A stretch of DNA of 63,447 bases, filler included. It is 9 parts of 9 records of this genome, joined end to end, with 100 filler letters (N's around TTAATTAATTAA, not from the genome) between each part and the next. Parts side by side here need not be neighbours in the genome. Positions count along the whole stretch, not along the records: positions 7,256 to 12,332 come from SRR31147125_69350; 8 more parts are not named here. One strand, written 5' to 3'. Below, piece after piece: positions 1-63,447 of the stretch. A program made the position numbers and the translations under genes. The notes beneath the pieces are model-generated. The model made no database searches, was not told the DNA's origin, and worked only from the letters and a program-made list of their open reading frames with translations. The stretch's first letter is position 1. The number at the start of each line of letters is the position of its first letter.

Positions 1-607
1 CAATTTCATACGGAAAATCAGTTTTCTGCCCACCACCCTGTCGGTTCTGGTGGTCGGATTCCTCTTTTCCATGATCTTCAATCCCGTCTGGGGTATTTTC
101 GACAAGATGATGGAGGGGGCCGGGCTGGGAGCCTTTATCCTCCCCTGGCTGGGAGATCCCCGGACCGCACTGCCCATTCTGGCTTCGGTGGTCAGCTGGC
201 AGTTCTTCGGAGAGTCCATCCTGTTCTATACGGCGGGTATGGATGCCATCGATACGGAGATCCTGGAAGCCTCCCGGATTGACGGGGCCAGTTTCCTGCA
301 GGAGATGTGGCATATCCTCATCCCCTCCCTGACACCGATTATGGGCGTGGTGACCATTCTGATCTTTATCGGAAACTTCACCCAGTTCGACATCGTTTAC
401 GCCATGGCCACCACCATGGGCAATCCGGCTTACAGTACCGATATTTTCGGATCTCTGTTCTACCGGTCCGCCTTCTCCTCACCTGAACGGGGCGGATGGG
501 GCATGGGCATGGGGGCCTCGGTGGCCACCATCATGTTCGTTTTCGTATTCATCGGCGTCAGTCTGTTCCTGACCTTCTTCAACAGGAGAAAGGAGAAGCT
601 GTCATGA
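1..607 (+). CDS. Carbohydrate ABC transporter permease (MalF/UgpA-like), 5'-truncated
   Basis: EAA loop (ILEASRIDGAS) and hydrophobic helices; the frame runs in from the window edge; its TGA overlaps the next ATG (ATGA at 604-607). Confidence 0.9.
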   Translation, partial: NFIRKISFLPTTLSVLVVGFLFSMIFNPVWGIFDKMMEGAGLGAFILPWLGDPRTALPILASVVSWQFFGESILFYTAGMDAIDTEILEASRIDGASFLQEMWHILIPSLTPIMGVVTILIFIGNFTQFDIVYAMATTMGNPAYSTDIFGSLFYRSAFSSPERGGWGMGMGASVATIMFVFVFIGVSLFLTFFNRRKEKLS

Positions 608-1434
608 AAATGAAAGACCGTGTAAAATCCATCCTTGCGACGCTGGTGATGGCCGTGTACTCACTGGTTATTCTGGTTCCAATTTTCCTGATGTTCATCA
701 CATCTCTGAAGAACAACCGGCAGATCTTCAATTCGCCCTTTGCGCTGCCTCATCCGGTCGATTTTTCAGGCTACGTGAAGCTGCTGACGGTCTCGAAATA
801 CAGCCTCTACTTCCGCAACAGCATCATCGTCACCCTGCTGTCCCTTCTGTTCGTGGTGGTTCTGGGTGCCCTGGCATCCTACGCTCTGGCCAAGTACCAG
901 TTCAAGGGAAACCGGTTCCTCTATGTCTACTTCATTTCAGGGCTGATCATCCCGATCCGGCTGGGGACCATCGGTATTCTGAAAACCATGATCAGCATCA
1001 AGCTCTTTGACAGCCTCTGGGCCCTGATTATCGTATTCGTTGCCATGGGGATTCCCCTGGCTGTGTTCATTCTGTTCGATTTTATCCGGATGATCCCCGA
1101 GGAACTGAGCAATTCCGCCCGGATCGACGGCGCTTCGGAGCATACGATCTTTCTGAAGATCATCATACCTCTGCTCCGACCGGCCCTGGCGGCGGTGGCC
1201 ATCGTCAATTTCATCCCCATCTGGAACGATTTCTGGTTTCCTCTGATCCTGATCCGGTCCAATGCGGCCAAGACGGTTCCTCTGGCCACGGCTCTGCTGT
1301 TCGGCCAGTTCGAAACCAATTTCGGTATGGTTTTCGCCGTTCTGTCCATGGCGTCCATCCCGGTTATGCTCTTCTATCTGGTGCTGTCCAAGCAGTTTGT
1401 GAAAGGGCTCTCTTCGGGAGCTTTGAAGGGATAG
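604..1434 (+). CDS. Carbohydrate ABC transporter permease (MalG/UgpE-like)
   Basis: Start taken at the ATG (604) overlapping the upstream stop; NSARIDGASE loop, WNDFWFPL, C-terminal GLSSGALKG. Confidence 0.92.
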   Translation: MKMKDRVKSILATLVMAVYSLVILVPIFLMFITSLKNNRQIFNSPFALPHPVDFSGYVKLLTVSKYSLYFRNSIIVTLLSLLFVVVLGALASYALAKYQFKGNRFLYVYFISGLIIPIRLGTIGILKTMISIKLFDSLWALIIVFVAMGIPLAVFILFDFIRMIPEELSNSARIDGASEHTIFLKIIIPLLRPALAAVAIVNFIPIWNDFWFPLILIRSNAAKTVPLATALLFGQFETNFGMVFAVLSMASIPVMLFYLVLSKQFVKGLSSGALKG

Positions 1435-1455
1435 TTCCTGTCCTGATTTTAAATT

Positions 1456-1494
1456 GCGGAAGTCCCGGTATTTTACGGGCTTCCGTTTTTTTTT
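1456..1494 (+). terminator. Rho-independent terminator
   Basis: GCGGAAGtCCCG..CGGGCTTCCGT stem followed by a T-run, 21 nt after the permease stop. Confidence 0.8.
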
Positions 1495-1510
1495 GCGTCG
1501 GCGGAGTCTG

Positions 1511-2005
1511 TTACAGAAACCGGGATACTGCCTTGATAATGAGGGGCATGAAGACCACCACACTGATCAGCCTGAGGGTGTGCATCAGGGCAACGATGTG
1601 CGCCTGGGCGCCGTAGGCGTCGGATATCAGGACGATGTTTGCCAGACCGCCGGGGGAGGAGCTGAACAGGGCGGTCATCAGGTCCATTCCCGTCACCTTT
1701 GAGATGATCAGACCAAGCAGAACACTGAAAATCATCAGCCCGACCACCATGATCACAGAGGCCAGAAGGACAGAACCCAGTCCCCGGATGGTACTCATAT
1801 TGAAGTTCAGGCCGATGGTGGCGCCGATCAGGATCTGCAGGACCGTGTTGGCCTGTTCCGGTACATAGCCCGCATCGGTTATCAGGTTATAGACTGCCGT
1901 GAAAACCATGGCCCCGAAGAGGGCGCCGGCGGGCAGTTTGAGTTTTATTCCCACCAGGCCGCCCAGGGCGCCCACCAGCAGGGTCGTGATGAATTTCGCA
2001 GTCAT
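1511..2005 (-). CDS. AbrB-family (membrane AbrB/AmoA-like) protein, single-repeat form
   Basis: LKLPAGALFGAM, QILIGATIG and SSSPGGLA..HTLRL motifs; GGAGG RBS upstream of the ATG at 2005. Confidence 0.8.
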   Translation of the reverse strand: MTAKFITTLLVGALGGLVGIKLKLPAGALFGAMVFTAVYNLITDAGYVPEQANTVLQILIGATIGLNFNMSTIRGLGSVLLASVIMVVGLMIFSVLLGLIISKVTGMDLMTALFSSSPGGLANIVLISDAYGAQAHIVALMHTLRLISVVVFMPLIIKAVSRFL

Positions 2006-2029
2006 GAGTTCCTCCATTCCGGATGCAAT

Positions 2030-2050
2030 TATTGTATATTGTATACAATA
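2030..2050. promoter_or_regulatory. Near-perfect palindrome TATTGTATAT-T-GTATACAATA, likely GntR-family operator
   Basis: 21-bp dyad 25 nt upstream of the AbrB-family start; the same TGTATA-N3-TATACA core recurs upstream of the GntR gene in contig 8. Confidence 0.5.
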
Positions 2051-2108
2051 TGGGTAGTTGTGTCGATGATTCAGGGGCACTGCGGGACGGATTGGGGCTT
2101 ATCTGCTG

Positions 2109-2150
2109 AAAAAAAGACCTCCGCTGCAGGCATGAGCCCGGCGGAGGTCT
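2109..2150 (-). terminator. Rho-independent terminator (minus strand)
   Basis: AGACCTCCGC...GCGGAGGTCT stem with an A-run on the left (U-tract on minus), downstream of the lipoprotein gene. Confidence 0.75.
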
Positions 2151-2176
2151 GAACGTATTCCTTCTTTTCAGGGGGA

Positions 2177-2560
2177 TCAGTTATATTTTACAACCGTTCC
2201 CGAGACATGGGCTGTCCCCGGGGCGTAGATTCCCAGAGTGAGGCCGTTGAGAAGGTAGTTGAAGAAGGAGCCTTTGTACTCAATCTCAATATTGACCGCT
2301 GCGTCTCCGGTATATTTCTGGATTTCCCTCTGGATGGAATCATAAATGACCGTATCCATCGCTTTTGAGGAAACATTGAAAAGGTTGGCGCCGCCGGAGG
2401 TTCCGAGGAACTCATTCACATTGATCGAGATATCAAACTCTCCGACTGTATCGTAGGAGGGAATCTCTCTTGTGACCTGTGTGCCCGACAACTGATAGGT
2501 TGTACAGGAGGCCAGGGCGACAACCGCCAGAACCATGATCATTTTTATTGCATATTTCAT
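2177..2560 (-). CDS. Small lipoprotein, function unknown
   Basis: MKYAIKMIMVLAVVALASC lipobox; GGAG RBS; NGLTLGIYAPGT motif reminiscent of Bor-like lipoproteins. Confidence 0.7.
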   Translation of the reverse strand: MKYAIKMIMVLAVVALASCTTYQLSGTQVTREIPSYDTVGEFDISINVNEFLGTSGGANLFNVSSKAMDTVIYDSIQREIQKYTGDAAVNIEIEYKGSFFNYLLNGLTLGIYAPGTAHVSGTVVKYN

Positions 2561-2683
2561 ATATTTCTCCATATAGTGAATAATATGAATCCTATAACGA
2601 TCGGCCTGATTCCTCAATAGGGGGATTAAAAATATGGAACAGCAGCCCCGGCCGGAGCTGCTGCGGGAAATACTGCGTCTGCC

Positions 2684-3529
2684 TTATCCCTTGATTCCTG
2701 TGGTGGCGATCCCTTTGACAAACTGCTTCTGAAAGATGACAAACAGCAGCAGCATCGGCCAGATGGCGATGGTGGCTCCCGCCATCATCTGGGGGTAGTC
2801 CGTAAAGAACTGCCCCTGCAGGTTGGCCAGTCCCGAGGAGAGGGTGAACTTGTCTGTGGCTGTATTGACAATCAGGGGCCACATGAGCTCTTTCCAGGCG
2901 AACAGGGAGGTGAAGATTCCCAGGGAAACCAGGGCATTCCCGCAGAGGGGCAGCATGATTTTCCAGTAGATTGTCAGGGGATTGCAGCCGTCGATGATGG
3001 CCGCCTCCTCCAGGTCTTTGGGGATACCCAGGAAGAACTGACGGAGCAGAAAAGTTCCGAAGGCGCTCACGAAACCCGGCAGGATGAGACCGGCAATCGA
3101 ATCCAGCCACCCGAGACGGACCGCTATCAGGTACTGGGGGATCAGAAAGATCTGGGGCGGCACCATCATCTGGATGAGAACCAGGGAGAACAACGCATTC
3201 CGTCCCGGGAAATCCAGGCGGGCAAATCCGTAGGCCGCCATGGAACTGAACAGCAGTACCGGAACCAGCCGGCCGGCGATCATGGCAACCGTATTGCGGA
3301 ACAGCAGGGAAAGGGGAAGAAGGCGCATGACTTCCCTGTAGTTACCCCACATGGCTTTTTCCGGAAGGAGCCGGGGCGGAATCTGAATCGATTCGGCCAT
3401 GGATTTGATGGATGTCAGAAACATCCATATAAAGGGGGCTACCATGGTCGCGGCGCCCAGTATGAGCAGGATATAGATGACTGTATGATTTTCCGATCCT
3501 GTTTTCCTTTTCATGATTCTAGTCTCCAT
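2684..3529 (-). CDS. Carbohydrate ABC transporter permease (MalG-like)
   Basis: LEEAAIIDGC loop, C-terminal GIATTGIKG; the start could also be the ATG at 3514. Confidence 0.92.
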   Translation of the reverse strand: METRIMKRKTGSENHTVIYILLILGAATMVAPFIWMFLTSIKSMAESIQIPPRLLPEKAMWGNYREVMRLLPLSLLFRNTVAMIAGRLVPVLLFSSMAAYGFARLDFPGRNALFSLVLIQMMVPPQIFLIPQYLIAVRLGWLDSIAGLILPGFVSAFGTFLLRQFFLGIPKDLEEAAIIDGCNPLTIYWKIMLPLCGNALVSLGIFTSLFAWKELMWPLIVNTATDKFTLSSGLANLQGQFFTDYPQMMAGATIAIWPMLLLFVIFQKQFVKGIATTGIKG

Positions 3530-4421
3530 AGTGAACCCACTTCTTCTGAAATCTGAACTGCATGACTGTTACAGCCAGGATGATCAGGAGCAGTCCCATA
3601 ATGACCGAGGAGGCATAGGCCTTGTCCATGGCTTCAAAACCCTGCTGATAGTAGTACCGGACCAGAGTCCGGGTGAAAGGGTAGGCCGGATTGGAATTAT
3701 TGACTTCGTACATCATATAAATCAGGTCGAACTGTTTGAGGCCGTTGATGACGCTGGTAATCATGACGAAGAAGATGGAGGGGGTCAGAAGGGGGAGGGT
3801 GATGGATATGTAGGTTCTGACCGGTGATGCCCCGTCAATCCGGGACGCTTCGTAATACATTTTCGGGATTCCCTGAAGACCCGCCAGGAGGAGAATGACG
3901 TTGTATCCCACGGACTGCCAGATGGCGATAACGGCTATGGAGGGCAGAGCCCAGGCCGGATCGGTGTTCCAGGCCGGACCCTGGATGGAAAAGGCCGCCA
4001 GCAGCTGATTGAGGATCCCGTAATCCGCGTTGTAAATCCACCGCCAGATCATGGCCACCGCCGCCGGGGCGGATACCACGGGGATGAAATAGAGGGTCCG
4101 GAAGAGTCCCCGGGCCCGGATGCCCGTGTTCAGAAACTGGGCCGTAATCAGGGAGATGACGACCCCTAGAGGGACCGTCAGGATTGTGAATAGAAGGGTG
4201 TTGTACATTGAACGCCAGAAGTCTGCATCCTTGATCAGACGGGCATAGTTGGCAAACCCCTGCCAGTCGAATTGTCCGAAATCCCCTGACCGGCACAGAC
4301 TGAGATAGAGGGTCTGAATCATGGGCCAGATGTTCAGGAGAACAAGACCGAGAATTGTGGGCAGTACCATGAAATAGCCCCATCCGACTGCGGTCAGACG
4401 GCGTTTCAAATTATTGTTCAT
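3519..4421 (-). CDS. Carbohydrate ABC transporter permease (MalF-like)
   Basis: YYEASRIDGAS loop, FRTLYFIP, C-terminal QKKWVHY. Confidence 0.92.
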   Translation of the reverse strand: MNNNLKRRLTAVGWGYFMVLPTILGLVLLNIWPMIQTLYLSLCRSGDFGQFDWQGFANYARLIKDADFWRSMYNTLLFTILTVPLGVVISLITAQFLNTGIRARGLFRTLYFIPVVSAPAAVAMIWRWIYNADYGILNQLLAAFSIQGPAWNTDPAWALPSIAVIAIWQSVGYNVILLLAGLQGIPKMYYEASRIDGASPVRTYISITLPLLTPSIFFVMITSVINGLKQFDLIYMMYEVNNSNPAYPFTRTLVRYYYQQGFEAMDKAYASSVIMGLLLIILAVTVMQFRFQKKWVHYGD

Positions 4422-4449
4422 GAGTATAAAATTCCTGTGAGAGAAAATA

Positions 4450-4470
4450 TCCCGGGAGGTCCTCCCGGGA
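4450..4470. terminator. Stem-loop between binding-protein and permease genes (mRNA stabiliser or attenuator)
   Basis: Perfect inverted repeat TCCCGGGAGG-T-CCTCCCGGGA. Confidence 0.55.
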
Positions 4471-4494
4471 ATTGATTAAAACATGCCGGCGGGC

Positions 4495-5754
4495 TTATTC
4501 AGCCGCCAGGACCTCGTTGACACGGGCCGCGATAGTCCGGCATCCCTCTTCAACTCCGATCTCGTCGTTCATGATTTTCACCATGGTTTCTTTTTCGAAC
4601 TGAAGATACTGGGGGGATTTTTTGCTGAAGGGATAGACGAATCCGTCTCCCAGCTGGTCTACATAGGCGGTAAGGTTCAGGTTGGGATTGTAGGCGATCC
4701 AGGGAGCCTGGGTATTCCGGTAGGCGGGGATGGCGGAGCCCTCTTCCGCGCTGATCAGCTGGGCTTCGTAGGTTCCGAGAAAACGGGCAAACCGCCAGGC
4801 GGCTTCCGGATTTTTCGTGTCGGCGGATACGGAATTGGCCAGACCGTTGTAGATGGTGGCCCGTCTTTTTCCCATGGGAAGGACCGCCAGATCGGCAATC
4901 TCCGAGGTGACTTCATTTTTGGAGAGCCACGATACGTTCCATGCCCCGGTGTTGTACATAGCCAGTTTTCCGGAAGAGAACATGACATTCGGTTTGGTAT
5001 CCGCCATCTGCTGAACCGTGGGAGATACCTTGTATTTGTGTATCAGATCGTAGAGGAACTGAACCGCTCCGATCGCTTCGGGGGTGTCGAATCCCGAACG
5101 GGTGCCGGTTTCGTCGATGATGGACCCGTTGTTCTGGAGAATGAAGTCGTAGTAGACTTCCTGGCGGTCCACTGCCGCGGCGTATCCGTAGATGCCCTGT
5201 TCTATGTCTGTCAGGAGCTGCGCTGTTTCCACCAGTTTGTTCCAGTCCCAGCTGGAATCGGGGTAAGCGATGCCGGCGGCGTCAAAGATATTTTTATTGT
5301 ACACCAGGGCGATGGTGTCGAAATCTTTGGGGATACCGTAATTCTTGCCGTTCATGCTGTACAGGGCGGTAATCCCTTCCGGATAGTTTGCAAAATCCAC
5401 TTCCGGATCCGCTGCGACCCGGTCGCCGATGGGCATCAGTTTTCCCGCATCCGCGTATTTGTGAAACCGGGTGACATGCATCCAGAAAACATCCGGCATG
5501 TTGCCGCCCAGGGTGGCCGCTTCGAGCTTGGTCCAGTAATCCCCCCAGTTTGAAACCTGGAGTTCTACGGTGATATCCGGATTCTCGGCCATGAATGCGT
5601 CGGCCATGGCCCTCATGCCGGGTTCCTGGTTTTTATCCCAGAAAGCATAGGTGATTGTTTTGTGCTCGTCGCCTGCCTTTTCCTGTTCTCCCGAGGCCCA
5701 GAGAGGGGTCGAGAGGATGAAAACTGTCAGAATAAGCAATGCCGTTTTTTTCAT
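4495..5754 (-). CDS. Sugar ABC transporter substrate-binding protein
   Basis: Spirochaete-type N-terminus MKKTALL...LWASGEQE; YGIPKDFDTIALVYNK and MFSSGKLAM motifs; AGGAG RBS. Confidence 0.9.
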   Translation of the reverse strand: MKKTALLILTVFILSTPLWASGEQEKAGDEHKTITYAFWDKNQEPGMRAMADAFMAENPDITVELQVSNWGDYWTKLEAATLGGNMPDVFWMHVTRFHKYADAGKLMPIGDRVAADPEVDFANYPEGITALYSMNGKNYGIPKDFDTIALVYNKNIFDAAGIAYPDSSWDWNKLVETAQLLTDIEQGIYGYAAAVDRQEVYYDFILQNNGSIIDETGTRSGFDTPEAIGAVQFLYDLIHKYKVSPTVQQMADTKPNVMFSSGKLAMYNTGAWNVSWLSKNEVTSEIADLAVLPMGKRRATIYNGLANSVSADTKNPEAAWRFARFLGTYEAQLISAEEGSAIPAYRNTQAPWIAYNPNLNLTAYVDQLGDGFVYPFSKKSPQYLQFEKETMVKIMNDEIGVEEGCRTIAARVNEVLAAE

Positions 5755-5843
5755 TGAACTGTTCTCCTTTTGATTTTGTACCAGTATAGGAGTGAACCTG
5801 CCGGCGGAGTAGATATGAATCTTTCTGAAAAGGTGCACTCTGA

Positions 5844-7155
5844 TCAGAGCCCTTCCGCTGTCTCCGGCACCGGGGTGCCGGATGTTCCGATTTGGTTCCT
5901 TCTGTTACGGTAATCCCGTGGACTCAGGCCGGTCTGGGTTTTGAACATCCGGCTGAAATATTTCTCATTTCGATCCCCGTCAGGGCGGCGATCTCGTAAA
6001 TCCTGAGTTCCGGGCGCGTATCCAGCAGTCTGCGGGCCCGCTCAATCCTGCGTGCGATCAGGAAATCGCTGAAGTTTTCTCCGGTTTTTTCCTTGAACCA
6101 GCTGCTGAAATAACTGCGGCTCAGGCCGGCATGTTCGGCGGCTTCTGTCAGGGATACCGGTTCGGCGATGTGCCCGTCGATGAATTTCAGAGTTCTGCCG
6201 ATCAGATCCATGGGCTGATCGTCCTTCCGGTCTTCCAGTCCCTGAAGAGCATCCAGAAACAGCTCTCTCAGATCATCCAGAGTGGAGAGCTGCCACAGGG
6301 AATCCAGAAAAAACTGATGGGGAGTGTCTCCGGATGTTTCCACCGCCAGCCGGGCATTCTGCTGGTTGAGGTATCCGACAAACCGGAGGGAGAAGTTTTT
6401 CAGAACACAGGGATCCTTTTCTTCTTCCAGGAGCCGGAAGACTCCGTTCATCAGCTCTTCCCGTTCCGTCTCCGGGGTCCCGTATGCCAGCAGCCGGCTG
6501 ATCTTTTCATGTATGCTCCTGTTCCGCTTTTTTCCCGGACTCCGGGAACCCGGTCCGGTCTGAAACAGTACGGTCCTGTCATGGTGGAAAAAGGAGTCCC
6601 AGAGAGTTTCCTCCAGTCTCCGGTAGCAGCCGTAGAGTTCCCGGCAGCCCTGCACGGTTTCTCCGATTCCTGTAAACACGGGGAGACCCAGGTAGGTGGA
6701 GAGGGAGTTCTTCAGTCGGCGTTCCAGAGCCGCCAGTTTTTCATCCCCGAGATCCTCCCTGTTCCCGTGAAAAAGGACGATCCAGTAGAGGCCCCTCGGA
6801 CCGGGATCGAAGAAGAGGGCCTTGTCCGGCGTCAGAATCCCCGAAGCCAGCTGGTAAAATTTTCAGTTTCTCTTCATTGCCGGCCGACGGGGATTTGATC
6901 TGGATGACCGCGGTCCGGAAAGACCGTTCCTTCCAGCGGGGGAGGGACTCTATACTGCGGAGACGGATCTCCCCGGAGGGTTCCAGCAGGATCTCCTTGA
7001 GTCGGTTCTGAATATGGCCGGGATCCCGGTCCTGCCCGGACAGCCGGGGACCCGCGGATACCTGCTTTCCCAGACCGCGGATGAAGGAGAGAAAGGACTC
7101 CCTGTTCAGATCCGATTTCAGGATATAGTCTGTCGCCCCGTTTCGGAGGGCTTCC
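5844..7155 (-). CDS. YesN-like response regulator (REC + AraC HTH), 5'-truncated, two frameshifts
   Basis: REC tail EALRNGATDYILK at the contig edge; AraC motifs LSRSYFSSWFKEKTG and, after a frame change at ~5969, NEKYFSRMFKTQTGLSPRDYR; second shift at AAAATTTT 6856-6863. Confidence 0.8.
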
Positions 7156-7255
7156 NNNNNNNNNNNNNNNNNNNNNNNNNNNNNNNNNNNNNNNNNNNNT
7201 TAATTAATTAANNNNNNNNNNNNNNNNNNNNNNNNNNNNNNNNNNNNNNNNNNNN
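7156..7255. other. Artificial contig linker
   Basis: N44-TTAATTAATTAA-N44, giving stops in all six frames. Confidence 0.99.
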
Positions 7256-7270
7256 ATTCCTCACTATTCC

Positions 7271-10200
7271 TCACTCCTCACGGAACTTGTTGAACTTGAA
7301 GTCTGTTCCGAAGATGTCGTCACTTCCCAGTGCATAGTCGTGGAAGGTTCCCTCAATGACACCCTCTCCTTGATGGCCCAGCGGCTTGGCGCGGACCGGA
7401 CGACGGGCTGTCACACCGAGCAGTCCATGGACGTTCACATTCATTGGTGTTTGCCCTGTCTTGGAATTCAGCGCAACATCCAAATGCCTAAAAGGAGAGA
7501 ATCCAACGTAAGAAGAACAAGGAATGGATGACAAAGAAGACGGGGAACGCACAGGTTCTCTGTGTCAAGAACCATCATACGAGAGACAATGAAGATCCAC
7601 TCGCCCACATGAGCCTCAAGCCTTTGACTGGTGAAGAATACGGTTGCTGGGGAGGATCGACACTTCAGTACGAATCCAAACCATCCTCTCCTCTCCCACC
7701 TTCATTCTGAAGATGGAAGACACCGCGGCCATCTGGTTCAACCCATGGATCGAACACAGCCTGGCCGGATGTGTCCAAGTACACCTTGTGTTTGCCGATG
7801 CGCATGCCCACCTGCATATACGCGTTATGATTCACAAAGCAGCGTGTGTAGATAGGTGGGAACACACCTCGCCAATGTATGTTGCTTCGGGATCTTCGGG
7901 AAACTGTACAAATCGTGCATTCACCTGCATGTCCGCAGCACTGAAAATATTAAACACCTGCATCCAGTATACGGGATGAGACGAGAAAGGAACGAGGGCG
8001 GTCCTGCTCCTTGCCGTACCCTTCCGGGTTCTCCCATGACATCGTATTCACCACCATAGAACGCCTTGAAGTGGGGATCTCCCTCAACACTACCGGGATC
8101 GGGATCAATCGTACAATCATTCTTACAACCGTCTGGTGATGGGGAGTCAGCAGGAATCGAATGAAGGGCAAACCGTGCCAAGACAAACCGAAATCATTGT
8201 CATTTCCATCATCACAATCTGAAGAGTGTGTCATTAACGTCTGATACAGTGAATGGTTCCGTGTCCACACGTACCCTCGCCGATCTGAGGCTCGAGAACA
8301 CCGTTTCCACAGACAGGTCGTGTGCAAGGAGGGCCACACGTGAGAGGTGGAGGACGTGTGCAAATCGTTCCGTAGCACTGTAGTGTTGGTGTGTGAGTGT
8401 GCGTGTGAGTGAGAACAGGGAGTCACGCACCATGGTGCTTCCTGTTTCCCCGTCATCGCATTCCTCTCCATCTTCCTTAACCCCATTTCCGCATACAGGA
8501 TCGTTTGGATCCGGGGGCAGTTGGCATGTGTCCGAGCATCCCACTTCCCCTCCTTGACTCTCCGGCGGGTCACATTCTTCGTTAACATCAATATATCCAT
8601 CTCCACAAACCCCAAGCAGACATGTAACATCATTACACTAGTGCACGAATTAGACATGAAAAACGAAAACAATCAGGCCTCGTACCAAGACATTCACAGG
8701 GGGTGCCAGAGGATCACATTCTTCGCCACAGCCAGTAGAGATAATACCATCGCCACAGATAGGCACGGTACACATACTGGTACACTACACACCAGATGAG
8801 AAGATGAAGAAAGGATGAAGAAAGACAAAAGAAAGACATACGGTGCAGTCATTGTCGTCGTCAAGATTTCCATCATCACACTCTGTATCTCTCACGTCAC
8901 CAAAGGAAACAAAAGAAACAAAAGAAACAAAGGAAAAACAACCGTACCCTCTGGTGGTTCCACAATTCCATTTCCACACACGGGCGGACTTGGGACCGTA
9001 GAGGGCGATGGTTCGGGTCCGTCACAACAGTACGTTCCCCAGTGGATGCATCCTACATCCGTGTTACAAAATCGAACACAACCAACAAACTCTGCTACGC
9101 ACCTCCCTTGGAGCGACCGCGAGGGGTAATGCACCTCTTCGAACTGCCCGAACCACCACACCAGCACTTCTCTCCTTTCTCGTGAACCCACGCCGTCTCG
9201 TGAGAGATACACGTTCCTCCGTGACTTCCTCCACAGCGTTCCGAAATACGCGAGCCATAGCCACCACAACCACACGGTTGCTCGATGATGAGATCCAGGT
9301 GAATGTAGATCCAGATGCAATGCTGAACACATCGTTAGATCTCATTTCAAGTAGTTCAAACGAAGACACGCACATCACAGAAGGAAGGTGGAATTTCAAT
9401 GGTAAATTCGTGATCAGGACCCGAGGGAGCGCCTCCACTGCATCCACCCTTGCGCTGGTGTCCACGGCATTTTGCAATGGAAAAGGAGGAAACGGTAGGT
9501 TCACCCGACCTCGGACTTCCGTTCTCCCCCAGACCAAAGTATGGGCTGGTAGGATCCAGATCCAGATGGTAGTTGTCGCTGCAGGATACATGGAAGGGAT
9601 CGGTGAACCCAGGGAGGGCGCCTTGATTCGTTCCGGGATTGCCATTGTAGACACCATCCGATCCAGCTGCATTGTTCCCGGTGATGATGGTCCCGTCACT
9701 GAAGGTGAAGACCCACGACTTGTAACGACCAGAGGAAACGGGGCATCCCGCCGCCATGGTGCTGTCCTCACCATCGGATGCTTCTGGGGGACACGAACCA
9801 CACGACCCACGACGACGACCATCCGAGCATTTCTGGATGGCAAAGGCCACGATGGGTTCATCCACTGCTTGGTCGCATGACGGAGGGTTGGGACAGTTAG
9901 GGGCACCCGAACTTTTCTCACTAAATCCAAAGCGGGGGCTGCTTGACTGGTGATCCATGTTGAAATCATCACTACACGACACGTGTGTAGTCAATCCGCT
10001 GTTGGAAGGGATGTTGGCCTCATTCGACTGTCCCGTGTAATAGGGACTGGACGGATCGATATTGTTGCCCATGACCTCGGTGCCGTCGGCATATTTGAAG
10101 TAGAAGAACGATCCGGACCCCTCGGGTGGGCACGGGCCCAGAAGTTGTGCCGTGACACAACCAAATCGGCCAGGTGGGGGAGCTCGGTTGGGACAGTGCT

Positions 10201-10712
10201 TGTAGGGGCTATCCCAGCTTGTATCGCAACGGCCCGTAGGATCGCAATCGGGACACTCGGAACCACCGCCTTCCACAATACGAACATCGGTCTTCACAGC
10301 TTCCGATCCACGAAGAGAGACTCCGGGATTAAGGTCGAGTGTCACACGAACGGGTGCTCCGGGACCCTCTTGGGTCAGGTGGGCAGCACCCGCAACCTTC
10401 TCCTCAGCACCATAACGAATGGTCTTCCAAGTTTCAATCGGATAGATTTGCTCGTAGTCATCGCAGGAATCTGAGTGGGAATTCTTGTAAGGACGTTGAA
10501 ACGGACGGTCACGGAAACAACGTACATGGCGACGGTGGAGAAATATCATCCGGTGCCGTTGGGGGATCATACGTACGTGGGGCCTGGCTCCATACCATAA
10601 CCAGCCCCGCCAAGAGAATACAGGCGGCAATCTGGGGATGACAGAACAAACGAACGAATGAGCACATGACGAGAAGGAGCAAAGTCAAAAGATCACACAC
10701 CCGAAGGTCCAT
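7271..10712 (-). CDS. Eukaryotic 15-exon gene (gene A): secreted Cys-rich multidomain protein of 881 aa with signal peptide, two HVSCSD repeats, five CGNG/CGDG..ECD repeats and a C-terminal GDPH/VWD-like domain
   Basis: Hand-spliced exons (minus strand): 10712-10701, 10631-10526, 10470-9374, 9322-9103, 9052-8948, 8882-8842, 8784-8686, 8637-8431, 8377-8275, 8218-8189, 8132-8020, 7957-7868, 7811-7700, 7646-7553, 7487-7271. Total 2646 nt in one open frame; all 14 introns are GT..AG, 48-69 nt. The first intron is in-frame and stop-free, so the extreme N-terminus is less certain. Confidence 0.85.
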
Positions 10713-10957
10713 GCGCAATGATGTGAAATGTGGAAGAACAACTAAGGGGGAAGAAGAGGGGGAGGAGTCCAAGTCAGGGTCACGGCGTTCTGTACGAAGC
10801 AGCAAGTGCAGTGATTACGCAGTGGGTGTAGTGTGTGCACGAGAAGCGTGTCCTCCTCCTCCCCCCATCCATTCCATCAACCACCCAACGTACCGGAAGA
10901 AGGAGAGAGGAAAGTGGATCTACCAGAAGACAAACCGAACATAGTACATTTTAGTTT

Positions 10958-11119
10958 CCAAAAAAGGGTCCTCCATGTCCTGATATGGGAACCGTTCATG
11001 TCTTCCACCACGCCATGCCTCACGCGCACAATGATGGAGAGAGTGAAGCGCAATGCGTAGGAAGCACACGGAGAAATATGGAAGATTTCCTCTTATGGGC
11101 AGGCTCCTTCCATATATGG
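10958..11119. promoter_or_regulatory. Four CArG-type boxes in a bidirectional promoter
   Basis: CCAAAAAAGG 10958-10967, CCTGATATGG 10979-10988, CCTCTTATGG 11089-11098, CCATATATGG 11110-11119; each pair is spaced 21 bp start-to-start. Confidence 0.6.
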
Positions 11120-11336
11120 AAGACTTGTGTTGGACTCGGTCCTCGGGTTCTACGATGTGTCTATGGAAGGAAGGGATGATGTGAATCCATGCAAATGAAG
11201 GAGGGAGGAGTGTTCGAGAGTCATCTTGTGTGTTGAAGAATGCTCCAAGACCTAAACTCCGATCGTTGGGTCTCAGTTCCATCCCCTCTTCCTCTCCTCC
11301 CGTCTTCTTCCCTTTCCTGCCACACCGCACCACACC

Positions 11337-12332
11337 ATGCCACTGAATTGGGTATGTGGGATGTTTGTGTGCACACTGCTCCCCGGGGTTCACGTGTTTC
11401 ACGCTTCAACACGGCTTGGGGTTCACACCTTCTCACACACCTTCTACAACTGCATGCAGGCCGTCTGTGCCGTACTTCTTCTTGCACCTGTCACCCTCGC
11501 ACTTAGCGTTAAGGAGGGTACGTGGAATATTCGAAGGGTTGTGGCATGTAGGTCCTCACACCTCCCCATCTCCTTTCCCCCTGTCTACGTCTGGTCTCTT
11601 AGATGTCTGCGCCTCATTCCCTGCCGAGGGGATGTCCATGACGCGTTCCATCTACTACGGAGACTACCAACCTGCCGGGAGCGTTACACTCACGCAAGAG
11701 GCTCCTGGTGTCCCAATCCGTGTATCCTGGGCCCTCAACGCCAATGTTCGTCTATCACGAGACCGCGTTTATTATCTGGGAGTGCACAAGGGCGACCCGG
11801 CAATTCACGCAGAAGCCATGGTCATGTCGGATTTGGCGGGCGGCGAGTGTCCCCAATGCAGCCCCGATGGATATTGTGGAGGATACAGCAGTTGCCCTGT
11901 TGAGCAGGCAGGATATCCCAACGTGGAACACTTTGACTTCAGCTGGCCCCAGTTCCCGTCTTGCCCATCGTCCGGACGAGGATCCTACTACAGCATCTCC
12001 TTTGGTTCCGCAGGAGTTGTAGAAGGATCAAACTTCCCAGGTGGCTCAGGATACACGGGGGAGTCGGATGAGGTGTGTACGGATGGATGGGTGTAGCACG
12101 GGAATATGTAACACAAGTGCTTCAGGCCGCAATGCCCGAGGATGAAGCACTCAGCGACAATGTCGTTGTGGATTGTTCCGACAAATTCCATCTTAACGAA
12201 CTACCCGACCACATAGATTACGGGTGGGGAGAGAAAAAGGCTCCCACTAGGTCTGTGGATATGTTTCCAATCGATGCCTACTCCATGACGCGGTGCAAGT
12301 ATGGAAATATCCGCAGCGTATGTGACTCCCCC
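11337..12332 (+). CDS. Eukaryotic intron-containing secreted protein (gene B), paralogue of gene A, 3'-truncated
   Basis: Exons 11337-11351, 11460-11517, 11603-12072 and 12126 to the contig end (GT..AG introns of 108, 85 and 53 nt; alternative start at ATG 11454). Signal peptide AVCAVLLLAPVTLA; AGSVTLTQEAPGVPIRV aligns with AGAAHLTQEGPGAPVRV of gene A. Confidence 0.8.
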
Positions 12333-12432
12333 NNNNNNNNNNNNNNNNNNNNNNNNNNNNNNNNNNNNNNNNNNNNTTAATTAATTAANNNNNNNNNNNN
12401 NNNNNNNNNNNNNNNNNNNNNNNNNNNNNNNN
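12333..12432. other. Artificial contig linker
   Basis: N44-TTAATTAATTAA-N44. Confidence 0.99.
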
Positions 12433-13533
12433 CTGCAGGCCGCGGTTGGTGTATTTTTTGGCTATCGAAACAACCAGGCGCAGGTTCGCTTCGATCAGCT
12501 CCGCCTTCGCTTTCTTGGCAATCCACTCACCTTTGTAGACTTCCTTCAGATACTCGAGCAGGTCAGCCGGCTCGAAACCGGATTCCTCCTTAACTCGCCT
12601 GAACTTCCGCTCTGCAGCCTGAAGTCTCTTCTCGACCGACAGGAGGACATCACCGGCAACGCTTAACTCTTCAGCGACCGCATGGGCTTCCTCGTCGCTC
12701 TGACGCATACGTGTCAGGTAATCACCGATTTCACCGTGGGGACGACTGACCTTCTTCTCGCAATCGGCAATCTCAGCCTGCCCTTTCTTGACCTGATTCC
12801 CCATCTCCTTAAGACGGTCAACGATTTTCGCGACCTGGAAATCCTTCAAGCGGACTTCGCGCAGCAACTCAATCATCTGCTCGCGAGCCTCAGCTTCCTT
12901 CTTTTCCAGTGACGTCCGCTTACGCTTGGTCAACTCACCCTGCAGTTCCTCAAGAATCTGGTTGAGCTTTTCATCAAGCGGGCCCAGCTTGGTCTGCAAT
13001 TCCAGAAGGCGCTCACGCTGTTTCCCTTCGGCCTCTCCACCCTCTTCATCATCATAATCACGGGTGATATCGGACACACCGATCTGTCCTTTTTCCAGGC
13101 GCGTGAACAACTGCATCACCTCACGAGCAGCGATCGGCGTACGCATGACAACCTTGGTCACCAACGCCTCACCCTCTTCGATCCTCTTGGCGATTTCAAC
13201 TTCGCCTTCGCGGGTCAGAAGAGCCACCTGCCCCATTTCACGCAGGTACATACGAACCGGGTCACTGGTTCGCCCAAGGGTCCCGGCTTCCAGCTCGACT
13301 TCGTTCTCATCCTCGTCGTCGGACTCCTCGTCCTTCGAGTTGGGCACCTTGTTGTCGGAGTCAACAATTTCGATATCCATCTCACCGAACATGCTCATGA
13401 CGTCTTCAAGCTGTTCCGACGACACCATACTCGCCGGCAACATGTCATTGACTTCATCATAGGTCAGGAATCCTTTTTCCTTCCCCATGTCGATGAGTTG
13501 CTGAACCTCTTCCGGATTTGTCTTTTTCGCCAT
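12433..13533 (-). CDS. rpoD: RNA polymerase primary sigma factor, 3'-truncated
   Basis: Region 1.1 GKEKGFLTYDEVND, region 1.2 DPVRMYLREMG, region 2 LIEANLRLVVSIAKKYTNRGLQ. Confidence 0.97.
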
Positions 13534-13631
13534 TACGTTCCGTTCTCCTCTGCCTTATGAATATATATGCAGACTTATATTCTCACTAAGTGTAACCGCT
13601 TCATCAGATTTTTAAACCGCCTTACGTCGTT

Positions 13632-15459
13632 TTATTGACTGCGATTCCTGATTTTCTGCTGAAGTTCGGACAATTCATATCGATATTGGTCAGCTTTCGC
13701 GCTGTCACCACTCTGGTCCGCTTCAGGAATCAGTCTCTTCTGCAACTTTTCCACTTCCTGCTTGAGTCGCTTCTCTTTCAGTTTCCAAAGGCAATCGTCC
13801 ATCGCCTGGTTGATCGAATCTCCGAACTCCTGCGCATCGCCATTATTCAGACGAGCCAGCAACGCGTCCTGATCGGGAGTTAACGATTTTGCACTCATCA
13901 CCCCCGGCTTCGGCCTCTGTTAACAGAACCGACAAAGCCTGTGCGTCCGGATGTGTCAGCATTTCCGCGGCATCGCTTGCGACGAAGCGGTTTCGCGCTT
14001 TTTCACTGCACGCCAGCAGGCGCAGCAGGGTCTCTTCCGGCCGACTCATTTTCGGAGCTACGGCCACCGGAACAGCCTCATGCGGAACCTGGAGATCAAC
14101 GGGCTCATAAGGAGCGTAAGCATCTTCCGGCGGTGGCGGGCTGGAAGGCTCGTAAGCTGGCTTCCGCTCGCGCGGCTGCGGCTTTTTCTGCTTCAGGGTC
14201 TCAAGATCAATGCCGCTGCGCTGGGCCAGATCTTTCAGATACAGGTCCTGCTCCAGTGTGCTGTTCAACTCATGAATCTGCTGCAATACCGTTTCAACCG
14301 CGGCGGCTTTGTCTTCAATCGTGTCGGCGCCGGCCAGGCAATCTTCCATGAACACGTCCATCACTGGCCTGGCCGCGTCCAAGCGTTCTGAAAAAGCATC
14401 CGGCCCCTGTTTCTGAACAAACGAGTCAGGGTCTTCTCCCGCCGGCAGGGTAATCACAACCGCCGTAACCGCTGCCTCCTGCAGGACGCGCATCGCTTTG
14501 AAGGTTGCCTGTTTACCCGCCTCGTCCTGATCAAAGAGCAGCACAACCCGCTTGACGTAACGTTTGAGCAAACGCGCATGGTCCGCCGTCAGTGCGGTTC
14601 CACAGGTGGCAACCACCTGCTGAAACCCGGCCCGATAAAGAGCCAGCTGGTCGAAGTATCCTTCAACCAGAATGACCTCATTGGTCTTACGCATCGCCTG
14701 ACGCGCCTGATACAAGCCAAAGAGAACCCGACCCTTATGATAGATCGGCGACTCGGGCGAATTGATATATTTTGGCTTGCCCGCATCCAGAACGCGCCCG
14801 GCTAACGCGACGACCCGCCCCGAAACGTCGTAGATCGGGAACATCAGGCAGCCGCGGAACAGATCGTAGTCGCCACGGTTCTGCTTCCCCGGGCGGATCA
14901 GCCCGAGGCTGCGAACATCATCGGCCTGACATCCCTTTTCTTCCAGGTGCTGTTTGAGCCCTTCCCAGGAATCCGGGGCGAAGCCGATCTGATATTCCGT
15001 CGCCGCTTTGCGCCCATACCCCCTCTGTTTCATGTACGCTCGCGCCGGTTCACCCGCGGGCTCGTCCATCAGAATCTGATGAAACCAGGTCGCAGCGAGC
15101 TCATTGACATCAAATAGCCGTTCCCGCTGTTTCCGTCGCTGATCTTCCTCCGGTGACGGAGGGCGCTCTTCAATGGTAACACCAACTTCCGCCGCCAAAC
15201 GCTTGCAGGCGTCCCGAAAGCCGAGGCCTTCAAAATGCATCAACAGTGAAATCGCATCGCCGCCAGCACCACAGCCGAAGCAGTGATAGCGCTGCCGCGA
15301 ACTGTTCACGTTGAACGATGGCGTCTTCTCACTGTGAAACGGACAGCACCCCATGTTGTTGACACCGGTCCGCTTGAGCGTCATGTAGCGCGACGCGAGC
15401 TCGACGATATCGACCCGATCAAGGATCTGCTCAATCGTTTCGTCCGGGATAAGCGCCAT
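13632..15459 (-). CDS. dnaG: DNA primase, with a frameshift near the 3' end
   Basis: CHC2 zinc finger CPFHSEKTPSF..HCFGC, KYINSPES, TOPRIM VEGYFD and FDQDEAG; the C-terminal helical domain continues in another frame after the C5 run at 13901-13905. Confidence 0.93.
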
Positions 15460-17837
15460 CAGTTCCCCAGTTCGACAATGGTGATATTTTCACCACCCTG
15501 ATCCGCCGGAGCCGCATAAAAAGCCGTGATCGTCTTCTGTTCTGCCAGAAACTCACGAACCGCCCGGCGTAAAACCCCCTCACCTGAACCATGAACAATC
15601 TCAACCTGCGGCAGACTGTGCAGCAGGGCATCGTCAATAAACGGACCGAGCTTCGCGAGCGCGTCTTCCACCCGGAAGCCGACCAGCTTCAACTGCGAGC
15701 TCACGGTTCGTTCAGCCAGGGTCCGCGTCACCTGCCCGGAGCGCTTCTGCTCTTCGGCGAAGCGGCGCGGCTGAAACTGTTCAAGCGCCCGTAAAGGTTG
15801 ACGCATCCGCTTTCCACCAACCATCAACTCAACATTGTCGGCCGCGGCTTTGACCACTTGCGCCTCAACTCCCAGAGCTGCAATTTTAACCAGTTCACCC
15901 GCCTGAAGCTCAACAGGAACCTGACGACTTCGTCGGCTCTTCGGCTTAAACGGTTGCAGACGTTCCCTGCTCTGCTGCAACCCGACCTTATCTTCAACAG
16001 CTTCACGCGGGGTCAGCGCTGTTTTGGCCTTCTTGCGCATCGATTTCATCTGCGCTTCCGTCGTACTGATCAGTTCTTCAGCCTGACGTGCGGCCCGTGA
16101 GAGCACCGCCTGCTTCTTCTCCTTGAGCTGCTGCAGTTGCTGTTTTCTTAACTGCTGCGCAACATCAGCATCCAGCCGTGCCTTCCGGGCCAGATCAAGC
16201 TCTCTTTCCAGCTCTTGCTGCTGGCTGTTCAACTGTGCCAACAGAGCGCTGTGATCATGCTCTTCCTGTCCCAGGTAGCAGACCGCCCCGCTCATGACAT
16301 CTTCCGGCAAACCGAGACGTCTCGCTGTCGTCAGAGCACTACTGGCACCGGGGATGCCATAACGCACCCTGTACGTCGGCGCTAAAGTTTCAGGGTCGAA
16401 CTCAACGGCCGCGTTATCAATCTCCGGGTGTCCATGAGCAAAATGCTTCAACTGCCCCAGGTGCGTTGTCACCAGAGTGCGTGCTCCTGACCGGCAGAGG
16501 CGATCAAGAACCGCCTGAATCAAGGCCGCTCCTTCCGCCGGATCGGTACCGCTTCCTGCTTCATCCAACAGAATCAGAGTTTCCTCATCGGCCTGTTCAA
16601 GAATCCCGCGGATCTTCAGCAGGTGCCCTGAAAACGTCGACAGGCTCTGGGCAATGCTCTGCTCATCCCCGATATCGACATGGAGATGACGGAACAAGTA
16701 CAGTCGGCTGTCCGGGTGGCAGGGCACATGCAAGCCCGAGCGCAGCATCAGCAACAACAGACCGGCCGTTTTCAAGGCCACCGATTTGCCCCCGGTGTTG
16801 GGTCCGCTGATCACCAGCAGCCGCCGATCCGACGGCAAAAGTATATCGATCGGAACGGCCTGATCAGCCTCGAAACGACCCTCTTTCTCCATCAACAGCG
16901 GGTGGCGTGCCTGTTTCAATGCCAGCAGCGGCTCCGCCGACAGCAGTGGTCGACAGCCGTTGTAGGCACGGGACAAACGGGCCGCCGCAAATCGCATATC
17001 GATCCGGGCCAGAATGTCCTGATTTTCCTGCAGCGACCACCCATCCCGCCGAACCAGATCTGCCAGTTGCAACAGGATCCGTCTCTCCTCGCGCTGTTCT
17101 TCACGCAGAAGCTGTTGCAGCTGATTATTCTCTTCCAGAACGCGGGTCGGCTCCAGGTAGAGCGTCTGCCCGCTGGCTGACTCGTCCTGAATAAACCCTT
17201 TCAGCTGCCCACGACAGTCACTCTTCAGCGGAACGACATAGCGCCCGTTACGCTGCGTAATCAGGCGCTCCTGAAAACAGCTTGCATACTGGTCGCTGGT
17301 CAGCAGCTGATCCAGCTGCTGTTTGATCCGACTCCGCGCCTGACGAACCTTGTAGCGTAAATCGCCAAGCTCAAAAGAGGCGCTGTCGAGCAGCTCCCCG
17401 CGCGATCCGATCGAATCCTGAAGCCGTTTTCGCAATTCAGGTAGCGGCGTCATTCCCGCAGCGACAGGCCCGAGGTCCTCGCTTTCCGGGTGAGTCTGAA
17501 ACCAGCGGCGACAATCCTCCATCACCCGCAGCGACTGTAAAACCTTGAGCAGGTCATCCGCCGCAATCAGACTCCCTTCGGCCTGAGCCTGAGCAATCAC
17601 CGACCCGACATCGCAACCGCCCCCCAGCGACGGAAACTGTCCCTGATCAAGAAAAGAGACCGCCTCGTCCACTTCTGACAGGGCTGCGGCAATTGCGTCC
17701 AACTCGACCAGAGGAGTCAACTGAAGCGCCGCCATTCGTCCCGGCTCTGACTGGGTCTGCCCGGACAGAAGGTCTTTCAGGCGATGGTACTCCAAACGTT
17801 GCAGAGCGGAATCGGTACAGATCATCTCACGACTCAA
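15459..17837 (-). CDS. mutS2: MutS2 endonuclease
   Basis: ISGPNTGGKS Walker A, DIGDEQSIAQSLSTFSGH, C-terminal Smr domain IVHGSGEGVLR. Confidence 0.95.
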   Translation of the reverse strand: MSREMICTDSALQRLEYHRLKDLLSGQTQSEPGRMAALQLTPLVELDAIAAALSEVDEAVSFLDQGQFPSLGGGCDVGSVIAQAQAEGSLIAADDLLKVLQSLRVMEDCRRWFQTHPESEDLGPVAAGMTPLPELRKRLQDSIGSRGELLDSASFELGDLRYKVRQARSRIKQQLDQLLTSDQYASCFQERLITQRNGRYVVPLKSDCRGQLKGFIQDESASGQTLYLEPTRVLEENNQLQQLLREEQREERRILLQLADLVRRDGWSLQENQDILARIDMRFAAARLSRAYNGCRPLLSAEPLLALKQARHPLLMEKEGRFEADQAVPIDILLPSDRRLLVISGPNTGGKSVALKTAGLLLLMLRSGLHVPCHPDSRLYLFRHLHVDIGDEQSIAQSLSTFSGHLLKIRGILEQADEETLILLDEAGSGTDPAEGAALIQAVLDRLCRSGARTLVTTHLGQLKHFAHGHPEIDNAAVEFDPETLAPTYRVRYGIPGASSALTTARRLGLPEDVMSGAVCYLGQEEHDHSALLAQLNSQQQELERELDLARKARLDADVAQQLRKQQLQQLKEKKQAVLSRAARQAEELISTTEAQMKSMRKKAKTALTPREAVEDKVGLQQSRERLQPFKPKSRRSRQVPVELQAGELVKIAALGVEAQVVKAAADNVELMVGGKRMRQPLRALEQFQPRRFAEEQKRSGQVTRTLAERTVSSQLKLVGFRVEDALAKLGPFIDDALLHSLPQVEIVHGSGEGVLRRAVREFLAEQKTITAFYAAPADQGGENITIVELGN

Positions 17838-18211
17838 CGTCGAACCATATCGCGGCTGCCGGTAAAAATCACCGTGCCAAGAGTTTTAAAAGGAGGAGCA
17901 AGCTCCGACACGTTCATCCGCGCGCGGACAAACTCCGGCGCCATTGATGAACTGAGCGCCAGAACAAGGATCGACAGGACAACAACCCCCTGCAGAAGAC
18001 CGAAAACAGCCCCTGCCAGACGGTTGAACCCTCCCAGAAAAACAATTTTTACAAAACGGTTCAGAACAAAGCCGATGACCGCAAAACACACAACAACCAG
18101 CAAAAAAATCGCCAGAAAAGAACCCCAGACACACAGCTGGGATGGCAGATCAAACGAATCCTGCACTAACTGGGCAAGAGGCAGATGGAACGTAAAGGCA
18201 AACAGCCCCCC
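17834..18211 (-). CDS. cvpA: CvpA-family membrane protein, 5'-truncated
   Basis: LGGFNRLAGAVFGLLQG motif; directly upstream of mutS2 with a 4-nt overlap. Confidence 0.85.
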   Translation of the reverse strand, partial: GGLFAFTFHLPLAQLVQDSFDLPSQLCVWGSFLAIFLLVVVCFAVIGFVLNRFVKIVFLGGFNRLAGAVFGLLQGVVVLSILVLALSSSMAPEFVRARMNVSELAPPFKTLGTVIFTGSRDMVRR

Positions 18212-18311
18212 NNNNNNNNNNNNNNNNNNNNNNNNNNNNNNNNNNNNNNNNNNNNTTAATTAATTAANNNNNNNNNNNNNNNNNNNNNNNNNNNNNNNNN
18301 NNNNNNNNNNN
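18212..18311. other. Artificial contig linker
   Basis: N44-TTAATTAATTAA-N44. Confidence 0.99.
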
Positions 18312-18341
18312 CATGTGCTCTCCCAGCTGAGCTATGCTCCC
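18312..18341 (-). tRNA. 5' part of a tRNA, probably Val (anticodon lost at the contig end)
   Basis: Minus strand reads GGGAGCATAGCTCAGCTGGGAGAGCACATG (acceptor 5' strand plus D-arm). Confidence 0.8.
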
Positions 18342-18382
18342 TAATGCTGTTTCGCGGCATGTTTCTTGCGGCGACTTTTGAT

Positions 18383-18411
18383 ATTATACAAGAAGGACTG
18401 TGTGTTGTCAA
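18383..18411 (-). promoter_or_regulatory. Consensus sigma-70/sigma-A promoter of the tRNA
   Basis: TTGACA (18411-18406) - 17 nt - TATAAT (18388-18383). Confidence 0.9.
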
Positions 18412-18493
18412 CAGAAATTATTCGAATTCATCAAAGCCCGTCAGCACTTGATATTACAGCATTTTTTGAGCCTTATGTTAATTATTAACAATA

Positions 18494-19363
18494 TTATTTT
18501 TTTCTAAACTCTTCGATTTCCTCCGGAGTAAGCGAATAGACAACGTCACAAAACTGACACGTGACTTCAACCGGCTCGCCCTTATGCCGGATGTCCGCCA
18601 GCTCTTCCTCGCCAATGCTGGCAACAGCCGCCATGACCCGGTCCCTTGAGCAGTAGCAGCGGTATTCAATCGGGGTACGTTCAAGAATTTTGGGCGCAAA
18701 TCCCGCCAGAATCTTGTTAACAAGAGTCTCTGCGTCGGCATCTTTTAAAACATCCGTAACCGGGCCCGTTTGAATAACGTTTTTCTCCAGCGCGTCAATG
18801 AGGTTCTCCGGCGCACCGGGTAAAAGCGCGGCGATATATCCGCCGGCGGCAATGACAGATTGATCCCGGTCAACTAAAACGCCCAGCGCCACAGCCGACG
18901 GCGACTGCTCACTGATGTAAAAGTACCGTGTGAAGTCCTCGGCTATTTCGCCGCTGACGAGCTCGACGCTGCCGATATACGGCTCTTTGAGGTTGAGGTC
19001 CCGGATCACCGTCAGCGTCCCGTTTGTGCCGACAGCCGCGCCGACGTCGAGTTTTCCGTTCGGTTTTCTTGGGATGTCCACGCACGGGTTTTGAACATAT
19101 CCCCTTACGTTGCCGCTGCTGTCCGAGATGGCGATAATATTCCCCAGCGGCCCGCCGCCGGAGATACGCACCGTCACGGAAGCCTTTGGGTCCTTGAGGG
19201 GATGCCCGATCATTGAGGCCGCCGCCATCGTGCGTCCAAGTGCCGCTGTAGCGACCGGCAGCGTCTTATGGATGTTACGCGCAAACTCTGTTATATCGCG
19301 CGTCGTAACAGCTGATATCTGAATAAAGCCGTCTTCTGAGACGGCTCTGATGATTTCGTCCAT
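18494..19363 (-). CDS. hslO: Hsp33 redox-regulated chaperone
   Basis: ATAALGR, SGEIAEDF..SEQ and Zn motif CYCSR...CQFC. Confidence 0.95.
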   Translation of the reverse strand: MDEIIRAVSEDGFIQISAVTTRDITEFARNIHKTLPVATAALGRTMAAASMIGHPLKDPKASVTVRISGGGPLGNIIAISDSSGNVRGYVQNPCVDIPRKPNGKLDVGAAVGTNGTLTVIRDLNLKEPYIGSVELVSGEIAEDFTRYFYISEQSPSAVALGVLVDRDQSVIAAGGYIAALLPGAPENLIDALEKNVIQTGPVTDVLKDADAETLVNKILAGFAPKILERTPIEYRCYCSRDRVMAAVASIGEEELADIRHKGEPVEVTCQFCDVVYSLTPEEIEEFRKK

Positions 19364-19391
19364 AGTGACCCTTTCTTTACCTTACCGCTTT

Positions 19392-20132
19392 TCACAGCGG
19401 CTTCTTCGCCGTTATAAATAGCCGGCGCTCTCCGCTTGCCGGCGCATCAATCGTCAAGTCCCCGAAAAGCTTCACTTCAGTGAAACCCGCACTGTCCAGC
19501 AGTGTCTCCAGTTCGGACGGCTCGTATGCGTATTCGGCATACTCTTCCCTGTTTCGCACCCATTGATCCCGCACCCGCGTAAAAATATCCATATCATAAA
19601 AGCAGGCGTTTAGAGCTTCGTCAAATTCTGCGCGCCAGACGCAGTAAATATCATCTGTCTCGTCGAGAAAGATTTCCCCATCCAGTTTTTTCAGAGCCTC
19701 CGGCGTTAAAATATCAAATATAAATAAACCGCCCGGCTCAAGAAAGAGCCGGACGCGCCGCAACGCCTCAGGTAGCAGGTCCGGCGGCACATGATTTATA
19801 CCGTCGAGCGCGCAAATAACGGCGTCTACCGTACCGTACAGATCCAGGCCCTCCATTGGCTGGTGAATAAACATCGGCAGTTTCTCATAGCCAGCCGCTT
19901 TTTCGGCGGCGACGGCGAGCATTTCAGCCGATGCGTCCGCGCCGATCATCTCGTAGCCACGCTCGGATAAAAGACACGTGAGCGTACCCGTGCCGCAAGC
20001 CAGATCGAGCACCGTTTTAACGCGCACGTTTTGCCGGGCAAACAGCGCTTCATAATAATCGGCCATTTGCCGGTAGGGCACATCGTGCGTTAAACTGTCG
20101 TAGGCCTCAGCCAGCGCATCATAAGCGCTCAC
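19392..20132 (-). CDS. Class I SAM-dependent methyltransferase (YqeM-like)
   Basis: VLDLACGTG motif I; LEPGGLFIFD. Confidence 0.9.
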   Translation of the reverse strand: MSAYDALAEAYDSLTHDVPYRQMADYYEALFARQNVRVKTVLDLACGTGTLTCLLSERGYEMIGADASAEMLAVAAEKAAGYEKLPMFIHQPMEGLDLYGTVDAVICALDGINHVPPDLLPEALRRVRLFLEPGGLFIFDILTPEALKKLDGEIFLDETDDIYCVWRAEFDEALNACFYDMDIFTRVRDQWVRNREEYAEYAYEPSELETLLDSAGFTEVKLFGDLTIDAPASGERRLFITAKKPL

Positions 20133-20434
20133 TTATTCTTCTCCGTCAGACGTTTAAACGCGATTTCATAGCCGTCCGCGCCGTACATCAGGCTGCGGTT
20201 AACACGGCTGATCGTCGCTGAGGACGCGCCTGTCTGCTCTAAAATGCTGTTATAGATATGGCCTTGATTTAGAAGAACGGCCACCTGATAGCGCTGCTCC
20301 ATGGCGCGCAGCTCCGTGACCGAGCACAGATCGTCAAAAAAACGAATGCATTCGTCAACGGTCTCCAGCGTCAGGATCGCCTCGTACATTTCCGTATTTC
20401 TGTCTTTTTTATTATTTTTAGGACTTTTATTCAT
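20129..20434 (-). CDS. yerC: YerC/YecD TrpR-like DNA-binding protein
   Basis: FFDDLCSVTEL..QR and TGASSATISRVNRSL.YG; start placed at ATG 20434 behind GAGG. Confidence 0.88.
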   Translation of the reverse strand: MNKSPKNNKKDRNTEMYEAILTLETVDECIRFFDDLCSVTELRAMEQRYQVAVLLNQGHIYNSILEQTGASSATISRVNRSLMYGADGYEIAFKRLTEKNK

Positions 20435-20704
20435 AACAACCTCACATGAAACCCCGCATGCGCTCATGGCGCCTGGTGCTGCCTGCGACTGAATTTACAC
20501 GACTTTTCGCCCCGGCACAACATTTCTGCCTGTCCGTTTACAGCGTTTACGATAAAATCAGAATATCTCCAAAATGACTCTTACTATAATATTTTACCAT
20601 CGTTACATTTCTTATAGTACAGCACTAAAGCATTAAAGTAAAGAGTTTTTTTAACGCTTTTCACCCTGCCGTCATATTGTAAATGGAAGGGGCGTGATTG
20701 ATTC

Positions 20705-21361
20705 ATGATGCGTATTACGGAAGGCCGCATTGCTGAAGAGCTTACCTATGAAGATATCGCCATGGTTACGGCCGATTTTCGCTATCCGATCGTCGAAAGC
20801 GGGAACGGAAAAGCAGATAAACGGATCAACAACTACTACCGTCGCATCGCCAGAACGCTGCTGCGGCGCGCCAAATTTGAGCTTCTGCCCGATGCTGTCG
20901 ACGAGTGGCGCTTTGCCTCTGAAAATGCTTATCCGTTCCGTCCGTTTGAAATTGTCATGAAATACACTGTCACTGAAAACAATGACGACATCCTCAGTCT
21001 CTACTACGATGTATACGAATACACCGGCGGTGCGCACGGCACGACAAAACGAAACGGCGATACCTGGCGCGCTCGGACCGGCTGGTTTATGGAGCTGTCG
21101 GATTTCTTTCCGCATGGTGTTAATTATAAACGCATTTTAACCGACAATGCCATTAAAATCGCATCAGAGCAGATTGCCGCCGGCACGCATCAGTATTTTG
21201 ACAACTATCCCAAGCTCATTAAGAAATATTTCAGTCCGTCTAAATTTTACATACTGCCGTCGGTTATTTCAACCTTTTATGACCAGTACGCCATCGCCCC
21301 CGGTTACGAGGGCACGCCGGTTTTCGAGTATGAGCGGCCAGCACTGCAGCCTGAGGAATAA
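20705..21361 (+). CDS. DUF3298/DUF4163 (RsiV/PdaC-like) protein
   Basis: YEYTGGAHGTT, FY..YAIAPGYEG.P.F. Confidence 0.8.
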   Translation: MMRITEGRIAEELTYEDIAMVTADFRYPIVESGNGKADKRINNYYRRIARTLLRRAKFELLPDAVDEWRFASENAYPFRPFEIVMKYTVTENNDDILSLYYDVYEYTGGAHGTTKRNGDTWRARTGWFMELSDFFPHGVNYKRILTDNAIKIASEQIAAGTHQYFDNYPKLIKKYFSPSKFYILPSVISTFYDQYAIAPGYEGTPVFEYERPALQPEE

Positions 21362-21391
21362 TATCCTTTACGCATTTTCTAACGCATTGTT

Positions 21392-21439
21392 AAAATAATA
21401 GACCATAGATGAAGTCTATGGTCTATTTTTCATTTTTTT
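21392..21439. terminator. Bidirectional terminator between convergent genes
   Basis: AATAGACCATAGA..TCTATGGTCTATT stem flanked by A-rich and T-rich tails. Confidence 0.8.
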
Positions 21440-21480
21440 GTCAACGCGCTTATTTATACGCGCCAAACGCTTACAAAGCC

Positions 21481-22453
21481 TTAACTCATCAACGCGTCCT
21501 GCATCATGCACGCGTCCTCGTCGAGGCCTTTTTTCATGTTAAGCGCCTCCTCCAGGTCATAATCAACGCATTTTTCACCGTTCATGCATACGGCCCGGTT
21601 GAAGATACCGTCGGCCAGCAGATGAACGGCTTTATAGCCCATACGCGATGCCGTTACGCGGTCGCGGACAAGCGGTGTACCGCCGCGCTGGATATGGCCA
21701 AGCGTCGTCACGCGCGTTTCAACGCCGGTAGTCTGCTTGATCTTCGCGGCCACGTCGTGGGCTGAGCCGGCCTTCGGCGACGATGACTGTGAAATGGTCT
21801 TGTCCCTCAAGCCGGGCGTTCCGGATACGGTCGGCAACATCGGTCTCGAAATCCGTCTCCTCCTCCGGTATAAGCGTCACGGTCGCACCCGTGGCGATAC
21901 CCACGTTAAGCGCGAGATGGCCGGCCCGGTGTCCCATGACCTCGACAACGGAGCACCGTTCGTGGGACTGCATGGTGTCGTCCAGCTTGTCCACGGCGTC
22001 AATAGCCGTATTGCAGGCCGTGTCAAAGCCGATGGTATACGTTGTGCACCCGATGTCGTTATCGATCGTGCCCGGCAGACAGACAACCGGTATACCGTGC
22101 TGGGAGAGCGCCAGCGCACCCCGGTACGACCCGTCGCCGCCAATAATGACAAGGCCCTCGATCCCCATAAACCGGCAGTTGTCGGCCCCGCGCTTCTGGC
22201 CTTTTTTAGTCATAAACTCCGGGCTTCTCGCTGTGTACAGCCGCGTGCCGCCGAGAGCCGTGATTTCATTGACATCTTCCGCCGTCATCGGCACGATGTC
22301 GCCGCTTATGAGTCCGTTGTAACCGCGCCGAACACCGACGCATTCAATCCCCATATGGATCGAAGTCAAGACAACGGCCCGTATGGCCGCGTTCATACCC
22401 GGGGCGTCGCCGCCGGATGTTAATACACCGATTCTTTTAACTTTACTTGCCAT
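21481..22453 (-). CDS. pfkA: ATP-dependent 6-phosphofructokinase, frameshift at ~21770
   Basis: LTSGGDAPGMNAAIR, GGDGS, PGTIDND, VEVMG; the C-terminal LGHIQRGG lies in another frame after VAEG. Confidence 0.93.
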
Positions 22454-22469
22454 TTTCTGCACCCCACTT

Positions 22470-23135
22470 TTATCTGTATAGGAAGCCGCTCTGATCCGAG
22501 ACGCCGATACGGGTGAAAAACGCGAAGTCCGGCACTTGAGCTCCGGGAAGGTGCGTCTTGGCCGCCTCGATAATGTATTTTGGGTTAAGCGACGGCTCCT
22601 GAGCGGATATCTCCGCACGCAGGAAAATCTCGCTTTCGCCGGCTTGTTCAAACGCGATGCGCTTGATACACGGTATAATGTCGAAATCGGCCTCACCCCT
22701 TTTGGTCTTTTTCCTTAGGATGAGTTTTTCGGCCTTAAATAATTCTGCCAGTTCTTCGGCCGTACCGGACGGTACACCGTTGTCATAGCTCAGCCGGCCT
22801 TCGATTTCAAGCCACTTAATTTCTGAAAATTTCCGTACCGGCTCATAGACCTCCAGCACGGTAATCCCTTCCGGCAGTACGCCCGTCAGTCGAGCGGCCA
22901 GCTCTGGTGGTTCCGCATCGCCGTCCAGCTGAAAGTCCAGCAGCTCGCAACGGCTTTCCGTTCCGACGGACAACGGGAGCGCAAACGACATGATCGGATG
23001 CGGATTAAAGCCTTCCGAATGTTTAAGGCGGACATCCGTCCGCAGAAACGCACGCTGGAAAGTGCGCATCAGATCCAGATGAGACAGGAATTTGGCTCGT
23101 CCCGTTTTCGTAAATAATATACGCCGTTTAAGCAT
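22470..23135 (-). CDS. TIGR03936-family radical SAM-associated protein (DUF2344)
   Basis: FLSHLDLMRTFQRAF..SEGFNPHP; overlaps the radical SAM gene. Confidence 0.88.
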   Translation of the reverse strand: MLKRRILFTKTGRAKFLSHLDLMRTFQRAFLRTDVRLKHSEGFNPHPIMSFALPLSVGTESRCELLDFQLDGDAEPPELAARLTGVLPEGITVLEVYEPVRKFSEIKWLEIEGRLSYDNGVPSGTAEELAELFKAEKLILRKKTKRGEADFDIIPCIKRIAFEQAGESEIFLRAEISAQEPSLNPKYIIEAAKTHLPGAQVPDFAFFTRIGVSDQSGFLYR

Positions 23136-24963
23136 CGCACGCGCCTCCTTCCAAAAACGCGGACGCGCCGCAGCCGGTGCATTGCTTTCGGCAGTCCGGC
23201 GTCATCTCATTTTGATAGGCGGCGTTTCGCTCGCGCCAGAGGTACGCCTCGCCAACGCCGACCGAGGTGACCCGCCATGGCAGTATTTCTCCGTATGCGC
23301 GCTCCCGGTGGGCGTAAAACGACGGGTCCAGCCCGCAGGCCTCAAAGGCGTTTATCCAGCGCTCAAAACTAAAGCACTCGTCCCACGCGTCAAGGCGTCC
23401 ACCGTTTTTAACAATGGTCTCAAGCACGCGGCCAAGCCGCCGGTCGCCCCGCGCCAGTACAGCCTCGATCATGCTGGTTTCTTTATCGTGCCAGTTATAG
23501 CGGATAGCACGTGAACGCATATTCTCACGTAATAGCGTGACGCGCCGCTCGTATTCCTCCGGCGCAACCTGGCTTTCCCATTGAAACGGCGTATGCGGCT
23601 TGGGTATGAAACACGATGTACTGACCGTAATTTTAACGCCGCGGCTTTTATTGGCGGCATACCGCTTCCAGGTCTGAAGGACTTTTTCGCTGAGCTCAGC
23701 TATACCCAGCACGTCCTCGTCCGTTTCCGTAGGCAGCCCCAGCATAAAGTACAGCTTTACGCTGTTCCATCCGCCTTCGAAGGCGATACGACAGGTGGAC
23801 AGCAGGTCATCCTCCGTAACGTTTTTATTAATGGCGTCACGCAGGCGCTGTGTACCGGCCTCGGGCGCAAACGTCAGCCCCGCCTTTCGGACCTGCTGCG
23901 CTTTTTCCATCAGCTCGATGGAAAAATTATCGGCCCGCAGCGACGGCAGAGACAAGCTTGTATTGCGCGGCCGGCACCAGTCTAAAAGGCCGTCGCACAG
24001 CTCGTCGAGCTCCTTATAATCGCTGGTGCTCAAGGACGACAGCGTAATCTCCTCATATCCGGCGTGCTTCAAGGCCTCAATGCCGTACGCTGTCAGCTTG
24101 TCCGCTGATCGAGCGCGCACCGGCCGGTAGGCATATCCCGCCTGACAGAAACGACAGCCGCGGATACAGCCGCGAAAGAGCTCCAATGCAACGCGGTCAT
24201 GCACAATCTCTGTGGAGGGCACGATGGTTTGGGCCGGGAAATACGACGCCTCAAAGTCCCCCACAATCCGCTTTTTAACTGGCAGCAGCGCACCGTCCTT
24301 CGGCTCAATTGCCCGGATTGTCCCATCCCCGTTATAGCTCACATCGTATAATACCGGTACATAAACGCCCTGTATTTTGGCGGCCTCTTTTAAAAATGCC
24401 AGCTTATCAAGGCCGCGTTTTTTGGCGTCCCGGTACAGTCCGATAACCTCGGTATTGACCTCCTCGCCCTCGCCGATAATAAACAGGTCAATAAAATCGG
24501 CCATCGGCTCGGGATTATACGCGCACGTACCGCCGGCAATCACAAGCGGCGCGAGCGTCGTCCGCTCCTCAGACCGCAGGGGGATGCCGGCCAGATCCAG
24601 CATATTGAGCACGTTCGTAAACGCCATCTCATAGCCGAGGGAAAACGCCACAATATCGAAGGCTTTCAGCGGATCTCCGCTTTCAAGAGCATATAAGGGC
24701 ATGTCGGCTTCGCGCAGGGCATCCTCCATATCGCACCAGGGTGCAAAGACGCGCTCGCACCAGACGCCTTCCTGCGCGTTTGCCAGTGCGTACAGGATCC
24801 GTATGCCGAGATTTGACATGCCGATTTCGTACGTATCGGGAAAACACAGCGCCACGCGCGTGTCTACCGTATTCTTATCCTTAATTGTCTCACCGTACTC
24901 GCCGCCCGTGTATCGGGCGGGTTTTTGTACGCTCATCAGTATTCGTTCCAGCTTTTTATCCAT
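23128..24963 (-). CDS. TIGR03960-family B12-binding radical SAM protein
   Basis: VQKPARYTGGE, FPDTYEIGMS, RGCIRGCRFCQAG (CxxxCxxC), C-terminal DCRKQCTGCG. Confidence 0.93.
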   Translation of the reverse strand: MDKKLERILMSVQKPARYTGGEYGETIKDKNTVDTRVALCFPDTYEIGMSNLGIRILYALANAQEGVWCERVFAPWCDMEDALREADMPLYALESGDPLKAFDIVAFSLGYEMAFTNVLNMLDLAGIPLRSEERTTLAPLVIAGGTCAYNPEPMADFIDLFIIGEGEEVNTEVIGLYRDAKKRGLDKLAFLKEAAKIQGVYVPVLYDVSYNGDGTIRAIEPKDGALLPVKKRIVGDFEASYFPAQTIVPSTEIVHDRVALELFRGCIRGCRFCQAGYAYRPVRARSADKLTAYGIEALKHAGYEEITLSSLSTSDYKELDELCDGLLDWCRPRNTSLSLPSLRADNFSIELMEKAQQVRKAGLTFAPEAGTQRLRDAINKNVTEDDLLSTCRIAFEGGWNSVKLYFMLGLPTETDEDVLGIAELSEKVLQTWKRYAANKSRGVKITVSTSCFIPKPHTPFQWESQVAPEEYERRVTLLRENMRSRAIRYNWHDKETSMIEAVLARGDRRLGRVLETIVKNGGRLDAWDECFSFERWINAFEACGLDPSFYAHRERAYGEILPWRVTSVGVGEAYLWRERNAAYQNEMTPDCRKQCTGCGASAFLEGGACDA

Positions 24964-25024
24964 GGTTCACATCCGACGCTTATTAATACCAATCACAAAT
25001 TAAGACCTGCAGCGCGCAGCTATT

Positions 25025-25654
25025 TCAGGATCTTATTTTTGTACTGGATTTCCTCAATTCTACATTAATACCGCTTCTTTTACAATAGCTGATAAAAAGC
25101 CACACCGCTGCTAACAGCAGCGTAAAGTTGATTTGTGTCTTGAAGAGAACCACGGCGCCGGTGATGAGCAGCGCGAAAATAACAATGCAGCTCGTCACGC
25201 ACAGGGCGCGTTCGGCAACGAAGGGGCCGAAGGGCAGCGCCAGCGCATTTAACAAAACACGTCCGCCGTCCAGCGGCCAGACGGGCAGCGCGTTGAAAAT
25301 CCCAAAAACAAAGCTGACGCCGGCCGCAAAATATAGCCCGGGCAGGCTAAAGGTCCGTCCCGCCAAAGACAGCAGCACGGCCAGCAGCATGCTCGCGGCC
25401 GGCCCGGCCGCCGCCGTTATAATTTCCCCAGCGTAAGACCGCGTCCCGCTGCAGGACATTTCAAAGCCCCAGGGCTCCAGTCTCAGCTCTGTGACATGCT
25501 GCCGGCACAAAACAAACGCCAGCATGTGACCGGCCTCGTGCGCGGCTGCAGCCACCAGCGCCCAGAGCAGAAGCGGCGCGTCTATAACAAACGCCGCTGT
25601 CAGTACCGCCAGCGCGGCGATACTGACCTTAAACCGCCCCAGCGCTAACACCAT
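25025..25654 (-). CDS. M50 intramembrane metalloprotease, SpoIVFB-like
   Basis: HEAGH, AAGP, FNALPVWPLDGG; follows an M23 gene as in spoIVFA-spoIVFB. Confidence 0.85.
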   Translation of the reverse strand: MVLALGRFKVSIAALAVLTAAFVIDAPLLLWALVAAAAHEAGHMLAFVLCRQHVTELRLEPWGFEMSCSGTRSYAGEIITAAAGPAASMLLAVLLSLAGRTFSLPGLYFAAGVSFVFGIFNALPVWPLDGGRVLLNALALPFGPFVAERALCVTSCIVIFALLITGAVVLFKTQINFTLLLAAVWLFISYCKRSGINVELRKSSTKIRS

Positions 25655-26616
25655 TGCATATAATAGTCGGGATTAACGTAAACCCCATTGACCTTCAATT
25701 CAAAATGAAGATGCGGATTCGTCGCGTCGCCCGTCATGCCAACGGCCGCGATTGTCTGTCCCATTTTAACGGCTTGTCCGTCCGTGACATAGACCTGGCT
25801 GCAGTGCGCATATTGTGATTCCACATTGCCGTGAATGAGTATGACGTATTTCCCCAGCGTATCGGTCTCGCCTGCTGATATGACCTTTCCATCGGCAAAT
25901 GCCGCGATCGGCGCGCCGCTTTCAGCCGCTATATCAACGCCGTAGTGAAAGCGGACCTCATCCTCTGTCGGATGTTCCCTGTAGCCGAATGGCGAAGACA
26001 CCACGCCGGCAAGCGGCGTGGTGTAATCAATCGTGAGCTTTGGCATGCTGTACGATACGCCGGCCGGTACCGCGTAATCGGAATACTGGCTTTGATCCTG
26101 CATAAAAGCGGCGATGACGGCGTCGGCAAACGTCTGGCCGGGCGAATCTGTCGCTTCGGCATCCTCTTCGTCCGCTTCGGCTTCATTGTCCGTAACGGCT
26201 GCATCGTCGTCTTCGCCAAAGACCGTTACGGTATCCTCAGACTGTCCGGATGTATCGTCGTCTCCCTGTGTTACTTCCACCTCATCCGACCCGGCGGGAA
26301 CAGACGAATCCTGCCCTGTAAACGCATAAGTAAACGCCTCGCCAAGCGCCGATGTAAATTTCTTTTCGCCGCTGATCCCCTCACCCAGCGTTGCCAGAGC
26401 CGCTCTGTAGTTCACGACGGTATTGAGCTTGTCGCCCACTGTTTCAAACGCGGCCGGAAAAATGAACTTCAGCAGGACCGCCGCCATAAACAACCCGATG
26501 CAAACATATAATTTTATCGCACTTCGCGACGAGCCTCCCTGCCGGTCTGTGGAGGAACCGGAACGGCGTCGGTGCGCCGTATGCTTCCGGCCGTTATACG
26601 GCCTGTACTTTTCCAA
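25645..26616 (-). CDS. Membrane-anchored M23 peptidase (SpoIVFA-like position)
   Basis: N-terminal TM helix, acidic linker, HYGVDIAA, YAHC, PHLHFE. Confidence 0.85.
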   Translation of the reverse strand: MEKYRPYNGRKHTAHRRRSGSSTDRQGGSSRSAIKLYVCIGLFMAAVLLKFIFPAAFETVGDKLNTVVNYRAALATLGEGISGEKKFTSALGEAFTYAFTGQDSSVPAGSDEVEVTQGDDDTSGQSEDTVTVFGEDDDAAVTDNEAEADEEDAEATDSPGQTFADAVIAAFMQDQSQYSDYAVPAGVSYSMPKLTIDYTTPLAGVVSSPFGYREHPTEDEVRFHYGVDIAAESGAPIAAFADGKVISAGETDTLGKYVILIHGNVESQYAHCSQVYVTDGQAVKMGQTIAAVGMTGDATNPHLHFELKVNGVYVNPDYYMQWC

Positions 26617-26707
26617 GCTGTGATCACCCCGCTATAGCTTTTCCAAACTGTATTGTATATGAACGTCATCTTAAGTCCATTATATTCCAATTTGTACGAG
26701 CATATGC

Positions 26708-26807
26708 NNNNNNNNNNNNNNNNNNNNNNNNNNNNNNNNNNNNNNNNNNNNTTAATTAATTAANNNNNNNNNNNNNNNNNNNNNNNNNNNNNNNNNNNNN
26801 NNNNNNN
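26708..26807. other. Artificial contig linker
   Basis: N44-TTAATTAATTAA-N44. Confidence 0.99.
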
Positions 26808-27190
26808 TGTCCATTGCCGATGAAGTTGGAGGTTATTTGCTGGTGTCAATAACCTTCCTTGGCCTTGGCTACACATGGAAAGAAGAGGGCCATGTACGGG
26901 TTGAATTGATCACCAACCTACTACCTGAGAAGATACGCAAACGTCTTCGCTTCGCTACCCTGATCATGGCCACCATTTTTTGCTTTCCCATGATTGCCGG
27001 CAGCTACAACCTGATTCAGGATTCACTGCTTTTCGAGGTGCGCAGCGGCAGTTGGATGCGAACACCGCTGGTTTATCCCCAATCATTTTTACTCATCGGC
27101 TCCCTGCTGCTGCTACTGCAACTGGTTGCGGAGATTATCAAGGCGATCATAGGTGGGGGTGCTTACGCCAAAGAGGAGGACAGTAACTGA
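26808..27190 (+). CDS. TRAP transporter small permease (DctQ), 5'-truncated
   Basis: DEVGGYLLV..FLGLGYT..EEGHVRVEL; upstream of DctM. Confidence 0.88.
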
Positions 27191-28494
27191 TGGGAACGGA
27201 AGTTATATTCGCCCTTGCCCTGGTCGCCGGGCTGTTTGTGCTCTTGGTGGCGGGACTTGAAATCGGATGGTCCGTGGGGGTGATCGCCGTGGTCGGACTG
27301 CTGTGGTATGTGGACCAGCCCATTGGACAGCTGGCCGAAACCGCATTCGGCTCCTTGAATTCCTTTACCCTGACGGCACTGCCGCTGTTCGTCTTCATGG
27401 GGGGGATCCTGGGCAACACCGGGGTCAATGAAAGGCTTTTCGGTGCCATTGAAAAATGGGTTGGGGGGCTTCCCGGGGGGCTGGCCTGTTCGGTCATCTG
27501 CGGAAATGCCGTTTTCGGTGCCATGTGCGGGTCCACCATCGCGGCCACCGCCACTTTCGGTAAAATCGCCTTTCCGGTAATGGAGAAAAAAGGCTATTCA
27601 CCTTCCTTTGCGTTGGGATCCATCGCCTCCGGCACGGTGCTCGCGCCGTTGATTCCGCCCAGCATCCTGTTGATTCTATATGGTGCCTGGCAGGGACTTT
27701 CCATCGTAGATTTGCTGGCGGCGGGATTGATTCCGGGCATCACCCTCACGGTGCTATTTATCCTGACCATCATCATCATCGTTAAACTGAATCCCAATTT
27801 GGCGCCACCGGCGATCAAGTTTAGCTGGCGCCAAAAAGCGATCGCCCTTTTGGAAGTCATGCCCTTCGTGGCTGTCATCCTGGGCGTGCTGGGGGCGATT
27901 TTCGGCGGTTTCATGACGCCCACCGAAGCCGCCGGCTTGGGCGCCTTCCTAAGCATCGTCTTGACCCTGGCCTATCGTCGGCTGACCTGGCAGATTGTGC
28001 AAAAGAGTCTTTTGGATACGGTCAAGGTCACCTCCTTTCCATTGTTCATCATGGCCATGTCGACCCTCATGTCGCATGTCTTCAACTCCGCCGGCATCAT
28101 TCCCTTGATCAAAGACTTCGTCATCGCCTTGCCCATCGGCAAAACCGGTATCATGGTACTCTTTTTTATCATGTATTTCATCCCAGGCATGTTCTTCGAT
28201 TCATGGTCCATGCTGTTTTTAACCTTTCCCTTTGTCATGCCGGTGATCATCGGTCTCGATATCAACCCCATCTGGTGGGGGATCGTCTATGTCATGGCCG
28301 GCGAGCAGAGCACGATCACCCCGCCATTCGGGCTCTCGCTTTTTGTGCTGCGCGGCGTGGTGCCCTGGCATAGCATGGGCACGATCATCCGCGGAGCCTT
28401 GCCGTTTTTGATTCCCATATACATAAACGTGATTCTTTTGTTCCTATTCCCGCAATTTGCGCTGTGGCTGCCCAGCGTTCTCAAGGGCGGATGA
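27190..28494 (+). CDS. TRAP transporter large permease (DctM)
   Basis: ALPLFVFMG, LPGGLA, LIPPS, TPTEAA, ITPPFGL. Confidence 0.93.
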   Translation: MGTEVIFALALVAGLFVLLVAGLEIGWSVGVIAVVGLLWYVDQPIGQLAETAFGSLNSFTLTALPLFVFMGGILGNTGVNERLFGAIEKWVGGLPGGLACSVICGNAVFGAMCGSTIAATATFGKIAFPVMEKKGYSPSFALGSIASGTVLAPLIPPSILLILYGAWQGLSIVDLLAAGLIPGITLTVLFILTIIIIVKLNPNLAPPAIKFSWRQKAIALLEVMPFVAVILGVLGAIFGGFMTPTEAAGLGAFLSIVLTLAYRRLTWQIVQKSLLDTVKVTSFPLFIMAMSTLMSHVFNSAGIIPLIKDFVIALPIGKTGIMVLFFIMYFIPGMFFDSWSMLFLTFPFVMPVIIGLDINPIWWGIVYVMAGEQSTITPPFGLSLFVLRGVVPWHSMGTIIRGALPFLIPIYINVILLFLFPQFALWLPSVLKGG

Positions 28495-28569
28495 TCGGAA
28501 CCGATCTACGGTTGATCGCTGGTGGGCGGCAAACGGGAAGCGGAACAGGGTCATCATTTATTACGGATA

Positions 28570-28801
28570 AGGATCTTTATTCCAATTTTGGGAGATGAAA
28601 AGACGAATGCGGCCGGGAAAGTCGTTATTGGAACCGTGAAGGGGGATCTGCACGATATCGGCAAGAATCTTGTGTCGATGATGATGTCCAGCCCGGGCTT
28701 TGAAATGGTTGACCCAGGCGTTCAGCAATGAAATCGGCGCTGATGGATATGCCGAGGATGCCGGTTCGGCAGTCAGGCTGGCCAAGACATTGCTTCAATA
28801 G
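28570..28801 (+). pseudogene. Corrinoid (B12-binding) protein remnant with an internal deletion
   Basis: GKVVIGTVKGDLHDIGKNLV..GFEMVD joined out of frame to LTQAFSNEIGADGYAEDAGSAVRLAK; the cap domain and middle of the domain are missing. Confidence 0.85.
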
Positions 28802-28892
28802 TGTTGATCGCCGTTTCCAAGACCGACGAGGCTATTCCAGCGACTCCCGGATAACCAAGGAGGGGAACCGATAAGGATAATGCCGTTCATCC

Positions 28893-28920
28893 ATCAAGGG
28901 CCGTGCCAGCGGCCCTTGAT
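28893..28920. terminator. Stem-loop downstream of the corrinoid remnant
   Basis: ATCAAGGGCCG-N6-CGGCCCTTGAT; no clear U-tract. Confidence 0.45.
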
Positions 28921-29072
28921 CGTTGTAAACCGACCTGTCTTGAATCAGTAAACACAGCGGCTATAACTGTTTTAATTACAAATCGTCCATGCTATATCCT
29001 ACTGCCTGGAATAAACGAACGAAAAGAAGTATCGGCCTATATCAAGGACACAAGGCAAAACGGCGAGAGATA

Positions 29073-30340
29073 ATGAAAGCCTGCCATACAATTCTACTTG
29101 CCATAACCGTGATGGCTTTGATTTTTTGCCCGTGTGCCTTAGCCGGCGATCAGGCCATCAGGATCGGTGTGCCCACGCCCCTTACCGGGACCTATGCATT
29201 CGATGCATTGGGATACCGGCAATGCCTGGAGTTTGCCGTCGAGGAGATCAATGCCCGGGGGGGTTGCTGGGTAAACGACTGGAAATGGTCTCCTACGATA
29301 TCGGCGTCTTTTCGCCGGAAAAAATGTTGGCAGCGGCCGTCGTCCTCATCGAACAGGAAAAAGTGGATGCCGTCCATGCCGGATGGTCCGGGTGGGGCCA
29401 GAATGTACGGGCCTTCGGCAAGTATCCGGTCCCAACCTTCTTCGCCGATGCCTCCATCGCTTCGATTCAGGTTTATCGCAAGAACCTGCGGCAATATGCG
29501 AATATCTTTCAAATGTGCGAGGTGGAAGGGCCGCTGGCAGTGGGTGTTCTGGATATGATGAACGTCTTTCCGTATCAATATCAGAATCGAAAGATCGTCG
29601 TTATCGCCTCAGATGACGAGTGGGGCTACCGCGTGGGCAGTGCGATCCTTACCCATGCCAGCCAGAAGGGCTGGAATGTGGCCATGCATGAGGTCGTTCC
29701 CTATGGTATCCGGGACTGGGATGCCCTGTTGGCCAAGATACGAAAAATCAATCCGGCCTGGATCCATTTTGAAGTGGTGAATCCGGCCGACGCTATCGCC
29801 TTTATTCGCCAATTCAAGAAGGCGCCCACCCGCTCCCTGATCAATCTCGGATATGGATTGATGCCCCCGGCGCTGATCAAGACCTTGGGGGAAGAGGCCA
29901 ATGGCGTTTTGGGTAAGGTGGTTTTTACCATGCCCCTGCCCGATGGCCTCACCTCGCAAGCAGGGGCATGGCTGGAAAAATTTCGTGCCCGATATGGTAA
30001 CAGTCCCATGGCTGCCGGCTATGTGTCCTATGTCAGCCTTAAAATGTGGGCCGCGGCGGTACGGCAAGTGGGGGATGAAAAAGCCTACGGCAGTATTAAC
30101 CGGGTACTGAGCAAGATGACTTATCAATGCATCGCTGGTGGCGTCTGGGCTTTCGACCGCGACCATAAAATCCCCATGTCGAAAAATACCCCCATGTTGG
30201 GCATGCAGGTTCAAGACGGGGAGGTCGTGACGATCTGCAAGGTGGCCGGTGATACTGAAAGGGTTCGTTCTTTTCAAGTTCCACCCTGGATTGTCTCCTC
30301 CCCCGGTGAAAAGGTCCCGCCCGGTGATACGGATAAATAA
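29073..30340 (+). CDS. Periplasmic binding protein, LivJ/branched-chain amino acid type, frameshift in a G-run
   Basis: Signal peptide, IRIGVPTPLTG, AVEEINARGGLLGK (needs G8; G7 is seen at 29257-29263). Confidence 0.85.
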
Positions 30341-30353
30341 CAAATCGCCGAAC

Positions 30354-32189
30354 ATGCTAAAAAGTAAAACCGGATCGTTTGTCATAATCTTTTTGATTCA
30401 GGTTTTAATTTTCCTCTGTTTTGTAGCCTTGCTGATGTTTTACAACACTCGCCTGCAAAAGCTTTTGGATATTCAGACCATTGCCAACGATTTGGTGGAT
30501 AGCTGGAACAAGACGGAAAATTTGAACCAGGAAATGTTGATTACCTATCAGGTAGACGGAGTCGGCAAGACATGGAACCATGCCATTTCCAAATTCAACG
30601 CTGACTTCGATGGTTTTTTGGATACCCTGACCCGGCAACACAACCTGACTGAAGATCTGGATCTGAAAATCAAAGTGGCCAAGATCGAAATGCATTGGTC
30701 CGTTGTACGCAAGAGACTGAACGATGCGCAAGCCATGTTGAAACAGTACATGGAAGCCAGGGACACCCGTTCCAAGTCGGGTAATTTGCTGGTGGATTTC
30801 GGTCAGGATTTGACTCGCAAGGCGTTTGATCCAAAACTGCTCGATGTATTGGAAGGATTGCGGTGGACTACCTCGCTTTCACGTTATGCATTTAAAAACG
30901 CCCTGGTCGATGTGACCCAGTGCGTTACCAGCGGCGTTCAACAGGATGTGTCCCGCATAAAGACGACCTCCATCGTCTTGTCGGCCTTGATTTTGGCTGC
31001 CGCGGGTATCTTTATTTTCATTCGCATGCTGGAAATGACCCGCAGCCGGGAAGCCGCCACGCGCCATGCGGAAGAGTTGTCCATCAAAATCGAGGAACGC
31101 GATCATGTTGAACGACTGCTGCGCACGGAAAAGGAAAAACTGCAATCCATTATCGACGCCATGGGGATTGGCATTTATGTCGTTACCCGGGACGGCATCA
31201 TCGAATTCCAAAGCCGGAGCATTGCCAACCGCTTCCCGGCCGGTGAGGGCTATGTCTGCTACCAAACCTACATGCACCGGGATCGTCCTTGCCCATTCTG
31301 TCTGTCCAAAGCGGCCATCGACACCGGCAAACTCAAGCAGGTGGAAACCGTGGAGAGCAACGGTCGCCACCTCGAGTATCATTTTTCTCCCTTTGTCGAT
31401 ATTGACAAGGAAACGAAAAATATTGTCATGATCAGGGATATCACGGTCAAGAAGCAACTGGCGGCGGAAGCGGCGCGGGCCGGCTATCTGTCATCCATCG
31501 GCGAGTTGGCGGCCGGCGTGGCCCATGAAATCAACAATCCGATAAATGGAATTATCAGCCTGGCGGAGATGATCCAGGACGAAGATACGGATACCGAAAT
31601 GATTCGGGAAGCCACCGAGCGGATGATTCGCGAGGGGGTCAGGATTGCCGGTATCGTCAAAAACCTGCTCTCTTTCGCCAGGGACAGGAAAGATGATGCC
31701 GAAGCCGTCGATGTCGAGGAAATCCTGTCCGATACCTTGGACTTGGTGGGTATCCAGATAAAAAGGGAGGGCATCACACTGCTTGTCTATCTGCACCCCC
31801 TTCTGCCTAAGGTGAAGGCCGTCAAGCAGGAACTTCAGCAGGTTTTTTTAAATTTGCTCAGCAATAGTCGCTATGCACTGAATTGTAAATACGCGGGACC
31901 GCACAGTAACAAGAAAATAGCGATCTCCGGCATGTTCGTGAAAATCAACCAGGGAACCGTGGTCAGATTGCTGTTTCAGGACTCCGGGGTGGGTATCGAC
32001 GAAGAGGTGATCACCAAAGTTGGATTGCCGTTTTATTCCACCAAGCCACCCGGGGAGGGAACCGGCTTGGGGCTCAGTATCAGTCGTAATATCGTTGAAA
32101 AATACGGTGGGAAATTATTTATCGAGAGCCAACTCGCAAGATTTACCACCGTGACCATTGAATTGCCAGGAAGCTTTGAACCACAATAA
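30354..32189 (+). CDS. Membrane sensor histidine kinase (periplasmic domain, PAS, HisKA, HATPase)
   Basis: Two TM helices, GELAAGVAHEINNP, QVFLNLLSN, DSGVG, PFYSTK..GTGLGL. Confidence 0.93.
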   Translation: MLKSKTGSFVIIFLIQVLIFLCFVALLMFYNTRLQKLLDIQTIANDLVDSWNKTENLNQEMLITYQVDGVGKTWNHAISKFNADFDGFLDTLTRQHNLTEDLDLKIKVAKIEMHWSVVRKRLNDAQAMLKQYMEARDTRSKSGNLLVDFGQDLTRKAFDPKLLDVLEGLRWTTSLSRYAFKNALVDVTQCVTSGVQQDVSRIKTTSIVLSALILAAAGIFIFIRMLEMTRSREAATRHAEELSIKIEERDHVERLLRTEKEKLQSIIDAMGIGIYVVTRDGIIEFQSRSIANRFPAGEGYVCYQTYMHRDRPCPFCLSKAAIDTGKLKQVETVESNGRHLEYHFSPFVDIDKETKNIVMIRDITVKKQLAAEAARAGYLSSIGELAAGVAHEINNPINGIISLAEMIQDEDTDTEMIREATERMIREGVRIAGIVKNLLSFARDRKDDAEAVDVEEILSDTLDLVGIQIKREGITLLVYLHPLLPKVKAVKQELQQVFLNLLSNSRYALNCKYAGPHSNKKIAISGMFVKINQGTVVRLLFQDSGVGIDEEVITKVGLPFYSTKPPGEGTGLGLSISRNIVEKYGGKLFIESQLARFTTVTIELPGSFEPQ

Positions 32190-32192
32190 TAT

Positions 32193-32292
32193 NNNNNNNN
32201 NNNNNNNNNNNNNNNNNNNNNNNNNNNNNNNNNNNNTTAATTAATTAANNNNNNNNNNNNNNNNNNNNNNNNNNNNNNNNNNNNNNNNNNNN
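32193..32292. other. Artificial contig linker
   Basis: N44-TTAATTAATTAA-N44. Confidence 0.99.
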
Positions 32293-32808
32293 GCTTCACT
32301 CGGTCCGGATCCTAAAGGTAAGAAGGTCTGTTTCTCACTGGAGGCACCGGGGCAGGCATCTCTTGAAGGCAGAAAAGATGGCGCAATCTCTGTACTGGAA
32401 CCGGCTGGGGTGATATATGATGTTATTGATACTACTAATGACCGTTTACAGGCATATTCAGTAATTGAGAACTACTTCCTTGCAAATCCTGATTGTGTTG
32501 GTTTCTTCTCAACTGATACTACTGGTGCTCCTGCTGCTGGTGCCTTCTTGAAGAAAAATGGGCTAGTTGGCAAGATTGTTCTTGGTGGTTTTGACCTTAT
32601 CCCTGAAGTTATCGAGCTTGTTGATGAAGGTGTTATGGCATTTACTGCTGATCAGTACCCGTACCAGCAGGGATTCCTTTCTGTTCTACAGCTATTTTGG
32701 GCTAATAAATATGGCATGAAACCTTTCCGTCACTTCCAGCCAGGTGGTTTTATTACCAAAGACAATGTTGCTGAAGTAAAAGAGCTCAGTAAAAATCTGT
32801 ATCGTTAA
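32293..32808 (+). CDS. Monosaccharide ABC substrate-binding protein, 5'-truncated
   Basis: GGFDL, DQYPYQQGF, FITKDN (RbsB-like C-terminus). Confidence 0.85.
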   Translation, partial: ASLGPDPKGKKVCFSLEAPGQASLEGRKDGAISVLEPAGVIYDVIDTTNDRLQAYSVIENYFLANPDCVGFFSTDTTGAPAAGAFLKKNGLVGKIVLGGFDLIPEVIELVDEGVMAFTADQYPYQQGFLSVLQLFWANKYGMKPFRHFQPGGFITKDNVAEVKELSKNLYR

Positions 32809-32863
32809 TATGCAGTTATGCAAGTTGGTTAAAAGTCTTATGACCTGAAAATATCTATTATAT

Positions 32864-33055
32864 AAAAGGGTGATGAAGTATCAAATATTTGTGGAAGTTC
32901 CTGAAGTGGGATTGTATTAATGAGTGAAATTCGTTATTGGCAAAGCGCTATTATTTCATTCGTTAGTTTATAACAAATAAGAAATCAGATGTAATCGTAT
33001 GGTGATCCTGTTTCTGGAGTTTTCGTAAATGACAGATACTCATCATCCTTTTTTT
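32864..33055 (+). ncRNA. Candidate long structured RNA element in the binding protein-ATPase intergenic region
   Basis: Nested helices with many G.U pairs closing on a U7 tract (see findings). Confidence 0.5.
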
Positions 33056-33138
33056 GGTGCTGTAATGGTTTTTCTGAGAGATTTAAAATTTTAGCACATT
33101 ATATTTATAGATTCTCAATATAAGAGAGTAAATGCGTT

Positions 33139-34656
33139 ATGAAAAATAATATACTAGAAATAAATAATATCCATAAAAGTTTTGGAAGTATTCAAGCAGT
33201 AAAGGATGTATCGCTAAGCATACAGCCAGGGACTGTCCGAGGGATTATTGGTGAGAACGGTGCTGGTAAGAGTACCATAGTTAAGATGCTTGCTGGTATA
33301 CACAGTCCTGATAAAGGGAGTATTATCTTTGATGGAAAAGATATCTCCTCACTTACCCCAAAAGAGTCTGAAGAAATCGGTATTCGAGTTGTACATCAGG
33401 AAATACCTGTGTGTTATAACTTGAGTGTTGCTGAGAATATATTTCTACAACCTGTGCCTCCTTGTAAAGGCGTATTTATTGACCGTAAGCACATGGTTGA
33501 AATGTCGAAAATAATCCTTCAAAAAATAAATATTGACCTTGATCCAAGAACTCTTGTTGCAGATTGTACACCAGCGCAGAAACAGCTCATGCTGATTGCA
33601 AAAGCTCTTGCAGAAAAAGCACTTCTGGTAGTGCTGGATGAACCGACATCATCACTTGCTGCAGAAGAGGTTGAAATATTATATAACGTTGTTGAAACAT
33701 TGAAAGCAGAAGGGACTTCATTTATCTTTATTAGTCATCGACTCAATGAAGTAATTGATTTCTGTGATAATGTTACTGTTATGAAAAACGGTACACATGT
33801 AACAACGCTTGAGAAAGATACTGATAATATTACTGTTGAAAAAATGACAGATTTAATGATTGGGCATGAAGTTGATGATTATTATGAATCAAAGTTAACC
33901 AAAGAAAATCGCGTCTGCAGTATGAGTGTCAAGAATTTAAACCATGAAGCAACAAAGCTTCATGATGTGAATTTTGAATTGTACAAAGGGGAAATTCTTG
34001 GTATTGCTGGTCTTCTTGGGGCTGGTAAGACTGAATTAATGGATTGCCTATTTGGCTTGAATGAAATTGACAGTGGTGAGATATCTCTTGATGGAGAGGT
34101 TATAGAAAACAGTAGCCCGCTGCAGGCAGTACAGAATAAGTTTGGGTATCTGACAGAGGATAGACGTGATGCACTGTTTTATGAACACAGTATCTGGTTT
34201 AACTCTTCGACAGTCATTGTTGATATTATGCAGAAAGCAAGTTTTCTGCTTCAGAAATTATGTGAGACAAAAGCCATTGAGATAGGTAAAGAGTTAAAGC
34301 TTAAAGCATCTTCAATTCATGCAACTTCTGCAAGTCTGAGTGGGGGAAATCAGCAGAAAGTTTTGCTCGGAAGATGGTTGCTTTCAAACCCTAAAGTACT
34401 GCTTCTTGATGAACCTACACGAGGTGTGGATGTTGGGGCTAAGATGGAAATCCGTAGTATTATCAGAAAACTAACAGAACAGGGAATGTCTGTAATATAT
34501 GTTTCTCTTGATGCAGAAGAGCTTGTTCATGTCTCTGACAGGATACTGGTAATGGCTTCAGGTACTGTTGTTAAGGAACTTGAAGGAAGTGAACTGAAGA
34601 TTGCAAACGTTATTAATAATATGAATAAAGCCGAAGCTTTAACGAAGGAGATATAA
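33139..34656 (+). CDS. Monosaccharide ABC ATP-binding protein (RbsA/MglA-like)
   Basis: GENGAGKST, LDEPTSSL, LSGGNQQKV, DEPTRGVDVGAK. Confidence 0.95.
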   Translation: MKNNILEINNIHKSFGSIQAVKDVSLSIQPGTVRGIIGENGAGKSTIVKMLAGIHSPDKGSIIFDGKDISSLTPKESEEIGIRVVHQEIPVCYNLSVAENIFLQPVPPCKGVFIDRKHMVEMSKIILQKINIDLDPRTLVADCTPAQKQLMLIAKALAEKALLVVLDEPTSSLAAEEVEILYNVVETLKAEGTSFIFISHRLNEVIDFCDNVTVMKNGTHVTTLEKDTDNITVEKMTDLMIGHEVDDYYESKLTKENRVCSMSVKNLNHEATKLHDVNFELYKGEILGIAGLLGAGKTELMDCLFGLNEIDSGEISLDGEVIENSSPLQAVQNKFGYLTEDRRDALFYEHSIWFNSSTVIVDIMQKASFLLQKLCETKAIEIGKELKLKASSIHATSASLSGGNQQKVLLGRWLLSNPKVLLLDEPTRGVDVGAKMEIRSIIRKLTEQGMSVIYVSLDAEELVHVSDRILVMASGTVVKELEGSELKIANVINNMNKAEALTKEI

Positions 34657-35644
34657 TGAGTAGTGCATTAAAAGGTTTGTTCAAAAAGAAGGAATCTGGA
34701 GTATTTATCGGGTTGGTGGTAATTGTATTTATATTTGCTATTCTTAATAGCAATTTTATGTCAACTCTAAATATCATCAATGTGTTGAGGCAGACAGCAA
34801 TTATTGGTATTGTCGCTTGTGGGGTTGCTCTACTGATGATATCCGGGGAGTTTGATCTTTCAGTTGGTTCTGTATTTGCTTTTGTCCGATATGTCTGGTT
34901 GTTATATATGATGCTACAGGCTTGAATATCTACATTGTTTTGATCCTAAGTCTTGCAGCTTCTGTTGTCTTCGGGATTATTAACGGGTTTATTGTTACTA
35001 AACTCAAGCTGGTATCTTTTATAGCGACAATGGGTGCAATGAAGTATATTCGTGCTATTGATCTGGTAATGTCAAACGGTAGTCCTAAACCACTTCGAAC
35101 TGAAAGTACTTCATTCAAATATATTTTTGGTGATGGTATGGTATTAGGGATTATTCCAGTGCCAATTATATGGCTTATCGGAATGCTTCTTTTGACATAT
35201 GTAATCCTTCACAAGACAACTCATGGTTATAAAGTATATGCTACTGGTGGTAATCTGCATGCTGCTCAATTGTCAGGTATTAATACAGACAAAGTCAAAA
35301 TGATTAACTTCATGTATGCGGCATTCTGTAGTGGGCTGGCTGGTATTATTGCTTTGAATTACCTTGGTACAGCTTCACCAACACAGGGTTTCGGGTATGA
35401 GCTCAATGCAATTGCTGCGTGTGTTATAGGGGGTGTGGTTATGACTGGTGGGGTTGGAAGTGTCCTGCAGGTATTCCTTGGTGCGCTTATTCTGACAATT
35501 ATCAGAAATGGTTTAGTTCTTATGAAGGTCAATGCATATATACAGGATGGTTCATTAGGTGTAATCATTATTGTAGCTGTTATATTCAATGTTGTACTAG
35601 ATAAAAAGAAAAAAGAAATTACTGTAAAAGGAGAAATCGTATGA
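34656..35644 (+). CDS. Monosaccharide ABC permease (RbsC-like), frameshift at ~34885
   Basis: ISGEFDLSVGS in ORF 34656-34925; YATGGN..AAQLSGI and YELNAIAACVIGG in ORF 34922-35644. Confidence 0.88.
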
Positions 35645-36318
35645 GTTCTACTAAAGAACTGTCATCAAAAGAAATTGCGAAAATGGTAGACTTGAGCTGC
35701 GTCCGAGCAGATAACACTATAGAAGAAATCGCAACTGCTGTAGAGATTGCCAAGAAATTTGACTGTATTTGTGTTCATGCTCTTCCGGCACATATTCCGG
35801 CGCTAGTTGAAATGCTCAAAGACCGTCCCGATATTATGATTGGAGCGCCGATAGGTTTCCCTGCAGGTGCTTCAACAACTGAAGTCAAGATTGAAGAAGG
35901 TAAAGGACTCAAGGCAATGGGTGTGCAGGAAATGGATATGGTAATTAATATCGGATGGCTCAAAGCAGGAAGATACGATGATATCAAGAATGAAATTAAA
36001 AGTGTTATCAAGGCTATTGCCGATGTACCGTTGAAGGTTATTCTGGAATGCCATCATCTTTCAGATGCTGAGATTGTGAAAGCTTGTGAACTTTGTGTTG
36101 AATGTGGAGTGCAATTTGTAAAATCATCAACTGGCTGGGCTCCAACAGGGGCGACAATGCATAGTATTGAATTGATGATACAAGCAGTAAAAGGGAAATG
36201 TGAAGTGAAAGCCGCTGGTGGAATCAAAGACCGGGAAACGATACAGCAGATGTATGATATGGGCGTAACCCGTTTTGGTGTTGGCTATCGTACTATTGGT
36301 GAAATCCTAGAAGATTAA
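35641..36318 (+). CDS. deoC: Deoxyribose-phosphate aldolase family (class I aldolase)
   Basis: IGFPAG, EMDMVINIG, LKVILE, VKSSTG (Schiff-base Lys), VKAAGGI, RFG. Confidence 0.85.
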   Translation: MSSTKELSSKEIAKMVDLSCVRADNTIEEIATAVEIAKKFDCICVHALPAHIPALVEMLKDRPDIMIGAPIGFPAGASTTEVKIEEGKGLKAMGVQEMDMVINIGWLKAGRYDDIKNEIKSVIKAIADVPLKVILECHHLSDAEIVKACELCVECGVQFVKSSTGWAPTGATMHSIELMIQAVKGKCEVKAAGGIKDRETIQQMYDMGVTRFGVGYRTIGEILED

Positions 36319-36413
36319 TAGGGAGGAAACAGCTGCATGACTCAACTTGCCAGAGCATTAAGAACATGTGCAGAAGGCAGTTGAGTCGTTTTTATCAATG
36401 AAAGGTTGTATGA

Positions 36414-36678
36414 ATGAGCGTTAAACATCTTGTTGATTGTAAGTGCACTTGTGCAGAGGCTCTAATTTATAGAAGCAGTGATAATATACTGGGTTGATAC
36501 AAAAGCCTAGAATTGTTACTCAATAAATATTGTAACAGGTGTGGTGGATATAATCAAAGTATCAGGAGAGTCTCAGGCTCTAAGGTGCAGCGAAGAGCAA
36601 CTTGTGGATCATCCTCTTGCTGGTGATTGTTTCAGTTATACAACATCAACAACTGGGGGTGCTGAGCGCAAATGTTAG
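36414..36678 (+). pseudogene. Collapsed SMP-30/gluconolactonase-family gene remnant
   Basis: N-terminal MSVKHLVDCKCTCAEA..IYWVD and C-terminal EEQLVDHPLAGDCF..TTGG within only 265 nt, with shifts and stops. Confidence 0.55.
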
Positions 36679-36733
36679 GGTAATTGAAATTGATTTAGAA
36701 TATTAAGAATAAATAATGAAAGGTTTTATTGGC

Positions 36734-37640
36734 ATGAATAGTTATACTCCTGCAACAGAAAGAACAATGTACTTTATTGGAGTGACTACAGGAAAGTCTT
36801 CAATTATGAAGGTATTCCCTATGTGGGCAGAGCACCTTGGGCTCAATGCTGTTATAAAGGGTTTTGATTTTGAACCGCATTCTTCTGCTGAAAGTTATAT
36901 GGAAGCTGTGGAGTTTATAAAGAATGATCCAATGTCTCTTGGGGCACTGGTAACAACTCATAAATTAGACTTATTGAAAGCCTGTAAAGCTGAGTTTGAA
37001 GGCATGGGTGAGTATACTAAATTACTGGATGAGGCCAGTTCGATCTCGAAGAGAGGTGATGAATTATGGGCGCACGCTAAGGATCCTATTACCAGTGGTC
37101 TGTCACTTGAAGCTATTGTTGAAGACGGTTACTGGGGAAAAAGTGGAGGAGTATTTGCATATTATCGGTGCTGGAGGTTCTTCACTAGCTCTTACATTAT
37201 ACTTAATATATAAAGCGAAATCTGGTGGAGATGTGCCATGTAAGGTTGTTATCAGTAACCGGAGTGCTACTCACCTTGATGAAATGAAGGCAATACATCA
37301 GAAGGTTGGAACTGAAATTGATTTTGAATATGTTGTTGCTCCTCAAGCAACGGGAAATGATGCTGTTGTTGCTGGTTTAGTTGCTGGATCTGTTATCGTA
37401 AATGCAACAGGACTTGGTAAAGACAGACCTGGATCTCCACTAAGTGATGCTGTAGTCTTTCCTCAAAATGCTATTATCTGGGATTTTAATTATCGTGGTG
37501 AACTGGTATTTCTTGATCAGGCAAGAGTAGCTCAACAAAAGATGAATCTGCGCATTGAAGATGGCTGGGTTTATTTTATTCATGGATGGACTAGAGTGAT
37601 TGCTGAGGTTTTCCATATTGATATTCCAACTAGTGGACCA
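36734..37640 (+). CDS. Shikimate dehydrogenase-like oxidoreductase, frameshift at ~37150, 3'-truncated
   Basis: LVTTHK, IIGAGGS, VNATGLG, WDFNYRG, IEDGW.YF. Confidence 0.8.
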
Positions 37641-37740
37641 NNNNNNNNNNNNNNNNNNNNNNNNNNNNNNNNNNNNNNNNNNNNTTAATTAATTAANNNN
37701 NNNNNNNNNNNNNNNNNNNNNNNNNNNNNNNNNNNNNNNN
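37641..37740. other. Artificial contig linker
   Basis: N44-TTAATTAATTAA-N44. Confidence 0.99.
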
Positions 37741-38746
<1,006 letters not shown>

Positions 38747-38819
38747 TATTGTCATCTCCTGATATAAAGATAATCATATCTGAAAAACCAGTCAAAGGAA
38801 TCGGAGTTACACAAATCAT

Positions 38820-39572
38820 TCAGAGAACTGTCAGAATCTCGGTTTCCTTCTCTCCGATCAGAATCGTGTGTTCAAAATGGGCCGAAAGGGCACCGTCAGC
38901 CGTCTTCACCGTCCAGTCATCATCCAGGACTTCCACTTCTGCCGTACCGGCGTTGATCATCGGTTCGAGCGCCAGAACCATTCCCGGCTTGAGGCGGTAA
39001 TTCATCCCCCTGGACGGATAGTTATTGGGCACCTGCGGATCCTCGTGTACATCCAGACCGACACCATGGCCGCAGAAAGTGTGAACAATCCCGTAATTGT
39101 ACGGCTTCAGATAGGACGTCACGGCTTTTCCGATATCCTTGATCCTGCCGCCCGCAACGGCTGCGCTGATCCCCCGGAAAAGGCTCTCCCGGGTCCGTTC
39201 AAGCAGAAGCGACGTTTTCTCGTCAACCTTGCCCACCCCATAGGTAAAAGCCCGGTCACTGAAATACCCGTCCAGCTCGATCCCGATATCACATCCGATA
39301 ATATCTCCTTCCCGGAGGATTGTTTTTTTATCCGGAATACCGTGAATAACCGTATCATTAACGGCAACGCATACGGATCCGGGAAAACCGTCGTAACCGA
39401 GAAAGGCGGGCCGGCCGCCCTTGCGGGTAATAAACTCATGTGCAAACCGGTCTATATCCCATGTGGAGATTCCCGGTTTTATCTGTTCATCCAGTACCTG
39501 AAACAATTCAGCAAGCAGCTTACACGACTTGCGGATCCCCTGTATCTGGTTTTCATTCTTCAAAGTAATCAT
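38820..39572 (-). CDS. map: Type I methionine aminopeptidase
   Basis: VIHGIP, GDII.CDIG...DG..SD, GHGVG..VHEDP, EPMIN, SAHFEHT. Confidence 0.96.
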   Translation of the reverse strand: MITLKNENQIQGIRKSCKLLAELFQVLDEQIKPGISTWDIDRFAHEFITRKGGRPAFLGYDGFPGSVCVAVNDTVIHGIPDKKTILREGDIIGCDIGIELDGYFSDRAFTYGVGKVDEKTSLLLERTRESLFRGISAAVAGGRIKDIGKAVTSYLKPYNYGIVHTFCGHGVGLDVHEDPQVPNNYPSRGMNYRLKPGMVLALEPMINAGTAEVEVLDDDWTVKTADGALSAHFEHTILIGEKETEILTVL

Positions 39573-39605
39573 ATTTTTCCTCGATTCAACTGTATGAGAT
39601 AATAT

Positions 39606-41270
39606 TTACTGTATCCGGTTGACCAGGGTCTGAGCCCGGGTGTTCCCGGGTTCATAGCCAAGAGAGGCCTCAAGAGCCTGAACGGCTCGTTCGAACTCCT
39701 TCCGCTCCATCAGGAGATCCCCCATTTCCAGGTAGATATGGGACAGATACACGCTCCTGTTCATCACGGTATGATCAGCCTTCAGCAGTTCAGCGGCTTT
39801 TTCAAGATGAGCCATAACTTCGTTATCAAGATCCATACTTTTTTTGATCAGCCCCGTATTCAGCTCATAAACCCAGCCGGGACGAATCGCCGCACCAGCC
39901 TCCATGGACTCAAGAGCGCTCTCCGGATTCATATCCAGCAGATGCAGTATGGATTCATAAAAAAAGTACCAATGAGGGATTTCCCCATCCGGCCGGTAGC
40001 GTTGAAGAACAATCTTCATACTCTCCCGGTCTCCGATTCCCGCCAGGTACCAGAGCAGAAAACGGGTGACAGATTCACTGGAATTATTCTGATTGAAGAG
40101 ATCCCACAATTCCGCCTGATACCGGGCCGGAGATTTCTGATCCGGGAAATAGCGCATATTCATCAGATGGGTATCAACATCTTCGGGATAACGGCTCAGA
40201 TATGAGTCGAGGGTCCTTCTGACTGCAACGGGAAAATCCTGGTGGAACAGGGGCACATAGTCCATCAGGAGCTCTTTTCTTTCAGGAAAGACTTTCATCC
40301 CCTCATCCAGCAGAGCACGGGACTTACGGGCATACCCTTTATCATAATACATCCTGGCAAGATTTCGGATCAGCTTCCAGCTGGACGCAGGATCAAGATC
40401 TCTGGCCTGCTCATAGTAATCCATGGCCTCTTTTTTATTTCCCAGCATAAACTGAACGTCCCCGATCTGCTGCTTCATGGCAGACCGCTGAGTCTTGTTC
40501 ATTTCATCAAGAACATCCTGTGCCAGAAAATTGTCCAGAGCCTCTTCATAAAATCCGAGATCGTAATAGAGGACTCCCAGGCTGTAGGGATTGATCCTGT
40601 TGACCGAAAGTTTCCCGAGGATTTCAGGAATCCCGTCCGTGATCCCCTCCTCCATATAAAGGAGGGCGGCGTTATAAAGCAGCACTTCATTGTCCGCCAG
40701 GGTTCCGATGATCTGAAAAAACTCCGGGTCCTCCCGATAGGTGACCTTATCCTTGATAAAATCCAGAGGAGTCGTTTCTTTCAGGGAGTAATTGCGGAAG
40801 ACTTCATAAGAGAGGAGACTTTCGGCGATGAGTGTCTCATAACCTGTCTGTTGAATACTGTAGAGCGTGGCGGCCGCTTTTTCATACTGATCCGTCCAGA
40901 GCAGAGAAGCAACATGCAGAGCATCGTGATCCGGACCGGCCTTTATGAACTTCCTGGACTTTTCTACCAGCTCGTTGAAGGGGTAATAATCATCCCCTTC
41001 CCGGCAGATGATATAGGACCGTTTGAAAAGGCTGAACCACTGCTGCCTGGTATCAGCATACCTGGCAGCCCGGTTCAGGACAGCATGGACATCGGCAGAC
41101 CTTCCTGCCGCGCTATACTCATCAGCCTGATTCAAATAGTACTGAAAAAAATCCTCATCAGGCATAAAAAGGATGAGTATGGACAAAACAGTTCCGATCA
41201 GAAAAAGTGCCAGAGCAATTATCAATAATCTGGTTTTGCCGAAGTCCCTACTCACCTTGCCTTTAATCAT
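39606..41270 (-). CDS. Membrane-anchored tetratricopeptide-repeat protein
   Basis: N-terminal TM helix; TPR-like helices (LGVLYYDLGFYEEA, YYEQARDLDP, LEASLGYEP). Confidence 0.75.
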   Translation of the reverse strand: MIKGKVSRDFGKTRLLIIALALFLIGTVLSILILFMPDEDFFQYYLNQADEYSAAGRSADVHAVLNRAARYADTRQQWFSLFKRSYIICREGDDYYPFNELVEKSRKFIKAGPDHDALHVASLLWTDQYEKAAATLYSIQQTGYETLIAESLLSYEVFRNYSLKETTPLDFIKDKVTYREDPEFFQIIGTLADNEVLLYNAALLYMEEGITDGIPEILGKLSVNRINPYSLGVLYYDLGFYEEALDNFLAQDVLDEMNKTQRSAMKQQIGDVQFMLGNKKEAMDYYEQARDLDPASSWKLIRNLARMYYDKGYARKSRALLDEGMKVFPERKELLMDYVPLFHQDFPVAVRRTLDSYLSRYPEDVDTHLMNMRYFPDQKSPARYQAELWDLFNQNNSSESVTRFLLWYLAGIGDRESMKIVLQRYRPDGEIPHWYFFYESILHLLDMNPESALESMEAGAAIRPGWVYELNTGLIKKSMDLDNEVMAHLEKAAELLKADHTVMNRSVYLSHIYLEMGDLLMERKEFERAVQALEASLGYEPGNTRAQTLVNRIQ

Positions 41271-41679
41271 AAATCTGTTTCTTTATATTATCCAGAACTC
41301 CATTTACGAACCTATAGGAATCATCGGTCCCGAATTCCTTGGTTATTTCAACCGCTTCATCGATTGTAACACCATGGGGAATATCCTTCTGATACATCAA
41401 CGCAAAGGCTCCGATCCGGAGGATCGCCAGGTTCACACGTTCCAGACGGTTGAAATCCCAGTTTTTCAGGCTCTGCCTGATCCTCTCGTCAATCTCGGAA
41501 AGATTGTCAATGGTTCCTTTTACCAGAAACCCGGCAAAAATCCGGACTTCTTCACACGGCTCTTCCCGCGTCCAGTCGAACCTTAAAAGGTCCTCAAGAT
41601 CGGAATGATTCATTTCCCAGCTGTACAGAGCCTGAAACGCCAGGATTCTTGCTTTTCTTCTATTACCTACTGACTTCAT
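41263..41679 (-). CDS. nusB: Transcription antitermination factor NusB
   Basis: RRKARILAFQALY, ILRIG, IDEAVEITKEFG...FVNGVLD. Confidence 0.96.
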   Translation of the reverse strand: MKSVGNRRKARILAFQALYSWEMNHSDLEDLLRFDWTREEPCEEVRIFAGFLVKGTIDNLSEIDERIRQSLKNWDFNRLERVNLAILRIGAFALMYQKDIPHGVTIDEAVEITKEFGTDDSYRFVNGVLDNIKKQIYD

Positions 41680-41689
41680 TCAATTTTTT

Positions 41690-42739
41690 CTACTGTATAT
41701 TTTCCGGAAATCTCTGGATCTCAGCCTCTTCAGACAGCTCTTTGACCACATCTGCGGCCGCCTGCTGAAAAGCCTGCTGCTGTTTCTGCATACCAATAAC
41801 ATTACCGATATACTGCCTTACCGTCTGGGTCTGAACAGGACTGACAGGATCGTCCAGCTCGAGGAATTTCTTATCCGTGTGCTGTGTTACTTTCAGAATA
41901 TGGTATCCCTGACTGGATTCCAGTACAGGACTGAGTTTATTCAGATCCATATCAAAAATCGCATTGAGGAAATCCCCGCCGAACACAGCAATATTGTTAT
42001 CGCTCCGGTCTATAAAACTGCCGATATCACCTTCCCTTACCAGGGAGTTCTTATCATCAGAAACCTCTCGGACCATCTCCACAAAAGTGGCATCGCCTCT
42101 CTGAATCTTTTTATAGGTGTCTTCTGCCAGGTCTTTCTTGGCACTTTTCTCTTCTTCGGAAAGGCCTCTGGTACCGAAAAAGATATGACTGAACCGGACC
42201 ATTTCGGGATTCAGGAATTTCGCTTCGTTCTGACGGTAGAAAAGTTCAATCTCTTCATTCGTCGGAGTGGAAACACGGATCAGAAAATCCCTTTTCTTCT
42301 CGGTGACATACTTCTCCAGAACAAGCTGATTCTTGATATTCTCCTTATAGACCTCATAATCCATGCCGGTCTGATCCAGGATAATCTTTTTGTACTGTTC
42401 CTCGGAAATCGGCTGTCCGATCTGCTGCATCATCTGATTCATGCCGGCCTGAAGAGCCTGCTCATCGGTAACAACCACATTGTCCCGTTCGGCCGCCTGA
42501 AAAACGAGCATCTGGTTGATCAGAGTTTCAAGAACCTGCTCTTTCTCTTCCATAGACAGATTTTTTCCAATCTGCTGCTCATATATTCCGACATTGTAGT
42601 TCAGTTTTTTCTGGGAAATCACATCTGTTTTTGTCAGTTTGACAATTGCGACGGGACGGTCTATGACGGAATTCTGAGCAAACAGCGAGCCTGCAGTCAT
42701 CAGCACCATCAGAATAAATAACCAGTTACGTTTTAGCAT
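41690..42739 (-). CDS. SurA/PrsA-like parvulin peptidyl-prolyl isomerase
   Basis: Signal peptide; VRFSHIFF, SDD...GDIG, SPVLESSQGYHILKV. Confidence 0.85.
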   Translation of the reverse strand: MLKRNWLFILMVLMTAGSLFAQNSVIDRPVAIVKLTKTDVISQKKLNYNVGIYEQQIGKNLSMEEKEQVLETLINQMLVFQAAERDNVVVTDEQALQAGMNQMMQQIGQPISEEQYKKIILDQTGMDYEVYKENIKNQLVLEKYVTEKKRDFLIRVSTPTNEEIELFYRQNEAKFLNPEMVRFSHIFFGTRGLSEEEKSAKKDLAEDTYKKIQRGDATFVEMVREVSDDKNSLVREGDIGSFIDRSDNNIAVFGGDFLNAIFDMDLNKLSPVLESSQGYHILKVTQHTDKKFLELDDPVSPVQTQTVRQYIGNVIGMQKQQQAFQQAAADVVKELSEEAEIQRFPENIQ

Positions 42740-42780
42740 TGCATATCCTCGAGTCGTGTTTTTGATATTAATAAAACAAC

Positions 42781-43191
42781 TTACTTTATATGAAGTTTCT
42801 TGCCAATTGCTTCCGCTTCGTCCTTTGAAGTGACAATATCGGAAATTTTCAGGAACATTCCTTCCTTTTCCATACACTTCATCAGTCTCTGCAGAGCTTT
42901 TGAAACAAAAAATCCTTTTTTCACGATAAAAGCATAACACTTTGTTCCGGATACCCTTCCGGCATTTTTCAGATAGTCACTGATTCTATCAGAGATTTTT
43001 CCGCTGAAAAGAGAATTCGGAGTGGTGCCGATCAGTATGTACTCAAAAATGGTGAGTTTACTGTCCGTATCGGTATCTCCGTTAATCATGGTCACCTGAT
43101 GCCCCTGAGATTCGATACCTCTGGCCAGATGAGACGCAATATCTTTTACTTTTTCCGAGCCGTTTTTAAAATATAATACAGCCACACGCAT
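42781..43191 (-). CDS. Flavodoxin-fold hypothetical protein
   Basis: MRVAVLYF, IASHLARGIESQGHQV, MEKEGM..AEAIGKKL. Confidence 0.65.
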   Translation of the reverse strand: MRVAVLYFKNGSEKVKDIASHLARGIESQGHQVTMINGDTDTDSKLTIFEYILIGTTPNSLFSGKISDRISDYLKNAGRVSGTKCYAFIVKKGFFVSKALQRLMKCMEKEGMFLKISDIVTSKDEAEAIGKKLHIK

Positions 43192-43251
43192 GTTAGAAAG
43201 CTCCTTTATAAACAGAAAAGAATGGGAGAACGGATCTCCCATCCCTTTCCA

Positions 43252-43614
43252 TTAATCTTCGGGGATAACCAGAGAACTTCCTTCTTCGGCTCCCTCACTG
43301 ACATCCGCGTTCCACCAGTCCTGACCGGCGCTGTTTTCAGCGTTGATCCTTCTGGCTTCGCCAAGGACATCACTGCTGTTCGGTGTCTTAACGATAATAG
43401 CAACAAGAAGAGAACAGGCCATAAAGAGACTTCCCAATATGGTCGTAATTCTCACCAGTGCCTTGTTTGTCGCACCACCGAAAGGAGAACCGCTGGAACC
43501 TCCGAAGAGACCTCCAAGTCCTTCCCCCTGATCATCCTGCAACAGAACGAAAAGGATCAGCAGCATACAGACCAGGACAAACAGAATGATCAGTAATGTA
43601 CCAACAATACCCAT
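43252..43614 (-). CDS. secG: Preprotein translocase subunit SecG
   Basis: Two TM helices flanking VLLQ..GEGLGGLFGG; downstream of tpiA. Confidence 0.92.
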   Translation of the reverse strand: MGIVGTLLIILFVLVCMLLILFVLLQDDQGEGLGGLFGGSSGSPFGGATNKALVRITTILGSLFMACSLLVAIIVKTPNSSDVLGEARRINAENSAGQDWWNADVSEGAEEGSSLVIPED

Positions 43615-43699
43615 TGTCAAACTCCCAGGTAATTATTAGGCAGCGCCTTCACCCGGTTCGGGCGAAGGCGCTAGTGCTTCCGTCTGAGACGGTTGCATT

Positions 43700-43737
43700 A
43701 AATTAACACACTCCGTGAACTACTTCAAGAAGTAGTT
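43700..43737 (-). promoter_or_regulatory. Putative secG promoter overlapped by a palindrome
   Basis: TTGAAG (43728-43723) - 17 nt - TAATTT (43705-43700) preceded by TG; dyad AACTACTTC-AA-GAAGTAGTT at 43718-43737. Confidence 0.45.
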
Positions 43738-43745
43738 GGAATTGT

Positions 43746-43992
43746 TTATTTATTAAAGTTGACCAGTTCGGCAAAAGAATCGGCTTTGAGAGACGCTCCG
43801 CCGATCAGTCCGCCGTCGATGTTGGCCATGGCCATCAGGTTTACCACATTACCGGGATTCATGGAACCGCCGTACTGAATGACGATTTTTTCCGCAGCAG
43901 CGTCGGTATAAAGATCAGCGACCTTCTTTCTGCAGGCGGCATGAATGGCGTCAGCATCCTCGGGAGTGGCTGTTTTACCGGTTCCGATGGCC
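43746..43992 (-). CDS. tpiA: Triosephosphate isomerase, C-terminal part (absent from the ORF track)
   Basis: Own translation: AIGTGKTATPEDADAIH...IQYGGSMNP...IDGGLIGGASLKADSF. Confidence 0.95.
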
Positions 43993-44092
43993 NNNNNNNN
44001 NNNNNNNNNNNNNNNNNNNNNNNNNNNNNNNNNNNNTTAATTAATTAANNNNNNNNNNNNNNNNNNNNNNNNNNNNNNNNNNNNNNNNNNNN
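43993..44092. other. Artificial contig linker
   Basis: N44-TTAATTAATTAA-N44. Confidence 0.99.
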
Positions 44093-46149
44093 ATGGCCAG
44101 GCCCAGACCGGTGCCGCCGTACTTTCTCGTCATCGAGGTGTCGGCCTGGCTGAACGACTTGAACAATTTACTCTTCTGCTCAGCAGTCATTCCTATGCCA
44201 GTATCCTGCACGGAGAACAAGAGAGTGACGTCCTTCTCGGAATGTCCGGTGGTGGCTATGGAGACGACGATCTCTCCCTTTTCAGGTGTGAACTTGACAG
44301 CGTTATTGGCCAGGTTGAGCAAAATCTGTCCCAGGCGCAGGGGATCTCCAACAAGCACAAATGGTACCTCAGGAGCGATCCGGAAATGCAGTTCCAGATC
44401 TTTTTCCTCGGTTTTCAGGCCGACAATGCCCGCAAGGTTGTCCATCACGTCGTCGAGCCGGAATTCTATGGACTCAAGATCCAGCTTACCCGCTTCTATT
44501 TTACTGAAATCGAGAATATCGTTAATAACCCCTAACAGCGACTCGGCACTGCGGTGCACTTTCTCGATGTAGTTGCGCTGTTTACGATCTAACCCAGTCT
44601 GCAGAGCTAGATGGCTCATGCCGATAATGGCATTCATCGGAGTTCGTATTTCATGCGACATGTTGGCCAGAAAATTTGACTTGGCCTGATTGGCGTAGTC
44701 AGCTTTTTCTTTGGCCAGTCCAAGATCGTCCGTCAGGGCCTCCATGGCACGCTGCGACTTGAAAATTAAAAAGGCCAGCAGGAGAATGGCGGCCAGAAAG
44801 ACCATGCCGATGATGATCATGTAATCGGACACCTCCCGGGCTTCCTCTACTTCGCGGGTCCTTAGATCACGGATGCTGTCAAGGAGTGCGTCGGCCCCGC
44901 GGGCGGATCTGACCATTGCTCCTGCCACCTGGTCCGAGAGCAATGCCACCAGCTCAAGCTCGATGAAATTGTCAAGGTAACTCTGGATACTGGGAATAAA
45001 CTCGGCAAAGACATCTCTTTCCGCATTTTCAATAAGGCGGCTGCGAGTCTGTTCAGCCTGTCTCAGCATCGATTTAAGCAGTTCTTTCACCTGCTGAGCA
45101 TAGGCCTGCTTCGAATCCATCGCAGTGGCCATGGAAAAGTCCCGATCGACCTGTCGTGCTGTGGCGAGGCTGGTCAACATCGTATCGACGGTTTCGTTGA
45201 GCTCGAGACGCCGGGACATCAGCTCCTGGGTATCGCTGAGTTCACGCTGCTTCTGGCTTAGCACGCTTTTCTCGTTAGTGCGCAGGGCGTAGCTTGTATC
45301 GACCAGACGGATTGAACTCTGATCGAGATCGCGGAACTGGCTGGAGCTGGCGTTAAGAGTCGTGAGTCCTTCAATGGCCAGCATTGCATCGAGAACCTCG
45401 AGGTGGCGGATAAGTGATGACTGCATGCGGGCCAGCAACTCACGGCTGTAATCATCCTTCAGCCGCTCGTCGAGCAGCGTCAGCGTTGCCTCGAGCCGTT
45501 CGCTTTCCCGCCGCGCCTGGTGGAGATCCGCCGGATCACGGGAGATCCGAAAATCGCGTTCGAAAAGCCGCGCTGTCTTGGCCTGAATAACCACCTCATA
45601 GGAGTTTGCCGCATTCTCCGATATGTCCTCCATCTGCTGACGAAGCAGGCGAAGATCGATGTTATCCTGGTCGATAAAGCCCTGCTGAAGCAACTTCAGA
45701 TCAGCGGCCACCTCCGATGCACTGGCCGCAGCCTGCACCATCGAAGTCCTTGAGTCATCCGCCTGGACGCGCAGCTCAACATAACGGGAGAACTGGCGGT
45801 TGTAATTTTCGATAGCCTCAACCAGCTCAACGAGGGTCTGTTTCGTCTCCTCATCCTGGTTTGGGCCTTCAAATTTGCGAGCCAGCTCCTGGGTTCGGGC
45901 AATGGCGTTTTGGGCCTGGCGCGCCAGCTCAGGGTCGTTGTCGCGTACAAAACTGAGTTCGGCAAGTCGTGCCTGATCGAGCAGCAACACCAGTTCACCG
46001 GCGACCGAGTAGCGATCGATGGATTTATAGAGCTTTCTCAGCCCCAACGCCCCGATGATACTGACAGCAAATAACAGCACGATAGCCAGGCCGAAACCCA
46101 GCATAATCCGTTTGCTGTCGGTTCCGTTTTCCTGGCTGGGCTTCGGCAT
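44093..46149 (-). CDS. Hybrid-type sensor histidine kinase with a large helical periplasmic domain, 3'-truncated
   Basis: [50 protein letters not shown]. Confidence 0.93.
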
Positions 46150-46162
46150 CGGCTAGTGTCTT

Positions 46163-47206
46163 TCAGACGCGTTCGTTGGAGTCGTCATATTGCCCTTGTA
46201 CATTTCTCACCTGGGGCAATACCTTGATAAAGAGGGGAATCAATTGTGGATCGAAATGTTGGCCCGCTTCTTCCTGCAGAAGATCCAGGACCTTTTCCTC
46301 GGGCCAGGCATCCTTGTATGGGCGCACGCTGCTGAGGGCATCGAAGACGTCTGCAACGGCAACAATGCGGGCCGAGAGAGGGATGTCCTCTCCACTGATG
46401 CCATTGGGATACCCCGCCCCATTCCACTTCTCATGATGGTTAATGGCGATTTCCCGCGCCATTTGAAGAATCTGAGAATCATGCTCACCGATAATCTCAG
46501 CCCCATATTCGGCATGGCGCTTCATGATCTCCCATTCTCCCGCATCGAGTTTACCCGGCTTGAGCAACACCCTATCGGGGATTCCGATCTTGCCGATATC
46601 ATGCATCGGCGCAGCACTGTACAGCAGTTCACACCAGTCATCCGGCATGTCCAGCGCTTCTGCTAAAAACCGGCAAAACATGCTCATGCGAATAACATGC
46701 AAGCCCGTCTCATTATCCTTGTATTCTGCAGCCCGGCCCAACCGCCGGATAATTTCAAGCCTGGTGTCGTGCAGTTCCTCGGTACGCTGCTGCACCAGAC
46801 CTTCCAGGTGGCGGGACTGGTCATAGAGGTGCAGGTGGGTCTTGACGCGCGCCAGCACGATGGGCGGGCTGATGGGCTTGGTAATATAATCGACGGCACC
46901 AAGCGAGAAACCTTTCTGCTCATCCTCGACTTCGGATTTGGCCGTGACGAAAATGATCGGAATCATCGCGGTAAGGGGATCCGCCTTGAGCCGTCGGCAA
47001 ACTTCATGGCCGTCCATCTCAGGCATCATCACATCCAGCAGGATCAAGTCCGGCTTGGGATTCTTGGCCGCAATGGCCAGTGCTGTTTTTCCGTTGAGCG
47101 CCGCCTTCACCTTGTATTTTGGGCGCAGAAGTCCGCTCAGTACATCTATGTTTTCAGGAGTATCATCAACAATCAGTATTGTCGCTTGAGCTGAATCGTT
47201 CATCAT
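46163..47206 (-). CDS. RpfG-like response regulator (REC + HD-GYP c-di-GMP phosphodiesterase)
   Basis: IVDD, LLDVMMP, HDIGKIG, HHEKWNGAGYP, RPYK. Confidence 0.94.
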   Translation of the reverse strand: MMNDSAQATILIVDDTPENIDVLSGLLRPKYKVKAALNGKTALAIAAKNPKPDLILLDVMMPEMDGHEVCRRLKADPLTAMIPIIFVTAKSEVEDEQKGFSLGAVDYITKPISPPIVLARVKTHLHLYDQSRHLEGLVQQRTEELHDTRLEIIRRLGRAAEYKDNETGLHVIRMSMFCRFLAEALDMPDDWCELLYSAAPMHDIGKIGIPDRVLLKPGKLDAGEWEIMKRHAEYGAEIIGEHDSQILQMAREIAINHHEKWNGAGYPNGISGEDIPLSARIVAVADVFDALSSVRPYKDAWPEEKVLDLLQEEAGQHFDPQLIPLFIKVLPQVRNVQGQYDDSNERV

Positions 47207-47424
47207 TGCAACCGAAGGTCTTAAATGTAATCAGTAGCTTAAAACTATCACATGTGTCGGATTTAGAGAACAACAACACCAGAGAGAAATAGATTAGACC
47301 CTTATGAGGTAAGGATCAAGCCCTATTACAAGAAGCCCCGATGAAAGTAGTGTATATTTTTAACTGGTTGGACTTTTTTTAGGTTAGGAGAAAAATGGAC
47401 CATACCTTGATGGACAGGTACAAG

Positions 47425-47728
47425 TCTTAGTGTCAATCTCAATTGCTAGTGCCTCTCGGTTGTAGTCGTCTATGACGTTGAATGTCCTGAACCGTTTGCC
47501 AGCATATAGTGCATCACTCATAAAATCTGCTGACCACATCTGGTTGGCCTGGTCGGGAACAAACAACGGCTGTCGGACTCGTTGTGGAATACGCTTCTTG
47601 GCTCTTCGCTTCTGGTTCAATTTCAGGTTGCAGTACACGCGATACACACGTTTGTGATTCCAGCCAAAGCCATCTCTCTTCAGAATCTTAAACGTTTTTC
47701 AGAATCCATGACGTGAGTGCCTCGACAT
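47425..47728 (-). mobile_element. IS3-family transposase (OrfB) fragment, pseudogene
   Basis: HGF*K..WNHKRVYRVY...NQMWSADFMSD..FRTFNVIDDYNREALAIEID, with an in-frame TGA and truncated at both ends. Confidence 0.88.
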
Positions 47729-47732
47729 GACT

Positions 47733-48422
47733 TCAGCCAATGAACATATCCTGTGTTATCTCTTTGCCGGGAGCAAGCCTGATGAATTCATCATCTGTAT
47801 ATGGTCCAAAAACCAACTTCTTGAAAAACTCGCGGCTTCGTCCTTCGATTTCCAGGTATTCCATTCCGAAAAACATAGCATTTTTCATACCGATCCGGCG
47901 CATCGCCTCGAGGTCGGATACGCCGGTATCGACCAGGACGATATGAGTGTAGTGTTTCAGTTCTTCTTTCTTTGCCCACTCTGCGGTTTCTCTTCCATAT
48001 CGGGGTACGTAGTCGTCCTCAATAATGCTCAATGGGTCTTTTCGTTCAGTAATCCAGCCGGGAGTCAGATAATAGGAACCGGGACGGGAATGAAAATCAT
48101 CGAGATAAGCCTGAGGAGATCCAAGGAAAAAGCCGATACAGTCATGGCAGCGCGGCACAAACATCTCCTGCATACCGGCTTTCACGCCTACGATACCGTT
48201 TGAGCAGAGACCATATCCGAGCACCATCCTGTCCACGCTAAAGTTTACGCGGTCAATGACCTCCTGAACCCTCTCGGCCATTTGCACCGGCGTCCGGTGC
48301 AATTCCTGATCGAGATAAAACGTATGAATCCGTCTATATCCTCGTTTCGCTGCCTCGATCTCAGGTTCCATGATCCGGCAGGCGATCACAGCCACTTGCG
48401 AGTCCGTACATTCATTCGTCAT
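47733..48422 (-). CDS. DUF1638 protein
   Basis: IAC, LHRTP, LGYGLCSNG, PRCHDCI, YYLTPGW. Confidence 0.88.
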   Translation of the reverse strand: MTNECTDSQVAVIACRIMEPEIEAAKRGYRRIHTFYLDQELHRTPVQMAERVQEVIDRVNFSVDRMVLGYGLCSNGIVGVKAGMQEMFVPRCHDCIGFFLGSPQAYLDDFHSRPGSYYLTPGWITERKDPLSIIEDDYVPRYGRETAEWAKKEELKHYTHIVLVDTGVSDLEAMRRIGMKNAMFFGMEYLEIEGRSREFFKKLVFGPYTDDEFIRLAPGKEITQDMFIG

Positions 48423-48653
48423 AATTAAAACAGATCATTAATCAGGTCCGGCAATGCAGGTATCTCGCATGAACAGGTCTGGAGATGGGGAAGAGGTGCA
48501 TTCTGGTTGCAAGATCAGATTTGGCATTTCTCCGAATCCGAATTATTGAAGTTTATTAATGCCCATGATTATAATTACACAGTAACTAATGCCTGTTAGA
48601 TTATTGCTGCTGCATCAGAGTGGCTGTTGTCAAAATGAGAAAGTTCAAAACAC

Positions 48654-49445
48654 CTATAAAGAACCGGCTCTATAGCTGCTCAAATAGTTCATACAGAAAT
48701 CATCCCGCCCCGCCAGCGTCTCTGCAGTGACGATGGTTGCCATCATCTTTTTATCAAGCGGGTTTACGATAGCTCCATTGAGCCCTTTGCAGATTGCCAT
48801 CGCCATAAAAGTCCGGTTCATAATTTTCCGCTCAGGTAAGCCATATGAAATATTGGAAAGGCCGCAGGCAGTATTTACTCCTGGATATCGTATCATGATT
48901 TGCTCGATCGCATCCAAAAATTCCATCCCATATCTCTTGTTTGTGGCAATCGGTTGCACTAGGGGATCAACAAAGATGTTTTCGATAGCGACATTGTTTT
49001 TCGTTAGATCGTTGATGAGTTTTTCAGCGATCCTGAGCCGATCATCAACGGTTTCCGGCATCCCCTCATCGGACATACACAATGCTACCACTTTAAGATC
49101 ACTGTCTCTTAGTACTGGCAGCAAAGTCTCGTACCTATCTTTTTCAAGAGATACAGAGTTGACCATCGCCTTACCCTGATGAACCATCAAAGCCGCTTCA
49201 ATGGCTTTTGGATCGGGACTGTCGATACAGCATGGGATATCGACCTCGGACTGTACCGTCTTCACCAGCCATTTGAGGCAATCCGCTTCCTTATCGCTGA
49301 ACACGCCAGCGTTGATATCAATATAATTGGCTCCAGCATTGTGCTGATCACGGGCTAGTTTCCTTATCACCTCACTACTTTGTTCCTCGATCGCCATCTT
49401 TACCGTTTTCCGGCTGGCGTTGATAAGTTCACCTACGATTATCAT
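48654..49445 (-). CDS. Methyltetrahydrofolate:corrinoid methyltransferase (AcsE-like, pterin-binding; MT2)
   Basis: MIIVGELINASRK, IDINAG, CIDS, VNS, VDPLV, GLSNISYGLP.R. Confidence 0.92.
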   Translation of the reverse strand: MIIVGELINASRKTVKMAIEEQSSEVIRKLARDQHNAGANYIDINAGVFSDKEADCLKWLVKTVQSEVDIPCCIDSPDPKAIEAALMVHQGKAMVNSVSLEKDRYETLLPVLRDSDLKVVALCMSDEGMPETVDDRLRIAEKLINDLTKNNVAIENIFVDPLVQPIATNKRYGMEFLDAIEQIMIRYPGVNTACGLSNISYGLPERKIMNRTFMAMAICKGLNGAIVNPLDKKMMATIVTAETLAGRDDFCMNYLSSYRAGSL

Positions 49446-49485
49446 TGTTTATCCTGTAATTGTGCCATTATTTTTAACATTCAGA

Positions 49486-50130
49486 CTAATTAGCTAGAAG
49501 TTTTCTAGCCAATTCAACAGCCTCGCCACCATCTTGTGCATATCCATCTGCTCCTATGTCACGGGCAAATTTATCATTTACCGGAGCGCCGCCAACCATA
49601 ACCTTGATGTTTGAACGCAACTGCGCTGTTTCAAGGGCATCAATAATGTTTTTCATCTGTGGCATAGTGGTGGTGAGAAGCGCTGAGATGGCGAGAATAT
49701 CGGGGTTGTGCTGGTTAACCTGCCTAACGAATTCCTCCGTCTCAATGTTTATTCCTAAATCAACTATATCGAACCCAACACCTTTCAACATGGTACTAAC
49801 GAGATTTTTGCCTATATCATGCAAATCTCCATGAACCGTGCCGATGAGGATTTTCCCTTGCTGCTTATATTTTCGGCTGCCAGCAAGGGTTCAAGAACCG
49901 TCAATGCTTCATTCAAGGCTCTTGCAGACAGTAGAACTTCCGGTATAAAAACGGTTCCATCCTTGAACCGACTGCCGATAACGTCCATTGCCGAGAGCAT
50001 GCCCAAATTTAAGATATCCTGTGGAGCATAGTTCTTACTCAATGCGTCTTTGACATGCTCCTTTATCTGGATATTGTCTCCATTGAGGACATCTTCTTGG
50101 ATCTTTTTAAAATCTTCGTTCAGCTCATAA
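49486..50130 (-). CDS. Corrinoid protein domains (cap + B12-binding); frameshift at 49851-49854; probably the C-terminal part of a fusion
   Basis: MDVIGSRF...FIPEVLLSA, GTVHGDLHDIGKNLV (DxHxxG), SALLTTT, VMVGGAP, IGADGY; no start codon ahead of the cap helix. Confidence 0.88.
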
Positions 50131-51463
50131 TCCGATACTGAGGGAGCGGGGGATGGGATCGGGAGGCTTCCGCTGTTTGGGAATTCTGCGGCTGTGACGG
50201 TTTTCTGTCTTGTCTCAGCTGATCTTCTGATAAAAGAACTGCTGCCCCAGCTTTGAGCGGTAGACGACCTTCTTTTTCAATACGCTCGCCCAGACGAACC
50301 AATCTTTCAAAATTAGCTCCTGGAGGAGTTGTATCTCCAATACCGGCTATAAATCTCATGCCAGGTGATATAACCTTGAACATGTGATCTAGATACGCTT
50401 CAAATTCTTCATTTGTGGCAGATTTTTCCAGAAGAACCAATTCGGGAATGCCTCCCCAGAGAGTCAATTTTTCTGAACGACACCATGTGTTGTAGTATTC
50501 TTCTATCTTAACTTTCGTCATCGGATACGGAGTGACCGCCTCGCACACATCAGCGTTGCAATCGGCCAGGATATCCATCAGGCGATTGTTTTCACCATCC
50601 GCATGGATGAGCATCAATTTGTTCTTTGCATGAAACACGCTTGCGGCTTTCCTCCACCATGGCAGCAGATCCTTTTTGAGGTATGCGGGATAGGTGATCA
50701 TGCTGTCGACGTTGGCATCCCAATAGACTGCTTTCGCGGGTGAATCGGCCAGGATAGGCAAAATTTGATTATAACAGTGAGCCAGGGCTTCAACCAACTC
50801 CCCCATTTCTCGCTTGTAGTCATTGTAATGAAGAAAGAACTGGGTAGCGTCAATTAAAACTTTCTGAATGAAATGCATCGGTGAGCCTGCATTTAATGCC
50901 ATGCTATTTTCAAAAGCTAGGCCGTTATCACCGATCTCAGCCTCCCATTGAGAAAAACGCTCATAGGCAGGTTCGAATACCATATGCCCAAAAATGTAGG
51001 CCAGTACTTTGTAATCTTCGGGCCCTTTTATAGCATGTTCCTGAATCCACGGAACAGAAACCCCGGCGTTTTTCATCTCCTCGGTATACCCATGTGTCAC
51101 ACTGACACTTCCGACCGGGGTCGAATACACGACTTTCATTTGGTCGATGTCGCCTTCCGTCTTAATATCTACATCCGCAGAAAATTTAAAATCGTAGGTA
51201 AACTCCTTGAGTCGAACCAGCCCAATACCCCGATGAATAATGTCGTTGGTTTTTTCCGGTTTGAGTAAGTCTGGAACAACTGTATGAAGGGCCCATCCTT
51301 CGGCTAGAGAAATTTCCTCGGCAGTCCGATGCTTGTGCCTCTCGGGTAGAGTCCCTGCACGTTTGTTGGCGTTGTACCACAGGTCTATCCTGGGGACATA
51401 AGGAATCTTGTCGACCAACTCACCGTCGATGACATTTAGAATTCTTTCACGATGGGTAATCAT
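50120..51463 (-). CDS. Uroporphyrinogen-decarboxylase-fold (MtaA/CmuA-like) substrate:corrinoid methyltransferase (MT1)
   Basis: MITHRERIL, YSTPVG, IKGPEDY, IHADGEN, LWGGIP, GDTTPP; AGGAG RBS; located in a corrinoid cluster. Confidence 0.75.
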   Translation of the reverse strand: MITHRERILNVIDGELVDKIPYVPRIDLWYNANKRAGTLPERHKHRTAEEISLAEGWALHTVVPDLLKPEKTNDIIHRGIGLVRLKEFTYDFKFSADVDIKTEGDIDQMKVVYSTPVGSVSVTHGYTEEMKNAGVSVPWIQEHAIKGPEDYKVLAYIFGHMVFEPAYERFSQWEAEIGDNGLAFENSMALNAGSPMHFIQKVLIDATQFFLHYNDYKREMGELVEALAHCYNQILPILADSPAKAVYWDANVDSMITYPAYLKKDLLPWWRKAASVFHAKNKLMLIHADGENNRLMDILADCNADVCEAVTPYPMTKVKIEEYYNTWCRSEKLTLWGGIPELVLLEKSATNEEFEAYLDHMFKVISPGMRFIAGIGDTTPPGANFERLVRLGERIEKEGRLPLKAGAAVLLSEDQLRQDRKPSQPQNSQTAEASRSHPPLPQYRIMS

Positions 51464-51535
51464 AGCGAACTCCTTGATTTTTGTATGTGGTTTTCACTAA
51501 GTGCTTCTACATTTACAACTCAAAAGAAATAGCCT

Positions 51536-52225
51536 TTATTCTTTTCCTATTTGGTCAATCATTTTGAGAGCCTCATCTCTGCCGAGTCTCATATGCTGTT
51601 CCATCAGCGCAACGGCACCACCAACATCCTGCGTCTGAAGCATGTCAAAAAGTTCCAGGTGATGACAAGAAAAGCTTTCCTGCAGACCGGGCCGTGATTC
51701 AATGGATTGATAGCCAAACCATTCAATAAGGTCTCTGATATCTTCCAATGAACTGTAGAGATATCTATTTTGAGTTTTGTCCGCTAGAAACAGGTGAATC
51801 GCTCTATCAGCAAGCTGGTGAGCTCTGAGGTCGCCGTCCCTGATTGCTTTTTTCTCGCTTTTGTGAATGGCTTTCAATTTTTTGATGTCCTCCTTCGTGA
51901 TGAGAGGAACGGCAATCCGAATGATGGTTAGTTCAAGCATTTGTCGAAAAAGGTAGATCTCGGTTATTTCCTCTTTCCCCCAAGAATTAATTTGAAAACC
52001 ACGCCCGCGAATAATCGTGACAAAGCCCATAGAGGCTAATGTGACGAGTGCCTCTCTAATAGGAGTACGGGAAACATTGAGCTCTTTAGCTAAGCCTGAT
52101 TCGCTGTAGAATTTCCCAGGCTTAAGGCGATGGGTAATAATCGCCTTTTTCACAGCCCTCAATGCATGTTCTTTGAAAGTGACCGGCTGAGGGGATTTGG
52201 ATAAATTAGGAACGGGATGAATCAT
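51536..52225 (-). CDS. GntR-family regulator (FCD domain)
   Basis: LAKELNVSRTPIREAL HTH; D..IH and HH..L..L..D...A...M..H. Confidence 0.92.
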   Translation of the reverse strand: MIHPVPNLSKSPQPVTFKEHALRAVKKAIITHRLKPGKFYSESGLAKELNVSRTPIREALVTLASMGFVTIIRGRGFQINSWGKEEITEIYLFRQMLELTIIRIAVPLITKEDIKKLKAIHKSEKKAIRDGDLRAHQLADRAIHLFLADKTQNRYLYSSLEDIRDLIEWFGYQSIESRPGLQESFSCHHLELFDMLQTQDVGGAVALMEQHMRLGRDEALKMIDQIGKE

Positions 52226-52251
52226 ATGAATTTCTCCTTAGACCACATATC

Positions 52252-52274
52252 AACTTGTATGCTGTATACAGGTT
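52252..52274. promoter_or_regulatory. Putative GntR autoregulatory operator
   Basis: AACtTGTATGC-T-GTATACAgGTT dyad about 30 nt upstream of the GntR start. Confidence 0.55.
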
Positions 52275-52600
52275 GTCAGGGTAATCTTCAAACAATTTAT
52301 TTCGAGTAATCTTTAATTATGTGCTCATTACTGTAGTGTTTATATTAAAAATATCCGCACTTACAGTTATTTGACATATGATTTCCGGAGCAAATCTATA
52401 TCAAATAGTACTTTATATCACCGGGAACTTGTTCCCGATGCTCTCTCTTCGAAGTAATTCTCAGATACTTGACACTGCTGAAAGCAACCTCTCAACCTGC
52501 CAATTTCTCGGTGTCGATATAGATTCAGGAATAATGTGAAACTCAACGTATTCTTAAATGGTTAACATTGCAAAGGATAGTCTAATATATTGACAGTTTT

Positions 52601-53632
52601 TCATACATCTCGAACCTTTCTCGCAGCCACTAGCAGGCAAGGGTAGGCTGGCCCATACACCGGATCTTTTATTGTAAAGTTTCCAAATCCAGCTTTTTCG
52701 AGGGCGGCAATCAAAGCGTCGCGCGGCAGGCAATGTGTAGGATACCCCATGCATTTCGTCAATAGTTCGACAAGACGAATGGTAAGGGAATAATCAGCCG
52801 ACACATCATCCGACATATGGTTGGAAACAAATACCCCACCGTCAACCATAGCCCGGTTTACTTGTACGAGATATTTGGCAAGTGAACCATCGAATCCTTT
52901 CTCGTAGAGAAAGTGGGAAGCAAAAAACAGATCATATCCCTGGCCAAACCCACCCTCCTTGTCTATATCAACAGGATGAAAAGATAGAGCCTCTTGTTTC
53001 TTTTTTTGCATTTCAAATGCGATACGTACCACTTCAGGCTGATCATAAACACGGGCGTACAAGCGTTGGTTACACGCAATCAACGCCCTGGAGTAATAGC
53101 CTCCGCTCCCAGCCATATCACACATTTTAACGCAGGAAAAAAACTCCGGCAGTCCGGTTACAAATGCAACTACAGACTGAAGCGTTCCGTCTTTTGCTCC
53201 CTGGGCCATGGATTCAATGGCTCCTTGGGAATTCCACATCTGCCGGTCATATTTCGGTGTCGCCCCTTTCAAGGCCTCAACGAGATTGTCAAAAGGACCG
53301 CTGCCGCCACTGAACTCCTTGACAGCGGAGAGTTGATGGACTGATGATTCGGTGATCAGGAAGTCCCTACTTGCCGGGGACAAGGCGTATACACCCGCCT
53401 CCTTTTCCAATATCGACACAGCAACGAGAACCTCACATAACGATTTGGTCATAGACGTATCTGTGCCAATTTTCGTCGCCAGCGAGGTTGCACTTAACTC
53501 CCCACCTGCCAAGGCTTCAAACACCCCAATCTCTACCGCCCCGTTGAGGATTTTCGGTAAATAACTGGCAAACAACATATTGTGAATGCGGCAATATGCT
53601 GAATGTACCTCCGGCACCCCCGATCTGTCCAT
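52601..53632 (-). CDS. O-methyltransferase family 2 (dimerisation + SAM domain)
   Basis: AVEIGVFEAL winged helix, CDMAGSGG motif I, YDQPEV, YDLFFASH; GGAGG RBS before ATG 53632. Confidence 0.82.
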   Translation of the reverse strand: MDRSGVPEVHSAYCRIHNMLFASYLPKILNGAVEIGVFEALAGGELSATSLATKIGTDTSMTKSLCEVLVAVSILEKEAGVYALSPASRDFLITESSVHQLSAVKEFSGGSGPFDNLVEALKGATPKYDRQMWNSQGAIESMAQGAKDGTLQSVVAFVTGLPEFFSCVKMCDMAGSGGYYSRALIACNQRLYARVYDQPEVVRIAFEMQKKKQEALSFHPVDIDKEGGFGQGYDLFFASHFLYEKGFDGSLAKYLVQVNRAMVDGGVFVSNHMSDDVSADYSLTIRLVELLTKCMGYPTHCLPRDALIAALEKAGFGNFTIKDPVYGPAYPCLLVAARKVRDV

Positions 53633-53709
53633 TGTGTAACCTCCATTTTTCTTGGTATCCCAGGCGATTCCGGTCTCGCAGCATACATTTTCACAAATAG
53701 CCCGACAGG

Positions 53710-54702
53710 CTACCCCTTGTCTGAAATTGCCTGGGCCCACTGCATGAAAATCTGCGGGTACTCAACCACACTCGAATCTATGTAAGCAGGCAGGCTGTAA
53801 ACTTCCATATTCTTAATTGCCGGGATTGCCGAAAACAAAGGTTCTTTCTTAAGTTCCTCATGAATTTTTGCCTGAATTGGCGCACTTGCCCCTGTTATAA
53901 TAATCGTATCCGGATTTGCCTTAGCCATATGGGCCAGGCTGCGAATAGTAACGTGCCCTTTTGATACCTTTTTCTCACCTGCGAGAATATTGCCGACATT
54001 CGTGCATCCCAGGGGGTCGAGAAAAAACTTATCCGCATACCCTCCAGGCATCTCCACTCTGATAAAGCATTTCCCGGTTGATTCCTGCAACACACCATTT
54101 AAAACGACGACTTTTTTATTAAGCGGTTGCCCGGGTATAGTTTTTTCCATCTTCGCAAGCTTCTTAATCCGCTGCTCCAAGAGCTTGCGAGCTTCCTCAC
54201 TCTTGCCGAGCAGGTCTCCCAGACGCTCAATAGCTGACTCGACACCTCCAGAGAAGTCAACATACTCGATTTGTACATCGTCATTTTCAATGAACGGTAC
54301 CGCATTTTCCGGTCGAACATTTCTCATGAAAAGGCAGTATGGCTCACTTTTTTCAATGATGACTGTTTCCACACCATACTTCCGGATTGCGTCAGGAAGA
54401 CTATTTTTCTTGTTCCCCGCTATGCACCTGGGGCACCCAAGCATTTCACCTAAGACCTTCATGGTATCCGCCATAGGCCAAAGCGATCCCCGTACAGACA
54501 TAGCTACCGGGACAACCCCAAGATTATAGGCAACATCAACGACACGATCGCCAATCATGATAACGTTTTGTTTTTCAGGAAGCGGGTGTTTGTTTTCGGC
54601 AGAAGCCGTCACACCACAGAAAATGAGACCACAACACAAAATGCTGAACATGAATACTGGCCATGCTTTAAAAGATCCCTTGCTACTCTTATCGACAGAC
54701 AT
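53710..54702 (-). CDS. Type III (siderophore/cobalamin/metal-chelate) ABC substrate-binding protein
   Basis: Signal peptide, LGVVPVA, IERLGDLLGK.EEA, NPDTIII, IPAIKN.EVY. Confidence 0.72.
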   Translation of the reverse strand: MSVDKSSKGSFKAWPVFMFSILCCGLIFCGVTASAENKHPLPEKQNVIMIGDRVVDVAYNLGVVPVAMSVRGSLWPMADTMKVLGEMLGCPRCIAGNKKNSLPDAIRKYGVETVIIEKSEPYCLFMRNVRPENAVPFIENDDVQIEYVDFSGGVESAIERLGDLLGKSEEARKLLEQRIKKLAKMEKTIPGQPLNKKVVVLNGVLQESTGKCFIRVEMPGGYADKFFLDPLGCTNVGNILAGEKKVSKGHVTIRSLAHMAKANPDTIIITGASAPIQAKIHEELKKEPLFSAIPAIKNMEVYSLPAYIDSSVVEYPQIFMQWAQAISDKG

Positions 54703-54785
54703 TATTTCACTCCACGATGTAACTATTGCTGATTACACATCCGGGGAAACGATGAAACATGTTTCCCCAGACCCATTAGAACAAA

Positions 54786-55235
54786 TTATAGAGATTGTCC
54801 GGCTTCAGCAGCCCAATCCCGGATCTCACTTTCCACATCTTCAGGGTCGCCGTCGATACGGAGCGGTTCGTTGACGATCTTGGCTCCAAGCTTTTCCATC
54901 TTCTCTTCAAGCTGGTCAACAGCGCCGCAGAAATACTCGTAGGAAGAGTCTCCGCAGCCAAACAGTGCGATGTTTTTACCTTGCAGCTGAGCGGCATCAT
55001 CGAGTTGCTCATAGAACGCCTCGAAATCTTCTTGAAATTCGATCTCGTCGTCTCCCCAGGTGGAAGATCCAAGCAGCGTCAGGTCATACCCGTTGCCGAG
55101 TTCTGCCACCGACGCTTCGGTCACATTTTTCACCGTGGTCTCGATATCTTTTTGCTCCAATACCTCTTTGATTATCGACGCAACACTTTCGGTATTTCCT
55201 GTGGTTGATCCATAAATAATTAATGCGGTTGGCAT
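54786..55235 (-). CDS. Short-chain flavodoxin
   Basis: YGSTTGNTE, GSSTWG, FGCGDSSY..FCGAVD. Confidence 0.95.
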   Translation of the reverse strand: MPTALIIYGSTTGNTESVASIIKEVLEQKDIETTVKNVTEASVAELGNGYDLTLLGSSTWGDDEIEFQEDFEAFYEQLDDAAQLQGKNIALFGCGDSSYEYFCGAVDQLEEKMEKLGAKIVNEPLRIDGDPEDVESEIRDWAAEAGQSL

Positions 55236-55322
55236 ACCTGCCTCCTGTATTGATTGTTGAATACCGCTGAACCTCTGTCCCATCCAGGGGGATGGAAATT
55301 TCCGCCGTTTGGTAAACGCATG

Positions 55323-55688
55323 CTACGCCGCCTTTCGCGAGCCACACGTACAATTTTTGCAACGGTTGCCACACCCACCATGTGCCTTTTTCTTGCGTAT
55401 GATCACCTTGCCCCGATCAACGCCAATATCCAGTCCCTTTTGGCCGACAAGGTAGACATTATCCTTTGGCAGCCCTGAAACATTGAGCAACCTGCTGAAA
55501 GCCTTCCCCGATTCCGGTACAACATCAGTCACTTTCCCGGTATGGATGAAAATATTTCCCTTGCCCTGATAGGACTCGATCATCGCCGTTGTCAGCGCAA
55601 CCGCCGTTTCATCTGAAAACAATCCTTCAAGGTTTATATGCAGGTTTCCTTTTCGCTGATCAACAACAAGGCGCTCTTGATTTTCCAT
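55323..55688 (-). CDS. Small hypothetical protein with C-terminal Cys cluster
   Basis: GNLHINLEG, NIFIHT, tail HGGCGNRCKNCTC. Confidence 0.7.
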   Translation of the reverse strand: MENQERLVVDQRKGNLHINLEGLFSDETAVALTTAMIESYQGKGNIFIHTGKVTDVVPESGKAFSRLLNVSGLPKDNVYLVGQKGLDIGVDRGKVIIRKKKAHGGCGNRCKNCTCGSRKAA

Positions 55689-55726
55689 TACACTACCCTC
55701 ATCTATTCAAGTCATTACATTGATAA

Positions 55727-56761
55727 CTACTGGGTTATTTCATTCAAACCACGTACCAGTGAAGACAATCCCGAACTACGCATCATCACGTAGTCTTTCT
55801 GGTATCTCTTGCACATTTTCTTCACGCACTTGCATGCGTCATGGCTGACGCAATCAACCGGGCACAGTACGGCATCAGCACGGGTAACAACCTTTGGCAG
55901 GATGTTTCTGGACGTTTCCCGGCCACCGTCATGATGGAGGAACATCCCCCCAAATTTTTCAACCAACTGCCTGTACCGTGGAATCATTTTATGGTGCCCC
56001 CCCACATACAATACGGTTTTGCCGCAAAGATCAGGACCGAGACAATTTTCCACCTCACACCCCTCGCACGTGGGACATGCTGCTGAACTATTTCCCATAT
56101 TCAGGGCAAGCGCACTTTCAAGAGAAAGAATTTCCTGCTGCAACTCATCCCGCTCCTGCACCAAGCGGACATTGGTCTCTTCAAGGTCCTTCACTGTACT
56201 TCCTGCAAGCTCAAACAATTCATGTATATCTTCCAAATCTGCCGTCAGCTTATCGATTTCCCCGCATAAGCCCGCATTGTCCCTACGAAGAGAAGTGACG
56301 CTCTCTTCAAGCTCTTTTACCTGTATCTGCCGCAGCGGGTCTGCTTCTGAGTTTCCACCCTGTATAGCCGCCAACCGCAGTTCATCATTCTCCAATTGCA
56401 CAGAGAGAAGATTTGCAATTTGCTCCTGGAGCTTTTTGTGCTCTTTCTGGTGATCCCGACGTTCAGATACCAACACCTCTTCCAGGATATCGACTTTAAT
56501 CTGGAGATCAGAAACATTGAGGACATCCCGTTGAAACCGATCGGTAAAATCATGGCCGATCATATGTATCTCGCCATGGATATCCGCGGCCAGGTCCGTA
56601 CCTGTTGCAGAATGGGTCATCACTGCCCAATATGCCCCTGCGATTGCGCCCCTTTTCAAGGATTGACTCCAGAGATCTTTCACCCCTCTTTCAGTCTTCA
56701 CTCGTGAAAAGCGGGTTATAAAGCCCCGATATTTCCTGTCTAAAACCCTGTGGATGCTTTT
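55727..56761 (-). CDS. DUF2325 protein (coiled coil + Cys motif + DUF2325), 5'-truncated
   Basis: VLYVGG, HHDGG.E, ADAVLCPVDCVSHDAC..VK..CK; the frame stays open to the contig edge. Confidence 0.85.
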   Translation of the reverse strand, partial: KSIHRVLDRKYRGFITRFSRVKTERGVKDLWSQSLKRGAIAGAYWAVMTHSATGTDLAADIHGEIHMIGHDFTDRFQRDVLNVSDLQIKVDILEEVLVSERRDHQKEHKKLQEQIANLLSVQLENDELRLAAIQGGNSEADPLRQIQVKELEESVTSLRRDNAGLCGEIDKLTADLEDIHELFELAGSTVKDLEETNVRLVQERDELQQEILSLESALALNMGNSSAACPTCEGCEVENCLGPDLCGKTVLYVGGHHKMIPRYRQLVEKFGGMFLHHDGGRETSRNILPKVVTRADAVLCPVDCVSHDACKCVKKMCKRYQKDYVMMRSSGLSSLVRGLNEITQ

Positions 56762-56861
56762 NNNNNNNNNNNNNNNNNNNNNNNNNNNNNNNNNNNNNNN
56801 NNNNNTTAATTAATTAANNNNNNNNNNNNNNNNNNNNNNNNNNNNNNNNNNNNNNNNNNNN
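56762..56861. other. Artificial contig linker
   Basis: N44-TTAATTAATTAA-N44. Confidence 0.99.
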
Positions 56862-57840
56862 GGCTCCTGCTAGTCATATCTTTCTTCAACGCCTCGGCAA
56901 CAGAGACCTGCTGGCACTGAGTATGCTCAAAGCTGCAGGAATAAAGGCCGAACTTGTTGCAGCCCGCCCACCCACCAGCATTCTCTACCGTCCTATCTGG
57001 AAGCTACCTAACACACATAGCTTTACAGAGTATTTCATAAAAGCATATATAGACGACAAGAACCCTGTCTGGCTCGATCTTCGCGCAAAATACGCAGGAG
57101 CCGGAGTCGTTGGCGAAGATTATGCCGGCGGTACAGGTTTTGTTTTAGGCAAGAAAAAAGGTGAATTTGTCATCCTCCCACAGGCTCAGGAAAAAGACTA
57201 TACCATAAAAAGAAGCAGAGAATATAAGATTACCGCAGCTGAGAACCACCTCGAAATAACCGGTAATACATTCTATTACGGCACCAGAGGCTGGGAATTC
57301 AAAGAAAACATGGCTGCTCTGACCGAGCAGAAACAGAGCAGAGTTATTGCCGAAATACTGATGAAATCGCTCTTTGGAATAAATATAAAAGACTTTACCC
57401 TGCCAGAGCTTACTACAAGCGGCAAACCGTTTAACATTGAGTATACTGCCGATGTGGATGATCTGCTCAGACGAAAACAGGAAGGAGGGTATGGTATCCC
57501 TTTCGCTCTCCCTGAGGTCGGCATGCTACCTAGAATGAATTCCAACAGAAGGCTTACCCCGTACCATCTCAATAAATATCTGGCAGCAACAGACAGGTAC
57601 ACCTACATATTGCCTGAGAATACCATAATCAGAGACCTGCCTGCAGATGTTATTATCAGATCTGAGTTCGGATTGTACCAGCTGACCTTTTCAGCTGACG
57701 ACAAAAAAGTCATTATGGAACGCAAATACCTCTTCAAGCCTCAGGTTATCGCTCTTAAAGACTGGGAGTCCTACCGTGAACTGGCAATGCAGATAAACAA
57801 GGTTGAGACAGATTATATCTGGTTTTCAGAGAATAAATAG
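56862..57840 (+). CDS. C-terminal part of a DUF3857/transglutaminase-like protein
   Basis: MLKAAGIKAELV, VWLD, LP..V.I.SEFG.Y, W..YRE (DUF3858-like tail). Confidence 0.6.
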
Positions 57841-58243
57841 TCATTACCAATAAAGTCTACAAAACGACTGGGGCAATCTTAAAACTGCCCCAGCGATAAA
57901 GGACGCTTCTGGAGTCCTCTTACCTACCTAAGAAGACCCCAAGCTTTAAGAAATACGCTTCAGCACCTCTATGAAGAGAACCACCTTATTGCAAACACTT
58001 TCATTCCCCGCCCATCCACAACTTTTACCGTACAAACAGCCTCATCAATTTTCCACAAATTTAATCTCAATAAGCTCTTGCAATAAAAGCATGTAATCAT
58101 ATAATATTTACTCCTGTGTCTCAAAACAGGTTTGAGACCACTTTTTATTTCATTTTTTAGTATTGTACGGAGTTGCATATTCTTTACGCAGCTGTCACCG
58201 GGGCAGAGGCTTGAATAAGCAGTTTCATGGAAAGCAGGTTATT

Positions 58244-59959
58244 ATGGTTAGACCCGGACGTTATGGACTGGTTAACAGTGTTATCTCAGATGAAGAGCTC
58301 AACAAACAGGTTGAAGCCGCAATGGAAGGTGCAAGCATTGACGCACTTGACGAAGCAGTAGGCGATCAGGAGCTTAAAGCTGGTGAGATTATTACTGGTA
58401 TTGTCCGCAGAATTGATCTAGAAGATGTAGTAGTTGATATTAACTATAAATCAGAAGGCTTTATTCCTCTTGTTGAATTCGATCCAGGCGAAGAGCCTAA
58501 GGTCGGCGACCAGATTGAAGTTCTTCTTGAAGAGATTGATGAAGATGACAACGAAATCATCCTCAGCAAGCGCAAAGCAGACCGTATCCGTGGTTGGGAA
58601 AAAATCATGGAAGAACACGAAGTCGGTGATGTTATTGTCGGTAAAGCAACACGTAAGATCAAAGGTGGTCTTCTTGTTGATATCGGTGTACCAGTATTCC
58701 TACCAGCTTCACAGGTTGATATCCGCCGTATCGGTGATGTCGGCGATTACATCGGTCGCGAGCTTGAATGTAAAATCATCAAAATCGACAGAGAGCGCCG
58801 CAACATCGTTCTTTCACGTCGTAAACTTCTTGAAGAAGACAGAGAATCAAAGAAATCAGATGTACTCAAGACACTTGTCAAAGGCGAACCTCGCAAGGGT
58901 GTTGTCAAGAACATTACAGACTTCGGTGCGTTTGTTGACCTCGGCGGCATCGACGGTCTTCTCCATATCACTGACATGAGCTGGGGACGTGTATCTCATC
59001 CATCAGAAATCGTTTCTATCGATCAGGAAATTGAAGTCAAAATTCTTGACTTTGACCTCGAACGTGAACGTATCTCTCTTGGCCTCAAGCAGCTTTCAGC
59101 AAACCCATGGGAAGCTATCGCAGACAAGTACCCAATCAACTCAAAGGCTACCATCTCTGTTGTTAACATTATGCCTTACGGTGCATTTGTCAAACTTGAA
59201 GACGGCATCGAAGGTCTTGTCCACATCAGTGAAATGAGCTGGACAAAACAGGTATCACACCCATCAGAGATGGTTTCTGTTGGCGACGAAGTCGATGTTG
59301 TTGTCCTTGACATCAACAAGGACAAGCAGGAACTTTCACTCGGCATGAAGCAGAGCGAAGAAAATCCTTGGGAAAAGGTTGAAGCAAAATACCCAGCAGG
59401 CAGCTATGTTCAGGGTAAGGTTCGCAACCTCACAAACTACGGCGCATTCATTGAACTTGAAGAAGGCATAGATGGTCTTCTACATATCAACGACATGAGC
59501 TGGACTAAGAAAATCAACCACCCATCAGCAATGCTCAGCAAGGGCAATGAAGTCAGAGCAGTTGTTCTCAATGTAGATCAGGAACGCAAGCGCGTTGCTC
59601 TTGGCCTCAAACAGCTTGATGACGATCCTTGGGTAGCCCTTATCCCTGAGAAGTACCATGCAGGCGATATTATCGAAGGTGTAGTTACTAAGCTTGCTAA
59701 CTTCGGTGCATTTGTTGAAATTGGCAATGACCTTGAAGGTCTTCTTCATATCTCAGAACTTTCAGACCAGAAAGTAGACAAACCTGAAGATGTTGTACAG
59801 GTTGGTCAGAGAGTAACTGTCATGGTTATCAATATTGATACAGATGACAGAAAAATTGGTCTTTCTCTACGCGCAACTCATGATGTTGATGAAACATATG
59901 TTGAGAAGCAGAAACAGGAAGAAGAAGCTGCAGCCAAAGCACAGGAAGAAAACAACTAG
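58244..59959 (+). CDS. rpsA: 30S ribosomal protein S1
   Basis: Six S1 repeats ([33 protein letters not shown]...[12 protein letters not shown]); start placed at ATG 58244. Confidence 0.97.
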
Positions 59960-59992
59960 TATATCAAACCTCTAGTTTTAGAGAATATTCCT

Positions 59993-60028
59993 AAAGCTGC
60001 TATCCTTTATCAGGATAGCAGCTTTTTT
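59993..60028 (+). terminator. Rho-independent terminator of rpsA
   Basis: AAAGCTGCTATCCT..AGGATAGCAGCTTTTTT. Confidence 0.88.
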
Positions 60029-60288
60029 ATGTTAAAACCCTTGCACATCTGCAGAATGTGCTTAAAATATACAGGAGTTTAATAGGAACAGAAACAGCTT
60101 CTGAAGATTTATGAAAATGAGAAAAGACTGTTTATCAGGTTTCTCTACTAATATATGAGAAAACTGATAACACAATGAGAATAAGTCATTTATACTCTGA
60201 AAAAAAAGAGGTATTTCAATTATAAATGCTTTTCAATATGGACTAATTTTATATTTTAACCCTAAGATTATTCAGTCAGGAAAAAACA

Positions 60289-61077
60289 ATGGCGACACCC
60301 AAAGCTTTAGTAATCAGAACTGCCGGAACAAACTGTGATCAGGAGACACTCTACGCATTTGAACATGCAGGAGCAACTACTGAATTATTCCATGTCAACA
60401 ACCTGGCAAAGACAGCCGATCCGTTCAAAGATGTCAATATTATTGCTCTACCGGGTGGCTTCACTTATGGTGATGACGTTGCCAGCGGCAAAGTCCTTGC
60501 AGTAGAACTTGCCCATGTCCTCGGAGACAAGCTCAAAGAATTTGTTGATAGAGGCGGCTTGGTAATCGGAATATGTAATGGCTTTCAGGTACTGGTCAAG
60601 ACTGGTCTACTGCCAGACGCACGCTTCTCAGCTGCAGCAGAACGTAAAGCAACTCTAACCTTCAACGATTCACACAAATTTGAATGCCGCTGGGTACGAC
60701 TCAAAACACCTGACAACTGCAAATGCATCTTTGCCGAAGCAGGTGAAGAGATTGAGATACCTGTTGCTCACGGTGAAGGTAAATTTGTCTGTCGTGACGC
60801 TACTATTCTACAGGAACTTGAAGATAACGGACAGGTTGTCTACCGTTATACAACAGCAGACGGCAGTGAACCTGTATACCCTGCAGACCCTAACGGTTCA
60901 GACAATCACATTGCCGGCATCTGCGACCCAACCGGCAGAGTATTCGGACTGATGCCACACCCTGAACGCCACATCTTCAGCTACCAGCACCCTCGTGCAC
61001 AACGAGAAAATAGAACTGGTGAAGGCGATGGTGTCAGAATGTTCAAACGTGCAGTTGAGTACTGCAAGAACTGTTAA
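60289..61077 (+). CDS. purQ: Phosphoribosylformylglycinamidine synthase subunit PurQ
   Basis: GTNCD, PGGFTYGD, GICNGFQ, AHGEG, GLMPHPER. Confidence 0.96.
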   Translation: MATPKALVIRTAGTNCDQETLYAFEHAGATTELFHVNNLAKTADPFKDVNIIALPGGFTYGDDVASGKVLAVELAHVLGDKLKEFVDRGGLVIGICNGFQVLVKTGLLPDARFSAAAERKATLTFNDSHKFECRWVRLKTPDNCKCIFAEAGEEIEIPVAHGEGKFVCRDATILQELEDNGQVVYRYTTADGSEPVYPADPNGSDNHIAGICDPTGRVFGLMPHPERHIFSYQHPRAQRENRTGEGDGVRMFKRAVEYCKNC

Positions 61078-61178
61078 GATATATAATATTAATTTGAAAC
61101 AGGCTGCTGAACCCGTTGACAGAAAATCAGCTGCTCTAATCACTGATAACTCAGTAATAAGATAAAGGATTCTGATAA

Positions 61179-62357
61179 ATGGCTGGAATTGACATACTAC
61201 CTTTTGAAAAACCGCTACACGACCTCAGAGATAGAATAAACGAAATTCTTGATGGTGAGGATAACTCAGAAGAGATGCAGGCTCATGCCAGAATGATGCA
61301 GGAGCAGGCAGATGAAATGGAGAGAAAGCTCTACCAAAACCTTTCTGCCTGGAATGTTATCCAGATAGCAAGGCACCAGAACAGGCCTACTACCCGTGAT
61401 TATATCGATCTTATCTTTGATAACTTCGAAGAACTCCACGGCGACCGTGCTTATCGTGATGATCTGGCTATTGTTACCGGTCTTGCAGAGCTCGGCGGCA
61501 GAAGAGTGATGATTATCGGGCAGCATAGAGGACGTAATGTAGAAGAACGCCACCAGAGTCATGCAGGCTGTTCTCATCCGGAAGGCTACCGCAAAGCTCT
61601 TCAGAAGATGAAGCTTGCCGAGCGTTTCAATATCCCCATTATCACTCTTGTAGATACCAAAGGTGCTTACCCCGGTATCGGCGCAGAAGAGCGCGGACAG
61701 GGTATTGCCCTAGCTGAGAATATCCGTGACATGAGTATGCTGCGAGTCCCTGTTATCTGCTGTATTATCGGCGAAGGCGGCTCAGGCGGAGCACTGGCTG
61801 TGGCTGTAGGTAATAAAGTCCTTATGATGCAGCATGCTTACTACTCAGTAATCTCTCCTGAAGGTTGCGCCTCAATTCTCTGGCGAGACGGCGAAAGAAA
61901 AATTGATGCTGCCAATGTACTCAAACTAACCAGTACAGATCTATACGAAAGAGGTTTTATCGATGCAGTTGTTGAAGAGCCTCTCGGTGGAGCACATAGA
62001 GATCCGAAAAAAGCTGCTGAAAGCCTGAAGAATACTATTCTGGCTCAGCTCGCATCCCTTGATCAGCTCAGTCCTGACGAACTTGCAGAAAACAGGTACC
62101 AGAAGTTCCGTGCTTTCGGTGACTTCCTGACAGATCAACAGATACCACTACGCTATGTAGACTGCACAAATGAACTGAAAGAGGAAGAGACCGCAACAGA
62201 AGAAGGAACAGACACAGTGAGTGCTACAACTGCAGACGAATCAATTACAGAAGCTGAAGTAATTGAAGTTACGGAGACTGAAGTTGAAGAACAGTCCACC
62301 ACTGATGAAGCAACCGAAGAAGTAACAGACGAAGACACTAAGAAAGAGAAAGAATAA
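61179..62357 (+). CDS. accA: Acetyl-CoA carboxylase carboxyltransferase alpha subunit with acidic C-terminal tail
   Basis: FEKP, ELHGDR, PEGYRKA, GAEERGQ, GEGGSGGALA, YSVISPEGCASILW. Confidence 0.95.
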   Translation: MAGIDILPFEKPLHDLRDRINEILDGEDNSEEMQAHARMMQEQADEMERKLYQNLSAWNVIQIARHQNRPTTRDYIDLIFDNFEELHGDRAYRDDLAIVTGLAELGGRRVMIIGQHRGRNVEERHQSHAGCSHPEGYRKALQKMKLAERFNIPIITLVDTKGAYPGIGAEERGQGIALAENIRDMSMLRVPVICCIIGEGGSGGALAVAVGNKVLMMQHAYYSVISPEGCASILWRDGERKIDAANVLKLTSTDLYERGFIDAVVEEPLGGAHRDPKKAAESLKNTILAQLASLDQLSPDELAENRYQKFRAFGDFLTDQQIPLRYVDCTNELKEEETATEEGTDTVSATTADESITEAEVIEVTETEVEEQSTTDEATEEVTDEDTKKEKE

Positions 62358-63298
62358 TGGAAAATTTCGGCGACAGACTCTTTGCTGCCAGCAAAGCAAA
62401 AAGTGTTACTGTAGTAGGGATTGATCCAGCATTTGACAAATTCCCTCCAGCACTACAGGAAATGGTTGACGATCCGGTAAACAGACAGGAAGCTCTGGAA
62501 ATATTCGGTAAAGGTATTATTGACGCAGTAAAGAATCATGTTCCGGCAGTAAAACCAAATATTGCTTTTTATGAAGCCCACGGTGTTCCAGGAGTAATGG
62601 CTTACATTACTATCTGTGCTTATGCCAAGAGCAATGGACTACTGGTAGTCGGCGATATAAAACGTGGTGACATCGGCAGCACAGCAGCAGCTTACGCTGA
62701 CGGCATGATGCGCCCGGCTGCTCAAACAGGCAAATTAGCCAACCCATTCCAGATCGGCCCGCATGACGCAGTCACACTCAACCCTTATCTCGGATATGAC
62801 AGCATAGGCCCGTTCTTTGATGCTGCTCAGGAAAACGGACAAGGCATGTACATTCTAGTCAAGACCTCAAATCCAACCAGTGCAGAACTGCAGGACTTAG
62901 AATTAAAAGACGGAGGCACACTCGCAGAAGCCACTGCCAGACTGGTCAACACTTGGTCACAGCGACTTATTGGTGAGAATGGTATTTCCGCAATCGGCGC
63001 AGTAGTCGGCGCAACACACCCCGAAGAGCTCGGCAGATACCGTGAACTAATGCCTGACACATCCTTTTTAATCCCTGGTTATGGTGCTCAGGGCGGTACA
63101 GCTCAGGGTATTATGGGAGGTTTCCGCAGCGATGGCAGCGGAGCGATTGTCAATGCCAGCCGCTCAGTAATCTATGCATGGCGTAATGAGAATAAACCTG
63201 AAGACTGGAAAGGCGCAGCCGAAAGAGCCGTAATAGCCATGAATGCCGATATCAACAGTGCCCTCAAAGAAGCTGGTAAAGACAGGATCATCTCTTAA
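62357..63298 (+). CDS. pyrF: Orotidine-5'-phosphate decarboxylase
   Basis: VGIDP, KPNIAFYE, DIKRGDIGST, VKTSNP, GAVVGAT, PGYGAQGG, NASR. Confidence 0.96.
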   Translation: MENFGDRLFAASKAKSVTVVGIDPAFDKFPPALQEMVDDPVNRQEALEIFGKGIIDAVKNHVPAVKPNIAFYEAHGVPGVMAYITICAYAKSNGLLVVGDIKRGDIGSTAAAYADGMMRPAAQTGKLANPFQIGPHDAVTLNPYLGYDSIGPFFDAAQENGQGMYILVKTSNPTSAELQDLELKDGGTLAEATARLVNTWSQRLIGENGISAIGAVVGATHPEELGRYRELMPDTSFLIPGYGAQGGTAQGIMGGFRSDGSGAIVNASRSVIYAWRNENKPEDWKGAAERAVIAMNADINSALKEAGKDRIIS

Positions 63299-63333
63299 AT
63301 AACCTATATAACTTTATTCAAAAAATAAAACTT

Positions 63334-63369
63334 ACAGCCATGGATAACCTTATCATCCATGGCTGTTTT
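63334..63369 (+). terminator. Rho-independent terminator after pyrF
   Basis: ACAGCCATGGAT-N9-ATCCATGGCTGT followed by TTT. Confidence 0.75.
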
Positions 63370-63447
63370 CCATAATTCAAACATCTTAGACCTACTCCAA
63401 CTCAACAATAAAAAAATTAGTCATTGCGAAGGAGGCAAAGCCGACTG

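Follow-up and report, generated by a model that had tools for sequence, protein, structure and literature searches.

The adhesive trails of diatoms contain a protein with 12 DUF4215 repeats (bioRxiv 10.1101/2023.03.06.531300) and proteins with a GDPH domain (bioRxiv 10.1101/2023.03.06.531300; PMC7335047). Passages in these reports propose horizontal transfer as the origin of the bacterial-type domains in diatom adhesives (bioRxiv 10.1101/2023.03.06.531300; PMC8027222; PMC7335047). In the passages on Ac629 (Amphora coffeaeformis, GDPH domain) and Ca5255 (Craspedostauros australis, 12 DUF4215 repeats), both proteins are secreted and modular, with a signal peptide and no anchor, like the protein predicted from the gene described here. 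The same passages do not describe DUF4215 and GDPH domains in combination, whereas our protein has both. It has neither the PTS-rich nor the CAA domains that they give for the diatom proteins, and its H-x-SCSD module is not mentioned there for diatom adhesives. Our C-terminal domain shares with the diatom GDPH domain the four-residue motif that gives the latter its name, and the two may be homologous. The diatom domain was reportedly defined by Lachnit in 2019. A gene with 14 short introns would be unusual in a diatom.

VWD domains have conserved cysteines and usually C8 and TIL neighbours. The VWD family (PF00094), with FCGBP, MUC2, and VWF, shares an extracellular multidomain setting with our protein. 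GDPH sits between the first two strands of VWD, and self-cleavage needs its Asp and His (PMC10880436); Asp-to-Ala and His-to-Asn variants of FCGBP D10 were examined in that work. Disulfides keep the fragments of FCGBP together (PMC8267560).

The window, which is the whole stretch of DNA analysed (63,447 nucleotides), consists of nine contigs joined by spacers of the form N44-TTAATTAATTAA-N44 and without physical linkage to one another. Contig 2 spans 7256-12332 of the window and carries the gene on its minus strand. The large ORFs tested on the other eight contigs all gave bacterial-type family matches (13/13), and the hexamer GTRYGT occurred 29 times in contig 2 and 0–13 times in each of the others. 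Contig 2 is most likely a lone eukaryotic contig among bacterial ones, binned or concatenated with them. Its source may be a eukaryote of the protist, fungal, or algal kind.

A preliminary description had proposed a 15-exon gene for a secreted mosaic protein of 881 aa. Removal of 14 GT..AG introns with the sizes and order given there did yield a single 881-codon frame and a stop, from ATG 10712 to TGA 7273-7271 on the minus strand. The ATG (10712-10710) is the first downstream of an in-frame stop, and the stop codon of the gene lies 15 nt from the end of contig 2. As a spliceosomal-intron-rich eukaryotic gene, it is indeed hidden from prokaryote-style ORF calling. The frame stays open in 18 placements of the 14 intron sizes, and intron 4 has two 50-nt options, 9156-9107 (GTGGTT..AAG) and 9102-9053 (GTGCGT..TAG). 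Uncontested introns served to train a splice-site score, which came to +9.3 for 9102-9053 and -16.7 for 9156-9107, so intron 4 was set at 9102-9053. The features of the revised model and of a divergent paralog are as follows.

10701..10712, minus strand: exon 1, aa 1-4, start codon
10700-10632, minus strand: intron 1, 69 nt, GTGTGT..CAG, phase 0
10526..10631, minus strand: exon 2, aa 5-39, signal peptide hydrophobic core and Pro-rich linker
10525-10471, minus strand: intron 2, 55 nt, GTACGT..CAG
9374..10470, minus strand: exon 3, aa 40-405, 1097 nt, N-domain and two H-x-SCSD modules
9373-9323, minus strand: intron 3, 51 nt, GTGCGT..CTAAC..CAG, in-frame TGA inside
9103..9322, minus strand: exon 4 (revised), aa 406-478, Cys/Gly-rich spacer and ETAW stretch
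9102-9053, minus strand: intron 4, 50 nt, GTGCGT..TGTAAC..TAG
8948..9052, minus strand: exon 5, aa 479-513, spacer end, Pro-rich link, and start of DUF4215 repeat 1
8947-8883, minus strand: intron 5, 65 nt, obligatory
8842..8882, minus strand: exon 6, aa 514-527, ECDDGN portion of DUF4215 repeat 1
8841-8785, minus strand: intron 6, 57 nt, GTATGT..TAG
8686..8784, minus strand: exon 7, aa 528-560, end of DUF4215 repeat 1 and repeat 2
8685-8638, minus strand: intron 7, 48 nt, obligatory
8431..8637, minus strand: exon 8, aa 561-629, DUF4215 repeat 3 and start of repeat 4
8430-8378, minus strand: intron 8, 53 nt, GTGCGT..CAG
8275..8377, minus strand: exon 9, aa 630-663, end of DUF4215 repeat 4 and start of repeat 5
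8274-8219, minus strand: intron 9, 56 nt, GTACGT..CAG
8189..8218, minus strand: exon 10, aa 664-673, 30 nt, CDDGN portion of DUF4215 repeat 5
8188-8133, minus strand: intron 10, 56 nt, obligatory
8020..8132, minus strand: exon 11, aa 674-711, end of repeat 5, GDPH, and first strands of the C-terminal domain
8019-7958, minus strand: intron 11, 62 nt, obligatory
7868..7957, minus strand: exon 12, aa 712-741, C-terminal domain
7867-7812, minus strand: intron 12, 56 nt, obligatory
7700..7811, minus strand: exon 13, aa 742-778, C-terminal domain
7699-7647, minus strand: intron 13, 53 nt, GTGGGA..CCCCAG
7553..7646, minus strand: exon 14, aa 779-809, C-terminal domain
7552-7488, minus strand: intron 14, 65 nt, GTGCGT..TTTTAG
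7271..7487, minus strand: exon 15, aa 810-881 and TGA 7273-7271, end of the C-terminal domain
10713..11336: intergenic region, 624 nt, between two divergently oriented start codons
11337..12332, plus strand: paralog, truncated by the contig end
11337-11351, 11460-11517, 11603-12072, 12126-12332, plus strand: paralog exons
108, 85, and 53 nt, plus strand: paralog introns, donors GTATGT, GTACGT, and GTGTGT

All 14 introns of the revised model begin with GT, carry G at +5, and end in YAG, with lengths of 48-69 nt, and most carry a YTRAY-like element close to the 3′-end. The T content was 36% in introns and 23.5% in exons. At the sequence level, the ends, donors, length class, and restored frame are those of spliceosomal (U2-type) introns. 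Intron removal restores the DUF4215 repeats exactly, and intron 6 cuts repeat 1 at the point and phase where intron 9 cuts repeat 5. Homologs outside the window were found for several exons. Intron 1, if kept, is in frame and stop-free, so the frame does not require its removal; it is backed by the splice consensus and by the paralog's phase-0 intron after codon 5. The least certain junction is intron 13, with a poor donor (GTGGGA, score -10.9), and intron 14 scored +13.4. The junctions 3′ of exon 11 have no homology confirmation because no full-length homolog was found.

Loose threading proved to be weak evidence, because 98 of 200 simulated sequences were also threadable with any GT..AG of 45-75 nt (at least 14 introns needed, median 19). 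The loose consensus allowed 211,680 open paths with five obligatory introns. The GTNNG..YAG consensus gave an open path in the real strand and in 0/200 simulated sequences, and the opposite strand had no open path in either test. By codon log-likelihood, the model frame was the best of three in all 12 test exons (4-15); exon 2 was a tie, and exon 1 was too short for scoring. The log-likelihood ratio was +1.0 for exon 13 and -0.5 for exon 14, though the latter frame was still the best of three. Trained on eight uncontested introns, a small Viterbi gene model reproduced 12 of the 14. Its 117-nt intron 1 was rejected because it would delete the hydrophobic signal core kept in the paralog, and its 122-nt intron 13 because it would leave a 7-nt exon.

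The paralog was detected by tblastn (E 2e-12) and encodes a signal peptide, an N-domain, and one H-x-SCSD module; Pfam reported nothing on the paralog exon. After splicing, it aligned colinearly with aa 55-265 of the target (E 3e-22, 31% identity), and the alignment is unbroken across the paralog's own 53-nt intron. As far as the nucleotide sequence can tell, the gene is confirmed as genuine, spliceosomal-intron-rich, and eukaryotic, with one open 881-codon frame.

The hydrophobic N-terminus, the two ~100-aa repeats, the ETAW segment, the five CG[ND]G units, the GDPH motif, and the hydrophilic C-terminus named in the preliminary description were all found. The N-terminus is signal-peptide-like, with a Kyte-Doolittle 19-aa maximum of 1.8 at residues 1-19. 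This is the only hydrophobic stretch (next best 19-aa value 1.39), in agreement with the proposed lack of a transmembrane segment. The Pro-rich linker has 7 Pro in 18 aa, and the protein is a Cys-rich mosaic with 54 Cys in 881 aa. The product is most likely secreted, with no membrane anchor. An unnamed, beta-rich N-domain (aa 40-157) contains 7 Cys, and the Cys/Gly-rich spacer has two C-x-C-G-G-x-G-S..C units. The domain combination had been called unfamiliar, and homolog searches returned neither the same architecture nor a full-length homolog. Pfam on 11 exon pieces gave DUF4215 below threshold and nothing else, Pfam on revised exons 4 and 5 gave no family, and ESM Atlas with exon 3 gave no usable match. 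No enzymatic, pore-forming, or known lectin domains were detected by Pfam on exons or by Pfam and NCBIfam on module copies. The AF2 model of the whole exon 3 (6 sequences) reached a pLDDT of 49.1 and was set aside as unusable.

The H-x-SCSD module is ~100 aa long and present in two copies, module 1 at aa ~158-265 and module 2 at aa ~285-384. It has an F-x-F-x-DGT strand, H-x-S-C-S-D, [WF]G[ED]K..P, and a C-terminal Cys. An alignment of 11 copies (2 from the window gene, 1 from the paralog, and 8 bacterial) showed that C-S-D, G, P, and the C-terminal Cys are invariant. Phmmer against 1.84 billion representatives gave four matches, three of which have the module (P0002-P0004, E 9.1e-10 to 2.8e-7). 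P0001 (3365 aa, He_PIG repeats, E 6.7e-26) was rejected as a relative because the invariant module residues were not aligned; its 22-25% match recurs across its near-identical repeats. Tblastn against the genome contig collection gave four loci (L001-L004), all in Acidimicrobiia MAGs (E 2e-16 to 1e-6), and a pattern scan of genome contigs with exon 3 gave 62 pattern matches and no relative, which means that contig 2 itself is absent from that collection. In the collections searched, this predicted module is seen outside contig 2 solely in a few Acidimicrobiia surface proteins.

These surface proteins usually have two copies of the module, with 26-35% identity to module 2 of the window, and are named 'hypothetical protein' at NCBI (L004, P0002-P0004, P0019, P0020). 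They are encoded by intronless bacterial genes. The module lies near the N-terminus, ahead of the SdrD-B repeats, and alternates with DUF7507, followed by SdrD_B or DUF7467; the protein of L004 (5779-10803, 1674 aa) has two DUF7507 and ten SdrD_B domains. Unlike the window protein, they lack both DUF4215 and a GDPH domain. Pfam and NCBIfam gave no meaningful family on the 11 module copies. A relationship of the module to DUF7467, of which P0004 has a similar short motif, obtained no support. The AF2 model of module 2 had a pLDDT of 78.3, and Foldseek gave 0 matches at E <= 0.001 in PDB or BFVD (best PDB E 0.12, TM 0.24; best BFVD E 0.096). In the module tree, which is unrooted and has long branches, the eukaryotic copies grouped together (84/88) and stood with two bacterial copies on one side of a 97/96 split.

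The five tandem CG[ND]G...E-x-CD Cys-rich units span aa 504-690. Pfam DUF4215 (PF13948, gathering score 27 bits) matched exon 8 with E 1.3e-5 (25.8 bits) and exon 7 with E 7.7e-4 (20.1 bits), scored as single exons while every repeat is cut by introns. Among the 14 homologs of exon 8, PF13948 was annotated in 12 and the VWD family was listed for none. The bacterial 'Myxococcus cysteine-rich repeat' or DUF4215 proteins include P0005 (717 aa), which has 56% identity over exon 8 and the ECDPP-x-S-x-GG variant found in repeat 3 of the window protein. Their N- and C-terminal domains differ from those of the window protein.

The C-terminal domain, a putative beta domain, covers aa 691-881 (191 aa), has 0 Cys, and is followed by nothing. 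Its earlier designation as VWD-like held for ~19 residues round GDPH and failed for the rest, which has no match and no Cys. Phmmer of exon 11 against PDB matched FCGBP VWD domains at their starts, with whole-sequence E-values of 1e-8 and 5.9e-7 and weak single stretches, and the window protein likewise has G-D-P-H followed by the aromatic and Gly positions. With single exons tested and sensitivity lowered, Pfam VWD matched no exon, and exons 12-15 gave no VWD match in PDB. Exons 12-14 gave either no PDB match or chance-level matches to glucose oxidase (E at least 0.29). For exon 15, the homolog search gave 0 matches among 26 candidates, ESM Atlas gave no usable match, and the best PDB match was at chance level (E 0.64). 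VWD proteins usually have conserved Cys, whereas this domain has none and is without C8 or TIL companions. A possible resemblance to the plant Root_cap family (PF06830) is a lead at most, and Pfam did not report this family on the exon pieces. As GDPH is four residues only, self-cleavage is no more than a prediction.

We lean with moderate confidence towards a genuine nuclear gene with 14 short introns whose product, by analogy with the matched families, would act outside the cell as an adhesive or matrix component. The 881-aa product would enter the secretory pathway through its N-terminal signal peptide and be released without a membrane anchor. The beta-rich N-domain and the two H-x-SCSD modules may form a head (aa 40-384), with a predicted Cys-Cys pair, that binds a ligand or surface; the Cys/Gly-rich spacer comes next, and the five DUF4215 repeats may form a rigid disulfide-bonded stalk. 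The GDPH domain could cleave itself at Asp-Pro as in VWD and mediate self-association. As the C-terminal domain is cysteine-free, it would be attached only non-covalently after cleavage.

The bacterial setting of the neighbouring contigs and the mainly bacterial occurrence of the module and DUF4215 might suggest that frameshifts or sequencing errors have disrupted what is really a bacterial gene, but this explanation is effectively refuted. The window contigs are not physically linked, and the 14 T-rich interruptions (48-69 nt) are all GTNNG..YAG, most of them with the YTRAY-like element. Their removal restores the repeats exactly, and the paralog has the same pattern. We consider it very improbable that the locus is non-functional or mis-modelled, whether as a pseudogene, through chimeric assembly, or with a wrong 3′ third (exons 12-15) in the model. 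The near-zero codon scores of exons 13-14, the weak donor of intron 13, the many alternative loose-consensus paths, and a stop so close to the contig end would fit such a locus; however, a full 881-codon frame with consensus sites was never reached in simulated sequence, the model frame is the best in exons 4-15, and the paralog is conserved.

The preliminary description favoured a cyst wall, coat, or scale protein of a little-studied protist. This is one of several extracellular roles, and the matched parts point more to adhesion or matrix, because the module is shared with SdrD-B surface proteins and is joined by DUF4215 repeats and a GDPH motif. In our view, the protein is unlikely to be a non-adhesive, cross-linked building block of a cyst wall, scale, lorica, or coat. 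Pfam reported no known wall, scale, or cyst-wall family on any exon, and the matchable parts are typical of adhesins and of mucus or adhesive proteins (bioRxiv 10.1101/2023.03.06.531300), while secretion, 54 Cys, repeated disulfide-rich units, the missing anchor, and a lineage-restricted architecture with no full-length homolog speak for this structural role. The present evidence fits both the structural and the adhesive or matrix view and does not separate them. The protein might also serve a predatory, parasitic, or symbiotic eukaryote in recognition or attack (prey or host binding, lectin-like recognition, or defence), with bacterial-type modules gained for binding bacterial or host surfaces. 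The otherwise solely bacterial module, the grouping of the eukaryotic copies (support 84/88), their place with two bacterial copies on one side of a well-supported split (97/96), and the tandem divergent pair, which is common in fast-evolving secreted families, agree with this. Against it, the module tree has long branches and no root, and the domain searches showed nothing enzymatic or pore-forming and no known lectin; we judge this role decidedly unlikely.

If the model is right, the very narrow distribution of the module makes it a candidate for inter-domain transfer of an adhesin module. We speculate, with considerable doubt, that the module is an undescribed adhesin-head fold which was exchanged between Acidimicrobiia and an uncultured eukaryote and then duplicated in the latter; joined to a stalk of DUF4215 repeats and to a cysteine-free GDPH domain that cleaves itself, the fold would define a new class of eukaryotic extracellular adhesives, put together from bacterial parts in parallel to the diatom trail adhesives. 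The gene opens no long-standing question, and its adhesive or matrix role is drawn from analogy. If the model is right, eukaryotic contigs in prokaryotic bins carry complete genes shredded by prokaryotic gene callers, and the fragments of this gene would pass for small bacterial ORFs. It would also add a new ~100-aa extracellular domain family, found in a few Acidimicrobiia and one eukaryote, and a union of DUF4215 and a GDPH-type domain outside diatoms. Such a union would be relevant to the way in which adhesives and matrices of microbial eukaryotes are put together from shuffled modules that are in part bacterial.

From gene orientation alone, the intergenic region 10713..11336 is presumed to hold a common promoter and the 5′ UTRs of the gene and its paralog.

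The target gene lies on the minus strand of contig 2. The frame search, which took all GT..AG pairs of the 14 intron sizes given in the preliminary description in their given order, showed that 18 placements kept a frame open from the ATG at 10712 to the TGA at 7273-7271 (882 codons including the stop). The best placement yielded both the 881-aa protein and every segment listed for it in that description. Two 50-nt positions were found for intron 4, 9156-9107 (GTGGTT..AAG) and 9102-9053 (GTGCGT..TGTAAC..TAG). A splice model trained on uncontested introns only scored the former at -16.7 and the latter at +9.3. The position 9102-9053 has the consensus of all other introns and creates a second C-x-C-G-G-x-G-S...C unit. 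Intron 4 was placed there, and the protein length is unchanged.

In the adopted model, all 14 introns (48-69 nt) start with GT, have G at +5 and end with YAG, and ten have T at +6. The T content was 36% in introns and 23.5% in exons. The donor of intron 13 is poor (GTGGGA, score -10.9). Intron 1 (10632-10700, minus strand) is 69 nt long, in frame, a multiple of three and free of stops; its retention would lengthen the N-terminus by 23 residues, among them a second hydrophobic stretch. A distance of 15 nt separates the stop codon from the contig end. The observation of a hidden gene was confirmed with two refinements: intron 4 is placed differently, and intron 13 is uncertain.

Chance threading was evaluated with 200 first-order Markov simulations of the target region. 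When any GT..AG of 45-75 nt could be removed, 98 of the 200 simulations also threaded open, needing at least 14 introns (median 19), so an open frame after GT..AG removal alone is weak evidence. Under a GTNNG..YAG constraint, an open path was found on the real strand, and none on the opposite strand or in the simulations (0/200). With the consensus left loose, 211,680 paths stay open in the real sequence, and of the introns only five are obligatory. With exon 3 and the paralog on the same contig as training set, the codon log-likelihood was compared over three frames and was best for the model frame in all 12 of exons 4-15, with a signal near nil in exons 13 and 14; exon 2 was a tie and exon 1 was too short. 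GTRYGT hexamers occurred 29 times on contig 2 versus 0-13 times on each other contig. A small Viterbi gene model recovered 12 of the 14 introns. Its 117-nt intron 1 was rejected as implausible with the hydrophobic signal core deleted, and its 122-nt intron 13 as implausible with a 7-nt exon left over.

The second gene of contig 2 is as follows:
11337-12332, plus strand: divergent paralog, head to head upstream of the target, running off the contig end at 12332

After removal of three consensus introns (108, 85 and 53 nt), the paralog encodes 250 residues comprising a signal peptide, the N-domain and one H-x-SCSD module. The spliced product aligned with target residues 55-265 (E 3e-22, 31% identity). 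The 53-nt intron (12073-12125, plus strand) is in phase 0 inside the H-x-SCSD module and is absent from the target, an intron presence/absence difference. Because the alignment passes this intron without a gap, where target exon 3 (9374-10470, minus strand) is uninterrupted, it offers direct evidence that segments of this kind are spliced out in the source organism. In each gene, a mini first exon (4 codons in the target, 5 in the paralog) precedes a phase-0 intron that lies within the signal peptide.

The target product contains 54 Cys and has no C-terminal hydrophobic tail. Its segments are:
Residues 1-21: sole hydrophobic stretch (Kyte-Doolittle 19-residue mean 1.8; next best anywhere 1.39)
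Residues 22-39: Pro-rich segment
Residues 40-157: N-domain with 7 Cys, matched by the paralog and nothing else in any search
Residues ~158-265 and ~285-384: two H-x-SCSD modules of ~100 aa
Residues 406-494: Cys/Gly-rich spacer
Residues ~504-690: five CG[ND]G...ECD repeats
Residues 691-881: C-terminal domain with GDPH at its start and 0 Cys

Searched with phmmer against 1.84 billion representative proteins, exon 3 gave four matches in all. Three of them (P0002-P0004) carry two module copies each, with E-values of 9.1e-10 to 2.8e-7. The fourth, P0001 (3365 aa), was rejected as a relative with the invariant module residues unaligned; its E-value of 6.7e-26 is an inflated multi-repeat score, since the same match of 22-25% identity recurs in each near-identical He_PIG repeat. 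When a profile was scanned against one genome per prokaryotic species, the four loci that emerged all belonged to Acidimicrobiia MAGs. A profile search across 5.8 billion clusters contributed two further proteins and no more, both of which NCBI names as hypothetical Acidimicrobiia proteins. Eleven copies aligned well: C-S-D, G, P and the C-terminal Cys are invariant, and the His is near-invariant. No meaningful Pfam or NCBIfam family was found for any of the 11 copies. AlphaFold2 on the 11-row alignment gave a fairly confident model (pLDDT 78.3, pTM 0.71), with a predicted fold of two long beta-hairpins and long ordered loops. Foldseek found no neighbour of this model in PDB (best E 0.12, TM 0.24) or BFVD (best E 0.096).

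The one complete bacterial module protein (1,674 aa) is encoded at 5779-10803 (plus strand) of L004, an Acidimicrobiaceae locus. Its N-terminus has two modules, both uncovered by any Pfam or NCBIfam model, alternating with two DUF7507 domains and followed by ten SdrD-B repeats. We infer from this layout that the protein is a surface adhesin of the stalked Gram-positive type, in which the modules form the head. The unrooted tree of the 11 copies placed the three eukaryotic copies together (support 84/88), and a further, well-supported split (97/96) separated these and two bacterial copies from the six other bacterial copies. The tree, unrooted and with long branches, fits one acquisition followed by duplication, with transfer in either direction. 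The H-x-SCSD module is the most novel element of the protein and, in these searches, is shared by the source eukaryote with Acidimicrobiia only.

In the region of the five CG[ND]G...ECD repeats, exons 7 and 8 scored just under the Pfam DUF4215 threshold of 27 bits (20.1 for exon 7, 25.8 for exon 8), and introns cut every repeat. Exon 8 matched 14 proteins, of which 12 were annotated with PF13948 and none was listed with a VWD family. The best match, P0005, a DUF4215-type protein of 717 aa, has the ECDPP-x-S-x-GG variant of repeat 3 in common with the target. The exons at 8842-8882 (41 nt) and 8189-8218 (30 nt), both on the minus strand, each encode only the CDDGN core of a repeat. Repeats 1 and 5 are interrupted at the identical point and phase, and these shared intron positions suggest a putative exon duplication behind them.

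Exon 11 matched the starts of the FCGBP VWD domains (8rde_A, E 1e-8; 8r0t_A, E 5.9e-7), with scores that sum over repeats, every single stretch being weak. Exons 12-15, used as single-exon queries, had no match in Pfam, PDB, the homolog search or Atlas. Canonical VWD domains contain cysteines, whereas the C-terminal domain of the target has none of them. The GDPH of VWD domains lies between the first two strands, and its Asp and His are required for spontaneous self-cleavage at Asp-Pro (PMC10880436). By analogy, the target domain may be cleaved at Asp-Pro, and the fragments would then be held non-covalently. It may also resemble the plant Root_cap family, which we take as a lead only.

The closest functional analogues of the target product are diatom adhesive-trail proteins. 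Published work describes 12 DUF4215 repeats in Ca5255 and a 'diatom-specific GDPH-domain' in other trail proteins, and proposes horizontal transfer for their bacterial-type domains (bioRxiv 10.1101/2023.03.06.531300; PMC8027222; PMC7335047). The combination of the N-domain, two H-x-SCSD modules, five DUF4215 repeats and a Cys-free GDPH domain appeared in no result of the single-exon searches. The target product would be a modular secreted adhesive or matrix protein, a kind already known, with a different domain combination. The preliminary description had proposed a cyst wall, coat or scale protein of a little-studied protist. This proposal is supported in part. There is good support for a hidden eukaryotic gene whose product is a secreted mosaic protein; this support does not extend to the wall or scale role or to the protist origin, and by analogy with the trail proteins the better-supported guess is a role as an adhesive or matrix protein.

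The introns (14 of 48-69 nt, with GTRYGT donors, at ~52% GC) are compatible with several intron-rich microbial eukaryotes. Such intron density is atypical of diatoms. Contig 2 (7256-12332, 5,077 nt, GC 0.526) contains the target wholly and was not found in a prokaryote collection with one genome per species. The 63,447 bases of the window comprise several molecules, and adjacency within it has no genomic meaning, since it joins nine separate contigs by spacers of the form N44-TTAATTAATTAA-N44:
7156-7255, 12333-12432, 18212-18311, 26708-26807, 32193-32292, 37641-37740, 43993-44092 and 56762-56861: spacers

All 13 large ORFs tested on the other eight contigs matched bacterial-type families, for example ABC and TRAP transporters, DnaG, MutS2/Smr, histidine kinases, ribosomal protein S1 and AccA. 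This leaves contig 2 as the only eukaryotic-looking member of a collection that is otherwise bacterial and probably mixed, and nothing about it can be read from the contigs placed beside it in the window. The contig set probably derives from more than one source organism. The GC content of the other eight contigs ranged from 0.385 to 0.563. The contig at 32293-37640 had a GC content of 0.385, versus 0.44-0.56 in the other bacterial contigs.

Follow-up and report, generated by a model that had tools for sequence, protein, structure and literature searches.

Two paralogous genes, A and B, lie head to head on a eukaryotic contig of 5,077 bp (positions 7256-12332, GC 0.526), and four CArG-like boxes in two pairs occupy the middle of the interval between them. 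Gene A (7271-10712, minus strand) and gene B (11337-12332, plus strand, cut by the contig end) are separated by 624 bp from ATG to ATG. The window, i.e., the whole stretch of 63,447 nucleotides that was analyzed, consists of nine unrelated contigs of 5.1-12.7 kb each (GC 0.385-0.563), joined by spacers made up of 44 N, 12 A/T bases and 44 N (7156-7255, 12333-12432, 18212-18311, 26708-26807, 32193-32292, 37641-37740, 43993-44092 and 56762-56861). Contigs that stand side by side in the window are without physical linkage to the box-bearing contig, which is the only eukaryotic one among them; the remaining eight have long ORFs, densely packed in bacterial style. On the contig that follows the box-bearing one, the ORFs at 12385-13533 and 13843-15459 (minus) resemble genes for a bacterial sigma-70 factor and, next to it, a DNA primase, as judged from translations read by eye.

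Structure and transcription of the divergent genes

Public sequencing for the contig comprises two runs (X1 and X2) from one sample and one study, neither of them listed as RNA. The kind of run X1 is unrecorded and had been guessed to be DNA; from its intron-skipping joints we read it as transcript-derived. The two X1 contigs skip introns at GT..AG boundaries (15 joints shown of the 17 reported), and X2, from the same sample, yielded unspliced pieces at low depth. Since the X1 contigs are without introns, X1 is taken to derive from transcripts, and thus the sample contained spliced transcripts of both gene A and gene B. That X1 instead represents DNA copies of the two neighbours that lack introns is much less probable. 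Transcription of both genes is documented by spliced contigs from one sample, in which contig depth cannot rank expression, and finding the two transcripts together in a single run does not amount to co-regulation.

Gene A is split into 15 exons by 14 introns (48-69 nt, all GT..AG) and has an ORF of 881 aa. The intron at 9323-9373 (51 nt, GT..AG; joint 9322 to 9374) splices out an apparent stop at 9356-9358, so that gene A and what had appeared as a downstream multi-intron gene are one gene. The two 5'-most joints of gene A were deduced from the record length of 2,682 nt and the depth bins, which fit exons at 10526-10631 and 10701 to ~10723. Gene B has exons at 11337-11351, 11460-11517, 11603-12072 and 12126-12332, hence three introns, and its spliced contig continues ~1,384 nt past the contig end. 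The spliced contigs, which reach just beyond both ATGs, agree with the start codons that had been proposed from the letters of the DNA (10712, minus strand; 11337, plus strand).

The two genes had been described as paralogues, and the comparison supports this: the ORFs share 32% identity across 152 aa (E = 3e-14), and the spliced models 29% across 268 aa (E = 2e-24, with the first gene A model, ending at the apparent stop). Both genes begin with an exon of 4-5 codons, a phase-0 intron and an exon that encodes the hydrophobic core of a signal-peptide-like segment. This common layout suggests that the pair arose long ago by an inverted duplication in which the 5' end was copied as well. The signal-peptide-like N-termini and the 624 bp between the ATGs also agree with the proposal of secreted products that share a short promoter.

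None of the 17 introns (7488-10700 and 11352-12125) has a GTAAGT or GTGAGT donor; GTGCGT, GTACGT, GTGTGT, GTATGT and similar donors were seen. Donors of the GTRYGT form, with no GTRAGT, are unusual for diatoms. Fourteen short introns in one gene are atypical for diatoms, and a gene with 14 introns is unusual in oomycetes. The donor sites, together with the tight intron sizes of gene A, could help to place the lineage. A T-rich short tandem repeat (TTTGTTTC-like) is found inside a gene A intron at 8902-8931.

The CArG-like array between the two genes

The 5' ends of the spliced contigs lie near 10723 (gene A) and 11299 (gene B), as deduced from depth bins. The interval between them (10724-11298, ~575 bp) was obtained from record lengths and depth bins and is delimited by minimum 5' ends rather than mapped starts. 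The head-to-head genes are therefore less than 1 kb apart by either measure (an ATG-to-ATG distance of 624 bp, or ~575 bp from one contig 5' end to the other), as expected of a bidirectional promoter. X1 cover is present over both genes and absent from the bins 10826-10995 and 10996-11165. This places the box array in an untranscribed centre, upstream of both transcripts and ~180-235 bp from either minimum 5' end.

Box 1 (CCAAAAAAGG, 10958-10967) is a perfect CC(A/T)6GG with a TTTCC flank on its left. Box 2 (CCTGATATGG, 10979-10988), 21 bp from box 1, has one core mismatch and a GGGAA flank on its right. Box 3 (CCTCTTATGG, 11089-11098) also has one core mismatch, with a TTTCC flank on its left. 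Box 4 (CCATATATGG, 11110-11119), 21 bp from box 3, is perfect and lies within the 16-bp palindrome CTTCCATATATGGAAG (11107-11122). The four box positions, the 21-bp spacing in both pairs and the palindrome had been reported by the sequence-only reading, and all were confirmed on the sequence. The start-to-start spacing is 21 bp in both pairs, the two pairs are 131 bp apart, and the centre of the cluster (11038.5) is 14 bp off the centre of the 624-bp interval.

With two perfect and two one-mismatch cores, the boxes match the CC(A/T)6GG core of a MADS (SRF/Mcm1) element. When the extended flanks TTNCC...GGNAA are considered, box 4 has both, boxes 1 and 3 have the left one only, and box 2 the right one only. 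Just outside the CC and GG of the four boxes, the CC side carries a pyrimidine at 8 of 8 positions, and "TTCC...GGAA"-like flanks recur. Boxes 1-3 read T(T/G)TCC-N6-GGG in one common orientation, which makes them direct repeats by their flanks. Hence, the order perfect, mismatch, mismatch, perfect is no true mirror. The sequence-only reading had described a mirror-symmetric quartet; the order and the equal spacing hold, but the symmetry is superficial.

The repeated unit can be described as an A/T run followed by GGAA or GGGA, and four pairs of such units make the CArG-like dyads. Other units stand by themselves. The half-site ATATGGAAG (11076-11084, plus strand) has no CC partner and the half-site TATGGAAG (11162-11169, plus strand) no dyad partner. 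Two of the six TATGG half-sites are without a CC partner, and the copies of TATGGAAG at 11077 and 11162 are partnerless. The promoter holds four copies of TGGAAGA, as it does of TATGGAAG (four). The heat-shock-type spacing TTCnnGAA is absent from the promoter, as read by eye from the sequence.

A 9-nt insertion at 11042/11043, between the two box pairs, is present in one X2 DNA contig of 151 nt (depth 2.9), which is otherwise identical to 11011-11152 and leaves boxes 3 and 4 unchanged. The insertion suggests that each pair, rather than a rigid quartet, is the unit, but with one contig of such low depth it may be an error.

All tests on the cluster were post hoc, since the pattern had first been spotted by eye. 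The two perfect and two one-mismatch boxes are the only ones of either kind in the 5,077-bp contig. The rate of about one perfect CC(A/T)6GG per 16 kb given by the sequence-only reading is right: over the 63-kb window 4 perfect boxes were found vs. 4.14 ± 1.94 expected, and 65 of 100 shuffles reached 4, so that there is no enrichment at this scale. In dinucleotide shuffles of the 624-bp interval, at least two perfect boxes appeared in 4 of 20,000 and at least four boxes of either kind in 9 of 20,000; in whole-contig shuffles, at least four boxes fell within 170 bp in 2 of 3,000. With four boxes randomly placed, equal pair spacing has P = 0.0033. Half-sites were also counted. TATGGAAG is one of two 8-mers with 4 copies; 8 of 2,000 shuffles contained any 8-mer that often, and this count is free of prior choice. 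The 6 copies of TATGG all lie within 10984-11166 (shuffle mean 0.77; 6 reached in 0 of 5,000). WWWGGAAR has 5 copies in the promoter, all within 10955-11169 (5 reached in 0 of 5,000 shuffles), and the remaining 4.4 kb of the contig hold 6 more. The box cluster is non-random.

The two halves of the promoter, set in mirror orientation, have colinear blocks in common: the boxes, a GGAGGGAGGAG block and, in front of each ATG, a pyrimidine tract. On the gene A side, the pyrimidine-rich tract in gene A sense (10747-10766, minus strand) is ~35-55 bp upstream of the start codon. It is mirrored before the gene B start by a tract at 11278-11312 (plus strand), which contains the 5' end of the gene B contig (~11299). 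The mirror alignment of the two halves scored 62.5 vs. 24.1 ± 10.4 for shuffles, a value reached in 1 of 1,000. The direct-orientation control was also high (50.0), and the mirror homology is therefore weak; a global alignment of the halves with free end gaps was uninformative. Outside the boxes, the same promoter has short direct repeats (GCGCAATGATG / GCACAATGATG, and ATGATGTGAA twice; 10713-10727, and 11026-11036 / 11176-11185), and it also holds low-complexity repeats, e.g., CTCCTCC.

Domains and relatives of the encoded proteins

From its N-terminus, the gene A product comprises a signal-like segment, an N-domain, two HVSCSD-type repeats, a Cys-rich region, Myxococcus-type Cys repeats and a C-terminal domain with a GDPHF motif. 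The Myxococcus Cys-rich repeat TIGR02232 scored 35.4 bits (cut-off 20.8) on exon 8431-8637, and Pfam DUF4215 scored 25.8 on gene A, below the cut-off of 27. GDPHF, at the start of the C-terminal domain, is encoded in exon 8020-8130; together with the signal-like N-terminus this amounts to a Gly-Asp-Pro-His motif in a secreted modular protein. A Pfam scan of the N-terminal 365 aa of gene A returned no family. Among the gene A and gene B pieces scanned with Pfam, 0 families were found besides DUF4215, and no recognisable wall domain (chitin-binding, LRR cyst-wall) was among them.

Gene A has two copies, and gene B one or more, of a repeat of ~95 aa (HVSCSD...GWGEKG; minus-strand region 9374-10468 and plus-strand region 12126-12332). 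The repeat matched no Pfam or NCBIfam family at the thresholds applied. Among 1.84 billion representatives, an exhaustive HMMER search found four matches, three of which are hypothetical proteins of Acidimicrobiia metagenome-assembled genomes that also carry the repeat (E 1e-9 to 8e-8). The fourth match, P0001 (3,365 aa), consisted of 23 weak stretches at 25% identity and is regarded as repeat-inflated. An alignment of the three bacterial relatives then served as the query against 185,579 species genomes; this pattern-limited scan gave 38 pattern matches and 3 confirmed loci, all from Acidimicrobiia. The repeat of about 95 aa is thus common to the Acidimicrobiia surface proteins and to both genes. 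In contrast, its surroundings differ: the bacterial copies adjoin DUF7467, Big_1 or DUF7507 domains, and the eukaryotic ones stand beside Cys repeats and a GDPH-motif tail. On the basis of this shared sequence, the repeat may have passed between a bacterium and this eukaryote.

Other searches returned no relative. A word-indexed search with the gene A long ORF gave 4,164 candidates and 0 significant ones. With single short exons, the GDPH exon gave 19 candidates and the last exon 26, none significant, and there is no Pfam profile for the GDPH domain. The ESM Atlas held no usable match, and an exact 30-mer had 0 matches in the genome collection. A metagenome scan with gene A yielded 74 pattern matches and one with the A/B alignment 156, 0 being confirmed in either, so that these scans supplied no orthologous promoters for footprinting. 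An AlphaFold2 model of the gene A long exon, built from 9 alignment rows, had a mean pLDDT of 46.2 and a pTM of 0.31, too poor for a fold search.

The adhesive-trail proteins of diatoms are described as secreted and modular, with DUF4215/IPR011936 repeats, a "diatom-specific" GDPH domain and bacteria-derived domains (10.1101/2023.03.06.531300, PMC8027222, PMC7335047). Gene A resembles them in its signal-like N-terminus, modular make-up, Myxococcus Cys repeats and Gly-Asp-Pro-His motif. It differs from them in its 14 short introns, and the GDPH likeness is one of motif. From this likeness in make-up we derive both an adhesive or matrix reading of the proteins and a diatom lead on the lineage, a lead that is not a statement of membership. 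The products of genes A and B are more likely to be large secreted modular proteins that serve as extracellular adhesive or matrix parts than cyst-wall subunits.

Candidate binders and proposed control of the two genes

The centre of the divergent promoter is proposed to be a shared upstream regulatory array for both paralogues. It would consist of about seven half-sites of the A/T-run plus GGAA type within 215 bp, four pairs of which form the CArG-like dyads in two 21-bp-spaced pairs, and both paralogues would be driven from this one control region. The array is probably functional, as argued by the statistics, the central untranscribed position and the colinear mirror blocks, the last being a weak point. 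We infer that it acts on both genes. In kind, the locus is a further instance of known elements, a CArG-like array and a bidirectional promoter.

A MADS-domain dimer related in type to SRF and Mcm1 is predicted as the most likely binder. Two adjacent dimers would occupy each 21-bp pair, side by side on one helix face. CCATATATGG corresponds to the optimum obtained in SRF selections, and flanks of the form TTTCC...GGAAA are typical of sites for Mcm1 and for plant MADS proteins. The array resembles SRF/Mcm1-type sites in its two perfect CC(A/T)6GG cores, one of them in a 16-bp palindrome, and in its TTCC...GGAA-type flanks; unlike them, it has four sites as two 21-bp pairs, a bidirectional promoter and extra orphan half-sites. 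In plant MADS "quartets" and animal muscle genes, CArG pairs on the same helix face are used cooperatively, and in plants several helical turns separate the paired CArG boxes, with looping of the DNA. Here, in contrast to the plant quartets, the centres are only 21 bp apart, which would put the dimers side by side.

MADS binding specificity is reported to be nearly identical in Phytophthora and human, and sporulation genes are reported to have the oomycete site enriched in their upstream regions (PMC11267843). The two perfect dyads (one palindromic over 16 bp), the TTCC...GGAA-type flanks, the consensus and this conserved specificity (PMC11267843) make a MADS factor a tentative candidate, with a reasonable prospect of being right. 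The Phytophthora factor (PITG_07059 / PsMAD1) is comparable in that it belongs to a protist and has a conserved A/T-rich site reported to be enriched in stage-specific promoters (PMC11267843, PMC6165875). It differs in that the contig analyzed here is without sign of oomycete origin.

Several observations count against the MADS proposal or the array as a whole. Owing to the orphan half-sites, the unit recognised may be TATGGAAG and not the dyad. If the host were a diatom-like alga, the candidate would also be at odds with a survey that reports MADS-box genes as absent in diatoms/photosynthetic stramenopiles (PMC4827209). The explanation as a whole is further weakened by the lack of window-wide enrichment of perfect boxes, the post hoc statistics and the weak mirror homology.

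A functional array could instead be bound by a non-MADS factor that reads the half-site (A/T)TATGGAAG(A), two inverted copies of which spell CC(A/T)6GG. The four copies each of TATGGAAG and TGGAAGA favor such a factor, as do the two copies of TATGGAAG that have no dyad partner (11077 and 11162). In a photosynthetic stramenopile, the reported absence of MADS-box genes and the abundance of HSF, whose cores are GAA/TTC, would add to this; HSF makes up 34% of transcription factors in the diatom column of a published table (67 entries; PMC4827209). However, box 1 (CCAAAAAAGG) is a perfect CArG without TATGG, four full CC...GG dyads occur at an identical 21-bp spacing, TTCnnGAA spacing is absent, and no candidate can be named. 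We consider a half-site reader nearly as likely as the dimeric MADS factor, which we retain as the preferred binder.

It is unlikely that the cluster is chance or neutral sequence, i.e., a post hoc pattern or the remnant of a local duplication with no regulatory role. The pattern was indeed chosen by eye from 63 kb and with a large vocabulary of known motifs in mind; perfect boxes in the window are as frequent as expected (4 vs. 4.14), other low-complexity repeats (CTCCTCC) occur in the region, and conservation lends no support, since the metagenome scans found no relatives. In contrast, the family-wise 8-mer test (8 of 2,000) and the half-site tests (0 of 5,000) go against chance, and the sites are confined to the untranscribed centre. 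A tandem duplication is contradicted by repeat D4, whose flank similarity is gone after 13 nt.

In Dictyostelium, SrfA controls spore-stage genes. A MADS-controlled bidirectional switch that co-expresses two cyst wall or coat subunits, as an encystment module of an anaerobic protist, had been the proposal of the sequence-only reading, and it is highly improbable: CArG-like dyads and secreted Cys-rich paralogues are evidence it shares with the preferred explanation, and MADS factors are reported to control spore-stage genes in an oomycete (PMC11267843), but the contig gives no sign of anaerobiosis, encystment or a role in a wall, Pfam scans of pieces of both genes returned no known wall domains, nothing indicates an A-B complex, and the modular, adhesive- or matrix-like make-up of gene A (881 aa, Myxococcus-type Cys repeats, GDPH-motif tail) is one described for diatom adhesive proteins (10.1101/2023.03.06.531300).

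A more far-reaching proposal, which we consider a long shot, joins the promoter to the proteins. The 21-bp CArG pairs and the half-sites would be one bidirectional switch for adhesin-like paralogues in a little-known marine microbial eukaryote or, if MADS has been lost there, an unrelated factor would have converged on CArG-like dyads. Either way, the extracellular domain would be shared only with marine Acidimicrobiia, suggesting cross-domain transfer.

These data add to the first description of the locus (i) the make-up of the window as a mixture of contigs; (ii) gene A as a fused gene for a modular secreted protein of 881 aa; and (iii) the expression of both genes. Metagenome-assembled genomes of Acidimicrobiia are the only other known source of the rare unnamed repeat that the protein family bears. 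Should MADS proteins indeed bind the array and control both genes, two-turn CArG pairs would drive two protist genes from one small natural element, and the short list of MADS-regulated systems beyond animals, plants and fungi would grow.
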